Source of the DNA: Carcharhinus longimanus
Lineage: Eukaryota
NCBI GenBank assembly: GCA_030264375.1
Contig: JASCQW010000132.1
Location: forward strand, 91,286,341 to 91,350,340
Length of the DNA: 64,000 nucleotides
Reading direction: 5' to 3'
Of this stretch, positions 1 through 64,000 are shown piece by piece. Position 1 is the stretch's first letter, and each line of letters opens with the position of its first letter. The position numbers and the translations under genes are program-made. The notes under the pieces are model-generated. The model saw only the letters and a program-made list of their open reading frames with translations, was not told where the DNA came from and searched no databases.

Positions 1-1842
1 CCACCTATACAACGCAAAGGTGAAAATATGTTTGCAAATGTCTCTCCATTTCTGAGTCAGTCAGGCCCTGATCACGTATTCTTACATGTTTTAACACGTA
101 GTCACATAGGGTACAGAGAGCAGAGAGAGATGTGTGGGGGAGTGAAAGTACAATTCCAGAAGGGCAAGTTCTTTTTTTTTAGCTCAGTTAGGTTCTGAAG
201 GAAATACTTAATTTGAATATAGGTTTGCTTGGATTGTATTGAGGAAGATCGATTTGTCTGCAAATTGAGAACTTGAGATCTTTTACTCATTGCTTTTCTT
301 GGCAGTTTGCACTGTGAAGCTAAGGTAGTTATGGTCCGGGTGACTGTCAGAAAGCTTTAACAATTTTTTTTGGACTTCTGTCTTTGGATCTAGATGGTCC
401 TCTATGCATGCTATGTTGTGTTCCAGGGCCATTTTCTGTGGTGGGGCCTCCTGCTGTGCTGGCCCTGTCAACGCACCAGAAAGTTGCATTCATGAAAGTT
501 GTAGGATATGATGCCACATGGGTAGCACTGGGCTTTAGGTGGTAGCTGATATGGTCATTGGATTGACCAACAAGGCAGAGTTTCTGGGTCATAACTTGGA
601 AGTTGCAAAGGACGTTTATTGGCTTTCCAGCCACTTTTTTTGGGACCAGGGTTCAGGGAGGGTGTACATTCTGTTTTTTATTGGCTTTTTACATTTTGTT
701 GGGGTGATTTCAGTCAGAAATTGGCATTCATGTATGGAACTATCACATTAGCACTTTAGTGGGTAAAGAAAAGACAATACTTTACCCATATCTAGCTGTG
801 TACTACTATAATGAGATTTACATAAAATTTGATATATAGTGATGTAACCAACCAAATGTACTGTCAGGATTGATCGTTAAAAATGAAAAATCAATAAAAA
901 CTGAAACAACAAATAGTTGCAATAATATTTGAATTGCAGTGATCTGAATTTTGTAAAATGAGTTGACAAAAAGCTTCAAAATAATTGAGTCTCCCCTTTG
1001 ACGGTGGAACTGCCATCTTCAGTCACCAGTAGAAAAGGACATTGATCCTTTCCCAAGCCGAGAGGATGGAGTAAGGATGGAGAAAGAGAATGAGTAATCT
1101 GAACCTGCAGGGTTGCTTTACGACTGCCAGCCAGAAAAGCAAAACTGAACCCTGCTCCTCCAATGGGGAAGATGAAAATCCTTGAAGGGTCAAGCATCTT
1201 TCATCTTTAATTCCAAATCCAATCTTCTGTAATTTTTAATATCCTTTCTGGATTAGTATTTTTTGGCTATTAGATGCCCAGCACTGAACTTACGTCGCCT
1301 TTGATAGACCACAGTGAACAGAATTACAAGGGTACCCTGAGAACATCCACAAATGAGGCCTGCAAAACCGTCTCCAAAGGGAGAAAGAACAGAAGACATG
1401 CTATCCCTCAACTGGAGTTGGGCCAGATAGCTATTGAAATTATATGGTGCCATTGCTAAATAATAAATGTGAATTTTTAATTACATATTGGTTTGCACTT
1501 GAGTTTTTCAAATTTTATAAGGCTCAACCAAAATGATTTTCGGTCCCTCTATAGATTAACATTGTGTATTCCAAAGTTAAAATAATTGCCACAATTTTTA
1601 GAAACTAATTGATATCGAGCTGAAATTTTTAGGGTGCGGGAAGTAGCATACAGCTTGCCACCACACCCCCCCGCTGGAATAAATGTCAGCCCTGAACAGA
1701 GCGGTGTTAAACATGGCCATCCCCCAGCCTTAATATACTACTGGTGGTCTTAAGGTGGGACTTTGATCCCTCAGTCTCAGTTCTCAATAGTTGGCACTGA
1801 TGGGACTGTGAAGAGGCCATGTGACAAAGGCAACATGGATCC

Positions 1843-2140
1843 GAGAGACCTGGGACCTGGATTCAATTCCGGCTTTGGATGACTGTTTGTGTGAAGGTTG
1901 CATATTCTCCCCGTGTCTGTGTTAGTTTTGTCTGGGTGCTCCAGTCTCCTGCCACAGTCCAAAGATGTGCAGGTTAGGTGGATTGGCCATGCTAAATTGC
2001 CCCTTACTGTCCCGGGATGTGGAGATCAGGGGGATTAGTAGTGTAAATAGGTGGGGGCAAACGGATAGGACCTGGGCAATATGTCAGTGCCGATTTGATA
2101 GACCGAATGGCCTCCTCCTTTACAGTAGGAATTCTATGAC
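1843..2140 (+). mobile_element. HE1-like V-SINE (5' degraded) with CR1/HER1-type tail
   Basis: V-domain TTGCATATTCTCCCCGTGTCTGT...CCACAGTCCAAAGATGTGCAGGTTAGGTGGATTGGCCATGCTAAATTGCCCC, with tail CCGAATGGCCTCCTCC...GGAATTCTATGA. Confidence 0.85.
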
Positions 2141-2919
2141 TGCCCCAACAAACACAGGTAAACCTTTCTTCTTGCCTTTTAATCAGTTGGGTCAGAAAAA
2201 CAGCCTACTCCCATCCATCTCTTTACACCAATTGTATTATGATGTAAAGAGCATAATATTTGGGGTCAGCTGGTTTGTTCACAAGCTCAGTTGTCTGTTA
2301 ATTATTTGCTTAAAAATAGCGAGCAGGTTGCCAATTTCAGCACCTATTTGCCTACCGTTTAATGGAGAATGGGTCAGTATGGGTGGATGATGGTGGGGCT
2401 TGCCACCCCTCATAGTTTATATGTCCCTCAGGCAGCCACTGAAAATATACCCAGCAGAGTCCACTATTACAGAGATTTGTTTACCTGTCTCACTTCAGTC
2501 CCTGCGTACTAGAATCTTTGGATATAAGAATTACAAAACTGACAACAATACATCACAAAAGTTACTGAATTGTCTTCAAAAATGATATCCAAACAAAATT
2601 ATAAACCACCTAGCTCATGATGTAATAATCACATTATTTATAACCATTCTAATCTATTATTAAAATACTCGAATATTCACAAAGACCCACCATTAAAAAT
2701 CAATGGAGGGGGGAGAGAATAATTTTCAATTTACCACGGGAGCATGGACTAATATTGTAGATCATGTGCTCATCACTGACACTTCCCAGTTTTTCTTTTC
2801 ATCAATTCCAATGGAAAATTGGGGCGTCAGAAAATCTGGTTTTGTGCTCCAGTGATGAGGTGAAAATTACTTCCAGTGCACTTAATCCTTTTTTTTTGAC
2901 AGAGATGCGTTTTACTTAC

Positions 2920-3028
2920 TTAAGTAGCTTTGTGACTCCTCTTGCATTGTTGTGATTGGACAGTCTTTATGTGTCAACAACAGTTGTTTCAGCTGTGCCA
3001 CCTCATTCTTCAAGAGAGAGACCTCATT
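2920..3028 (-). CDS. CREB5: CREB5 internal exon, C-terminal leucine zipper (109 bp, phase 0/1); absent from the ORF track
   Basis: Read by hand on the minus strand: tgtgtccacag|AAT GAG GTC ... = NEVSLLKNEVAQLKQLLLTHKDCPITTMQEESQSYL+A|gtaagt. It continues the zipper in frame and has the ATF2-family HKDCP motif. Confidence 0.96.
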
Positions 3029-3667
3029 CTGTGGACACATTTTATAAAGGTGAAAATCATTCAAAGCTTTTCACCAAGGTTCAATTCTGTCCCAGATTGT
3101 TGGATTAACCCCCAAATCAGGTGGATTTCAGTCTGGCGGGAAGAAAAATGCAAGCCTCAAAAATCAAACCCTATCCACATCAATTTCAATGTAATGGGAA
3201 ACAAATTCCAAAAATGTTAATCAGATTAAATTTGTCAGGACCCAAGGGAAATCCATTCCTCCATGTTACCACCCACAAAACATTGCCTTGTTTCACACAC
3301 TGTCACCTTTTTAAAATCAAGGCCATTATGTCTGCTGTATAAAAAGTTCCTGTGAGTTTTGGTAGTCTCAAACAAGTTACTTATAGGTGTGGTCTCACAG
3401 GACAAAAGTGTTTGATGCTGCCTGAAATGGAATATTCCTTCCCCTGCATTAGCAACTAAAAAAAACCTTGCATTTCAATAGCACTTTTCATGACCTTGGA
3501 TGTCTCAAAGCGTCTTATGAGTGAAAAGGAAAGAAAATGAAAATAAATATTTTTGCTGCAAAAGCTATGTCAAGTTTTTGATGTAGATTGATTGTGAAAC
3601 TGGATGTAGCTAAAAAGAATTAAAAATGCGGCTTCACCTGCTAAAGAATAAACAAAATTAACCAAAA

Positions 3668-3930
3668 GGGTGGCAATATTGCACAGTGGTGCCTCACAGT
3701 GCTAGAGAGCCGGCTTCAATTCCAATCTTGGGTCACTGTCTGTATGGAGTTTGCACGTTCTCCCTGTGTCTGTGCGGGTTTCCGCCGGGTGCTCCCATTT
3801 CCTCCCATATGTGCAGGTTAGGTGGATAAGCCATGGTAAATGCTTAGGATTACAGGGATAAGATGGAGGGGTGGGACACTCTTTCTGACAGTTAGTGCAA
3901 ACCACTTCCTGCACTGTAGGGATTATATGG
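3668..3930 (+). mobile_element. HE1-like V-SINE, internally deleted
   Basis: GGTCACTGTCTGTATGGAGTTTGCACGTTCTCCCTGTGTCTGTGCGGGTTTCC core and CTGCACTGTAGGGATT tail. Confidence 0.8.
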
Positions 3931-4044
3931 TTCCAGCTAAAAATCCGTATCACACAGACACTGCTGCATACAAAAATGCTACAAGAGTGTACATGGACAT
4001 TCTTGTACAATGATGGCTTTGTAATAATTATGTCAATTGTGACT

Positions 4045-4460
4045 TGGTGGGTCGCCCTTCTGCCTCTCTATCACAAGGTTCTGGTTTCAAGATCTAGTCC
4101 TGGACTTGAGCACAAAAATTAAGGCTATTGCTTTGATGCAGTATTGAGGGTGCACCGGAGGTGCTGTTGTTTGAACGAGATGATATGAGGGCCTGCTTTG
4201 GTGGATGTCAAAGTTCTCATGGTACAGTCTTAAGAAGGGCAGGGGAGTTACTCCTGGTGTCCTAACCAATATTTATCCCTCAATGAGATTATAAAAACAG
4301 ATTATCTGGTCATTATCACATTGCTGTTTGTGGGACTTAGCAGTCAATTATGCACAAAGCAGTGTTTCCTATATTACGACATGAGTACACTTCAAAAGTA
4401 CTAACTTCACTGGCTGTAAAACACTTTGACATGTCTGGTGATTGGTGAAAAACACTATCT
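4045..4460 (+). mobile_element. Deu-domain SINE (SacSINE1/AmnSINE-like), decayed
   Basis: AAGAAGGGCAGGGGAGTTACTCCTGGTGTCCTAACCAATATTTATCCCTCAA...CAGATTATCTGGTCATTATCACATTGCTGTTTGTGGGA...TACACTTCAAAAGTAC matches the recalled Deu-SINE body. A minus-strand 3' tail fragment sits at ~3460-3515. Confidence 0.75.
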
Positions 4461-5756
4461 TATGATCCCACCAATAACGTACCCCCGCTGCAGGGAAAGG
4501 GTACGTTCAGTAGGAGAAAAATCCCACCTCATATAAATTCATCTATCTTCCTTTTTACATGTAAAAGGGCTGAGATTTTTGCAGAGCTATGGAGATTCCA
4601 CAGCCAACTGAAATTAGGGCTTAGAACCTGCATCTGGAAGTCTCAATTTCAATGGATCCTATTTTTATCAGAATGGGATTGGGGCTGGACGTTGATTCAC
4701 AAATGAGGAAACTCAACCTTAGCAAAGCCACTTGAACTCNNNNNNNACTTCAAACAGATTCTATTTTCGCTAGATTCTGCAATACTTGAGCTACCATTTT
4801 ATCAAGTAAAGGTAGATGCTTGTGAAGGATGGAAAACGTCTAGGGAACTCTCAAGTTAAATCCTTTGTCCTTTAAATTTTGCAAAAAAAAAGCCTGCCTA
4901 TGTCCCTGATCTGAAAAACAAATCTGTGCTTGCAGTTTCAATTGATGTTTATTGAGATAACCCCAAGTGTTATCATTATAATATTATTACTGCTAGACTG
5001 CTTCCACAATCTATCATCATCACAGCACAGAGCTGTAAGTTCACAGTTTGAACAATAGCCCCAATAAGTTACTAAAGGATTAGCTTTCTTTGTGGGTTTA
5101 TGTTTGTTTTTATAAGGGATTAAGTCATTGAGGGAATTTCGTTGTAACAAATGGGCTTTTATAAATAGGATTATTTTTACATCATGAAGTCTGTAGTAGA
5201 CAAATAGAACTTTTTTTTCATCTCAGCATGACTCCTATGTGAATATGAAGAATGCTGGATGAGATGGAATGCAGGGAAAGGATGGTGGCTGGACATAAGT
5301 TGGCACTAAGTTTATTTAGGGACTGTAAGGGCTATGGGGATGAATGATAGGGATCATCTGTTGGCATGAGTGGTACTAAATTGACTTAAGGCCTACAAGA
5401 GGTCATGGAGATGGGTGGGGGCATGAGTTGATTTAGGTGCTATAAGGGGCCAATGGGAAATGGGGTGTCTTTTCAGCCACATAGCTAGGTGTTGGTTATT
5501 GTCTCTGGATCCTTTTTTGACCCACACATACGGGGTGGTGGTTACCAAGGCACACGTTGACAAGTGTTGCCACAAGGTTGACTGAAGCCCATAAGGGTCC
5601 ATGGAGTTAAGGGGTATGGGTTGACTTGACTGGCATAGATGGGGCATGGCAAGTGGGTGAGCGGTCAGTGAGAATGAGGGATAAGGGCTAGAGGGCCTTT
5701 ATTAAATGACACAAGTGGGATGATGTCCACAGAACTGATGCAGGCCTTTTAACCAT

Positions 5757-6058
5757 GGCAGAGGCACAGTGGCAGAGTGGTTAGCACTGCTGCTTCACAG
5801 CACCAGGGACCGGGTTCAATTCCAGCCTCAGGTGACTGCCTGTGTGGAGTCTGCACATTCTTTCCATGTCTGTATGCTTCCTCCCACAGTCCAAACATGT
5901 GTGGGTTAGGTGGTTTGGCCATGCTCAATTGTCCCTTAATGTCGAGGGGACTAGCAGGGTTATATGGGGTAATGGGGATAGGGCCTGGGTAGGATTGTTG
6001 GTGGTGCAGATTTGATGGGCCAAATGGCTTCCTCCTGCACTGTAGGGATCCTATGATT
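5757..6058 (+). mobile_element. HE1-like V-SINE, near full length
   Basis: tRNA-like head GGCACAGTGGCAGAGTGGTTAGCACTGCTGC...GGGTTCAATTCC (A/B boxes), V domain, and tail CTGCACTGTAGGGATCCTATGATT. Confidence 0.88.
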
Positions 6059-8288
6059 GAACCAGTCCGCCTCTGCCCTTGGCAACCCATGTCCACCTCC
6101 GATCTGCATCATTGTGTGGTAAGCTTGATTCCATCCTGCACCTACTGCCCACCAGAACATAGATCCTGCAATTTGGAGCACTTTTTCCTGAGGCAGGTGC
6201 TGCGAGCCTGAAAATTTCTGAATTCTGCCCACCCATTTTGGGAATGAAAATCCAGGCCAAGGATTCCTGCATTATGTTTTTAGGAGAGATTTCTGTCAGT
6301 GAGAGGCCTAAAACAATTTGAGGACCTGGTCTCATTTCAGTATTCTTGGTGACTGGCAGTGTTTCATGGCAGGCACCCAGCTCTGGGCTGGCATAATCAA
6401 ACATCCAGAATGCTGAGGCAGCCAGTTAGGTCCAAGGATAGGAAAGTGACCATGGAGGGGTCGGCTTGCGATGCAGGTTGGCATTAGTCTTCTTGTGGAA
6501 CAAGTTTGTGCTTAATTTTTTCAGCCTTTTCTGCCACTTCTGTTTCACCAGCTGGAATAATTGTACACAGCATGAATGACATATGTTCTGCTCAACTGTA
6601 ACTCAAATCTGGTTCAGATGCATGTCATAAGGCACAGGATTAAATGTAGTAATGAGGTGCTTACCTGATTCAGCCGGGTTCTGGGCCACACAGCAATCGG
6701 CCTTGGGCAATCAGGCAGCAAGGAGCATCAGAAGATAAATTAGATGACAAGTGCAGCACAGCGAGTTGAGAACTAGTACTGCAGAGTTCTTGCCAGATGG
6801 CCTGAGTTAAAATTGGCTCTTTTGACTTTACAGGCCCAATATTTACAAGGTGTGTGGGTGGGAAGGGGTGCTGGGAAGAAGTTGTGGACAGGAAATCCAA
6901 AAGCATGGGTTTCCCAAACATCCTGATTGCTCAAAATGTTTTCTCCAGGTTTCCTGTCCGACAGCCAGCCTGACTGACTGTCTGGCTGCTTGTTGGGCTG
7001 GAAAGCCTGCAGCAAAAGGAAACAGTGTGGTGTAGACAGGGAGAGATGATAGTTGGATGGTTAGGAGGTGGGGAGAAGCAGATAGATTATGAGAGGGGAT
7101 TTACGGGATAGCTTATTGAGCTGGCAGAAACACTCCTGCCCATACTGGTCCAAAAGCAGTATTGTAAAGGCACTTACCTTACACATTCAGCCCTTCTGTA
7201 TCTCACCCATCTGGTTTCCCAAGGGAGAGCCAACTAGCATGGCTTCAAAGTAAAAATTGTTAAAATGAAGGCTACAGCCTCCTTAAAAGGTTTCAATTAC
7301 TGACCCACCAGCTGACAACAAATTGGTTGATCAAATTCCCTTCCTTTTCCAGCCTTCATTAAAATTGGAAATGGGCAGGGCAGGTTTGAGGAGAATTATG
7401 TTCTTGTTTCAGATTCTTAATTTTTTAACCCTACCTGAACCAAATTTACCCATCTTGAGGGGATAAAATTATTTCATCTATATTTAGGTCAACATAACTG
7501 AAATAGCCTTTAGTTCTTTCATCAACTATACCATTCTCTTTGAGTCCATCAAGAGAATCTACTTTGAAATCTAAGCTAACAAAACCAAAACTAAATATTC
7601 TCTTTCATCTGAGCCCCTGAATTTCAAGAACAAGCAGCTATTTAATAAAAAATCTGTTGTAAACTTTTATTGTTCTCGTGATAAGAATCCACTAAAACAA
7701 GTGAGCATATTTAAATAATTACATTTCAGTTGATACAAAACAAGATTATAAATCGGACATGAAGTTAACATTGGTGTTTTTTTTTCCCCTGAACATCACC
7801 TGTAGCCTTGTGAAGCAGCAGAATATATTTTGAAAGTTAACTCAAGTGTCACCAAAGGATTCAACAATATCTTGACTATCTTCTGAGCTGAAAGGGAGAG
7901 TCTTTCAGCTCATGGAAATCTTCTATCCACTACTTTTCAAGAAGATATCAATTTATCACTTGAAATGAGATGATGTTTCCATTAAATAACAGATGGAGGA
8001 ATTTCATATGAATAAGGTTGTTCGTAACATTGCGCAGTGCAATTTTAACAATCGTACACAGTTTAGTAATTCATTTTGAGAATGGAAGAAGAAATGAGAA
8101 ACATTAAATGTTTGTTCAGTAATTAAAAAGCTGCAATGTTATGCTCCATTTTTTGAGCATATATATGCAATCTGGAATAAAATATCTTTGGGAGTATTAA
8201 GGATTAATCCTAAACCTGCCATAGTAGAAACGATTAGAAAATAGCATGAAATGATGCTCCTTTCAAATGATANNNNNNNNNNTCATAC

Positions 8289-8516
8289 CTGAAGTTGCAT
8301 ATTGGTTTGTGTGAGTTCCTCTGCTTTCTTTTCCAGTGATAACACCCACACTTTTCTCTTCTGTCTACAACGTGTTGCAGCTGCGCGATTTCTTTCCAGA
8401 AACTTCCTCCGTCTTTCATCAGGATCTTCATCGACAACCCTTCTCCTACGGCCCCCACTGGTTGGAGTTGGGTGCCCTGACTGTGGAGATTGCATCTGTT
8501 GCGCTCCAGGTGAGAC
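8289..8516 (-). CDS. CREB5: CREB5 internal exon, bZIP basic region and N-terminal leucine zipper (76 codons, phase 0/0)
   Basis: Translates VSPGAQQMQSPQSGHPTPTSGGRRRRVVDEDPDERRRKFLERNRAAATRCRQKRKVWVLSLEKKAEELTQTNMQLQ, nearly identical to the mammalian CREB5 bZIP as I recall it. Acceptor is gttcccttgcag|GTC and donor is CAG|gtatga. Confidence 0.97.
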
Positions 8517-10045
8517 CTGCAAGGGAACATCAAATGTATTTTGCATTATATAAAGAAAGAGTTAGCACAAAGTTTCAGTTTAAATGCAGACAGATTNNNN
8601 NNNNNNNNNNNNNNNNNNNNNNNNNNNNNNNNNNNNNNNNNNNNNNNNNNNNNNNNNNNNNNNNNNNNNNNNNNNNNNNNNNNNNNNNNNNNNNNNNNNN
8701 NNNNNNNNNNNNNNNNNNNNNNNNNNNNNNNNNNNNNNNNNNNNNNNNNNNTCGCTCGTATCAGCAGTTTGCCTACCTGCATGATCTTATGGAAGGCAGA
8801 CAATTAACAAACTATTTTCTGTGTTCATTATTCAATTAGAGATGGCTGATGGGAGACCAAATTGGCAACACAATTGAGAGTGTTGTATTTAAAGGGACAT
8901 TGCCATCCTATGGAGTAATAATTGATTCTCTCTCAAATAACCATCAGTGGTTCACATTTCTGCTCCCTTGGCTGTCTCATTACTCCTGGAGAAATAACCT
9001 ATTTACGGAGAATCATTTGTTTTGGACCATTTTGGTTTGTCTCAGGCTTCCAGCTGATTTATGCTGAGGTTAGTTCTACTTGGATTGTTGCTAGTGAGGG
9101 ACAGCGTGTGGGTGCTCATTATTTCCTCCAAGGAAAGGAGTCATTTATTATACTAAGTAGGACTCATCTGCAGATTCTGCTTTGTTCTATCACCTTACTG
9201 TACTGAACTGTGAAAATATTAACTTACTGTTATCTTTTATATCTTTAGTTACAGCTTTTTTCTACAGCTGCTTCTTTGACTCTTTGTTCATCCTCTTGTT
9301 CTCTTTCTTTATATTCTGTATTAATTTCTGTGAATTTCCTCAGTTTTCTCCCTATAGGAATTATATGTTATTCTTCCCTCTGATTAATTTATTAATTCAT
9401 TTAGTCTTGCCCTGAGCCTTGTTGTTTTGCTCCTTTGCTGACCTGAATGCCTGTCAGTTGCAGGCAAAAATAACTCCCCTCTGAGTTTTGACTCCACTGA
9501 GATGATGAGCTCCAGACACTGCAGTGGAGCTGTACGACATTCAGAAAATGTCATTGTTCTGGGAAACCAGCTGATTTGGTTTCTTGCCGCTGCCAGATGA
9601 GTTGCTGCACAGAATCACCTCTGATACAAGCACATGGAAATGGGACACATACTGGGGAAGTGGACTGATGCTTTGCTTTTAGACTCTCCATACATCCTCT
9701 CCCCCCTCCACCAAATAAAACCCTTACAGAGCTCAGAAAATTCAAGTTACATATGCCTGGATCCCACAGTTGGAGGTGCTTATGTATAGAATGTACAGAC
9801 CCCTTTCAGGAGACAGTAGGCACATTCCATGTGTCTTCCAGACCACTCCCGTCCCCCCACCCACCCAAATCCAGCAAACAATCTTAGTCAAATATTTCAA
9901 GCTCAATGGTTAGATAAAGGGGGGGCGGTTTAGAACGGAGTTGAGGNNNNNNNNNNNNNNNNNNNNNNNNNNNNNNNNNNNNNNNNNNNNNNNNNNNNNN
10001 NNNNNNNNNNNNNNNNNNNNNNNNNNNNNNNNNNNNNNNNNNNNN

Positions 10046-10158
10046 NGAGAGGGCGGGAATGTGGAACTGAGCCACGACAGATCAACCATGATCTTATTGA
10101 ATGGCGGGGCAGGCTCAAAGGGCCTACTCCTGCTCCTATTTCTTATGTTCTTATGTTA
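10046..10158 (+). mobile_element. CR1 LINE 3' end (young family), abutting an assembly gap
   Basis: GATCTTATTGAATGGCGGGGCAGGCTCAAAGGGCCTACTCCTGCTCCTATTTCTTATGTTCTTATGT. The same tail occurs at 31372-31445 (+) and 34189-34260 (-). Confidence 0.8.
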
Positions 10159-11539
10159 GGGCTTTCTGCTTTAAAAATCAGCAACAATTTAATTACTGTT
10201 GGCAGATATACTACACACTCCTTCTCCTCCCCTCCCACCCCTTCCCAGGCAGTAACATAAAGGGGGCACAGTGTTGGAGAACCTCAGAAATTCTAGCGGA
10301 TAGCTATCGACAAATGTTTTATTATCGAAAGATAGTCCTTCACATGTTAAATGATCTCCCCCATTGTCAAAGCAACCCTGCGTGTAATTTACATCGTGTT
10401 TGAATATATCTGTTGATATTAGGATGGATATATTTTATATCTCCATCACATCTACTGGAAAAACCTGAACTTGGTGGTGATCCATTGGAGCTGCTCCCAG
10501 ACACATTTCCTACCCTGTCTACTGGAACTGTGCCAGAGTTAGTGCAACTCCAAAAAAAATCATGCCCAATGTCTGTGTTTGTTTAAGGGCTGTAGGAAGA
10601 CCATGAGTGCAGACGTAAAATGTCAACTCTTTCCATCCTTTGAAACTAATAAGCATGAGTAGTGAAAGGTGAGAAATGTATGAATCATTTATTTCCTTCA
10701 AACCTAGATTCAATTCTGGTACGTATCGACTCTCTCCATATTAAAAGTAGCATTGCTTGCAACAGAAGTCAAGCTACATCAGAAGGATTGGTCGCAGACT
10801 TCCAAAATCATTAATTTATTTTTACTCTCTTTTGCTGACCCCATACTTGGTCAAAATATATATTTGTCCATCTTAAGTGCTTGAGAAATGTGAAAACAAC
10901 ATTATTTACCATGAACCGTGACTGGCAACCATTTCCACCATTACATTTGTATTTCAGCAAAATGTTGGGTGGAAAATACTGTATATTGCCACTTTGATTA
11001 GTGGTTTTTAAATATCAAAATAATCATGTAAGAAAACCTATTTCTAAAAAAAGGAATATCTGCCCGTTCTTTGACAGTTACCCTGTACTGCTTATACAAA
11101 AGGACAAGTGATTAGGTGATGCAAAATGAGAATGCAGATCAGAGAATAAGATGTAATTTATAGTCCCATCTCTGATTTGCACTCATTTGCTTTGCTTCAC
11201 CAAATCTTCCCTTCAAAATGATTAACTCCTGCACTGCCAGGAACAGTATCCAGCAGGGAAATTTCTTCACACACTAAGGATAGGGTTTTCCGGCCACATT
11301 TGCACAAAAGCCAGAAAATCCCCTTGAAGTTAACTGACCTTTGCAAGGTCCGTGTCCTGCCTGCTGTGATCCCAGTGGTGAGCGTGATGGGAAAATTCCA
11401 ACCAAAGTGTCATGACAGCAAAAGTTTGTTTGTAAATATTTTCTCTAGTAATTTCATAAATGATAGAACTTAGTTTGCTTTATGAACACAAAATGGATAC
11501 AAAGCATATTTTTAGCAAGGGAATTATGCTAAAAGGGTA

Positions 11540-12310
11540 AATTACGAGCGCTAGTTGCACAGACTGGGGATTGCATTTGCTTGAATATCAAAGGGTAAGG
11601 GAAATGATTTAATCAAGGTGTTTATGGCAAGTAAAAGATTTGATTGGGTAGACAGAAATAATTTCCTCTTGTGGAAGAATCCAGAACAAGATAGAATATA
11701 CTTAAAATTAGAGCTAATCCATTTGTGGGTGAAGCCAGAAAGCCCTTCTTCACAAACGGCATGGTAGCACAGTGGTTAGCGCTGCTGCTTCACAGCTCCA
11801 GGGTCCTGGGTTCAACTCCCGGCTCAGGTCACTGTCTGTGTGGCGTTTGCACATTCTCCTCGTGTCTGTGTGGGTTTCCTCAGGTACTTTGGTTTCCTCC
11901 CCCAGTCCAAAGATGTACGGGTTAGGTTGACTGGCCATGCTAAGAAATTACCCCTTAGTGTCCAGGGATGTGTAGGTTAGAGGGATAAGTGGGTATAATA
12001 TGTAGGGATATGGGCATAGGGCCTGGGTGGGATTATGTTCGGTGCAGACTCGATGGGCTGAAGGGCCTCTTTCTGCACTGTAGAGTTCTATGATTCTATG
12101 AAATGGTCTGGAGGAAATCTGGTACCCTCTCCCCCAAAATGTTGTTGAGGTGAGGTTAATTGAAAATTTCATAACAGTATAGATATTTTTTATTAGACAA
12201 AGTTATTAAGGGTAACAGAGCCAATGGTGATAGATGGAGTTAAGATACAAATGAACCATCATCCAACAGGGTGGTTCAAGAACAGGTTCAAAGGGTTGAA
12301 CTGTGTTTCT
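11540..12310 (+). mobile_element. Decayed CR1 LINE 3' fragment interrupted by an HE1 SINE
   Basis: CR1 3' ORF2-like text (GATTTAATCAAGGTGTTTA...CTTAAAATTAGAGCT...CCCTTCTTCACAAA) resumes after the SINE (GGAAATCTGGTACCCTCTCCCCCAAAA...). Confidence 0.65.
11757..12100 (+). mobile_element. HE1-like V-SINE, full length, young
   Basis: CGGCATGGTAGCACAGTGGTTAGCGCTGCTGCTTCACAGCTCCAGGG head, V domain, and TTCTATGATTCTATG terminal repeat. Confidence 0.9.
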
Positions 12311-12459
12311 GTTTCTAAAAATAGAGCATACACCCTGGAATATGTTAGTTAATACCCATTGGAAGACTTCAATGCAAAGTTCATTACTGATGAGTGGGCG
12401 GGTGTCAGGCCTATGCTGCTCAGGGTATTCCATTCGCCACAGTGGCCAGTCTAGATAAC

Positions 12460-13240
12460 AGCCATGATTCTCCCATCCCACTGCACTAATGTTTTGGCAC
12501 AGGAGGCCGGGAGATTCTTGTATCAGTTGATTCATGGGGTTTGCGCATGGGTTCATGCTCCACCAGCGTCTCCCAGCGCTGGATTTCCAGCGGCACCAGC
12601 TCTGTGCCAGAAATCGATGGGGAGGCACAAAGACCATTTAAATGGTCATTTTAATATAACTTGAATATCATTAGCAGGCCCGGGACTGAAGTCTCCAGGC
12701 CCGCTAGCCTTTAACCCTCCATCCACAGTGGTTCACTCCAGTGGGGATTACAGTAGCTCTTCACTCCAGACCAGCAGCCTGACTCTGCTGGAATGAAGGA
12801 AGGCAATTGGGGCCCTTCAGAAGGGGTGGAGGGGTGGAGGGGAGTGGGGAAGGGGAGGGTGATTCAGCGCTGACCCGGGTATGGTCATGGGGGTTGTGGG
12901 GAGGGCAGCGATCAGGCCATGGGGGGCTGGAAGAGGCGGCTTTGTGGGATTGCAGGGATGGTCAGCAATTGGGAGACCAGCAGTGTGGGTCCAATGCGCA
13001 TGCGCTGATCTCAGCGCTGACAGGTCAATGCATGTGCAGTCACCCACTCAGCGCTATGCTGCCGGCCTCTTCAGTGGGGATAGGCCCCACCCGCTGAAAT
13101 GTAATGATATTCATGCTAGTGGCCTCTGCAGTGCACAGTATGAGAGATGCTTCTCTGAACTCCTACTGAAAAAACCAGCATGAATTACTTCAGTTTTCAC
13201 GCAAATTCAACATTCAGAACTTTTTGGCAGAATTCCAGCC
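12460..13240. mobile_element. Non-autonomous DNA transposon (MITE, probably PIF/Harbinger-related)
   Basis: GC-rich block with degenerate TIR-like ends (GCCATGATTCTCCC ... GGCAGAATTCCAGCC). The reverse complement of 12990-13235 aligns by eye to 37655-37900. Confidence 0.6.
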
Positions 13241-13806
13241 AAGATCTTCCACTGCTTTCCATGGATACATGAGAAACAGGAGTACTCTTCCTGACTCTAT
13301 AGTCCTGATGATTTTACCCTTCCACAACTTGCTTGCTCCACCACCACAAAAACATATCTGAGGGCTATCTTTGCTGATGCACACAGCCTGAATTCTTCAT
13401 ATGGGGTGATCTGTATGAAATCAATTTCTGCTCAAACACAGAGTGTGGGCCCAGTTAGAAATCTCCCCATAAATATCTTTAGAAAATATGCTTTTAAAAC
13501 TTTGCAGAAAACACTAACTACAGGAAATTCTCATGAAACTTGTATTGGTCCTGCTATATAAAGTAAGCAGAGAAATTCTTCCCTTTGGTTTTATTAGGTA
13601 CATCTCCAGGTACAAAGTTATTGATAAAGTGCACTACAAAATACTCATTTTTTTTATTGATGATAAAAATCCCTGTTGCAATGCTATTACATCAATGATA
13701 GAAAATAGACAGTATGATCATTGTTTTTGCATCAGTTTCCATTTCACTCAGTGGTATGGCCATATACCTGGAATACATTCTATAAATATCCTTATAGATG
13801 ATTTAC

Positions 13807-14121
13807 CTGACTCTGTGCTCCTGTGGGGAGAGGTTGCAGTGGAGGGGTCTGGTGTTGTGGTGGATGTGTGTGTAGGTGTGGATGAGAATGGGAGTGGTTT
13901 TGCTGGTGATGATGAGGATGATGTTGATGCGGGTGCGGTGCCTGCTGCTGATGTGTGAAAGGATGGTGGGAGGGAGGCTGGTGTTGATGTGAGTGCATAT
14001 GATGGTGTGGCTGTGGTGGCTGCTCCTGCCTGGATGTCATCATCTCCATTACTTGACCCATCATGTTCATATTTCCATTTGACAAAGCCGCAGGGTGCTG
14101 ACTCAGTGCTGCTTTAAGCCT
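13807..14121 (-). CDS. CREB5: CREB5 internal exon, His/Gln/Pro-rich region (105 codons, phase 0/0)
   Basis: Translates RLKAALSQHPAALSNGNMNMMGQVMEMMTSRQEQPPQPHHHMHSHQHQPPSHHPF...GAQSQ. Acceptor is tttgttttcttttcag|AGG and donor is CAG|gtaaat. RLKAAL followed by a His-rich tract distinguishes CREB5 from ATF2/ATF7. Confidence 0.95.
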
Positions 14122-16277
14122 CTGAAAAGAAAACAAAGCAAAGAATGCTAATTAAAACCTCATTGCTTTTCAAATTTGCCATATTGAAGATGTTATACAC
14201 ATTCTCTCCTCAATATCCAAAAACCCCAGATGTCAAAGTAAATGGTAGAAGTCATGCTGGTATTAAAAACTGTGTAATCATACTTCATTACAAGATTAAT
14301 GTTTTGCATTTCATTGGCCAACATCTGTGCTTTTTTTTAAAAGCCCCTTTTCAAAGGTTTTCTTGCTTTTAAAGATTCTGAGCCAAACATTTTCTTTTTA
14401 ATGTCACTACAGCAATGATCATTACCTTCTCTGAGCAAAACAAGAATGTAACCTTTCAAATGTATTCATCTTGGCTGTTTGAGCACCAAATATAAAAAGG
14501 AACTGTCCAAGTGTGTTCAGAATGGTTTGTGGCAATGAAATCAAACAAAAACCTTGCATCACTTTGAGTTTCGGTGTCTAACGCCATGGGTACTGCTTTG
14601 GGAGGGCAGTAAGTTTATCCTCCTGCTGCTTGCTGCAGTTTGGTTACTAGCATGTTATTCAAATAACTGCCCAACAGAGATCTGGCATTGATTAGATTAC
14701 AACGGAACAAAGCTATAGTGAAGAGATGGCAGGAAGACTGTCTGAAGAGAAAATTATTCAAGTTGAAACAAAGAAAATTACTTAGTTGCCACCCCTCTCC
14801 CCCAGGAAAGCAACTTGAACACTCAGATGGAATAAGGTCTCTTGAGGACAGAACTCCAGCTGAGGGGAACAAATGACAGGGCTTATGTCTCTGGTAATTC
14901 AAACTGGAAATTCAGTTTCTACACTTACAGGACTAACTGGGGGAGTACCAAGACCAACTGTGTAGCTGCATAAGTAAAACTAATTTAGGTCATTGTTATT
15001 TTGCCAAAAAAAAGATATTCATATGCACACGATGAAAAGTAGTTGCTGCTTCTAATAGTTTATGAAAAGATAATCAGCCATATTTCATATTCTACAAAAG
15101 GTAACTGAAACTGCGCACGATAAGCCACAATACTAAATATGCCAAAATAAAATTTACTGCTACAAAATTAGGTGATCTGCAATAATGAGGATACCTGTGT
15201 CTGAAGATGGAAATCCTGGGATGATAAAAATTAATTCTCATTTTAATAGCAACGTTGAGTTGCAGGCACCAATAGGGTATCCCAGTGCAGCTTTCTGCTT
15301 CATTCTCCCCAGTTTTGTCCTTTGGGACAGTGACTTGATCCTCAAGCCTGTGCAGGGAGTGGGTGAGATGGGGCGGGGTNNNNNNNNNNNNNNNNNNNNA
15401 CGCAGGTAAACATGAGCCAGCAGCAGCCATAGTAATAATATGGCTGCAGGATGGCACTATGAGGATCACTTGACTAGGTTACTTCTATTTGGTGCAGTGC
15501 AAGCAGAGTAAATTTCTAAAATTTTTGCAAATGGTTCCTAAAATGGGTACTGGACTCACATGTCAATGTTGAAATAGGGCCTGATCTTGTTTCAAATGGC
15601 TGCCAAGGCTGTCTTAAAAAAATTTCCTGAATAAACTGAAAAATCCATTGTTGTCACCCTTGTTTTAGATCTGAAAGTTGGGCAAATTGCATTCTAATTA
15701 CTACCCCAAAGCTTTTGTTTAAAATACAGAAGATGGCGTCCTTACAAAGAGTGATCTTTGCAATCTGTATGTGGATGACTACTGAATCCAGTAGATTTCT
15801 CATTGGATTGAGTATCTTTTGAAGGTATAAACAACCACATTTTTTGTATAATTACATTTTCCTGTAAAATAACTAGGAGTAAGATGTGATAAATACAGTA
15901 TTCACAACCATCAGGGCAAGTATTCAAGGCCCAAATTCATCGCTATCAGGAAAACTGCAAACTTTCTGTGCTGCTATTGTATAATTGCCACCAAGGCACT
16001 GTACTTAAATTTTCTGGATTGTCTCAGGTCCTCAGAGGAAGGTCCATGTGCAGAAAATACAACAATTATTGGGGTGGTAAAACAGATTCAAAAGGAGATA
16101 AATAAAAAGTCCGAGAAGCCGAAAACTAAAACTTAAAATAGGAAAAGAAACAAAAAGAAAAGTCATTGGAGTAACTTTAACTTTTAGAGATGGTTTAAAA
16201 TGATAATATTGGTGTGGCTACCCACTACACAACTCTGCAATTTTCCTATCAATTGAAGTGAATGGATAGAACTGTAT

Positions 16278-16378
16278 CAAAAACAGAAAATGCTGGAAAA
16301 TCTTAGCAGGTCTGAGAGTATCTGTGGGGAGAGAATAGAGCCAACATTTCGAGTCTAGATGACCCTTTGTCAGAGCTG
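16278..16378. mobile_element. Penelope-like element terminal fragment
   Basis: AAAACAGAAAATGCTGGAAAATCTTAGCAGGTCTGAGAGTATCTGTGGGGAGAGAATAGAGCCAACATTTCGAGTC. The same family occurs at 28395-28617, 49535-49590 and 55363-55585. The Penelope assignment is from memory. Confidence 0.55.
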
Positions 16379-17399
16379 TATTTTGCTTTTATCTTAGGAC
16401 AAAACTGTCTAACTGGCAGGCAAACTGGAATTACTCATTGCACATTTTCACCAAAAGTTAAAATGACCCTCACTGATACCACACTGAATAGTCTATTATA
16501 GATAAGAGAAAAACCACCAAACCAGGAAAGGAATGAGACTGATATCCAACATGTCCAATAAAGACAGCAAGTTGAGAAAGAGAGAACAAAAAAAGCAGAG
16601 GAAAAGAAACAGAAACAGCAACATTGCATATATTATAACCTAAAAGAAAATGAGAATAAATTAACTGGGGAACAATAATAAAAGACATCTCATTTAACAA
16701 AATTTTGCACATTTAAAATAATGTTGAGTATGCACATCTATCCAAGAAATGCAAGTGCGAGATAAACAAGCATTCCCCAAAATGCTTATTCACAATGATT
16801 AAAATAGAAACAATAAAAAGGACATAAAATGTGTGCATGAACCAAGGAGAGAAAACTGGTGGGAGGAATGTAGAAATTTGCCACAACATGATGTAATTAT
16901 TAGGAGTCAAACGAAGATGCTAGAAACCAATACAGCTATGAATGTTAAAAATGATAAGAGCATTTAGAGAGAAAATGCAAACTATTAAATATAAAAGTAG
17001 TCAGAAAATTTAAGACAAACTAGTTTAAATATTAAATGAATATATATTTCACAAGTATTCTCTAGAGATGATTACATTTGTGTAACTTTTTATCCAAGTA
17101 CTGGAATATATCCTGCATCCCAGAGGATTTAGTGATCAGCATTGCAGGAGTACTGAATTAAGCATGAGCATTTAAACTCAATCATTCAGCCAGAGGCATG
17201 AATGGAAAATTTTGTGGCATTGGTTATCATCCTGGGAACCACTTAAGTACCCATGAGACTGCAAAGGATTGAAAGAAGGAAAAGGTGGAATCTGTACTCC
17301 AAAATGATGATTCAACTATGTCATGACTCTGTAAGCCCATTACCTTACCATCAACAAAAGGTAAGACAATGAGATGTGCTTTAAGATGAAGGAGAATTT

Positions 17400-17728
17400 C
17401 ATAGAAATCATAGAAACCCTACACTACAGAAAGAGGCCATTCGGCCCATCAAGTCAGCAGGGACCACAATCCCACCCAAGCCCTACCCCTCCATCCCTAC
17501 GTATTTTACCCACTAATCCCTCCAACTTACACATCTCAGGACACTAAGGAGTAATTTTAGCATGACCAATCAACCTAACCTGCACATCTTTGGACTGTGG
17601 GAGGAAACTGGAGCACCCGGAGGAAACCCACACAGACACGAGGAGAATATGCAACTCCACACAGACAGTGACCCAAGCCAGGAATCAAACCTAGGTCCCT
17701 GTGCTAACCACTGTGCTACTGTGTCACC
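17400..17728 (-). mobile_element. HE1-like V-SINE
   Basis: Reverse complement of the HE1 head, V domain and tail (CATAGAAATCATAGAAACC...GAGGAAACCCACACAGACACGAGGAGAATATGCAACTCCACACAGACAGTGACCC). Confidence 0.88.
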
Positions 17729-20700
17729 CAATATTGACATCTTTAAACCTCATTTTAAATATTCCCAATCAGCTGGCTGGCACCTCCTTAGAGAACCCCA
17801 GCAAAATGACCATGACCACCATAACATCAGCAGTGGGTTGTACATTCTTGAACTTACCAGTGGTTGTCAGAGTGTCTCTGCTGCACAGGGGGATTGAAAA
17901 TTCACCCCAATCTCTCCATTTATGCTGCACTCTGAACATAGTATATAGCGGCTGCTAATTTTGGAGTGAACATTATACAGCATTTACTTCTAAAATTCTT
18001 GTTACAGAATCACCTACTGAAGTAGTAGGTATTTCAATTAAATGTTAACACTTAGTTCCAGGGATAGAACATGGCATAGCATTTTTCAGTGCATTTCAAA
18101 ATGAAATGTTGCAGCCCAGTCAGTGGTTTTAATAAACAATAAATATATAGAATATATCAAGAAACCTTGTATGCAGCTGCTCCTCAATCAAGACATTTTA
18201 AAGATAAACAAGATTTTGCAAGCTTTTCATTCATCAGGCCCTAGTGTAAAAGTCAACCAGATGCCCTGGCTCACAGTACTAGCATGAAGCTAAGTGACCT
18301 GAAGCAGTATCATCCAAGCCATCATTGATCAGACTCTGGTGCCTCATTAATTTCTGCTGAAATGCTTGATTCTTCATGCTGAGGCTGAACAACATGTTCT
18401 TGGCCAGCTTCATTATTCATTAAAGCTGAAAGTCAGCTCTGTCTGTTCAGTCCATGTAGCATCCATTATGTCAACCAACTATCATCACTGTCAAGCCCAG
18501 GTGAACACATACCTGACCAAGCAAAATTCTGGTCCTGATACATGAATTACAAAGTTCCCATTGCACCCAATACAAAACAGAAAAAAAATACATTTCCTGT
18601 GAAATAGTGGTAAAACATTTAAATATATTTTTGAATAAATAAAGATCATGAACACTTATCCCAAATATTTTTAAATGCCATTTTATTTAGAATTTAAACT
18701 TGGGTTTCAAGCATAATGCCAGCACAAGTGTAGCATCTCTTGGCTGTTTCTATTTCCTTGGGGATAGCTAAATTACCTGCAAAAAAAACAAATGTGCAGA
18801 TGTATGTGCAAACAATTTTACATACACACCAGGCTGCCACTTAAGGATAACTTTACCATTCTCTTTCCCAATGTATAGCTGTGGGCATTGGAACTGCATT
18901 ATGGGAGTTTGGGAAGGATGGCAGTGTGTTCCCAGGAATTTTCTGTCCAATAAACTTAATAGATGGAAAATTCAACAGGGTCAACTAACCCTAAAGCCTG
19001 AATTCCCAACATGTGACTCTGGGAGGTGAAACTTGTAAATCTATCCCCATAACACTGGTTAAATCAAACAGATGCATGATGTTAATTCAAAAGTATTTAT
19101 CCCCGATCTTTTCATTTAAATCATAACATGCTTAGCAATTAAGATGAAGTTTTTATAAACAGTGCCGTCAACTCCAAATGCTAAGCATCCAGGTCAACAT
19201 TGTCTTACTATGTTTGTATTGACAATAATACTTTGCAAATTGCAGCATTTTGTCATTTTCATACAACTTTCTTCAACACATTACTAAAAAAGATGGACCA
19301 AATCTCTTTCATTGGGATAAGCAGACAGCAATAATAAATATTACTGAAATGACTATCTTTTCATTGAAGCTATTGATCATTTCCAAATACCAGGAAACAT
19401 CTCAAAAACTGTAATTGTTTCACATCAACTAACAATGAAACAAATATTGAAAATGAAATTACATGTCTGATTATTGTTCACTCCCTTACAAACCACATCA
19501 AAATCTATGCTGAGAAATCTAAGTAATGGCAGCTATTCATGGTTTAGAATTGTTAAGGGTCTCCAGAGAACCTAAAATCATTGTACTTGAAGCCTCCTCT
19601 CAACTGACAAGGAATAGAAATGACGTATAGAATATAATGACCAGTATCGAAATAGTAGAAATTTAACACAAATTTTACTTCACATAAGGTAATGGAATAT
19701 ACCCCGTTAAGTAATACAAGAAAAAAACCGTCACTTTTCATTTTACAGAATTTGATCAATACCCTTCATTAGAAAATCCTGGAACTTGGTTATATTGCTG
19801 CCTAACGCATTTAACCTGACAGTGCTCTCATTGCTCTTCACCTTTACTGACCTGAGATTGAGTTTGATCTACAACAGGATGACTCAACACACATGTAATC
19901 TGTGTACGATAGTCTGCAGTTACAATGGGATAGGTTCAAACAGTAGGCTAATCTCCTTATACCCCGAGGACTTAACTGCATTTCATAAAAGTACCATGAA
20001 TGTCAAAACATCAACCTTGAATAATCCAGATTGGAAGCAGACATAATCGAAGAATTGCATGATGCTTGTGAAGTTAAAACAGGGTATGTTTCACAACAGT
20101 TGCAGTTGTGCATTTGGGTGTGCACAGGAATTGCATATGGATGTGTAACGTTTTGAACTGTGTATACTGCTGCAGAAATGTAATGAGTTTGTCTGTGTTT
20201 TGCATATACCCACAAAATACTTATCACTATTTATCCTTGTGGGTGACAATTTAGACTGAAATATATAAGCAAATTTATTTTCAAATGGGTGCGATTCTCC
20301 CGGATCAGGCTATGTGCCCACGCCAGTGGGAAAATCAGAGTATCTTCCCAGGTATTGGCAGCATCTATCAAGTGACATTCACCCATCTGTTGGATGCAAA
20401 TTAATGCATTGTGAGAAACCCACTGGCCAGCTCAGCTTTTCAGAGAAAAAGGACACCCCAATCTATGCCAACTGTTTCCTCCCCACAACTGACCAGGGGA
20501 GCACCACTGACGCCTCAGCAAAGAGGGACATCCTGCCCCCACCACTCAAATAACAAGGTCCCCGCCCAACACCATGCATGCATAAGGGTGACCCGAGCCA
20601 ACATCACCCTCCTCCCCAGACCACTATTCAGCCTCCTTCCCCTCACAACTTCCAGGCCTCCCCCACTGCCTCAAAATTCCACCGTCCACACCTCTCAGGC

Positions 20701-20969
20701 ACTACCCACTCCCTCTCCCTCCTCAGACTTTCACACAGCCCTCATTTCCCCTCAGACCCCTCCCATTCATGCCCAGCCTCAGGACAGGGTAGTGCCAATG
20801 TTGCACTTCCTCCAGCACTCTGGCACTGACACCCTGGCCTGGCATCTTGGGTCACAAGGGGGTCAAAGAAGTAGGTCCAGTGCCCATGTGCCCTCTGCCA
20901 CTGCATTGCTGCAAACAGAGTGTCCCCTAAGGGTCCTAGGGGTTGTGGGCAAAGGTTTAATCTCACCAT

Positions 20970-21665
20970 TCTCTCCCAAGATGGGGGTCTCGTGGCTCAG
21001 CTGCCCCTTCTAATCCTAGCTGATCTGAAGATCACTTGGCATGCTGATTTCAGGTAGCTCTGTGATCAACATCTTCATTCCTATCTATTAGGTATGAATA
21101 TTTTGAACTGGCCTGGTCGCTTTGATCTCCATGCTCCATGGGCAGAAAGCTTATTTCAAAGCACTGCACTATGAAATTGAAAAAGATCAAAGGTTTTGAA
21201 AGGCATAGAGAGGGTTTAAAAGATTTCAGCTTTCTAGGAAAGCTCATAGATTTCCAATGAAAGCTATATAAATACATTGCGGCTGGGTGAAAAGCTGTGA
21301 ACAGGATCACCACCTCCACCCTCCTGCCACCACTGCAAAACCACCCCCCCCGCCCCACCCCACCCACAGAGAATTTGACATCTCTTCTCTGTCAGAGGAC
21401 TTGAAAAGGGTCTGCTCACACCTGCAGCTTCTGACAGAGAGAAAAGGAAATCCCTGCTGCAGAATGGAGTGCTGCAGTGCTTGAAATCTTACCAGCTGTT
21501 CATGGGACATGGAGATTAAAGCTACCAGGCCTTTTCAAAGTTTCACAGCTGACAAGCAGGAGTGAAGAATGTTAAACACAGAGCTACCTGAAATCACCAT
21601 GCCACGGGTGATCTTCAGGCCTGTCAGGGACAGTACAGCCACAAGACCCTCATGATGGGGAGAGA
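20970..21665. repeat. Long imperfect inverted repeat (foldback/MITE), arms ~200 bp
   Basis: GATTTCAGGTAGCTCTGTG (~21046) pairs with CACAGAGCTACCTGAAATC (~21577). Further matched blocks: GGCCTGGTCGCTTTGATCTCCATG/CATGGAGATTAAAGCTACCAGGCC and CTCTCCCAAGATGGGGGTCTCGTGGCT/AGCCACAAGACCCTCATGATGGGGAGAG. Confidence 0.8.
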
Positions 21666-22659
21666 TGCAGGTTTTCTTTGTCTTAAATGCTTTTACACAA
21701 ACTCAGATGCTATGTTGCCAATAGAGTACTACTGCTTCAACACAAGGGGTAAAACCTTATGATTGCTTTAGATTTATGGCTTGTCTGTAGTCAGCCTCAT
21801 CAGCTCTTCTCTTCATGGGTCTGACTTTAATTTCCATAAACAGTATCCTGTTCCAAAATATAGTTCCTCTTTGATCCTTTTCACTTCAATATTCCTGGAA
21901 ACTTTTCTTCAATTCTCTAGTTTCCTTAACTAGCTGTTCTTTAAGTTTCCAGCATTTGTTTTCTTAACCATCATCTATAGTATAGCTCTTCTTCTAGAAA
22001 AGTTGAGAGAGATGTCCCTTCTCTGGCCTTCTAAAACCAATTGCTAATGAATTCAGTTAAACTAACTCAAAAATAGTTCCTACCCAAAGGATGTCCCTTT
22101 AGTTGCTAAGCAATGATTTTATGCTTCACCCAGCTTGTTTACTTTTCACACTGCAACCCTCTAAGCACAATAGAAGATAGTTTCATCCAAAACCAAAAAC
22201 TGCCAGTGCAAACACTTTTGTCTAACATGTATCTAACTATAGGTTTGCTCTTTCTTACACAGCAACACTAAATTAAACCCATTTAAAACTATACCTTATT
22301 TCTAACATTTAATACAAATATAGGTGACTTAAAATTACCTCTATTTTCCTGACACAATAATCTAGACCTTTTAATGCATCAATAACAGAAACCACAAATA
22401 TTCAAACCATTTAACCTTGTGTAAATAAACATTATGAAATTGATCACAGAGAACAATGAGTCAGCCCTGTCAATCAGGCAATATTTTAACTGGGGTATAG
22501 CTGTCGCAACAACAGTGATGGATGTCTGCTCTCTCAGTCAAACATAAATGATGAGGCTTGGCTTCCTGCCTGATTTAATGCTCACGCCACCAAACTCGTT
22601 GCAGGGGAGGACACTAAATTCTACTCTAATTGTGGTTCTCTCATTTTAAACCCTAGATA

Positions 22660-23560
22660 CAGACCACCAGGCCCTAGGATTTATCAGATTTTCGTCCCTT
22701 ATTATGTATCCGTTCCATTTTCTCTGCTAATATTAATTATCTTAATTTCATCACTTATTAGTCCTTAGGTTACTCCCTATTTCTGGTATGTAATTTGTAT
22801 CTTCAACTGCAAAAACAGAGAAAATATTTCTTCATTCCCCATAATTTCTCCATTTTTTGTCTCTAAGGGAACAATATTTATTTTGGCTACTCTCCTCCAT
22901 TTTATTTACTTATAGAAAATCTTGTAATTTTTTTATATTCCTGGCTAGTTTACTCTCATTCTATTTTTTCCATTTTTATCAACCTTTTGGTGGCACTTTG
23001 CTGGTTTCCAAAACTCCCAATCCTTTGACTTACTGCTATTCTTTGAAACATTATAAGCCTCTTCTTTTAATCTAATACCATCCTTAACCTCCTTAGTAAG
23101 TCACACAGATCTTTCTTGCTGAGTTTTTTTGTACTGACTCTATTTTTGTTGACTATTGCATACTTCCTTAATTTGATATTCCCCAGTGTTTATTTACTGT
23201 CCCCTTCTGTCAATTTCCAATCAACCTTAGCCGGCTCTTCCCTCCATGTATGTAATGGTTTTTTTTAAGATTCTTGCTTGTGGTTGGAGTATTTCGCTTT
23301 CAAACTTAATGTGGAATTCAACTGTATTATTATCACAAATTTCCAGCAGATCTTTTACTATGGTGTTATTAATTAATCCTGCCTCATTGCACAAAACTAG
23401 ATCAAAAAGAACTTTATTCCTTATTGGTACCAGAACATATTTCTTCAGGAAACTGTCACAAAAATATTCTCCAACCTCATCTCTCAGATCACCTTTACGA
23501 ATTTGACTTGTCCAATCCATATGAAGATCAAGGCCCCCACAATTTTACATTGCCTTTGTT
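22660..23560 (-). mobile_element. Decayed CR1 LINE ORF2 (endonuclease/linker) fragment
   Basis: ORF 23227-23520 DWTSQI...FCDSFLKKYVLVPIRNKVLFDLVLCNEAGLINN...CDNNTVEFHI resembles the CR1 APE C-terminal motifs (PTR..AILDLVL.N; SDHN.I.F). Confidence 0.7.
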
Positions 23561-24759
23561 ACAAACTTCAGTAATATGTTTCATGCTCTAAGTATAGATG
23601 TTCATAGCAGTAGCTTTAATTGCTTTGTGAAACCAGCAAGTAAGATCCCATCTAGGCCATATTGAAGGCTTGTTAATGCGTGAAGATTTTGGTGAAAATT
23701 GCCCCCTTTTTGCCTATTTCTGCTTTCTGAAATTTTTGGGTGTTTGGTTGTTTTCTATAGTCCAGGGGTTAAAGGGGCTGCACAACATTTTGATGACTAG
23801 CACTTCAACTAATGCCCTCTTCTAAAAACAACCAGCCATTTTGGAGTAAACACAGTATTGATGCTGAATCAAGCTTGACTTAAAGAGATGATTTCTTACC
23901 CATTATTTCATATTCATTGTTGCTGGAGAAGTGGAGAGGACCTCTGTAACACATTAAGAGAATTTCTGGGGCAATTTCTCAAGACTTCACCAATATTCAA
24001 CAATATTTCCTCTATACATTCTTTGAGGACCATACCTAAACGTAGATCCACTGTGTTCCTCCAACTTATTGCCCATCTTATAAAATTCACCAGGTGAAAG
24101 GGTCATGGTCAGCTTATTAGGAGCTCCATTGGATGAATGAGAAATGAAAGAAGGTCAGGAGGCCAGGCTGTAGGAGAGAGGTCAAGAGTGTGAGGTGGTA
24201 TTCTTCTTCCACTGTGGATAGTGAACATAACTCCTTCTCTGGGGCCCCTACCACCAAAATCTCACCAGTGCTGAATCCAAGAACCTGTGTACCCTTTCCC
24301 TCAAATCCTGAGCCATGTATTTTGTCACTCTGTGCCAGCCAGAGTACTCCACACCTTGCGCGGAAGTGAACTTTACTAACATTGATCAGTGCTTGAGCGC
24401 TAGATCGATAGATTTCTGGTTTAACATTTCGGATACATTCCAGTTATGGTAATAAGCAATTAGGACCAAAATTGTGTGCCAATTCCAGACTTTCAAACAG
24501 GCCAACATAATTAGCACAGCACCCATTCAGCACCTGTTTCCATCCTTTGGCCAAAATAATCCCCAAAATCTTTTCAAATACTCAGTAAAACCAAATCTAA
24601 AATTTTCTGATAAGCTTTCAGGAGTACACCTAGTGATGCTGAAATTGTTCACATATAATGATGGTGGAATAAAGCATGCACCCAAATGTTTACTGTACAT
24701 GTAAATTCTATCTAATTCTGCCTCCTTACCTTAGCCTTTCTTATTTCTTTCCCTTCCTT

Positions 24760-26885
24760 CTCATTTTGTATTTATCTCATTCATGAAATTGATCTTTGGC
24801 TTCCTTGACCCCATTCTCACCAAATTGCTGACCACTCAAACTCTCTTCCCATCCCCAGTGAAAGCTGACATCATTGTAAATAATTCCCTTTTCAAGCGAT
24901 TATCTGCCTAACTTTCATAAACATCATTACTGCTCCTTCCTCAAAAAAAACCTATCCTTGCCAATTATCACCTTATCTCAAATCTCTCTGTGTTGTCATC
25001 TCCCAAGCTGCTGTCCATCTCTCCTATAATTCCTTGCTGAATCATTGCAATGAAATTTCCACCATGACCAAAATATGAAAAGTTGCCAAACTGGATAGCG
25101 AATGTGGTACCGTTATTTAAGAAGGGTAGCAGGGATAATCCGGGTAATTATAGGCTGGTGAGTCTGACGTCTGTGGTAGGGAAGTTGTTGGAGAGGATTC
25201 TTAGAGATAGGATGTATGCACATTTAGAACGGAACAACGTCATTAGTGACAGATAGCATGGTTTTGTAAGAGGGAGGTCGTGCCTTACAAATTTGGTGGA
25301 GTTTTTTGAGGAGGTGACAAAAACTGTTGATGAAGGAAGGGCCGTGGATGTCGTCTATATGGATTTCAGTAAGGCATTTGACAAAGTCCCTCATGGCAGG
25401 TTGGTGAAAAAGGTTAAGGCTNNNNNNNNNNNNNNNNNNNNNNNNNNNNNNNNNNGAGAATGAGGGGAGACCTAATAGAGGAGTACAAAATTATGAAGGG
25501 TATAGATAAAGTGAACAGTGGGAAGCTTTTTCTCAGGTCGGAGGTGACGATCACAAGGGGTCACGGGCTCAAGGTGAGAGGAGCGAGGTTTAACTCAAAT
25601 ATCAGAGGGACGTTTTTTACACAGAGGGTGGTGGGGACCTGGAATGTGCTGCCAAGTAGGGTGGTGGAAGCAGACACGTTGGGATCGTTTATGACTTACC
25701 TGGATAGTCACATGACCAGACTGGGAATGGAGGGATACAAACGAATGGTCTATTTGGACCAATGAGCAGCACAGGCTTGGAAGGCTGAAGGGCCTGTTTC
25801 CTGTGCTGTACTGTTCTTTGTTCTTTTGGACACAAACAATATTCTGTGTGACTGTAACCATATGCTCTTCAATTCTCTTTGACCACTTCATCCTCCAATA
25901 CTTCACCATTCTTGATATTATTGGGATTACCCTTGTTTGATGCAAATCAAATCTACCTGATTGCAGTTACAACATCTCCAGCGTTTACTTCTTTTCCAGC
26001 CCTTGCTCTATCAGCTCAGGAATCTTCCAAGGATCCATCTTTGGGCCTTCTTCTTCCTAATCCACACATACCTTTGACAACATCATTCATGGACATAGGA
26101 TTACCGTTCCACATGTACACAGATGCAAAACGTCTCTAACTCTCCAGCGCCTCTCTGAATCTTTTCACCACTCCCATCAGCCTACTCTCCCAGCATCTAG
26201 TCTTGGACTGATATAATTTCCTTCTGTTTTTTTAATTGAAGAAACTAGAACCATTCATTGGCTCTAGCGCCTGCCACAAACTCTGGAACCTAGGAATGAC
26301 TCTATTCCCCTCCCTCAACACTATATTGAAGCAACATGTTCAATCCCATATTCCAACCCTATATCCTCAGCATCACAAAGACTGTCTATCTTCATCTCCA
26401 TAACATAACTTGCCTTGGTTTGACACTGAATCAATCCCTCTTCTATTGAAAATTTCATGCATGTCTTAATCACCTCTCAACTTGACTTTCTGGTGGTCTC
26501 CTATCTCATATCCCATCACTACCTTCAATAAAATTCAACATACATATTATTCTGTTACTCATAATAAATATATCCAGCACCAGTTCCAAATACTCATCAT
26601 TTCTGCCAACACTGATCAACATATGTCTGAAAGTTTAGATCCCCTCATGACCTCCCTTATCCCTACCTCTAATCTCCTCCATCCTAACAACTTTGTGCCA
26701 CATCAACAGCACACACTGGAATTCCCTCCCTAAACCTCTCCTCTTCTCTATCAGCCTTTAAGACCACCCTTACAACCCGGTTCTTTATCATCCCTCCTAA
26801 TATCTCCTTCCTTAGCTTGGAGTCCGGTCCTGTTTAGACATTTTTTTCTATATTAATGATATTGTATAAATGTGATTTGTTGTTT
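24760..26885 (+). mobile_element. Old L2-clade LINE remnant split by a CR1 insertion
   Basis: Degenerate RT text (PLLKK..L.NY.PISNL; QGSILGPLL; F.MY.DA..LY) on both sides of 25085-25828, and an L2-like 3' end TATAAATGTGATTTGTTGTT. Confidence 0.55.
25085..25828 (+). mobile_element. Young CR1 LINE: RT fragment, gap, and 3' end
   Basis: Translates ANVVPLFKKGSRDNPGNYRLVSLTSVVGKLLERILRDR...HGFVRGRSCLTNLVEFFEEVTK.VDEGRAVDVVYMDFSKAFDKVPHGRL. ORF 25460-25765 MRGDLIEEYKIMKGIDKV...FFTQRVVGTWN is the CR1 ORF2 C-terminus. Confidence 0.92.
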
Positions 26886-28261
26886 TTAAACAAGTGCTTA
26901 ACTAGCTAAAAATGTAGTTATACATAATTTTAACTTTTAGGGATATCCGAACATGCACATTCAGCTTTGTATTGATATTAATGTCAGGAAAAATGATAGC
27001 TCAACATTCAGGGAATATATATTCATTTCAACAACAGTCTCCAAGACACAAACTGGCATGAGCATATAAATTCATGATAACAGTAAGCAATAACTACAGC
27101 CCTTACGTTATCAGGTCAGGCTATAATAAAACTGCTCAACAAGTAACATGTCAATATATACAATTTACTGGCACACTCAGGATAGGACATGCTTCAGCAG
27201 CCAAACAGATTTTCCCTACAGAATGTTATGGAACTGCATGATCACTACAGTCTAGAAACTTAATAATACATTATCGAAATGGCAAATAAGACTGTCTCAT
27301 GGCTGGATAGTTGGAACATCTCCAAAAAAAAAAGTAGACACTTAATTTTTCCACTTGCGAGGTTACAGCAGTGGGTGATAATTTATCGCACATTCTGATA
27401 GTGTGCCAGCTGGCTCCAGTCAAAGCTGTTTATTAATTGAATCATACGACTTGTTTATCAGCAGAGGCTACATTCTCCAGTCACAGGCCAAGCCCTGCTA
27501 GTTCCAGCCTGTCTGCTGCTCTGCTCTGATGATTTACATGAAAACTGTAAAGACCATAGTCAAATAGTTTACCGACTGGGTTGGGGAATAGTTCATACAT
27601 TTACCATTATCAGGTGCTGCCAGAAAACACTATATTGTTAGACGCACACTGTGTGTGTATGGATGAATATTCAAAGATCAGCTTTGACTTTTGAATGCAA
27701 TCCTGATTAACCAAAAATAAATTCTAACATACTGAGGTTTTAGTTTTTCAGAGCTGAAAGAGAGGGTTAATTTCCTCAGAAACTCTGTCTTCGTAAATTC
27801 AGTAGAAACCCTGTTTCTGGGTGTCAGCTGTATCTTGTTATATACCTCTGGCAGAAATGCAGCAGGGAGATCCTCAGGAAATTCATCCACATCCACATGG
27901 AATCAGAATCATTTTACTTCAACAGTATGAAATAAAGAAGATGGATTTACATTCTTGACATTCTTATTTTTTCCAGTAGGACAAATTGTTAGAATAATCT
28001 CAAATTTTGACAAAAATTAGCATTGTTGTTAATGATGGGTTATTTGGTGAATTCTGCCCTGTTATTTAGAATACACAATGTATTAGCTGCTTCTGCAAGT
28101 TGTAAAAAATGTAGGTCCCAGGTGGCTTATATGCAATGCAACAGAATGTACTTGGTGGTAGGAGGCAAACTTGAATATTGATTATCAAGAGTGGTTCAGT
28201 GGCATGACTGCTGACTAAACTGGCTGAGCCCTTAGGAATATAGCTGAGAGACTGAGCCTGT

Positions 28262-28740
28262 AGTAAGAACAAAAGAAATATGTACAGGAATAAACCATTC
28301 AGCCCCTTGAGCCAGCTCTGCCATTTAATACGATCATGGCTGATCTTTTATCTGAATTCCACTTTCCCACCCACTTCCCATATTCCTTGAAATAAATGCA
28401 AAATGCTGTAAATGCTGGAAATCTGAAATAAAAACAGAAAACGCTGGAAAAACTTTGCAGGTCAAGCAGCATTTGTGAAGAGGGAAACAGGGTTAAAGGT
28501 GTCCAGTCTGTATTACTGTCCTGAGGAGGAACCAAGCAAACCCAACACCTTAACTCTGTTTCTCTCTCCACAAATGCTACCAGACTTGCTGAGTTTTTCC
28601 AGCATTTTCTGTTTTTATCCTACATTTCTTGATTCCCTGAGAGATTAAAAATCTGTTCAGTTCACCCTGAAATATATTCAATGATTGAGATAGAGAATCT
28701 CAAAGATTCACAACCTAACTGAAGAAATCTTTCCTTAACC
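28262..28740 (-). mobile_element. CR1 3' fragment with a nested Penelope-like palindrome (28395-28617)
   Basis: CCATTCAGCCCCTTGAGCCAGCTCTGCCATTTAATACGATCATGGCTGATC is the CR1 tail (reverse complement). The insert's AAAACAGAAAACGCTGGAAAAACT pairs with AGTTTTTCCAGCATTTTCTGTTTT. Confidence 0.65.
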
Positions 28741-28805
28741 CTTTGCGATTGTTAAAAGTAAACATGATTGTATGTACATTTTATGCACACTCATTGGAAC
28801 CATGA

Positions 28806-28932
28806 AGCTATCAAAGAACTGCCAAGCTTTCAAGGAATTGTCAAGCTGCCAAAGAACTGTCCAAATGTCAAGCAACAGTGAAAGAACTACCAAGCTATCA
28901 AAGAACTGTCATGCTGTCAAGGAACTGTCAAA
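28806..28932. repeat. Degenerate 19-bp minisatellite (~6-7 units)
   Basis: AAGCTATCAAAGAACTGCC / AAGCTTTCAAGGAATTGTC / AAGCTGCCAAAGAACTGTC / ... / AAGCTATCAAAGAACTGTC / ATGCTGTCAAGGAACTGTC. Confidence 0.85.
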
Positions 28933-29714
28933 GGATATGAGTTGAGATGGCATAGAGGGGTTTATGACAATGGGTGGTGGGTGGTGAATGTAGGTTGGTA
29001 TAAGTTAACACTTAGTTCATATAAGGACTATTAAGGGCCTTGGGGATGTTGGGGACATGGGAGTATGAGAGGCCATTGAGATGGGTAGAGATGGGCTGAC
29101 CTACATTACAAGGGTCTTGAGAGGGATAAGGGACATATTGATGTGGAAATATGAGGGGCCATGTAGGGTGGATGNNNNNNNNNNNNNNNNNNNNNNNNNN
29201 NNNNNNNNNNNNNNNNNNNNNNNNNNNNNNNNNNNNNNNNNNNNNNNNNNNNNNNNNNNNNNNNNNNNNNNNNNGCATGAGTTGGCATAGTTTGACATGG
29301 ATGCAACATGGGGAGTATGTGGGTGGTGAGAGATGGAGGGCTGTCTTTTGTTTTATTCATTTTTAAAATTTAATTCAACTCAGAGCCAGAGCACAGAGGC
29401 AGGCCTATTGCATGTTCCCAACTTTTAATCCAGCACCCATCCTGGAATGAAAATATGAAGTGCATTTTGCCATTTGTAAACATCAGATTCACTGTGCCGG
29501 TAATTCACCCATGTTTGCATACCTGAACAGGAAGCATACATAGAGACCTGGGTTTCTTGATGAAACCCATAAGTGAATCCCGGCTTATATTGCTAAAGTA
29601 ATACTTTATTTCTTTTGGTTATGCATAAGCAATTGTATCTGGATTGTATTTCCATAAGGACCATAAAAGTGCATTGAGAAAATTGAATATATGTGAGTTA
29701 ATCATTCTCCCCCT

Positions 29715-30072
29715 TCAACACTAGTACCCAGTGGCTAAAGCATGCACCATTTACAAGATCCACTGCAGCAAATTGTCAAGGCTTCTTTAACACCACTTTC
29801 CAAACCCTTGATCTCTACCATCTAGAAGGACATGTGCAGCAAGCAGATGGGAACAGAATAATCTCCAACTTTCCCTCCAAGTCACAAACTATCCTTCATG
29901 CACTGGGAGACAAATCCTGGAAGTCTTTTCCTAACAGCACTGTGGCAGTGCCTTCACCACATACACTGCGGCAGTTCAAGAGGCAACTGCATCTTCACAA
30001 AGGGAATTACCGAAAGACAATAAATGCTGTCTTTGCCCCTGTGGCCCACATCCCATAAATGAATAAAAAAAC
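29715..30072 (+). mobile_element. 3' end of a second CR1-group LINE family (tail ...CCCACATCCCATAAATGAATAAAAAA)
   Basis: The same family occurs at 42545-43430 (-), 54295-54860 (+, more 5' part), 56195-56337 (+) and 63478-64000 (-). Confidence 0.7.
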
Positions 30073-32942
30073 CCACATTTTGGAGCATGAGTTAATGAAG
30101 GCCATGATAATGGATGGATAAGTAACTCCATTGTCCTTGAGTTGGGTGCTTGGAACTATTAAATGAGTAGGTGCATTGATGTGTGACTAGGGTCAAATAT
30201 AGGTCCATTTAGGTAAAGCAGCAGTTTCTATTCCAAAAGGGTATTAAAATATATAATTGGAATATAAGACAATCCAACAAGTCCACAAGTATTTATTTGC
30301 TGACTTTATTTGAAATTGAATGTAAATTCTCAAACTGCCAAAGTGTGATTTGAACTCATCATCTGCATTATTTGTTCAAACCTCTGGATTATAGCCAACA
30401 AGATAATGACTATGCTACTGCTATTTAATCTTGGTCTGCACTGAATGAAGGTGATAATCCTTCTGTAGTAGCAGGATTCAGGAACCAGCATTTCCATGGT
30501 ATAGATATCCACAAAAGAATTAAAGGTCATATGGTTTGTTTTACATCTAGTCTTGGATGAGCAGAAACATTCATCAATAAATCCTGGGACTACTGAAGCC
30601 ATGTTTCCTGTCCCTGGCAGTCACTAGTCACTAATTTGATCCCTCTCCCTTGCCCTTGCCATTGCCTTTGGCCAAACCATATTGTTTACAATCCTGGCTT
30701 GATATTTGACCATGACCAACAACACCCATTCCAACAAGGTTGCTTACTTCTATCCTCATAAGATCACCAAACTCCACCTCTGCCCCTGCTCATCTGCAGT
30801 TTGAAAGCCTCAGCCATGTTCCAGGAAGACTGCCAGGGCCATCTCCTCCTAATAATCACCATATGGGAGATGATTCAATTCTGTTTATTTGTTTTGCTCA
30901 CAATTAACAACGGGTTCTTGGTATAAACCAAACAAGCCAGGTTTTGTGCCCTGTCTCACCACAATCCACTTATTGCATTAAATTTTAGGCCTTCGAGCCA
31001 GCATTCCCTATCCAGTTTAAATCATTTAAAAGCATAAAAGCATTTTTGCGGGCTTTTTGTATTTACCGCTTTAAGAATTCTGAGGGAGTGGTTAGAGGGG
31101 AGTTGCGGGCCAGCAAGTTTTAATTATCAGGTGGTCACACGGTGAAGCCTTCCATTGTTTGCTGGAGTGAAGCAGCAGAGAGAGAGATAAGAATTTACCT
31201 GTTAAAAACCTGTTTAAATAAGTTTAAAGCACTTTGTACCTTGTAGAACTGTTTAAATCATTTAAAAGCATNNNNNNNNNNNNNNNNNNNNNNNNNNNNN
31301 NNNNNNNNNNNNNNNNNNNNNNNNNNNNNNNNNNNNNNNNNNNNNNNNNNNNNNNNNNNNNNNNNNNNNNNTCTTATTGAATGGCGGGGCAGGCTCGAAG
31401 GGCTAGATGGCCTACTCCTGCTCCTATTTCTTATGTTCTTATGTTTGCATGCCTCCTCCATGGCCTCAATGCCAACTTAATGGTAACCATGTCCCATTCA
31501 GCCCCATGGCCCCTTATAACCAGTCTCATGCTAAATTAATGTCAATTCACCCACCACCTTTGATCCTACATTCCAACTCACCCAGTATCCACCATGGGCT
31601 GAACATCAGGCGCCATTCTAAGATGAGATAAAATAAATATGTTTTACAGCAGCCACTACGTTAAAAAAAATTCCCATTCATGAAAGACCATTCAAAACAT
31701 TTAAATCTTTCAAGTTCTTTATCCTTTAGAATCAAACAAAAATTTATAACTTCACATCAAAGATAACTAATCCTTTAATAAACTCCGAGTGCTGTCAAAC
31801 TGTGAACTTAAAACCCCTTGCTGAGATAATTATACCTGATGGAAAATCAGTTAAGAATTCTCAATGACATACGGAGGGCCTTGAAGAAATGTTACCAAAC
31901 ATTTGTAATTGCTAGAACAGAGTCTTTTCAGCTCTCACTGATGCAGGCAGTTTGATGTTACTTTAATTTTTCAAGTACTGGAGACTTACTTAACTTCACA
32001 TCATGGCACTCCTACAGATGTTATCCTCCTTAACAAGTGCTTTTACACCTACTCTAAAGGTTTGTGACTTTTACACTCCTCTAATCAAGAAAGGAGCAGG
32101 TACAGGGGACTGAATGGCATACCCCTGCTCCTAATTCATATGTATTTATGCCTACACTGTGGGTGAAGCCTCTTGCTACAATAAAAATGGCATCTGTTTG
32201 AACTCAGCACTGAATTCAAATTGCTCTGCTGAGTTTGAACAGTTCAGTTCAGTTCAGTTTTGCTCATTTGTATGTCACATGCTGCCCCCACTTCCCTACT
32301 GATGAAATTGAGATCATTTGGAAGTGAAGGCTGCAAATTCACATCCAGGTCACACCTGCCATGTTTAAAAGGTCCATAGATTCTCCACAACTCCGTGAAA
32401 ATCTGGGCCTAAGTATTCTTTCTGTTGCCATGCTAATCCTGTGGCTAATCCATTATAATGCCACAACTTATTTTGTATATATTGTATGAAATGTTGCTGA
32501 CATTTGTTTAGTTTTTCAGTATATCCATCCATTTTGGGCCAGTTGCACTCTATCCCAGAGAATCTGGAAAGTGATGTCAGTCTGTCAGAGCAATCCCATC
32601 CCTTTTCAGCTCGGATTAATAAAGGCATCCAGCACAATCCCAGTGGAAACTTCTAGCTACTGTTTGTACAGTGACATTTTCAATATTTAATAAATTAGTC
32701 TAGTGATTTACAGCCTCAACTACAATCTGGGAGGGTGTGGTTTCTAGCACTTTGCCAAGACAAGGTGATTCTGGTGTTTGTTCATGAAAAAGGGTCTCTT
32801 TCACCTTCAGGTTTTGAGAGATTTACCTTGGTAATGGCTAAGTAAAAGCAAACACGTTCACAGGAGTCTGTATGAGAGTAGTCAGTGACAGGGAACTATC
32901 CCTTGCAAAAACTCTAAACTGTAACATAATCTATTGATGAAC

Positions 32943-33228
32943 AGGGTGGCACAGTAGTACAGTGGTTAGCACAGCTGCCTCACAGTGCCAGGGACCTGGG
33001 TTCAATTCCTGGCTTGGGTCACTGTCTGTGTGGAGTTTGCATGTTCTCTCCGTGTCTGCGTGGATTTCCTCCAGGTGCTCTGGTTTCCTTCCACAGTCTG
33101 AAAGATGCGCTGGTTAGGTGCATTGACCAAAACAGGCGCCCGGGTGTGGCGACCAGGGGAATTTCACACTACCTTCATTACAATGTAATGTAAGCCTGAC
33201 TTGTGACTAATAAATAATAAATAAACTT
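32943..33228 (+). mobile_element. V-SINE with HE1 head/V domain but an alternative 3' tail
   Basis: HE1 head and V domain, then GTGTGGCGACCAGGGGAATTTCACAC...GTAAGCCTGACTTGTGACTAATAAATAATAAATAAA. Confidence 0.85.
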
Positions 33229-34188
33229 TTGAATAGCGACCTAATGCCTTAGCATATGGGTGTTGTGTCATGCACTAGACGAATGCAGATTTGTACTTCC
33301 AGTTCTCAACATAATAAAAATCCTGATCTTGGCAATAACGTCAGAAAGATGGATAGAAAAAAAACTGCTCTACAGGTTCTATTGTCTGGTTATACAGTAG
33401 TATTACTTATAGAACAGTATTGTCAAAAGTGTGTGTTGTGATGCTGGTGAAGGGCTGAGAAGGGGAGATAGACATTTTATCTATCAATGCATACAAACAG
33501 AATTATAATGCAACAATACATTTTCCATATTTATTACTTGTTGCCTGCAACAAATTGCTTTTAATGGTGTTTTTATAGTGCTGATGGTTGACTCTACCAG
33601 TACGTTGTTAACTAATCCACAATTGTTATAATTTAATAGAATGTTGCAACACAGAAATGGGCTATTTGGTCCATCAAGTTTCTGTGCCATAGAAAAAATA
33701 ATAATTAAAAAATAAATTGAATTCAACATATCTGACTGACTAAGCTTCTGAAATGTGCTTGATGGCACATAATTCTATTTAACGAACATATACAATTTTG
33801 CTGAGCCATTAATTAAAAAATAATCAAAGTCAAATCTCAAAACGTGTCTTTTATAGATTAAAATATGCAAAGCTCCCATTCATTTTAAGGACACAAAAGT
33901 AAATTTGTTTATCCACTCTTCCACCCACACAATATATTGACGACAAAGTTTCATTTCAATTAAAGAAACTAATAATGTATAAAAGGAAAAGTGATTGTGA
34001 GGGCATCACAAACCACCCCAATCATTTTGAGATCAGCCCCTGTAGCTTTAGGTCACTGTCTCCTTTTCACTCGTGAAGCCACCAGCACCCATTTTCAGCA
34101 TGCTGTAGCCTGCAGCGTGTGTGGTTCCCAGTTCAGTGTTTGATCAAGATATACCAGCACTCACCAGTTTCCAAATTTGGTCATAGTA

Positions 34189-34460
34189 AGAACATAAGAA
34201 CATAAGAAATAGGAGCAGGAGTAGGCCATCTAGCCCCTCGAGCCTGCCCCGCCATTCAATNNNNNNNNNNNNNNNNNNNNNNNNNNNNNNNNNNNNNNNN
34301 NNNNNNNNNNNNNNNNNNNNNNNNNNNNNNNNNNNNNNNNNNNNNNNNNNNNNNNNNNNNTTCCTGACCACCTGCTGCACCTGCAGGCTGGGTTTTTGTG
34401 ACTCATGCACAAGGACCCTGAGGTCCCTCTGCACCGTTGCATGCTGCAGTTTTTCGCCAT
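34189..34460 (-). mobile_element. Young CR1 LINE spanning an assembly gap
   Basis: 3' tail AAGAACATAAGAACATAAGAAATAGGAGCAGGAGTAGGCC lies left of the gap. To the right it translates VQRDLRVLVHESQKPSLQVQQVVR (CR1 ORF2). Confidence 0.85.
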
Positions 34461-36776
34461 GATAGTATATCATCACTCCCCAGTTCCCAATTCAGTCCTC
34501 TTCCTGCTAAGTCAACCAAATCTAGAGCTCAGCCCTCCACTCTGCCACTTTTTAGATACCGTATCATGTGCATCACTATTATACAGATACACTTGCAAAT
34601 GTGCACACAATATAAGCCTAAACCCTATTTAACCCTAATAGTTAAAAAACAAATAGCATGATGCAGATCTCACATTTAACCATTTAACATAAGAAGCTAT
34701 AGGATCCAAAAATTCATTTCAGTGCATTTGAATTATCCCTGATTTCAAAAACTGAGTACGTAGTTCAATCCTGCATACCCTCAATTTATTTTCTCGCCAA
34801 ATGCTTCTTCAACTCTCTTAAAATCACTGATGTTATCAACCTCAATCATCTTGTGGCAGTGCATTCCAATCATTTGTCACCCTCAGCGTTAAATTCGTAC
34901 ATGTGACCTGTTTTTACCCCTTCTCCCTTCCTCTGATTTTCATCCCACAGACCAAAACTGCAGTTGAGCAACCTTTATATAGTGAGGCATGTGCATTTTG
35001 TGAAGAAAAATCAATAACTTGCTGATGAACAATGAACTAATGCAAACTCATTGAAATATGATCATAAAGAATCACTGTATTATTAATGACATGCCTCCAT
35101 TACTGGCAGTAATGTTTCTTATGTATTCATTAATTCCCCTACACTCCTTGTTAATGTTGCTAATTCTGAACCCTGTGGCTGAATTCTTAGGATTAAAGAT
35201 GGCTAGCAGAGTGTGTGACGGGAATCAGAACAAAATGAATTGCGACATAAAAAATATATGACAGTGGAGTTTAAAAAAATCTGTCAATCTCAAAGTCATA
35301 TACTGCAGATTACCTTCATAAGATTTACTATTTTGCTTCAATTTAAGCTCCTTTAGTGCCCTCGCTATATTCCATTCTGGTCCTCTTTCCCAAGCTGCTA
35401 AAAATAGTTCAAAGAAACCTTATCAGAACCTGACTATCTCGAATCCAAAAATGAAAGAAGTTGCAGTTATATTCAAGGTTACAAGATGGGTATTTGGGTT
35501 TGATAATGCACATATAATGATNNNNNNNNNNNNNNNNNNNNNNNNNNNNNNNNNNNNNNNNNNNNNNNNNNNNNNNNNNNNNNNNNNNNNNNNNNNNNNN
35601 NNNNNNNNNNNNNNNNNNNNNNNNNNNNNNNNNNNNNNNNNNNNNNNNNNNNNNNNNNNNNNNNNNNNNNNNNNNNNNNNNNNNNNNNNNNNNNNNNNNN
35701 NNNAATGCAAAATGCTTTCTATCAAGGAAAGATCTTTTCACTTTATCTAAATTTGATGCAAAAGCTAGCCTGCAGTTTTCTTACTCCAAAATAAAATATA
35801 GATATTAAATAAGCTTATGTAACTTGTCCTGAAATTGCCACAATAAATCAGTCTAGTTGCTTTTCCCTGGTTGAGATTTTCATTGAAACATTCTCCTGAG
35901 TGTGGACATGCCATCTGCCGTGTTTCTACTATTCTCCGCCCCGAGGCTAATTATAAGCATTAACTTTCAAATTCAATGCATTAATTACTCTTATCAGATC
36001 CTTTGCTGCTTTTGGTGAGGTGATATTTAACTCCCCCGAGGCTATAATTTGGTTTACCAGAGACTGTAAATGTTATTAATTTTACCGTCAGACAGGTGCA
36101 TTGACACTCGTTTGTGGCAGCGCCTTGGTAGGATTAATAGAAAGAAGCACCTGCATTGCACTAAATAATACAGCAGAGCTCGTAAATATTCAAACTAGAC
36201 CCGTCTGACTTTCAAATTGCTCAAAAACTTCATACTCTGAATTATGGGGAATTCTATCCAAGCTTTTGATGTAACCTCACTGCTTTTTTCTATTTCCATC
36301 ATTTATACTCCCTGTTCTGTATCCTTTCATTTATAAAATATCTATATGTAAACCTGAAATAAATCAAAGAGAAAGAATAGGTCTTATTTTGTTGATTTTT
36401 GAAAAGAGGCTATCACTGCAAAAATTGGAAGAAGTGGATTATTTTCCAAACAGAGAAGTTTCCAACAGCACAGAAAATAACTCTGGGGTGAGTCAGCAGT
36501 TGCATGATGAAAATCTTGCTGTACAGAGGAGCATTTTTAGTTCAACAAAAGCAGCTTTATATATTGCAGACCATCACAAATAATTTTTTTGCTCGTTTTT
36601 GAGGTCAGTTTGAGTCATGTACATCTGTATTGAGGAGGGAGAGTAGCTAGTCTTTCAGCCATATGTTTGAGGAACTGCCAGAAGGTGCATAAAACAGACA
36701 GATGACAACCCACATTTGGAGTATTTTCTGCTTCCCGTGGGGATGAATCTGGCCTCTACTTGGAACCTCCTTATAG

Positions 36777-37088
36777 GACGGTACAGTGGCACAGTAGTTA
36801 GCACTGCTGCCTCACAGTGCCAGAGAAACAGGTTCAATTCCAGCCTCAGGTCACTGTCTGCGTGGAGTTTGCACATTCTCCCTGCGTCTGTGTGGGTTTC
36901 TTCCAGATGCTCCCGTTTCCTCCCACAATCCAGAGATGTGTGGGAGGACATGCTAAATTGATTCTAGTGTCAGGGAGATTAGCAGGGTAAATATGTGGGG
37001 TTATGGGAATCCCTAGTGGGATAGTGGTTGGTGCAGACTCAATGGGCCAAATGGCCTCCTTCTGCATTGTAGAATCTTTGATTCTATA
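36777..37088 (+). mobile_element. HE1-like V-SINE
   Basis: GTACAGTGGCACAGTAGTTAGCACTGCTGCCTCACAGTGCCAG head, V domain, and GGCCAAATGGCCTCCTTCTGCATTGTAG tail. Confidence 0.88.
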
Positions 37089-37651
37089 ACTGAGAGCTGA
37101 AACTCAAGTTTGTTGCATAGTGGCTTAGTGATGTAAATACATGTCCACCACACAATGAAGTTGTATATTATAATTCCAATATACTCTCTACAACGCTAAA
37201 TATATTTTGATAGAGCATTTTAATCCCCAGTCACAAACACAAGAGTTACAACTGTCACTTTGAACAGGCTTGAGGGCTGAATTTGCTGTTTCCGTGTTCT
37301 TATTACTATTGATGGCAACATTCATTAAATTAACTGGAGAGTTAAGGAAACATCAATTTGACGGTTACCTGGGTTAAAAACAGCTATCCCTATTGTTGAT
37401 CCATCTATGTCACTCTTATACTCACTATGAATTAAAATATCTTTGCATCGAGATAACAATTAATAGGCTCCAAGAACTAGGGAATTCTAAAATTCCTTGC
37501 TCCTGGCTCAGGGTTACAAAACAGTAAGTATCTGACAACTAATAAGCTGAACTAAAGCCAAACCACGGTGAGGCCTATTACGGAGCTGACAATGCAATTA
37601 TAGGTCTTTCCCTCATGTTAAACTAATTTTCAAGAAGCTAATTTTAAGGTT

Positions 37652-38702
37652 TGGGAGTATTCTACCAGAAAAAAATTCGAAGTGTCGAATTTACGTGAAA
37701 ACTGGACTAAATCACACTGTTTTTTTCAACGGGAGTTTAGAAATGAATTTCCCACTCTGTGCACTGCAGTGTGCCTTGCGAGATTCATGTTGAAAAGCTG
37801 GGGTGGTGCCTATTCCTACCTGGAAGGCCAGCAGCAAAGTGCTGTGTGTGTCATTGTGCATACACTGATTTGTTAGTGCTGAGATCGGCACTTGCGCAGT
37901 CATCCCTGTCTGATAGCTTAGCCAGTCATGCGATCCCCACAAGTCTGCCTCCACCCCCAATGGCCCAATTGCTGGCCCCCCCAACCAGGTCCAGGCCCAG
38001 GCCCNNNNNNNNNNNNNNNNNNNNNNNNNNNNNNNNNNNNNNNNNNNNNNNNNNNNNNNNNNNNNNNNNNNNNNNNNNNNNNNNNNNNNNNNNNNNNNNN
38101 NNNNNNNNNNNNNNNNNNNNNNNNNNNNNNNNNNNNNNNNNNNNNNNNNNNNNNNNNNNNNNNNNNNNNNNNNNNNNNNNNNNNNNNNNNNNNNNNNNNN
38201 NNNNNNNNNNNNNNNNNNNNNNNNNNNNNNNNNNNNNNNNNNNNNNNNNNNNNNNNNNNNNNNNNNNNNNNNNNNNNNNNNNNNNNNNNNNNNNNNNNNN
38301 NNNNNNNNNNNNNNNNNNNNNNNNNNNNNNNNNNNNNNNNNNNNNNNNNNNNNNNNNNNNNNNNNNNNNNNNNNNNNNNNNNNNNNNNNNNNNNNNNNNN
38401 NNNNNNNNNNNNNNNNNNNNNNNNNNNNNNNNNNNNNNNNNNNNNNNNNNNNNNNNNNNNNNNNNNNNNNNNNNNNNNNNNNNNNNNNNNNNNNNNNNNN
38501 NNNNNNNNNCCTCCCCATCCTGATGGCCAGCCCCAGCTGTTGCCTCCCTCCCGATCCCTATGCAGCGTGGCAGGGGGACCCACCACCCCCACCGATCACT
38601 CCAACAGGCCCTGCCTCATAAGGTCCTGTCCCTATATGCCCCACCCCCTTGGCACAGCCCTATGCCTGCTGGGCAGTGCCAAGGTGCCCTTGGGCATGGC
38701 AC
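37652..38702. mobile_element. MITE of the same family as 12460-13240, opposite orientation, gapped
   Basis: GAATTTACGTGAAAACTGG...CTGTGCACTGCAG...GTGCTGAGATCGGCACTTGCGCA aligns with the reverse complement of 12990-13235. Confidence 0.6.
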
Positions 38703-40404
38703 ATAACATGAACAAAATACTGACAATCTGAAACTGTAATGCTGAATGTAATCTAAGTGCCTAAGTGGCTCTTCCCACTGCCGCATGAAACATATGTAGT
38801 GCTATAAATGGGATCACAGAAATCACTCATATAAAAAGAGGGAAAACTATTAACCTCTACTGAACTAAAGATTCAGGGCAGCAATCTTACTAATGCTTCA
38901 ACATAAATAAGATGTGAATGTTATAAATTATAGATTTTAAATGAAAAATAATCAAAATGTGCATGTTAGCTTAATTATGGAAGACCACAAAGGCGCTCCA
39001 TTTAATTCAATCAAAAATTAATGTATTTGTTGAGTGTTTTATAATTAATTTCTCTGATCATGATAGTGGGAGGATTTTCTTTTATGAACCTAATTAAATC
39101 CAATCATAAAAATAATGTTTACTTTATTATAATCTTCTCCTGAGAGAAGTTGGAGAATATAAGTTTTCTCAAGGACGCTAATGCTGATGGTGATCACCAG
39201 CACATCATTTTGTTACTTGGTTTCTTGGATCATAGCCAGCAGTAACTTAGGGCTGATTCAACTTGGTGCCGAAGGCCCCTCCACACCCCTGACTATAAAA
39301 TCATGGTGAGCCCATCCATGCTCCGGACAGTTACCTTGCAGCCATATCAGGGTTAATTATTTGGAGTTGGGACCTAATTCCAAGATGAAGCCTTCCTTAG
39401 AGAGTTGCTGGACCAATCTGCTGGGCTTCCACAACAATGGAATGAAGCCCCTTTAGTGTCCATTAATTACTTAATCAATGGCTCCCCGGCCTCTGTTAAA
39501 TTGTGCTGGGGCAAGGGCAATAAAGTAAATGTCAAGAGGGCACTTGCTTGATTTTACACCTTCACCTGCCATTGAGGGAACATATAATTCATCCTCTAGT
39601 GAAATGGAGGACTGTTTAGAATGGGTAGCTCTCAGTATTTCCTCTCCAGTTATTATCATTCTTTGTTGGAAGATTCATTGTCTCCATCATAACCTCTGCT
39701 ATATGAATGAGGAAATAGTCTACTTTCTAATATTTAAGCATGAAAGAATAATTCCATACACCTGAATGGGTAGATCCAAGGTGCACGTGACATTGGGTCT
39801 TGATATCTGATGGGTGTCCTTAGGTAAATCGATGGCAGAAGAGTAATCAAAGATCAGGCTGCAGAGATGCCAGTAGCTAGCCTCACATGTCACTATTGTC
39901 AGAAGGATAATGGAGGCTGGGAGGGAGATTAACAGTTGACATAATAGGGAGTAGGCTGCATCAACAACTGGCAAGGAAAACAGTGGCAGGCAACACGGTT
40001 TTAATGTGGCATCAGGAGGAGCGCATTGGCATTCTGTTAAGTGGCCTGCAACATTTGCTTTAAGGATCATCTCTAAACTCAGCTGTAGATCTTTTTTTCT
40101 GAATGCAACTGATGTTGCTTTTTGAAGAGCTACCCAATAATCCAGAGCAGGCATATGCAAAATACCTTTTTCTTGTTCTGGATATCTGCTTTGATGCAGA
40201 TTTTTCTGTCTACACCTAAAAGGGTGTGCAGTGCGTTTCTGGCTTGTAATAAGCACATGCATCCTGTCCACTATATTAGAGCCTTAGAAGGCCATTTAAA
40301 AATATGGTAGTCAAATTTCCAGGCCATTATCTTTCCCTTCAATAGATGTCAAAAACAGCTCTCTTAGTTGCCCTCCTATTGAAAGGGCAGCAGGGAGGAT
40401 TTTT

Positions 40405-40755
40405 TAAAAATCTATTCGTTCATGAGATGTGGGCTTGCTAGCTGGACCAACATTTATTGCCCACCCTTGAGCACATTTAAGAGTCAATTACATTGCTGTG
40501 GCTCTGGAGTCACATGTAGGTCAGACTGGGTAAGGATGGCAGATTTTCTTCCCCAAAGGACATTAGTGAACCAGGTGGGTTTTTCCAACGATTGACAAGG
40601 GTTTCATGGTCATCAGTACATGCTTAATTCCAGATATTTTTTATTGAACTCAAATTTCACCCTCTGCCATGGTGGGATTTGAACCTGGATCCCCAGAGCA
40701 TTAGCCTGGGTCTCTGGATTACTAGCCCAGAGACAATGCCACTACCCCAGCACCT
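40405..40755 (-). mobile_element. tRNA-derived SINE sharing its tail with the second CR1-group family
   Basis: The minus strand reads GGGGTAGTGGCATTGTCTCTGGGCTAGTAATCCAGAGACCCAGG...GGTTCAAATCCCACCATGGCAG...GGCAATAAATGTTGGTCCAGCTAGCAAGCCCACATCTCATGAACGAATAG. A decayed relative sits at ~30165-30425. Confidence 0.75.
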
Positions 40756-42544
40756 NNNNNNNNNNNNNNNNNNNNNNNNNNNNNNNNNNNNNNNNNNNNN
40801 NNNNNNNNNNNNNNNNNNNNNNNNNNNNNNNNNNNNNNNNNNNNNNNNNNNNNNNNNNNNNNNNNNNNNNNNNNNNNNNNNNNNNNNNNNNNNNNNNNNN
40901 NNNNNNNNNNNNNNNNNNNNNNNNNNNNNNNNNNNNNNNNNNNNNNNNNNNNNNNNNNNNNNNNNNNNNNNNNNNNNNNNNNNNNNNNNNNNNNNNNNCT
41001 CCATTTATTGCAGCGGGATGAGAGAATCCCACTTGTGTGAATGGTCGGAGAATCCCACGCCACGTCTTGGCAGTAGAGGAACAGAGTGGCAACTGAGAGG
41101 GGAGAAGAACGGATAGTTGGATTTAGTGGTGGGTATTAGAAAAGAAAGATACAAGAACAGATTGTTCCTGACCCTGATTGTTGGCCTTCTCCCTCATCTT
41201 GATTGCCAAGGATGATCTATGAGGGTCCCCATGGGGTTTTCATATGCTAGTTTTCCTAGCCATTAGTTGGCTAACTTATAAATTTGGCAGGGTCTCATCA
41301 TTCCCAACCTTGCCAGATTCTTCCTCATTTTCATCCTCCCTCAATGGGGAGGTGCTGGGGTAGTGGCATTGTCTCTGGGCTAGTAATCCAGAGACCCAGG
41401 CTAATGCTCTGGGGATCCAGGTTCAATCCCTTTTCAGATGATGATTGGAGCTTGTGGGGTGGAGGGGAGGGAGATCATGACCATAAAGCAATGGTGCTTG
41501 AGGTAAGGGGCTTCTGTGATCAGACAGGAAGGATAAAGGGCTGTGATTGGCAGAAACAACGCTAATGGCTTCTATGAGAGGCCGATGGAGCCCTCCTGCT
41601 CCTCGTGGTCAACAAGGAGTCCTCAAACACATTTACACAGGCAGCTCTTGGACGCTTTGTAAAGAGTGCTACACTTCTGGATAGTTGGCTGGCAACTGAA
41701 ATAGCCACAGAAAATCAATGGGCAAATGGAAGTATAATAATTAGGCCATTTCTTCACTGCTGACTACATAACCTAGCCCAATCAGACAGGATATTTCAAC
41801 AATTCCAGTTGTCCATTTTCATCCATTTACCTCATTATCAGACCTTAGAGGATCATTTTAAACCCTTTCCATAGCATATTGGGAAAAACAGACTTGTCAA
41901 AGAGTTGAACAATACAATGTTTACTCAGTTTGCAGTGAAAGTTGCATATTCAAAACACTGAACCAAAAAAATAATGGTGCTGAAAGAATTACTCTAGTTT
42001 ATTGATTCTAACCAGTACATTTAACCTTAGCGGTCAACTATATAAACCAATTTAACAGCACTTATCTTTACTTCATCCTATAACTTCACAATAAAAAAGC
42101 AAGATGATTTCTTCCGTCTGAGTCAAGTGATTCTGACATCAGTTCTGGGGACTGAATCTCAATCAAGTTGAGCCCAGCTTCCTCAGCACAAACAAATTGC
42201 CAAATTGAAACCTTTCAGATCTGCATATAGGGTGGACTGGCATGGAGTGAGTCAGATTCCACGAGGAGGTATGGGGTGGGCAAGCCATCCACCCCCTTTA
42301 ACATGCAACCTGTAGTTTCTGGAAAGTTTCTATTTATCAAAATGGAGATCATATAATGCAATTAGCATTGTGTACAGAATAAATAAGCCAGATTTCAATT
42401 TTTAGACAATGAAAATAATGAAAATTCTAATCTTATTATTTAACAGCTTAATAATTACAGCATCTGACAGGCTGAGGAAGGCAATTTTACAACCAAGAAA
42501 TCAAATCAATGCTCTGTAGATTGTCACATCCAGTGGTAGACAAC

Positions 42545-43430
42545 TTATTTTATTCTTCTGTGAGAGGTGGGCATTATTGGCAAAACCAGGGTTTGCTGTC
42601 CATTCCCAAATCCCTTTTCAGATGATGTTGGCAAGCTGCCTTCTTGAACTGCTGCAGTCCATCTACAGCAGGTAAATCTACAGGACGGCTGGGAAGGGAG
42701 TTCCAGGATTTTGACCCCATGACAGTGAAGGAACAGTGATATATTTCCAAGTCAGGATGGTGGGTGGCTTGGAAGGAAATTTGTGCAGGTGATGGTGTCC
42801 CCAAGCATGTGTTACCCTTGTCCTTCTAAGTGGTAGGGATTGTAGGTTTAGAAGGTGGTGTTGAAGGTGGCTTTGTAAGTTACTGCAATGCTTTCTGCAG
42901 ATGGTACACAGTGCTGTTACTGAGCATTGGTGGTGGAGGGAGAGATCGTTTGAAGTTGTGGATGGGGTATGGATCAAATATGTTGCTTTGTGCTGAGTGG
43001 TGTCAAACTTCTTGCATGTTATTGAAGCCCCATTCATCCGGGCAAGTGAAGAGTCTTCCATCACATTCCTGCTTTGAGAGTTGTAGGTAGTGGACAAGCT
43101 TTGTGGAGTTAGGAGGTGAGCTACTCATCTCAAAATCCCCTGTTTCTGACTTGTTCTTGTAGCCACAGTATTTATATGGCTAGTCCAGTTCAGTTTCTGG
43201 CCGATGGCAACCCCAGGGTGTTGAAGTGTTGAAGTGGGGGATTCAGCAATGGAAATTCCATTGAAGGTCAAGGGGAAATGGTTAGATTCTCTCTTATCCC
43301 AGATGGTTATTTCCTAGCGCTTGTATGGCATGAACGTTACTTCCCACTTTTCAGTTCAAGCCTGAATGTTGTTTAGGTCTTGCTGCATACACAGACTGCT
43401 TCAGTATCTGAGGAGTTGTGAACGGTGTTG
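42545..43430 (-). mobile_element. Decayed LINE 3' ORF2 and tail (second CR1-group family)
   Basis: ORF 42678-43097 (TTYNSQSRNVMEDSSLA..GAS..CKKFDTTQHKA..LI...SLHH) is a degenerate LINE ORF2 C-terminus. The tail matches 29715-30072. Confidence 0.7.
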
Positions 43431-46084
43431 AACCAATTCCTGTCTGATTCTCCATGGTACCAATGGGAAAACATACTGCTGTGAAACACAATTGGAAAAT
43501 GTGGCATACAAATGTTGGGATGCTCCTGAGCAATGCCTGGTGCTGCCTCTGGAGTGCAGGCTGGAGGCCGCTGGCAGCTCTGGACCCCAAAACACCACAG
43601 TGGTGGGTGAAGGGAGCATCCACAAGTGGGTCTTCCAGATTAAGTGTCCTAGAGGGGGTCCATCTTCCAGTCTCAGAATGTTCCTGAAGATTCATCTTCT
43701 TTCACAGGAGGTCCATGTTTCCACCTTCTTTCCTCAGTCGTGGGTCAGTGACGTTTCAAGATGGTGCCCAGATAGGACAGTGAACTACATATGATCAGAC
43801 CCCACCCCCACAAAGGAATACAGCGCATAACACCTGGGTGCATAATTAATTAGGTTAGAGCTGGAAGATTTAGCGTGTTTTCCCACTGGCTTCCGAAGTG
43901 GAAACACTCTACATGTGGCTCAGACAAAATTGAAGTCAATGCGAATCAGGAGGAAAACGCTCCAAAAATTGAAGACATACCTAGCACAAAGGGAGGTGTT
44001 TATAGTATTGACAAGAAGCTTACAAATTCTGAAAGAAGTTAAAGGGGGAGGCCGGACTGGAGTGTGCTAGAATTATTAAATCTAGGGATAACAAAGATGT
44101 GGATGAGGGTTTCAGCAGCAGATGAGCTAAGGCAGAGGCAAAGTTGGGTGATGTTACAGTGTCGTATTCAGAAGCTCAGCTCAGTTTAGCCTGGGCTCAG
44201 CTGTGATGTCCTTCACAATCTCCTAGAGTAGCAATCCTTTCTTCCAGCTCACATAAAGAGACTGACCATTTGGATAAGGGGCCACAGCAGGGTGTCTGTG
44301 AAAGTATAGCCTCACAGGAGCCAGTCCCTTCAGAAGAGAAAAGGAGAAACAAATGGATAGTTGAAGAGAAAATTTTTGAAAAATTCCATTGTGAATTTGC
44401 TGTAGAGTAACATGGTTGCTGGCACTGTGTTCTGTATTAAGAAGCAAACATTGTAAAATTTAATAAAATATTTATTCCACAATTAATCAGGTTGAACATT
44501 TTCTAATTTAGATTCTTGTCAAAAGAAAAAGATCCTATGCTTCCATCCACAATCATTCTGGTTTACTTTATTCAGCATTTGTCTCTGTGTGTTTGAAAGC
44601 TCTAAGTGAAACAGTGTTGAGATAAACAGCCCAACATTAATATAATGTCTCCATCCTGCAGTTCCATCATTCATTTATATGGTAATCACTGAATTGAAAA
44701 ACATGCTTATTTTGCAGAAAATCTCCCTTGCCATCTTGAGACAATTAACAGAGAAGTACTGTTATTTGCCTAAACCTACCTAATTCAATTGTGTCTTTAA
44801 CCAGTGTAAACACCCAGTAATTACTACCACTATCATTTTTCTGAAGGCTTATACCGTTGACAAGAAGCCATCAAATTCTGAAATCAAATCTTCCCAATAA
44901 AAAAGCACTCTTCCATTAAATCTGCAGTCGTTTCCAAAACGCGTTGTCCCATGAAATATGAATTCAGTCAGTGATATACAACTTACTTGATAACTAGAAG
45001 ACAAAATTGTAAAGGAATTGTAGACAAAGGAAGCACAGAATAAAAGTAAAAATGATAACGTGATTAGAAAGTGAATAGCTAAAACAAATGATAGTTAACT
45101 GACAGTATTTCTTTTTGACATTCGCAGCTTAGTTTTGTGTACAATCTTTCCTCTTTTTAAAGATACAAGTTTTACACTTCAGGTGCAACTACCCTGGTCC
45201 TGTCAAGGAAGGTTTGGATGCGGTAGTGGGGGTAAAATAAGAAACTAGAGCTGTAGGTCAGTGGCAAGGCCTTTCTGCCTGCTGATGGTTTTTCCAAGTG
45301 CTAAGCAGCAAGTGTTACCTGCCTGGCAGCAATATTCAGCCACATAGGCCAATTGAGTGCAGAATGAGGGAGACAGTGTTGGTTCCGTTAGGATCTTCTC
45401 GGCATTGGAGTGGACCTTCGCTGAGTTCAGTGCCCAGCAGTTCTGTGTAAGCCACCTCCCGGTAGCAGGTCATGAGGGGCATCAGAGCTGGGGGCTTCAG
45501 GTCGCAGTGACAGGCCTATAGGAATGAAAGGATGCACCCGCCTCCACTCTGATGTCCCTACTTGCTACGAGCCTCTTCACTTTCAGAATTTCTGTAATGC
45601 TTCTGAGGGTCGCATTCACCACCCCACCTCAATAGCACCCACCTTGCCGGTTGGGGCTCCTAGTCCTGGGCTTCAAACCCTCTGATTGGTTTGGAGCCCC
45701 AGGAGTCATTCTCCAATCCTTCATTGGACAGTGGATGTGAAGGTGGCCAAATAGCGGGCTGCGTCCCATAAGATCGAGCACTACAGATGTGGCTGGGGTG
45801 GAGACCCAAAAATGGAAAAAAATCTACCATCATAAGATGTCACCCATCATTTTGTTTCCTCTTACTATTTCCTTTCTGTAACGTATAACCTTCCCGATGA
45901 TGAGAATGGACATGCAACCTTTGCTTGATCTTTCACTGATGGTATGGCAGCTGAAACTAGCCCAACAAACTGCATGCAAGAACTCTGGGATGATCGCTTC
46001 AATTTATTTTTTCCAAAATTTGCCACAACTGAGATGAAGAAGGAGGAGAGATCGAGTTATCTGGGCCAATTTCCCATGGGTTTT

Positions 46085-46440
46085 AGATGAATGAAAGGTG
46101 ATGTAATTACAATGCAAGGGGTTTGACAGGGTCAATGTGAAGAAAATATTTTCCTGGACTGGGGAGTCTAGAACATGGGGTCATGGTCTCAGAAGAAAGG
46201 TTGGCTCTTTAGGATTTATGTAAGGAAATATTTGTGAACTCAAAGGATTGTAAATGTTTGGAATTCTGTACCCCAGTGGGCTGTGGATGCTCAGTCATTA
46301 GTAAATTCATGACTTAGATTGATATGTTTTTGGAAGGTGCAGGAGAGTGGAGTAGAAAATCAGCGATCTTATTGAACGGTGAGCCAGGTCGAAGGGCCAA
46401 ATGACTAATCCAGCTCCTATGGCTTACATTCTTATGTTGT
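46085..46440 (+). mobile_element. Old CR1 3' fragment
   Basis: GAATGAAAGGTGATGTAATT...GGGGAGTCTAGAACATGGGGTCATGGTCTCAGAA...GGAATTCTGTACCCCAG...GATCTTATTGAACGG. Confidence 0.65.
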
Positions 46441-47119
46441 TGAAATCTAATTCTGATAGAGAAGGATCCTGTGTTTGAATTCACACACCATACTGAATAT
46501 ATTGTGAGCTTCAGTACATTGCATTTGTACACTGCCCTTGAACCGATTGTTTACAGAGAATAATACATATGTCATCTGTGTGAAAGGATTCCCAATCAAG
46601 CCACAATTCAAGCCTGACATTATGCATAAGGCATATTTCTGTCAATAAAACTGTTATTTTCCAGTTTGGAAAGAATCCCTGCTGTTAATTGCTGTCAAGA
46701 AATTAATTTACACAGAAGGTGAATTATTTTCTGCCTCTCAGTCTTTTTCTGTTCTTTTTATAGATTGTAAACAACTTTTACTGGCATTTTGGCAACCTTT
46801 ACCATAATCTCAACTGTTGTGCAATAATTACAAAGAACATATATACATATATCAGAACAACTATTCAAATAATAAATACTGCTTTTCTGTTTCTTTCTGC
46901 CTCATTGTAATCCCTTAGGATATGTCATGAAAAAGCAGCTGAAGGGCTGCACTTTTAAAATAATCTTAGCCCCAAGGCTAGTAAGTGTACATTAACACTC
47001 TCATCCTTGATCACTCTCAAAGCTCAGTGTGTGTGAGTGTGTTTGTGGGGTTGGGGGTGTATGTATGAATGTGTATGAATGTACGACAGTGTGAATGTGT
47101 GGGTATGAAAGTGCGTGTG

Positions 47120-47640
47120 CGTGGCAGCCTTGCCTCTGAGTCAAAAGGCTGTGAGGTTCAAGTCCTACTGTAGCACATGAGCATAAAAAAAGACTAACAC
47201 TCCTGTGCATTACTGAGGGAGTGTTACACTTTTAGGGATGTTGGCCGGAACTGTCCAGACTCATACACCCCGTCACTAATGCCAGTGAGAACGGAGAATT
47301 TGGCACCCAGCAAAATTTCCATTCAGAGCAGTGGGACTGGAGAATCCCAACCAAAGGCAAGGTAGGAGGAATCCAGACGTTATCATTCACATGAGACGTT
47401 AAACCAAGACCCTGGCTACTTACTTTGGTGGACAGAAAAGACCCATAACATTGTGCTGAAGAAGAGCAGGGATGTTTGCCCCAGAGTCCTGGCTAATATT
47501 TGGCACTCAAGCAACATCACTAAAGCAGTTTATCTGCATATTATTACCTTGATGTAAGTGGGAGCTGCTATATTTGCAACATTAAAACTGGATCTACACT
47601 TCCAAAGTGCTCCATTGTCTGTTTAAATATTTGAGATATT
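47120..47640 (+). mobile_element. Deu-domain SINE with a nested ~135-bp MITE (47243-47378)
   Basis: TTGCCTCTGAGTCAAAAGGCTGTGAGGTTCAAGTCC head and ATGAGACGTTAAACCAAG...GAAGAAGAGCAGGG...GTCCTGGCTAATATTT...CTACACTTCCAAAGTGCTCCATTG. It is interrupted by GGCCGGAACTGTCC...GGAGGAATCCAGAC. Confidence 0.7.
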
Positions 47641-47643
47641 GGC

Positions 47644-47682
47644 ATCGCTTCTCGGCCTTTTGGCTAAGATCAAGTGTAGTAT
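47644..47682 (+). pseudogene. U2 snRNA 5' fragment (nt 1-39); not a full U2 gene
   Basis: ATCGCTTCTCGGCCTTTTGGCTAAGATCAAGTGTAGTAT equals vertebrate U2 nt 1-39, including stem-loop I and the branch-site pairing GTAGTA. Similarity stops there, and the rest of U2 is absent. Confidence 0.93.
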
Positions 47683-47953
47683 TGGCATGCTGCACTTGGT
47701 TGAAGTCATTAGGTTACATTTCAGCTTCATTTGAAGCAATTTTTAAAAGCAGCATCTCGGCCTTTTGGCTAAGACGCAAACGAGATCAAGCCTTGAAGGA
47801 GGAGCTATGCCTACTATCAGCTTGGATCATGTAGATCAAGCCCAAGACAGGAGGTGAAAGCCCTGTCTTGTCAGCTAGGATCGGGAATGTCTCAACTTGT
47901 TGAGACTCTGAACTGGACTTGATTTGATTGAATTGGAATAAAAAAAATAAAAA
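47644..47953 (+). mobile_element. Candidate U2-snRNA-headed SINE-like retroposon (SINEU-like)
   Basis: U2 head, a second U2 nt 7-26 copy at 47755-47774, AGATCAAG repeats, perfect hairpins, and a 3' AATAAAAAAAATAAAAA tail at 47937-47953. Confidence 0.6.
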
Positions 47954-48570
47954 TCTTCACATCCTGTGGCTCCAGGGGATGAATGGCCTATTCGTGCTCC
48001 TATTCTGTAGGTTCACATGTACTACATCTGGTGAACAGAATCACTAGTTGCAGTGTATAGTAATCCACCCTTATCACAGAGTTGGAAGGATGCTGATTCT
48101 GTTGAGCAATCACTCTCCATTGTTTTTTTTCTAAGTTTGTTTGCCAGTTCAAGATCACTCTCCATAGGTCAGAAGGACTGCATTAGACCAGACAAGAACA
48201 GAATAATGGGCCTTCGAGCTTGATTCAATATGAATATGACTATCCGCTACCTCAGCTCAACCTTCCTACTCTACCCCCTCAATTCCATTAGTAACCAAAA
48301 TACGTCGCTCTTTCCCTCTCCCTGTATATGTTGACTCTTGGGCAGCAACAAGGTTCTTGTGCCTTATATAAGTAGTTGTTACAACAAACCTGTGTTTAGC
48401 TGATCAAGGAAAACAATCCCAAATGTGCTTCACACACGGTCATCTAAAATAGATGCCAAAAAAAAAGGAGCGGCTTCGGCAGCTGAAGGTAGAATTCACA
48501 GTGGTGAGTCAATGGGGAGGAGGAATAGCCAGTAGACCAAAGGTAAAGAGCAACAGGAGGGGGATGGATC

Positions 48571-48908
48571 GAGGTTTACAGTATGGAAACAGGCCCTTCA
48601 GCCCAACTTGTCCATGCCGCTCTTTTTTTTAAACCCCTAAACTAATCCCAATTACCCACATTTGGCCCATATCCCTCTATACCCATCATACCCATGTATC
48701 TGTCTAAATGGTTTTTTAAAAGACAAAACTGTACCCGCCTCTACTGCTATTACCTCTGACAGCTTGTTCCAGACACACACCAACATTTGTGTGAAAAAAT
48801 TGCCCCTCTGGACACTTCTGTATCTCTCCCCTCTCGCCTTAAACCTATGCGCTCTAGTTTCAGACTCTCCTACCTTTGGGAAAAGATATTGACTATCTAG
48901 CTGATCTG
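48571..48908 (-). mobile_element. CR1 3' end
   Basis: GAGGTTTACAGTATGGAAACAGGCCCTTCAGCCCAACTTGTCCATGCCG...GAAAAAATTGCCCCTCTGGAC...GATATTGACTATCTAGCTGATC. Same subfamily as 53566-54290. Confidence 0.8.
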
Positions 48909-50936
48909 ATCTGATACACCTACAGGGAGCAGCAAGACCAGAAAGAAATTAAACAGGAGTGTGAATTTCAAACAGGAAGAATTGGGGATCAGCAGATGGC
49001 ATTGGTGAGCCAAGACAGTGATGGATGGCATGAGTTGGCACCAAGACAGCTCGGATCAGCGGAAGCTTTGAGTGTGGAGAAAGACAGCCAGGACAATGAG
49101 TAGTCAAATCTGGAGGTGGCAAGGGCATGGTGAGGGTTTCAGTAGCAGTAGGAGGTGAAGGTTGCTGAGGTTAGAGATGAGAGCAGCAGTATTTGGTGAT
49201 GGGGGTGTTACGGGGTCACAATTTGACTCTTAGCAGTGCAGAATGCTCGAGCTATGAGCAAGTCCGCAGGCCCATTCAACCCAAATCACTAACTCAGCCC
49301 AGACCAAGGAGCAAAGTTAGAATCCTTTTTCAAATGGACGGATGTGAACTTGTCATCAAATTAAATTTGCATTTGTTACAGTAACCACATTTAAAATAAC
49401 TCCAACTCGCTTGAACCCTGAATTAGCTGGTAAATGGGTTTTGTTTCGTAACTGGAGTCAGAAGTTTGAGGACAATCGAGATAAAGCTGGAAGCTTGCCA
49501 GCGTGTTCCCTCCTGTGGATGCAGAGCTGACCCATGTATTTCCAGCATTTCCCGTTTTCCGCTCAGATTTCCAGCATTTGTAATTTTTGAACCTAAACGA
49601 TACAACTAAATGACATATTCTGCCTTGGGGAGGGGTAAAGGGGCTCATGGCAGAAGGAGAAAAAATTTGAATGCAGACAATGCCTATTCACAAATTCTTA
49701 TGAAACAATGATTCCCCTAAAATAATCTGCAGCCCTGCACAGCCCACCGGAAAATAACATTAGATCTGTGAAAATCAGCAACAATCACACCACAGTGTAG
49801 AGGGTCCCTCTGGCTGAAGGGCACAGTAAATCTGCTGGTTTTATGGGTAGGCGTTCAAATGCGTTTCATTTTACAGAAAGTCACCAGTAGTTCTAATATG
49901 CAATCGTTCTTCTCTCCTCCTCCTCCTCCCCCACCCCAATCAAACCAGGGCAAAAAACACTCTGTAATCAGCATCAGTGTTGCTACAGGGTTGAGGGAGT
50001 TTGATGTTCACACAGGTTCAACATCTTCACAACCAGCCCTTTCCTCTCAAACTCTGCACTTGACGTCTTATACATCCTTCCCCCTTCAGCCTTCTGTCAG
50101 AAGCACAAATGGGTTCTGCTAGATATAAATCTTTTATTGACTGAAACTGACATGCTGCAGATGGACTCATACAGGGCATTGTGATTCCTGCTTCTGTTTC
50201 ATTCTGTGAAAGTTTAATAAGAGGTCTAAATAAAGGACTATTGTACAGACCGTTCCTGGCAGGACTGCTGGTGTTATTCCTGGTCCCACAGATCTGAATT
50301 TTTCCACCAACTCAATCAGAGCTATTGTCAAACATTGACAAGATGACCATGCCAAGCTTTACAACATCTGCATATGTTGTCGCAGTCTCCCCCCGCCCCC
50401 CCCCCCCCCCCCCGCCCCATTCCAGGATTACATTTGTTCTGCATTTTACTGCCTTAAATGTATGTCCACCGCTCACCGCACTACACCAACTGCCAACCTA
50501 TCCTGGCCTATCCATCCCCCATGCCACCCAATTACGTTGTTCCCACAAGTACTAAGCAGATAAATCACTTAATCGGTTTAGTCACCGTGACGCACTGACA
50601 TCATCTCACTATAAACAAAAATAAGGCTGTCTTCTCAGGAGCGTCATTGAAAGAATGGCACGTACTGAGAATTCAGTGCAGTGCCACACAAAACAGCTAG
50701 GAAGTCATCTTCGACTACTGTCATCACTTCTGGCTACATAACATGTTCAGTTGGGAGGATACATTTAAAATAGCACAGAGCTCCATGGAGCAAGTTTTGT
50801 TTTGTAGTGGGAGCCTTTGTGTTATTAAACCTCGAGCACCAACAGAGAAACGGTGAAAGAAGAACAGAAGAGCTTACTGACTGGCTAAGTGGCCAGATCG
50901 TGAGTTTCAGAACCACACAATCCAGCAAGGTCTACT

Positions 50937-51292
50937 CATAGAATCCCTACAGTTCAGAAGAAGCCATTCAGCCCATCAGATACGCACTGACTCTCTGTCA
51001 GAGTATCTTACTCAGGTCCGCATCCCGCCTTTTCCTTGTAATCCCACACATTTACCGTGGTTAATCCATCAATCCTACACAGCTTGGGACACTAAGGGGA
51101 AATTTAGAGTGACCAATGCACCTAACCCACACATTTTCGAACTGTGGGAGAAAGCTGGAGCACTCGGAGGGAACCCACGCAGACACAGAGAGAACATGCA
51201 AACTCCATACAGTGACCCAAGGGCAGAACTGAATCCATGTCCCTGGAGCTGTGAGACAGCAATGCTACCAACCACTGGGCCACCACGTTGCC
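50937..51292 (-). mobile_element. HE1-like V-SINE
   Basis: CATAGAATCCCTACAGT...GGAACCCACGCAGACACAGAGAGAACATGCAAACTCCATACAGTGACCCAAG is the reverse complement of HE1. Confidence 0.85.
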
Positions 51293-51751
51293 CTATGTTT
51301 AATCGCTGCTCAGAGGCTGACCTCAACAAATGTGGCCTCAATCACCTATAGTTCTAAGTGTGTGTGGAGATGGAGGAACCTATACATTACTTGGATCTGA
51401 ATGAAGAATCCCAAAATTTATTGACATGATAAAATTGTCATTTTGGCAAACACAGTACTACAAGTGGCTTCAGCACAACACAGATTCATGGAATGGGCAG
51501 ACAGGTGGCAGGTACAGTTTCAGGTGGACAGTATGAAGTAAATACACTTTGGGAGAAAAAAAGCATGTAACGAGAGTGCACATTTGTACGGATAAGTGAT
51601 TCAAACAGCTAATTCCCCAAAATTGTAAGCATAGATAAATACACAAAACATGTCAAATGTTTTTGGATTTTATGAACAGGAAGATAAAGTAGAACGAGAA
51701 GAACAATGTATATACATAGCTTATTTCAGGAATGACCCAAAACCTGGGACA

Positions 51752-52040
51752 TGGGGCAAAATGCTGGTTAGCACTGCTGCCTCACAGCACCAGGGACCCG
51801 ACTTCCATTGCCGGCTTGTGTTGCTATCTATGTGGAATCTGCATGTGTCTGTGTGGGTTTCCTCCAGGCGCTCTGGTTTCCTCCCATAGTCCAAAAGATA
51901 TGCTGGTTAGGTGCACTGGCTGTGCTAAATTCTGCCTCAATGTACCCGAACAAGCACTGGAGTGTGGCGATGAGGGGATTTTCACAATAACTTCATTACA
52001 TTGTTAATGTAAGCCCATTTGTGACTAAGAAATAAAACAT
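51752..52040 (+). mobile_element. V-SINE with the alternative tail (same as 32943-33228)
   Basis: GGTTAGCACTGCTGCCTCACAGCACCAGGGACCC...CCCGAACAAGCACTGGAGTGTGGCGATGAGGGGATTTTCACAATAACTTCATTAC...GTGACTAAGAAATAAA. Confidence 0.8.
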
Positions 52041-52587
52041 TACTCTAACTTTTATGTCTCAAAGTCTATGGTCACCAATTTGCACACAGCAATATCCAAA
52101 AATTAAATAATGACCAAAAAAGTCCAATTTAGTGATGCTTATTTTGAGATAACCACTGTCACTATGGAGAGCTCCCCTGAACTCTGCACAAACTGTGTTG
52201 TAGGACCTGAGCAAAGCAGTAAAGTTGAATTTGAACAATTTCTGCTTTGTTATGACACATCTTCAATTACTCTAAGGCAAGTGCACATCTGTCCCATGGA
52301 TTCTATCAAATGTACTGTGCAAGCCTTCAAGACAGTACCCGAGCATTTCTTTTCCCTTCTCTCAATAGAAGGAAAAAGCTCTAGTCTGCATTGTTTGGAT
52401 GGCAGAGTCCATGCTGGGATCATGCTAGAACAATCCTCTGTTCTGCTATTCCTAAACAACACCACAAAACTCCAACAGACTATAAAGTCTCTGATTTAAT
52501 CCTTGGCTCAAACATTACTCAAAGACAATCAGGGCTTCGGCGTAATCTTAAGATTTAAGGCATAATGCCCAAGATACCAGGAGATGC

Positions 52588-52743
52588 AGCCTCACAAGGC
52601 TGTGTTCTCAGCCCCCTTCTGTGCTCCTTATACACCTATGACTGTGCGGCCAAATTCCCCTCCAATTCAATTTTCAAGTTTGCTGATGACATCACCGCAG
52701 AGGGTTGGATCTCAATCAACAACGAGACAGAGTACAGGAATGA
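52588..52743 (+). mobile_element. Rex1/Babar-like LINE RT fragment
   Basis: Translates SQGCVLSPLLCSLYTYDCAAKFPSNSIFKFADDIT..G.IS.NNETEYR (PQGCVLSPLLYSLYT.DC and KFADD motifs). Confidence 0.8.
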
Positions 52744-53565
52744 NNNNNNNNNNNNNNNNNNNNNNNNNNNNNNNNNNNNNNNNNNNNNNNNNNNNNNNNN
52801 NNNNNNNNNNNNNNNNNNNNNNNNNNNNNNNNNNNNNNNNNNNCAGGAAGCCAGCAAGGCATGGACCTCACTTTACCTTGGGTAAAATACCAGCAAGGGC
52901 AGAATGATTAATTGGCTATTTAAGGTTGGGCCATACTAACACCTCCCATAAAATTTTAGACAAGTTGGAGCAGGTGGGTAGATGGCAAGAAGGCCACTTG
53001 CTGGGCTTTACGTGTTTTTAAATCTGCTAGCAGGGAAGCTTAAATTCCAGTCATTATCTAAAAATTTTCTATTTCTTTATATACTGTCCCAAAATATGTC
53101 AGATCTTTGGTAAAAGTATGGTAAGTGTTCCTCAGCTTCTGTCCCATAACTTAAAGAAAACAATGAAGTGAAAATTAGCCTGGCCCCTGTTTCTGGACCC
53201 AGAGTTGGTGCTGTGCTCTAGAGAGGAGTTCACATTGAGCCTGGGGCCTGATCTAAATATGCTGAATAAGCTACCAGTGTCTGTTATGTCTCCACAGGCA
53301 ATTTGCCCTTCTCCAGGACTGAATTCTGAGGTGCCTATCTGTTTGTTGGCAGTTACTGGTGAGCTACAGCAAACTCCTGAAATTGGAAGTATAACAGATC
53401 TGGTACTTTTCTCCAAGGGTTCCTTATAAATAGTTGATCCGCCCCTACAGTACATATTCAACAGTTCTGATGAGACTTAGGCATCCCCCGGAATTGATAT
53501 TCCTTACTCCCTTTCAATGCTCATAATAGACAAAATGCCTTTATCTTTGATTATAAGAGTCACAG

Positions 53566-54290
53566 AGTCAGAGGTTTACAACATGGAAACAGGCCCTTTG
53601 GCCTAATTTGTCCATGCTGCCCCTCTTTTTAACCCCTAAGCTAATTCCAATTGCCTGCATTTGGCCCATTATCTGTCTATACCCAACTGACCCATGTAAC
53701 TGTCTAAATGCTTTTCAAAAGATAAAATTGTACTTGCTTCTACTACCACCGTTGGCAGCTTGCTTCAGACACTCATCACTCTCTGTGTGGAAAAATTGCA
53801 CCTCTGAACCCTTTTGTGCCTCTCCCCTCTCACCTTAAACTATGTCTTCTAGTTTTAGACACCCCTACCTTTGGGAAATGATATTGACTACGTAGCTGAN
53901 NNNNNNNNNNNNNNNNNNNNNNNNNNNNNNNNNNNNNNNNNNNNNNNNNNNNNNNNNNNNNNNNNNNNNNNNNNNNNNNNNNNNNNNNNNNNNNNNNNNA
54001 GGCACTCACTACCCTCTGTGTGAAAAAATTGCTCCTCTGGACCCTTTTGTATTTCTCCCCTCTCACCTTAAACCTATTCCCTCTAGTTTTAGACTCCCCT
54101 ATCTCTGGGAAAAGATATTGACTATCTCACTGATCTATGTCCCTCATTATTTTATAGACCTCTATAAGATTATCCCTCAGCCTTCTACACTCCAGAGTAA
54201 AAACTTCCAGTTTATCCAGCCTCTCCTTATAATTCAAACCATCAAGTCCCAGTAGCATCCTAATAAATCTCTTCTGCACTCTTTCTACTC
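53566..54290 (-). mobile_element. CR1 3' region split by a gap, with an overlapping duplicated segment
   Basis: ORF 54127-54336 ERVQKRFIRMLLGLDGLNYKERLDKLEVFTLECRRLRDNLIEVYKIMRDID is the CR1 ORF2 C-terminus. The tail is at ~53566-53640. Confidence 0.85.
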
Positions 54291-55362
54291 CATGTTGAAC
54301 ACAACCTGGAGGAAACGCTGAGGGTGGCAAGGGCACAGACTGTACTCTGGGTGGTGGATTTCAGTGCTCATCACCAAGTGTGGCTCAACAGCACCACCAC
54401 AGACTGGGCTGGTCAGGTCCTAAAGGATGAAGCTGCAAGACTGAGTCTGTGCAGGTGGTGAGGGAAGGAATCAACAAGAAGGAAAAACATACTTGACCTC
54501 ATCCTCACCAACCCACAGATATATTTGTCCATGACAGTATAGGTTAGAGTGACCATCACACAATCCTTGTGGAGACGAAGTCTTGTTTTCACACTGACCA
54601 TATCCTCCACCGCATTGTGTGGCACGACCATCACACTAAATGGGATAGATTTCAAACAGATCTAGCAACTCAAGTGTGGGCAATCATGAGGCACTGTGGG
54701 CCATCAGCATAGCAGAATTATACTCGGCCACAACCTGTAACTTATGTCCTGGCATATTCCCCACTCTATCATTAACATCAAGCCAGGAGATAAACCCTGG
54801 TTCATTCAAAAGTGCAGGAGGGTTTGCCAGGAGCAGCATTCCTAAAAGTAAGGTGTCAATTTTATGTACACAATCAAAATTAATTACATCATTAGGTCTA
54901 ATTAATAATGTAATTCACTAGACTGTGAAAACATTCATCCAATGGTAAACTCTCCTATTTTGATTTTATTCCTCTCTGTATTTACAGAAAATGAAGGATT
55001 AATGTCTTTCTGCCAGTTTAATAATAAAACTTGTGCAATTAGTTCCTATAACATTCAATATCCTGAATATATTCTAAGAGAATACACTTACAATAGTTGT
55101 ATTTTTACCAGTGAAAACAATCTTTGCAGTTTAGTCACAAATCCTGAGTCAGGGGTTACTGCAACAAAGAATATTTCTATTCTGCTTCACACAATATAGC
55201 GGGTAAAGCTTTTGTTTTAATTCTCCTATTGTAATGCAGACTGATTTCTGTGGATTCATCAGCCAACCATAAACAGTGTACTAGCACTTCTGACCACTAG
55301 ATGATGCCATGGGAGATACAATCAGAAAACTAGACATCTTTGGGAAAACTCCCTAAATACGA

Positions 55363-55585
55363 ACAGAAAATGCTGGAGAAACTTAGCAGGTCTGACAGCA
55401 TCTGTGGAGTGAGAATAGAGCCAACGTTTCGAGTCAGGATTACCCTTTGTCAGAGTTGTGGTAAAGGGCCATCTAGACTCGAAAAGTTGGCTCCATTCTC
55501 TCTCCACAGATGTTGTCAGCTGTGGAGTTTCTTCAGCATTTTCTGTTTTTGTTTCAGATTCCAGCGTCCACAGTGTTTTGCCTTT
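55363..55585. repeat. Penelope-like palindromic element (~190-bp hairpin)
   Basis: ACAGAAAATGCTG...CAGCATTTTCTGT, CATCTGTGGAG...CTCCACAGATG and GAGCCAACGTTTCGAGTC...GACTCGAAAAGTTGGCTC form nested inverted pairs. Confidence 0.8.
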
Positions 55586-58009
55586 ATCCCAAAATATGAA
55601 ACTAGTCAAATCATAAGAGATGTATATATTGACTTGTCCTTGTTTCTCTTTGAGGATAACAATTTACTTTTACTTGACAAATCTATCCTTTATCCATGTC
55701 ACTAATCATCTGTGATCAAAGCAGGGCTGGAGTATGTCTCAAACAGCAGTTCCATTCTCCATTCCAAAGATGTGGTCTTTTAACTCCTGACCTTAAATTA
55801 CCACAGACTTTTCAGGAAGATAATCAGAGTATCTTTGGCTGCTAAAGTACATGTATGTAATATGGTTCAATGCAAAAATGAATCATTAAAATAATATATT
55901 GATATGCTGGTTTATAACAGGTGGAAGATTTTTGAGTCACAGCCGAATAGCAACTACTATTTAGAGGGAAATAAACAGATCAGTATTTCCAAACTGTATA
56001 CTTGGACTATTTACTCAGTTGCTTATGCAGATATAGTTGTGAATAACACATCCACATGCTTGTGTTCAAAAATGGGTATGTTCAAACCTCCGGATATTTT
56101 GGTAAATGTAAAAGGCCAACATAGCAGTGGCAAAGAAGTACAGCTTCCACAAGCCCATCTATCTTTCATCCACCAGTTTCAACTCAACCAACCTTATGCC
56201 ACAGCACTGTGGGTGTACCCATATCACATGGATTTAAGAAGGCTGCTAACAACCACCTTCTTAAGGGCAGTTATGGATGGGCAATGCAGACTGGAATAGC
56301 CAGTGAAGCCCACATCCTATAAATTAATAAAAAAAAGACAAGAATTCAAATTAAAAAAGAAAATAAATCTTAAACAATTTAGATAAATTTTAATACGGAA
56401 AATAACAACACAGCTTGAAGTCTCTTATTTCTACATCCAATTTGATGTACACAAAATGCATTGGCCATTATACATTGTTCCAAACAATGAACAGATAAAA
56501 AGGTGGGTTTTATTGATTCAATTTTTCTAATATTCTTGCTAATGCTAGAATGGGAAAACTTTTGGAGCAACCAAATTGCACTTCAAATTAGTTATTACAT
56601 CTCCAATAAAATTAAGGTCATCACCTCTGGTTGGGAAGTATTTCTAGAGAGTTGACTGCATGGCATTCAACCATGTGACATCCGACCACATGACATTTAT
56701 CCAGAGTTTGAAAAGGTTATTATATTTTCCTTACAAAGTCTGAATTTCCAATAATTAGGAGACTTTGGAGAGGTTAGGAATTTTGCTCATGGTTTTGTCC
56801 TGACAGCTGTCATATGAGACATTCCAAAAATCATGAGGTCATACATGGAGACGGCATAAAAATAAACTTGAATAAACAAAGGTGTAAACTGTGATTGTGA
56901 AATGTGGCCTCTAGTAGTTCTGCGAGATTAATCTTCCATTCCTGAAAGTTCCAGGCAATCCAGGAGGATTGGCAATCTAATCCTAACCCTATTCCTTACC
57001 CAATGATTTGGGATAGAACAAGGGAACATAAGCCAGGTCTCCTGCTCCTGATCAATAACCAGTGTCCCTGAGATAGAAAGAGGGAACATTATCCATGGTT
57101 CCTGTTCCTTTTTTTATGCTGATCTAGTCCAAAGCCATTTGTGGTGAAACATTCCATGGTGAAAATTTTTTTTCTTGCCCCCTTGGTTCTTCCAGTAAGA
57201 ATAATCTCAGAATCCTTGTTCTTTATTTGCCAAACACTAGAAATGATCTTTCACTATTTAATTAGGGTAAGGTATCAAGGGCTGGGTCTTACAGCCCTCT
57301 ACAAGCGTGTTTGAAGGCTGGGGAGAGCTTGTAAAATGTAGTGTGCAATCTTTCCACTGCCTTACTGCCTGCCTCCAACCTGGGCAGGCAGAGCATCATC
57401 AGGCAGCCCTCTCGCCCTTTAGCCTACTGAGGCACTTAAAGGCCACTTAAGCATCTCATTTCACCTCTGCTGCTATTTTACCTGTGACAGAGAAGACCCA
57501 TACACTCAGTAGCTTTTACTCCATAGGCTCGTGTCAGAAAGCATGGGGGAGGAATGGAGGGAACTTCCTTTAGGGGTCCCCTATGTCCATCCTCAATGTT
57601 GTATTGCTTTTAACCCTCCTTTTGATCATCTCAAACACCGCCCGCAACCCTCTCACCCCGGTTAAACTGGGGTCTGCTAGTTAAGCCCTGCCAATCGCCA
57701 CTCCCTGAGCCTAAGTTCCCATGATCCAAGTCCCTAGTTTTCTTCTCACCCCCACCCAAAGCCATATTCTTTCCGTCATTCTCCATTTCCTAGTCTTCTT
57801 CTCTGAGCCACCATTCCTTAGCTCATTTCAGTTACCTGTCTCCTTCTCTCCAAGTACCAAGCCTCTGATCATGTGTCCCCCTCACATTTTTCTCTCTTGC
57901 CCCCACCCCACTAGCCCCAATACCTAACTGCAACCCTCTACTTGCCACTGCCCTCCCGCCTTCGTCCCCTAACACCCTCTCGACTGTCTTCAATTTTTCC
58001 TCAGAGCAC

Positions 58010-58350
58010 AGGTTGAGAAAATTTGATCGAGCTGAACAAAATCATGGCAGTTTTGATGGAGTAGATAAGAAGAAACTGCTTACGTTGGCAGAGGAGTTAG
58101 TAAGCAGAAGACACAGGTTTAGGATGATAGGCAATAGAATTAGAAGTGTTATCAGGAATTCCTTTATACAGAGAGTTGTTGTGATCTGGAAAACATCGTC
58201 TGAAAGGGTAGTGGAAGCAGATTCATTGGTAACTTTCAAAAGGAAAATGATGAATTAACTGAATAGAAAAAATTACAGGTATTGGATAAAGAGAAAGGAG
58301 TGGGATTAATTGGATAGTTCTTTCAAAGAACTGGCATGAGTTTGACAGAC
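58010..58350 (+). mobile_element. Old CR1 3' fragment
   Basis: ORF 58013-58258 FDGVDKKKL..LAE...SRRHRF...SFIQRVVVIWK...RVVEADSLVTFKRKM is the CR1 ORF2 C-terminus. Confidence 0.75.
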
Positions 58351-59189
58351 AAATTACCTTCTTTGTTTTTTTAAATTTTATAACTATACGAGTTGCCCAA
58401 TACTGAGTCTTGAGCCGTCCTCTGTTCTCCTGTCAGATGTCCCAAATACATAACCATTCTGGTCTGCCCTTTTATCTTTTGTCCTCTCATCCAAGCCTTA
58501 ATTCCCTGATCCTTAGTTTCTGTTAACTCTCTTTGGCCCAAACTCACTCCTTTGCCAGTGCAGCTCTTCAGTCTGTTATATATTAGAGTTATTGTGAATT
58601 GCATGGTCCCTTTAAGGTTTTGGTCACACGGTCAGTCTGTGACATCATCGGCTGTTTCATGGGCTTTATTCAGTTTAGATCCAGCCACTGTGGAATAAAC
58701 AGCTACCTAATAAACCTGTTCTGTTGTTACACTCAAAACCCATGTGCTATCACTTTATTTTCTTTGACACTGCATCAAGTGCTTTATAATAGGATCAAAA
58801 GAAAACTGGTGATAAGAAGAGGATTTTAATTCTTCCATTAAAAAAAAACAGGAAAAATCAAAATAGCATCTATCATTGGAAGACAACAGGAAGTTTCAAC
58901 TTTGGTCAAAATCAATGACATGTTAGGCAATGGCACCTTATATCTGACCAATAAGATTGTGGGCAGTAAAGAAGGTCCCTAGTTTATTAAACTGGCACCA
59001 CAAAGACTTCCAGCTGTGGAGCTTGCCATGTATACTGTTAGAAAAGGCAAAGTGAGTGAGAAAACATTTTTGCACTGCAGTAAGTCTTTGGAGAAATAAT
59101 AACTGCTACTGTTNNNNNNNNNNNNNNNNNNNNNNGACCATTTTCTATCAAGGGCACTGTTGTGCAGTTTGCAGTGCTAATGAAAAATG

Positions 59190-60725
59190 ACTGGAAATGT
59201 TTGTGCCATTAGGCAATTCGAGGAAGAATCTGAGAATTGCAAGTCTTATACAGAAAGATTTCATCTTATAGCCAAGCCAATACAAGACAGGATATTGTAG
59301 TCCTTGTTTTCCTAAGCGCTATTGACAATAAAACTTTTAATCTACTAAGGAGTTGGTTCAACCCGAGTAACCTGGTAGTAAAGCTCATCAAGAACTAGCA
59401 AAATTTTAGAAGATCATTATGTCCAAAGACCATTGACAATAGCGAAGTGTCTTTGTCTTCATAAAAGGAATCAGAGGGAGAAAACATCGCGCAATATGTT
59501 GTGACACTGAAGCGCCTCAGAGCACTGTGAATTTGGCGACTCTTTAGATGATATTATCAGAGACAGACTCGTTAATGGCCTTAGAAATGAAGCTATATAC
59601 TGAAGATTATGAATGGAAAGAACTTAGGGTTTAAAATCAACCTTGGAGATAGCTGCTTCAATGAAGCTTGCTACAAAAGAGGTTTCTCTGCTAGGAGCAG
59701 GCATGAGGATCCATAACATGGGTGACACCCAGAGGAAGTCTACCCTGCAACAGGTGTGTCATCACTGTGTGCCAGCAGGACAGTTACAGGCTGAATGCTG
59801 GAGCAAGAACAGCCAATGCAGAACTTATGGCAAGATTGGTCATACATGCTGGAAGAAAACAACTTCTGCAGAAAAGAGCATCTCTAAAAGCAACCTGGAT
59901 ATACCAAAGAAGAATAAAACAAATTTCGCCACAAGAATTTATAATATAGAAGAAAAGAGAAACAAGATAAATGAAGACCAAAAACACAAGTCTGATGAAG
60001 AATTAAAGGTGAATGTATTTTCGATTCAAGGCTAATTCCAAAATTGAATGGGAAGTCAATAAGAATGGAAATCGACACAGGGGCTGCTGTCTGCCTAATT
60101 CTTAAGACCATCTACAAACAATATCTGAAGCATCTGTCCTTAAAGCCAGCAGATGTTATCCTGAGGGCCTACATAGAAAAAATAGAGCCTCTCAGAGGAT
60201 GCATCACCATGAAAGTAGAGGTAAATGGGCAAACCGCAGAGCTGCCACTCCATGTTGTCCAAGGAAACTTTCTAGATCTCTTTGGTCATTCTTGACTAGA
60301 GAACATAAAGCTGAATTGGAATGGTTTGAACAGATTAGTGGGTTCTAAGACAAGCTTACAAAGTGTCTTAGAGAAATACAATAGTGTTTTCGAAGATACA
60401 CTGGGATCATTGAAAGGAGTTCAAGCGTCACTCAAGATTAAAGTGAACATCCAATCTAAGACTCTCAAGGTCAGATCAATACCTTATGCTATACATTCAA
60501 AGGTAGAAACATTCTCGAAGAAACTTGTAGACACAGGAGTCTTAGAACCCATCACTATCAGTGACTGGGCAACCCCAATAGTGCCTGTAATGAACACTGC
60601 ACATGTTTGGAGATTTCAAAACAACAGTCAATCCTGTTCTCTATGTGGATCAATGCCTATTACCATTGATTGAGAACTTGTCCTAGCAGGATGACAGAAA
60701 TTCAGCAAAATTGACTTGTCACAGA
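59190..60725 (+). mobile_element. Gypsy/Ty3 LTR retrotransposon remnant: gag, zinc knuckles, protease, start of RT (frameshifted)
   Basis: Gag-like NIAQYVVTLKRL..HCEFGDSLDDIIRDRLVNGLRNEAI, degenerate CCHC knuckles (CHHC...C; CRTYGKIGHTC), aspartic protease MEIDTGAAV, and RT start ISDWATPIVPV and KFSKIDLSQ. Confidence 0.9.
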
Positions 60726-62978
60726 CTGGTCTTTTTAAAAAAATTCTAACTCCTATAGTTTACTCATTATTTTGCCTGATAAACAACACTGAAAATTGGA
60801 AAAAAATGTTTGAAATTGCATATTTATTTGAATCTTTTATGCAACAGTTTTGCATGTTTGCAACTATCAAACAAAAATCAATAACATTGTAGTCTATTTT
60901 AAATATTGCTGCGATTCTAAAATCTTTGTATGCAAATCACGACAAAAGTTAGAAAATAGCATGCTCAATACAAGAAAAAGTGAACTGAAATGTCTATGGT
61001 CTGATCATACCTGTAATTTATTAACTCTCTGACCTATTGATTTTTTGGTATAATCTTTCTGGTTACAAGAATATTACAATGACCTCAACTCAGTTCAGCC
61101 TCACCGCTAACTTTAATTAACAAATGAGAAACTAGTGAATTGTTTTATTTAAATGGTCCATTATATTGGTGAATTTTACAAAGATGTGGGTATCTAAGTT
61201 CAATATCCCAGAAAATGGGTGTAGAGATCATGATGTTTGATTAGCCTGCCTAATGATTACTATGCAGGCAGCAAGCTAGCATCATGTTTCTTGTTCATTC
61301 AATAATTTCAGCATCATCGCAGCACTAACTGCACTGTTGATTGGCTAAGTGTAGGAGGTCAATGTTTTGAGTGCCCAGCACCACATAAAACTAGCCTGAT
61401 TACTTGAAGGTACCCTCTATCTCCTACAGCTGAGGCATACTCTAGCTGGAGCAAGTTCTGGCAGTCACTCAGGAAGTGACTGATTTGGAAAACATTAAAG
61501 CCTCACACCCACACATCTTCCAGGTTGCACACACTGCCAACTATATTCATCCATGTCAGCCACATCACACAAACAGATTTCACAACATTCACTGACAAAC
61601 TTCCCTCTCTCTTGAAGGACAAGGCAGTGCACAATCAAAGACAGCAGGAGCAAGACAATGTAGCTATTATCAAGACAGCCATTGTTGAGGCTGTGGTCAT
61701 ATCAGAGGCAGGGCTGCTACTATTATTGAATGGTGATATTGACAGACCTAATACTGCTCACATCCCTACTCATCCCACACTCTCTGATTTGCAAACTGCC
61801 AATGGTGTAAGCAAGTATTGCTTATGTTCCCAACCCACCCCCACCCCAAGAACTTACCAAGAAATAATTTTCCTTATAGATACCCAAAACATACAACCCA
61901 CCCAGGCAGAGGAGGGCACTAATGCTGAAGACACGTCATCACTAGATTTCACATTTTTAACCATCAGCTTAGATACTGAAATTATACTTAATTTAAAGGA
62001 TAACACAGAGTCCTGATCCACATATGGTGAGACACTGGTCATGACTGACTGGCAACAAAGGCAGAAGGCAAGGAAAACACGGGTGTCAGCTCATTAGAGA
62101 TTGAGATCCCTCATGAACATTACTGCAGAGAACTCAGATGGGCGTTTTGATGGGGCAACCTACAGAATACTGATGAGTATACATAACAAAATACTTGATG
62201 CATTGGAAAGTTTGCTGGAAAGCCTGCAGTCAATGTTAAACAGCAGAGAGGAGGCTTGGCACAGAACTTGGAGTTCACCCTTTTGAGTGTGGAATTGGTG
62301 ACCAATTTGTGGACTCAACCAAGATTCAATGTCGAAAGGGTTTTATTGTCCTCATGCAAGATTAGCTTTCTGCCACAAAAACTTGAACTGCTGCCGTCAT
62401 AATTGTGGATTAGTGTGCCAAGAGGTTTGCATGATATCCAGCAATCAGTCTTTCAATAGATTAGAGGGATTTCTGAGGCATCGTTCTGGGGATGGCAATG
62501 ACTCCATGAAGCACGAACATGCTGCTGCCTATGCTAAGATCATGTAATCAGCAGCATGGCCTTTAGACCTAGTATAGTCTAGGTCATTCTACAAGGGTGT
62601 CTACAAGTTTCCCCTATTGAAAATCACCAGTCTTTCATTGGTCATGCTGCAACCACTGTTGGACCACTGCAAAGAAGTGCAAGGCCAGGCAGGGCTTTAA
62701 TTGTGTACCAAATGGCATGAATTTATATACAACTTTTGTTCACAGTTCTTTGTGGTGAATTTTATTTTTGCATTGTAGCAATAAATTGTTCACAGATAAA
62801 GGGAAGGTCAGGAGTCTGGGACCATTAGTGAATGGTGAATTGAATTCGCAGTAACTGATATCACACTTGAATTAGTTCCTTATAGATAACCGGGGCAACG
62901 TGGTTTCTCCCCTTCCTTCCACCTCTTCACTATGACCCTGCTCCTCAGTTACTGGTTTAGCGGCTCATGGCAAAGCTG

Positions 62979-63200
62979 TCATCTCATTATGATGAGATTG
63001 TGACATACCACAAATCTTGACACATGCTGAGCTGAGTTCTGCAGGGTTCCCCCACAGCGAACCAGGCAAAGTTGCTGTTTCAGGATGCCAATGGTCTGCA
63101 TTAAGACATTTTGTGTGGCAGCATGGCTTTCATTATATGTATACCGAGAAAGCATAAGTGATTTGTGCACTAGAGTCAGATAACCCTCTTGCCAAGTAGC
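62979..63200 (-). mobile_element. PIF/Harbinger transposase C-terminal remnant (HARBI1-like)
   Basis: YNESHAATQNVLMQTIGILKQQ.CL.R.GGTLQ.S...VSRFVVCHNL resembles the Harbinger YNxxHxxTRxxIExxxGxLKxRFRCL..GGxLQY..CCxLHN motif. The catalytic E is lost. Confidence 0.75.
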
Positions 63201-63477
63201 TACCTTTTGTTTTGCCAGAAGAACCGAAGTCTAGCTGCCTGATTCTTTCTGGCAAGACAAATTGATATGTAGTCGTCTCTCACTGAGCAGAAAACCTTAG
63301 TGACCTCTCTTATTCAGCAGTGGAAAGCAAATTGGGAGATATGGAAATACCTGCTGCCCAGACTGAGAGGAGATGTTAAAAGTTCATTCCTATGGGTCAC
63401 CTTCACAGTCACTAGCAATGCGGATCTTGTCCAATTTGGAGGTTGAGTTGTGGCTAAAACAGGTGGCTATAATTAAT

Positions 63478-64000
63478 TTTTATTCATTTGCTCATGGGAT
63501 TTGAACGTTGGTGACAAGGCCAGCATTTATTGTCCATAACTAATTGCCATTGAGAAGGTGATGGTGAGCTGCCTTCTTGAATCGCTGCAGTCAGTCTGGT
63601 CTAGATGCACCCATATTGCAGTTAGGCAGGCAGTTCCAGGTGACCCAATGACATGAAAGAACAGAGATATAATTTCAAGTCAGGGTGATGTGTGACTTGA
63701 AGGGAAACATACAGGTGGTAGGGTGCCCATTGATCTTCTCTTCCTTTGTTCTTAAAGGTGGTAGAGGTCATGGGTTTGGAAGGTGCTGTTGAAGAAGCTT
63801 GGGCTAGTATCTGCCATGAATTTTGTATATGATACACATTGCTGCCGTTATGTGCCAATGTTAGATGGAGTGATTGAGGTGCCAATCCAAGGGGGCTGCT
63901 TTGTCCTGGATGCTATTGAGCTTTTTGAGTATTGTTAGAAACTGCATTCATCCAGACAAATGGATAGCATTCCATCACACTCCTGGTCTATGCCTTGTAG
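63478..64000 (-). mobile_element. LINE 3' fragment (second CR1-group family), running off the window end
   Basis: TTATTCATTTGCTCATGGGATTTG...GGCCAGCATTTATTGTCCAT...GAGAAGGTGATGGTGAGCTGCCTTCTTGAA is the reverse complement of the family tail. It aligns with 42545-43090. Confidence 0.75.

Follow-up and report, generated by a model that had tools for sequence, protein, structure and literature searches.

A window of 64,000 nt from the genome of the shark Carcharhinus longimanus (the window being this whole stretch of DNA) contains a 310-nt unit that begins with the exact 5' end of U2 snRNA and ends in an A-rich tail. This arrangement raises two questions: what kind of element wears a U2 head, and how such an element could be transcribed and spread, given that the promoters of snRNA genes lie outside the RNA (PMC4494074). 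The original prediction, made from the letters alone, saw here a dispersed copy of a U2-headed retroposon that could have arisen within a U2 gene. The parts of this copy as we now read them are collected in Table 1.

Table 1. Parts of the U2-headed copy, in window coordinates.
Feature	Position	Strand	Remark
Whole U2-headed retroposon copy, young subfamily	47644..47953	+	4.6% from majority sequence
Head: U2 nt 1-39, including stem-loop I and branch-point recognition sequence (47676-47681)	47644..47682	+	
Mask arm: imperfect inverted repeat of U2 nt 12-39	47687..47714	+	p=0.001
Decayed piece of U4 5' stem-loop (kink-turn)	47699..47725	+	Pattern whole in older subfamilies only
Small hairpin, then Sm-site-like A2-U5 run without closing G	47724..47744	+	
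Second U2 stem-loop I (nt 4-26), extended; the older U2-derived core begins here	47752..47777	+	
Twin hairpin 1; 3' arm from U2 nt 31-55	47784..47828	+	19/25 in old majority sequences
Twin hairpin 2, basal stem as in hairpin 1; 3' arm from U2 nt 40-62	47834..47881	+	
Hairpin where U2 has stem IIb, then decayed U2 Sm-site region	47889..47925	+	
AATAAA and A-rich tail	47937..47953	+	U2 nt 39 onward follows the tail in 13 other copies

The outline of the copy proved to be as first described. The head starts exactly at U2 nt 1 and is identical over 39 of 39 positions to nt 1-39 of L031, a U2 gene in this genome that is linked to a promoter, and the second U2 piece, originally delimited as nt 7-26 at 47755-47774, is exact over that stretch and extends to nt 4-26 (47752-47774) with 22 of 23 identities. 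The repeated motif AGATCAAG at 47783 and 47833 and the tail were likewise recovered, and the claim of a structured body agrees with a predicted RNA fold of -104.4 kcal/mol (z -3.9). The reading of the interior, in contrast, had to be revised: the stretch behind the head, taken for about 70 nt of unrelated sequence, is actually the inverted copy of U2 nt 12-39 (p=0.001) overlapping a decayed U4-like piece, and most of the body, which had been set apart from U2, is itself derived from snRNA. The copy matches the Rfam U2 model at 54.4 bits, with the score carried by the head; a functional U2 gene was rejected, as neither an intact nt 40-191 nor an upstream promoter is present. No target-site duplication was found around this copy, perhaps because the target DNA may have been lost.

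The existence of a U2-headed retroposon family is nearly certain. A search of the shark's own genome returned 3,568 candidates, and among the best 40 scored, 39 lie elsewhere and match this copy at 91-93% across 296-310 nt, their ends being sharp and their flanks unrelated. Exact 22-mer matches to the body number 1,167 (5' part) and 803 (3' part), and exact matches to the head 1,301, compared to 0 for the reversed controls. The body is thus far from single-copy, and these counts, together with the relatives at 91-93%, rule out a chance or single-copy chimera. Nor does the body occur apart from its U2 head, at least part of which is borne by all 30 body-anchored loci. From the overlap of two motifs on one contig (26/78 on C1), capture-recapture puts the family at about 3,900 copies, a minimum estimate in which older forms are not counted; the dispersed, A-tailed retroposon of the original prediction is accordingly a family of roughly this size or larger. 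Conversely, 90 exact U2 heads were inspected from a list of 100, three already covered, one in a shared stretch and the last six being set aside. Of these 90, 86 are family members and none is a full U2: 83 pass straight into the body, two do so after an extra U2 piece and one is interrupted, the remaining four being two shorter relatives and two bare U2 fragments. The family consequently explains the false U2 calls in this genome at 86 of the 90 sampled heads.

The copies behave as products of retroposition. The target-site duplications that had been anticipated occur in 9 of 52 near-full copies, two of them doubtful (one tandem copy, one AT run), compared to 0 of 300 shuffled pairs. The unit is non-coding, encoding neither endonuclease nor reverse transcriptase, and the possibility that the body is a LINE fragment was dismissed, with no LINE continuation in 60 motif-anchored loci, many of which contain gaps. 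Clustering is weak: a second piece lies within 1.5 kb at 7 of 73 loci, two of which form one pair and some of which are perhaps assembly duplicates. An unevenly sampled set of 96 copies separates into 64 young ones (median 4.4-5.5% from their own majority) and 32 old ones (8.6-9.8%). Because the closest copy in one compared set is still 3% from the majority, the family appears to be inactive at present.

The older subfamilies and a shorter relative make the descent of the body legible. Old majority sequences match nt 20-47 of the genome's own U4 at 21 of 28 positions (p 0.003-0.023), and the kink-turn pattern is found in 14 of 32 old copies as opposed to none of the 64 young ones; in the young subfamily and in the copy at 47644-47953 alone, the homology to U4 is not significant. 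The A2-U5 run that follows may represent an Sm site, its own match to U4 being not significant. The core of the mask arm is perfectly complementary in the old forms; in the young forms the changes in this core result in G-U pairs, within a longer helix. Downstream of the second stem-loop I, the old forms align to U2 nt 31-55 at 19 of 25 positions and to nt 29-105 at 51 of 75 (p 0.002-0.004), a homology that over nt 40-105 has faded below significance in the young forms and in the present copy. The shorter A-tailed family (L280:590-800, L321:59-257, L259:1791-1990 and L119:1024-1190) amounts to a remodelled U2 of almost full length that has gained one hairpin and includes the Sm site and the stem III region. 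All four of these copies align to U2 from nt 40 to nt 141-185 (p=0.001 each), with the Sm site intact in three, and they match window positions 47839-47947 at 68-76%; twin-hairpin forms occur in L261 and L322. Followed through these intermediates, the body holds, on alignment, a remodelled second U2 (nt 4-105). The likely order of construction would lead from U2 to a one-hairpin variant, then to a twin-hairpin form and finally to the present form, with a fresh head, the mask and the U4 piece.

The mask arm is predicted to pair back on the head through a 15-bp helix and two short ones. As a result of the predicted pairing, the branch-point sequence has an unpaired probability of at most 0.04 in the element, as opposed to 0.89-1.0 predicted at nt 34-38 of U2 proper. 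The positions that differ between subfamilies tend to fall outside paired columns (p 0.02 to 4e-7; with the head excluded, 0.095 to 7e-5). Two-sided changes occur in 3 of 57 pairs, and in the hairpin at 47889-47925 one pair differs on both sides between subfamilies; the covariation term is +0.16. Of six old-young comparisons, just one retains pairing at changed pairs more often than expected. The folding z-scores do not pick a strand, the antisense folding equally well. Taken together, the support for the predicted structure is modest.

An RNA stage is indicated by a single unusual copy among 185. In L298, 28 of 80 A are read as G as opposed to 2 T-to-C changes, with a background of 2.9%, and the A-to-G changes disfavor a preceding G (4/24 vs 24/53, p=0.02), which corresponds to what we take to be the pattern of ADAR. 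A general A-to-G strand bias of the family was considered and rejected: it is absent in 182 of 185 copies, the top three having been set aside (2.88% vs 2.93%, p=0.8). Hyper-editing of L298 is likely to be the trace of a double-stranded, folded RNA that was copied back into DNA. This copy is also one of five (L009, L011, L152, L285 and L298) that carry an extra U2 piece at the 5' end, ending near nt 47-53. The extra piece in L298 shows no A-to-G change, whereas the element part is edited, as expected because such a piece would stem from a jump to native U2 RNA. A survey of sequencing runs listed no RNA data set containing the element; five entries from two studies share about half of the sequence words searched and may include the source sample.

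Direct support for an origin within a U2 gene comes from the other end. At 13 distinct loci (L137-L146, L152, L069 and L236), U2 resumes at nt 39 after the tail; these chimeras came from aimed searches and are rare relative to the thousands of copies. One of them, L236, is an old-subfamily copy. Four of the 13 extend about 40 nt beyond the U2 end, to the point that 14 plain U2 retrocopies, among 30 loci examined, also end at or reach; seven have an A run of their own after a cut U2 part, and two end otherwise. In L069, L152 and L236, just 8-14 nt of U2 precede the A run. No duplication around a whole chimera was seen in the flanks, which were read by eye. At 105 dispersed 3' junctions, in contrast, a U2-like target is absent (1.97 vs 1.94 of 8). 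Because the dispersed copies show no such target, the chimeras are best read as read-through from source copies, and the junction data suggest that these would reside inside U2 genes. A master copy had been expected to have an snRNA promoter upstream and U2 nt 39 onward downstream. The downstream part of this expectation is borne out by the 13 copies, but a promoter-bearing source copy was not found: among 38 copies whose 5' end is intact, none has a U2 upstream flank, and a search with one U2 upstream region retrieved one intact gene and broken remnants with no element behind. We consider this absence weak evidence, because many copies are gapped and few promoter-linked U2 genes are assembled.

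The same site is occupied by a LINE. Four of nine exact matches to five A joined to U2 nt 39-52 represent the 3' terminus of a single LINE family, which we take to be Tx1. At L224, the upstream flank of a second U2 type (score 53; background 14.5 +/- 6.5) is followed by U2 nt 1-41 and then by the LINE 3' end, and in decayed tandem U2 genes of this second type (L064/L065, at G000:C32:64.14 Mb), one holds the LINE 3' end at the Keno site and the other, the U2 gene remnant L064, a bare A run. Judged from these junctions, the LINE inserts at the nt 39 site in genomic U2 genes, so that the suggested birth of the element within a U2 gene, at the site shared by Keno and Utopia, is backed from two sides, by the 13 chimeras and by the LINE insertions. 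The LINE is mostly dispersed, the query alone among 30 loci continuing far into U2, and resembles a weakly specific Keno-like family. A frame upstream of one LINE 3' end has relatives with endonuclease, reverse-transcriptase and zinc-binding domains, and the fragment protein finds a 63% match in a catshark protein; a Pfam search of the fragment reported no domain although the relatives carry them. In the proposed comparison of the element tail with LINE 3' ends, limited to the one LINE examined, a 9-nt tail motif is all that is common to both, and it occurs in 20 of 185 element tails. We regard this LINE as a candidate mobilizing partner of the element.

We assign a probability of roughly 0.6 to a model in which source copies at nt 38/39 in U2 genes were transcribed from the U2 promoter and spread by an L1/Tx1-type LINE. 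Under this model, the host U2 gene would supply the promoter together with nt 1-38 as the head of the element. Most transcripts would stop at the element's own A tail and yield ordinary copies, and a few would pass on into U2 nt 39-191 and the 3' flank and yield the chimeras. The arm behind the head would fold over the branch-point sequence and keep the RNA out of splicing, while the LINE enzyme would use the A tail for priming, without site specificity, and would at times jump to native U2 RNA, leaving the extra 5' pieces. An extended version of this model, to which we would give slightly less than even odds, treats the element as a parasite of snRNA genes that resides at the Keno site, exploits the U2 promoter and a 38-base head and keeps this head folded shut, its old forms, with the U4 kink-turn and Sm-like sites, passing as snRNP.

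The principal competing explanation, which we regard as rather unlikely, is a free-standing retroposon of the SINEU type served by any upstream promoter, with the chimeras produced by a reverse transcriptase that copies U2 RNA down to nt 39 and then jumps onto the element tail. Jumps to U2 RNA at the 5' end are documented by the five copies with an extra piece, and in L298 by the contrast between the unedited piece and the edited element; a few plain U2 retrocopies start near nt 38-40 (L057, L153), and a model of this kind has been proposed, in the published account, for crocodilians (PMC4494074). However, this explanation needs 13 coincidences with a known DNA site of Keno and Utopia, at which a LINE does sit in genomic U2 genes, and it leaves unexplained why the copies set in at U2 nt 1 or slightly within it (58 of 83 start at nt 1-8) with no common upstream extension.

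The chimeras would lose their bearing on the promoter if they were secondary DNA insertions, that is, if a Keno-like endonuclease had placed finished copies into U2 pseudogenes. Plain U2 retrocopies that stop at the same 3' position do exist, the U2 type behind L143 differs from that of the other chimeras, and the LINE does target U2. Nevertheless, this scenario appears quite improbable given the 105 dispersed junctions without a residual U2-like target, the three chimeras with just 8-14 nt of U2 before the A run, and the equal age of both chimera halves: the element half is 94.3% and the U2 half 93.5% at nine loci, a comparison from which L143 was omitted for its different U2 type and L152 for its shortness. 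Still less credible is a source in the form of a variant snRNA gene maintained by the host, with a promoter and function of its own, of which the copies would be processed pseudogenes. The avoidance of paired positions by subfamily changes (p 7e-5 to 0.095 behind the head), the kink-turn pattern kept in the old forms and the U2 Sm site and stem III region retained by the shorter relative would all fit such a gene, but selection on folding is equally expected of a parasite, the subfamilies succeeded one another with loss of the kink-turn, and what follows the element is the remainder of an ordinary U2 gene.

Compared with known systems, the element comes closest to SINEU. SINEU-1, -2 and -3 are snRNA-headed SINEs of crocodilians that, according to the text of the original report, were found nowhere else (PMC4494074, Kojima 2015), and that text leaves open how they are transcribed. 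As described there, SINEU and the shark element share a short (<500 bp), A-tailed, U2-headed unit dispersed in thousands of copies with one common structure, 5' truncation, occasional duplications near 10 bp, internal T runs and a probable Tx1-type partner. The recurrent addition of U2 pieces at the 5' end is common to both (five copies and a nested build here), and the core, as in SINEU-3, is a remodelled U2. Unlike SINEU in that account, element copies continue into U2 from nt 39, an inverted copy of the head stands behind it, and a U4 piece takes the place of U1. SINEU is further described as sharing with Tx1-Mar a preference for Mariner-N4 targets. The shark element shows no target preference at its 3' flank, as tested with a U2-like target, and the flanks of its copies look unrelated. 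The element works like SINEU, matched on the described structure rather than on sequence, and is probably of independent origin.

The relationship to U2-specific LINEs is one of site. In the published description, the 3' junction of Utopia is at U2 nt 39 and that of Keno is identical (PMC4640811); in the element, as in Keno (Tx1 clade) and Utopia (NeSL clade), U2 resumes at nt 39. Unlike these LINEs as described, the element codes for nothing, and it does not look like a deletion derivative of the LINE described above; identity with Keno or Utopia was discarded, as the element has no coding capacity and most copies are not in U2 or U2-like targets. Reptiles have weakly specific Utopia families with most copies outside U2 (PMC4640811, in its text), but the dispersed copies of the element, in contrast to the crocodilian Utopia of that account, lack remnants of a U2-like target. 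The R2 SIDEs of Drosophila, for which template jumps to snRNA are reported (PMC3414825), resemble what we propose here in being, by that description, non-autonomous elements that occupy the site of their partner within a multicopy RNA gene and are co-transcribed with this gene. SIDEs retain LINE ends and a ribozyme and do not leave the rDNA, whereas the shark element retains the U2 5' end as its head and is dispersed; no Rfam ribozyme match was found in it. A classical Pol III SINE was also rejected, with no tRNA, 5S or 7SL Rfam match and with T4 and T5 runs inside the element.

The literature searched contains no shark U2-headed family, although figures, supplements, Repbase or Dfam may still list one. 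In the text available to us, PMC5786205, PMC4758252 and PMC8143547 cite only the 2015 SINEU work, and the word 'snRNA' is absent from the main text of PMC5499810 and PMC10468316. What is new here are the 13 chimeras into U2 nt 39, the LINE at the same site and the one hyper-edited copy. If residence in U2 genes is true, it offers a concrete answer to the question of how snRNA-headed SINEs are transcribed, connects the emergence of SINEs with LINEs that target U2 and implies that the SINEU-like type arose twice. The parasite reading, if true, would make this the first snRNA-headed SINE with an identifiable promoter within the literature searched, and a natural case of an RNA that neutralizes a U2 5' end.

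Several observations concern the surroundings of the family. In the window, the copy is flanked by old repeats, with a SINE-like stretch bearing an inserted repeat upstream (47100-47643) and a repeat tail downstream (47968-48032). The window contains no second family copy, and a look for a host gene found none, with no Pfam match for 15 long frames and one homologue search likewise coming back empty; a Gln/His-rich open frame on the minus strand (13751-14151), possibly an exon, has no Pfam match. Elsewhere, L337, L338 and L339 each hold a local cluster in which three or four copies from differing subfamilies lie together, some arranged head-to-tail with a recurring short spacer, and in the U4 cluster a U4 gene has a family copy (L267:1945-2227) about 300 bases away. 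In the chimeric copy L059 (minus strand), a different repeat interrupts the junction of head and body, and the stretch adjoining the U2 head on its 5' side is presumably related to 5S rRNA, which it resembles.

The U2 genes of this genome are diverse in their own right. At least four types with differing upstream flanks are present (L031, L034, L046-L048 and L064), of which L046-L048 have a shortened 3' part. Plain U2 retrocopies (L035-L045, L049, L051, L057) often carry about 40 nt of 3' flank with one common end, which suggests that they are copies of a long U2 precursor. Divergent U2 genes on small contigs (L058, L032, L033) may stem from another organism in the assembly, and the one at L058 lies in AT-rich DNA beside what we take to be the end of a histone-like gene.
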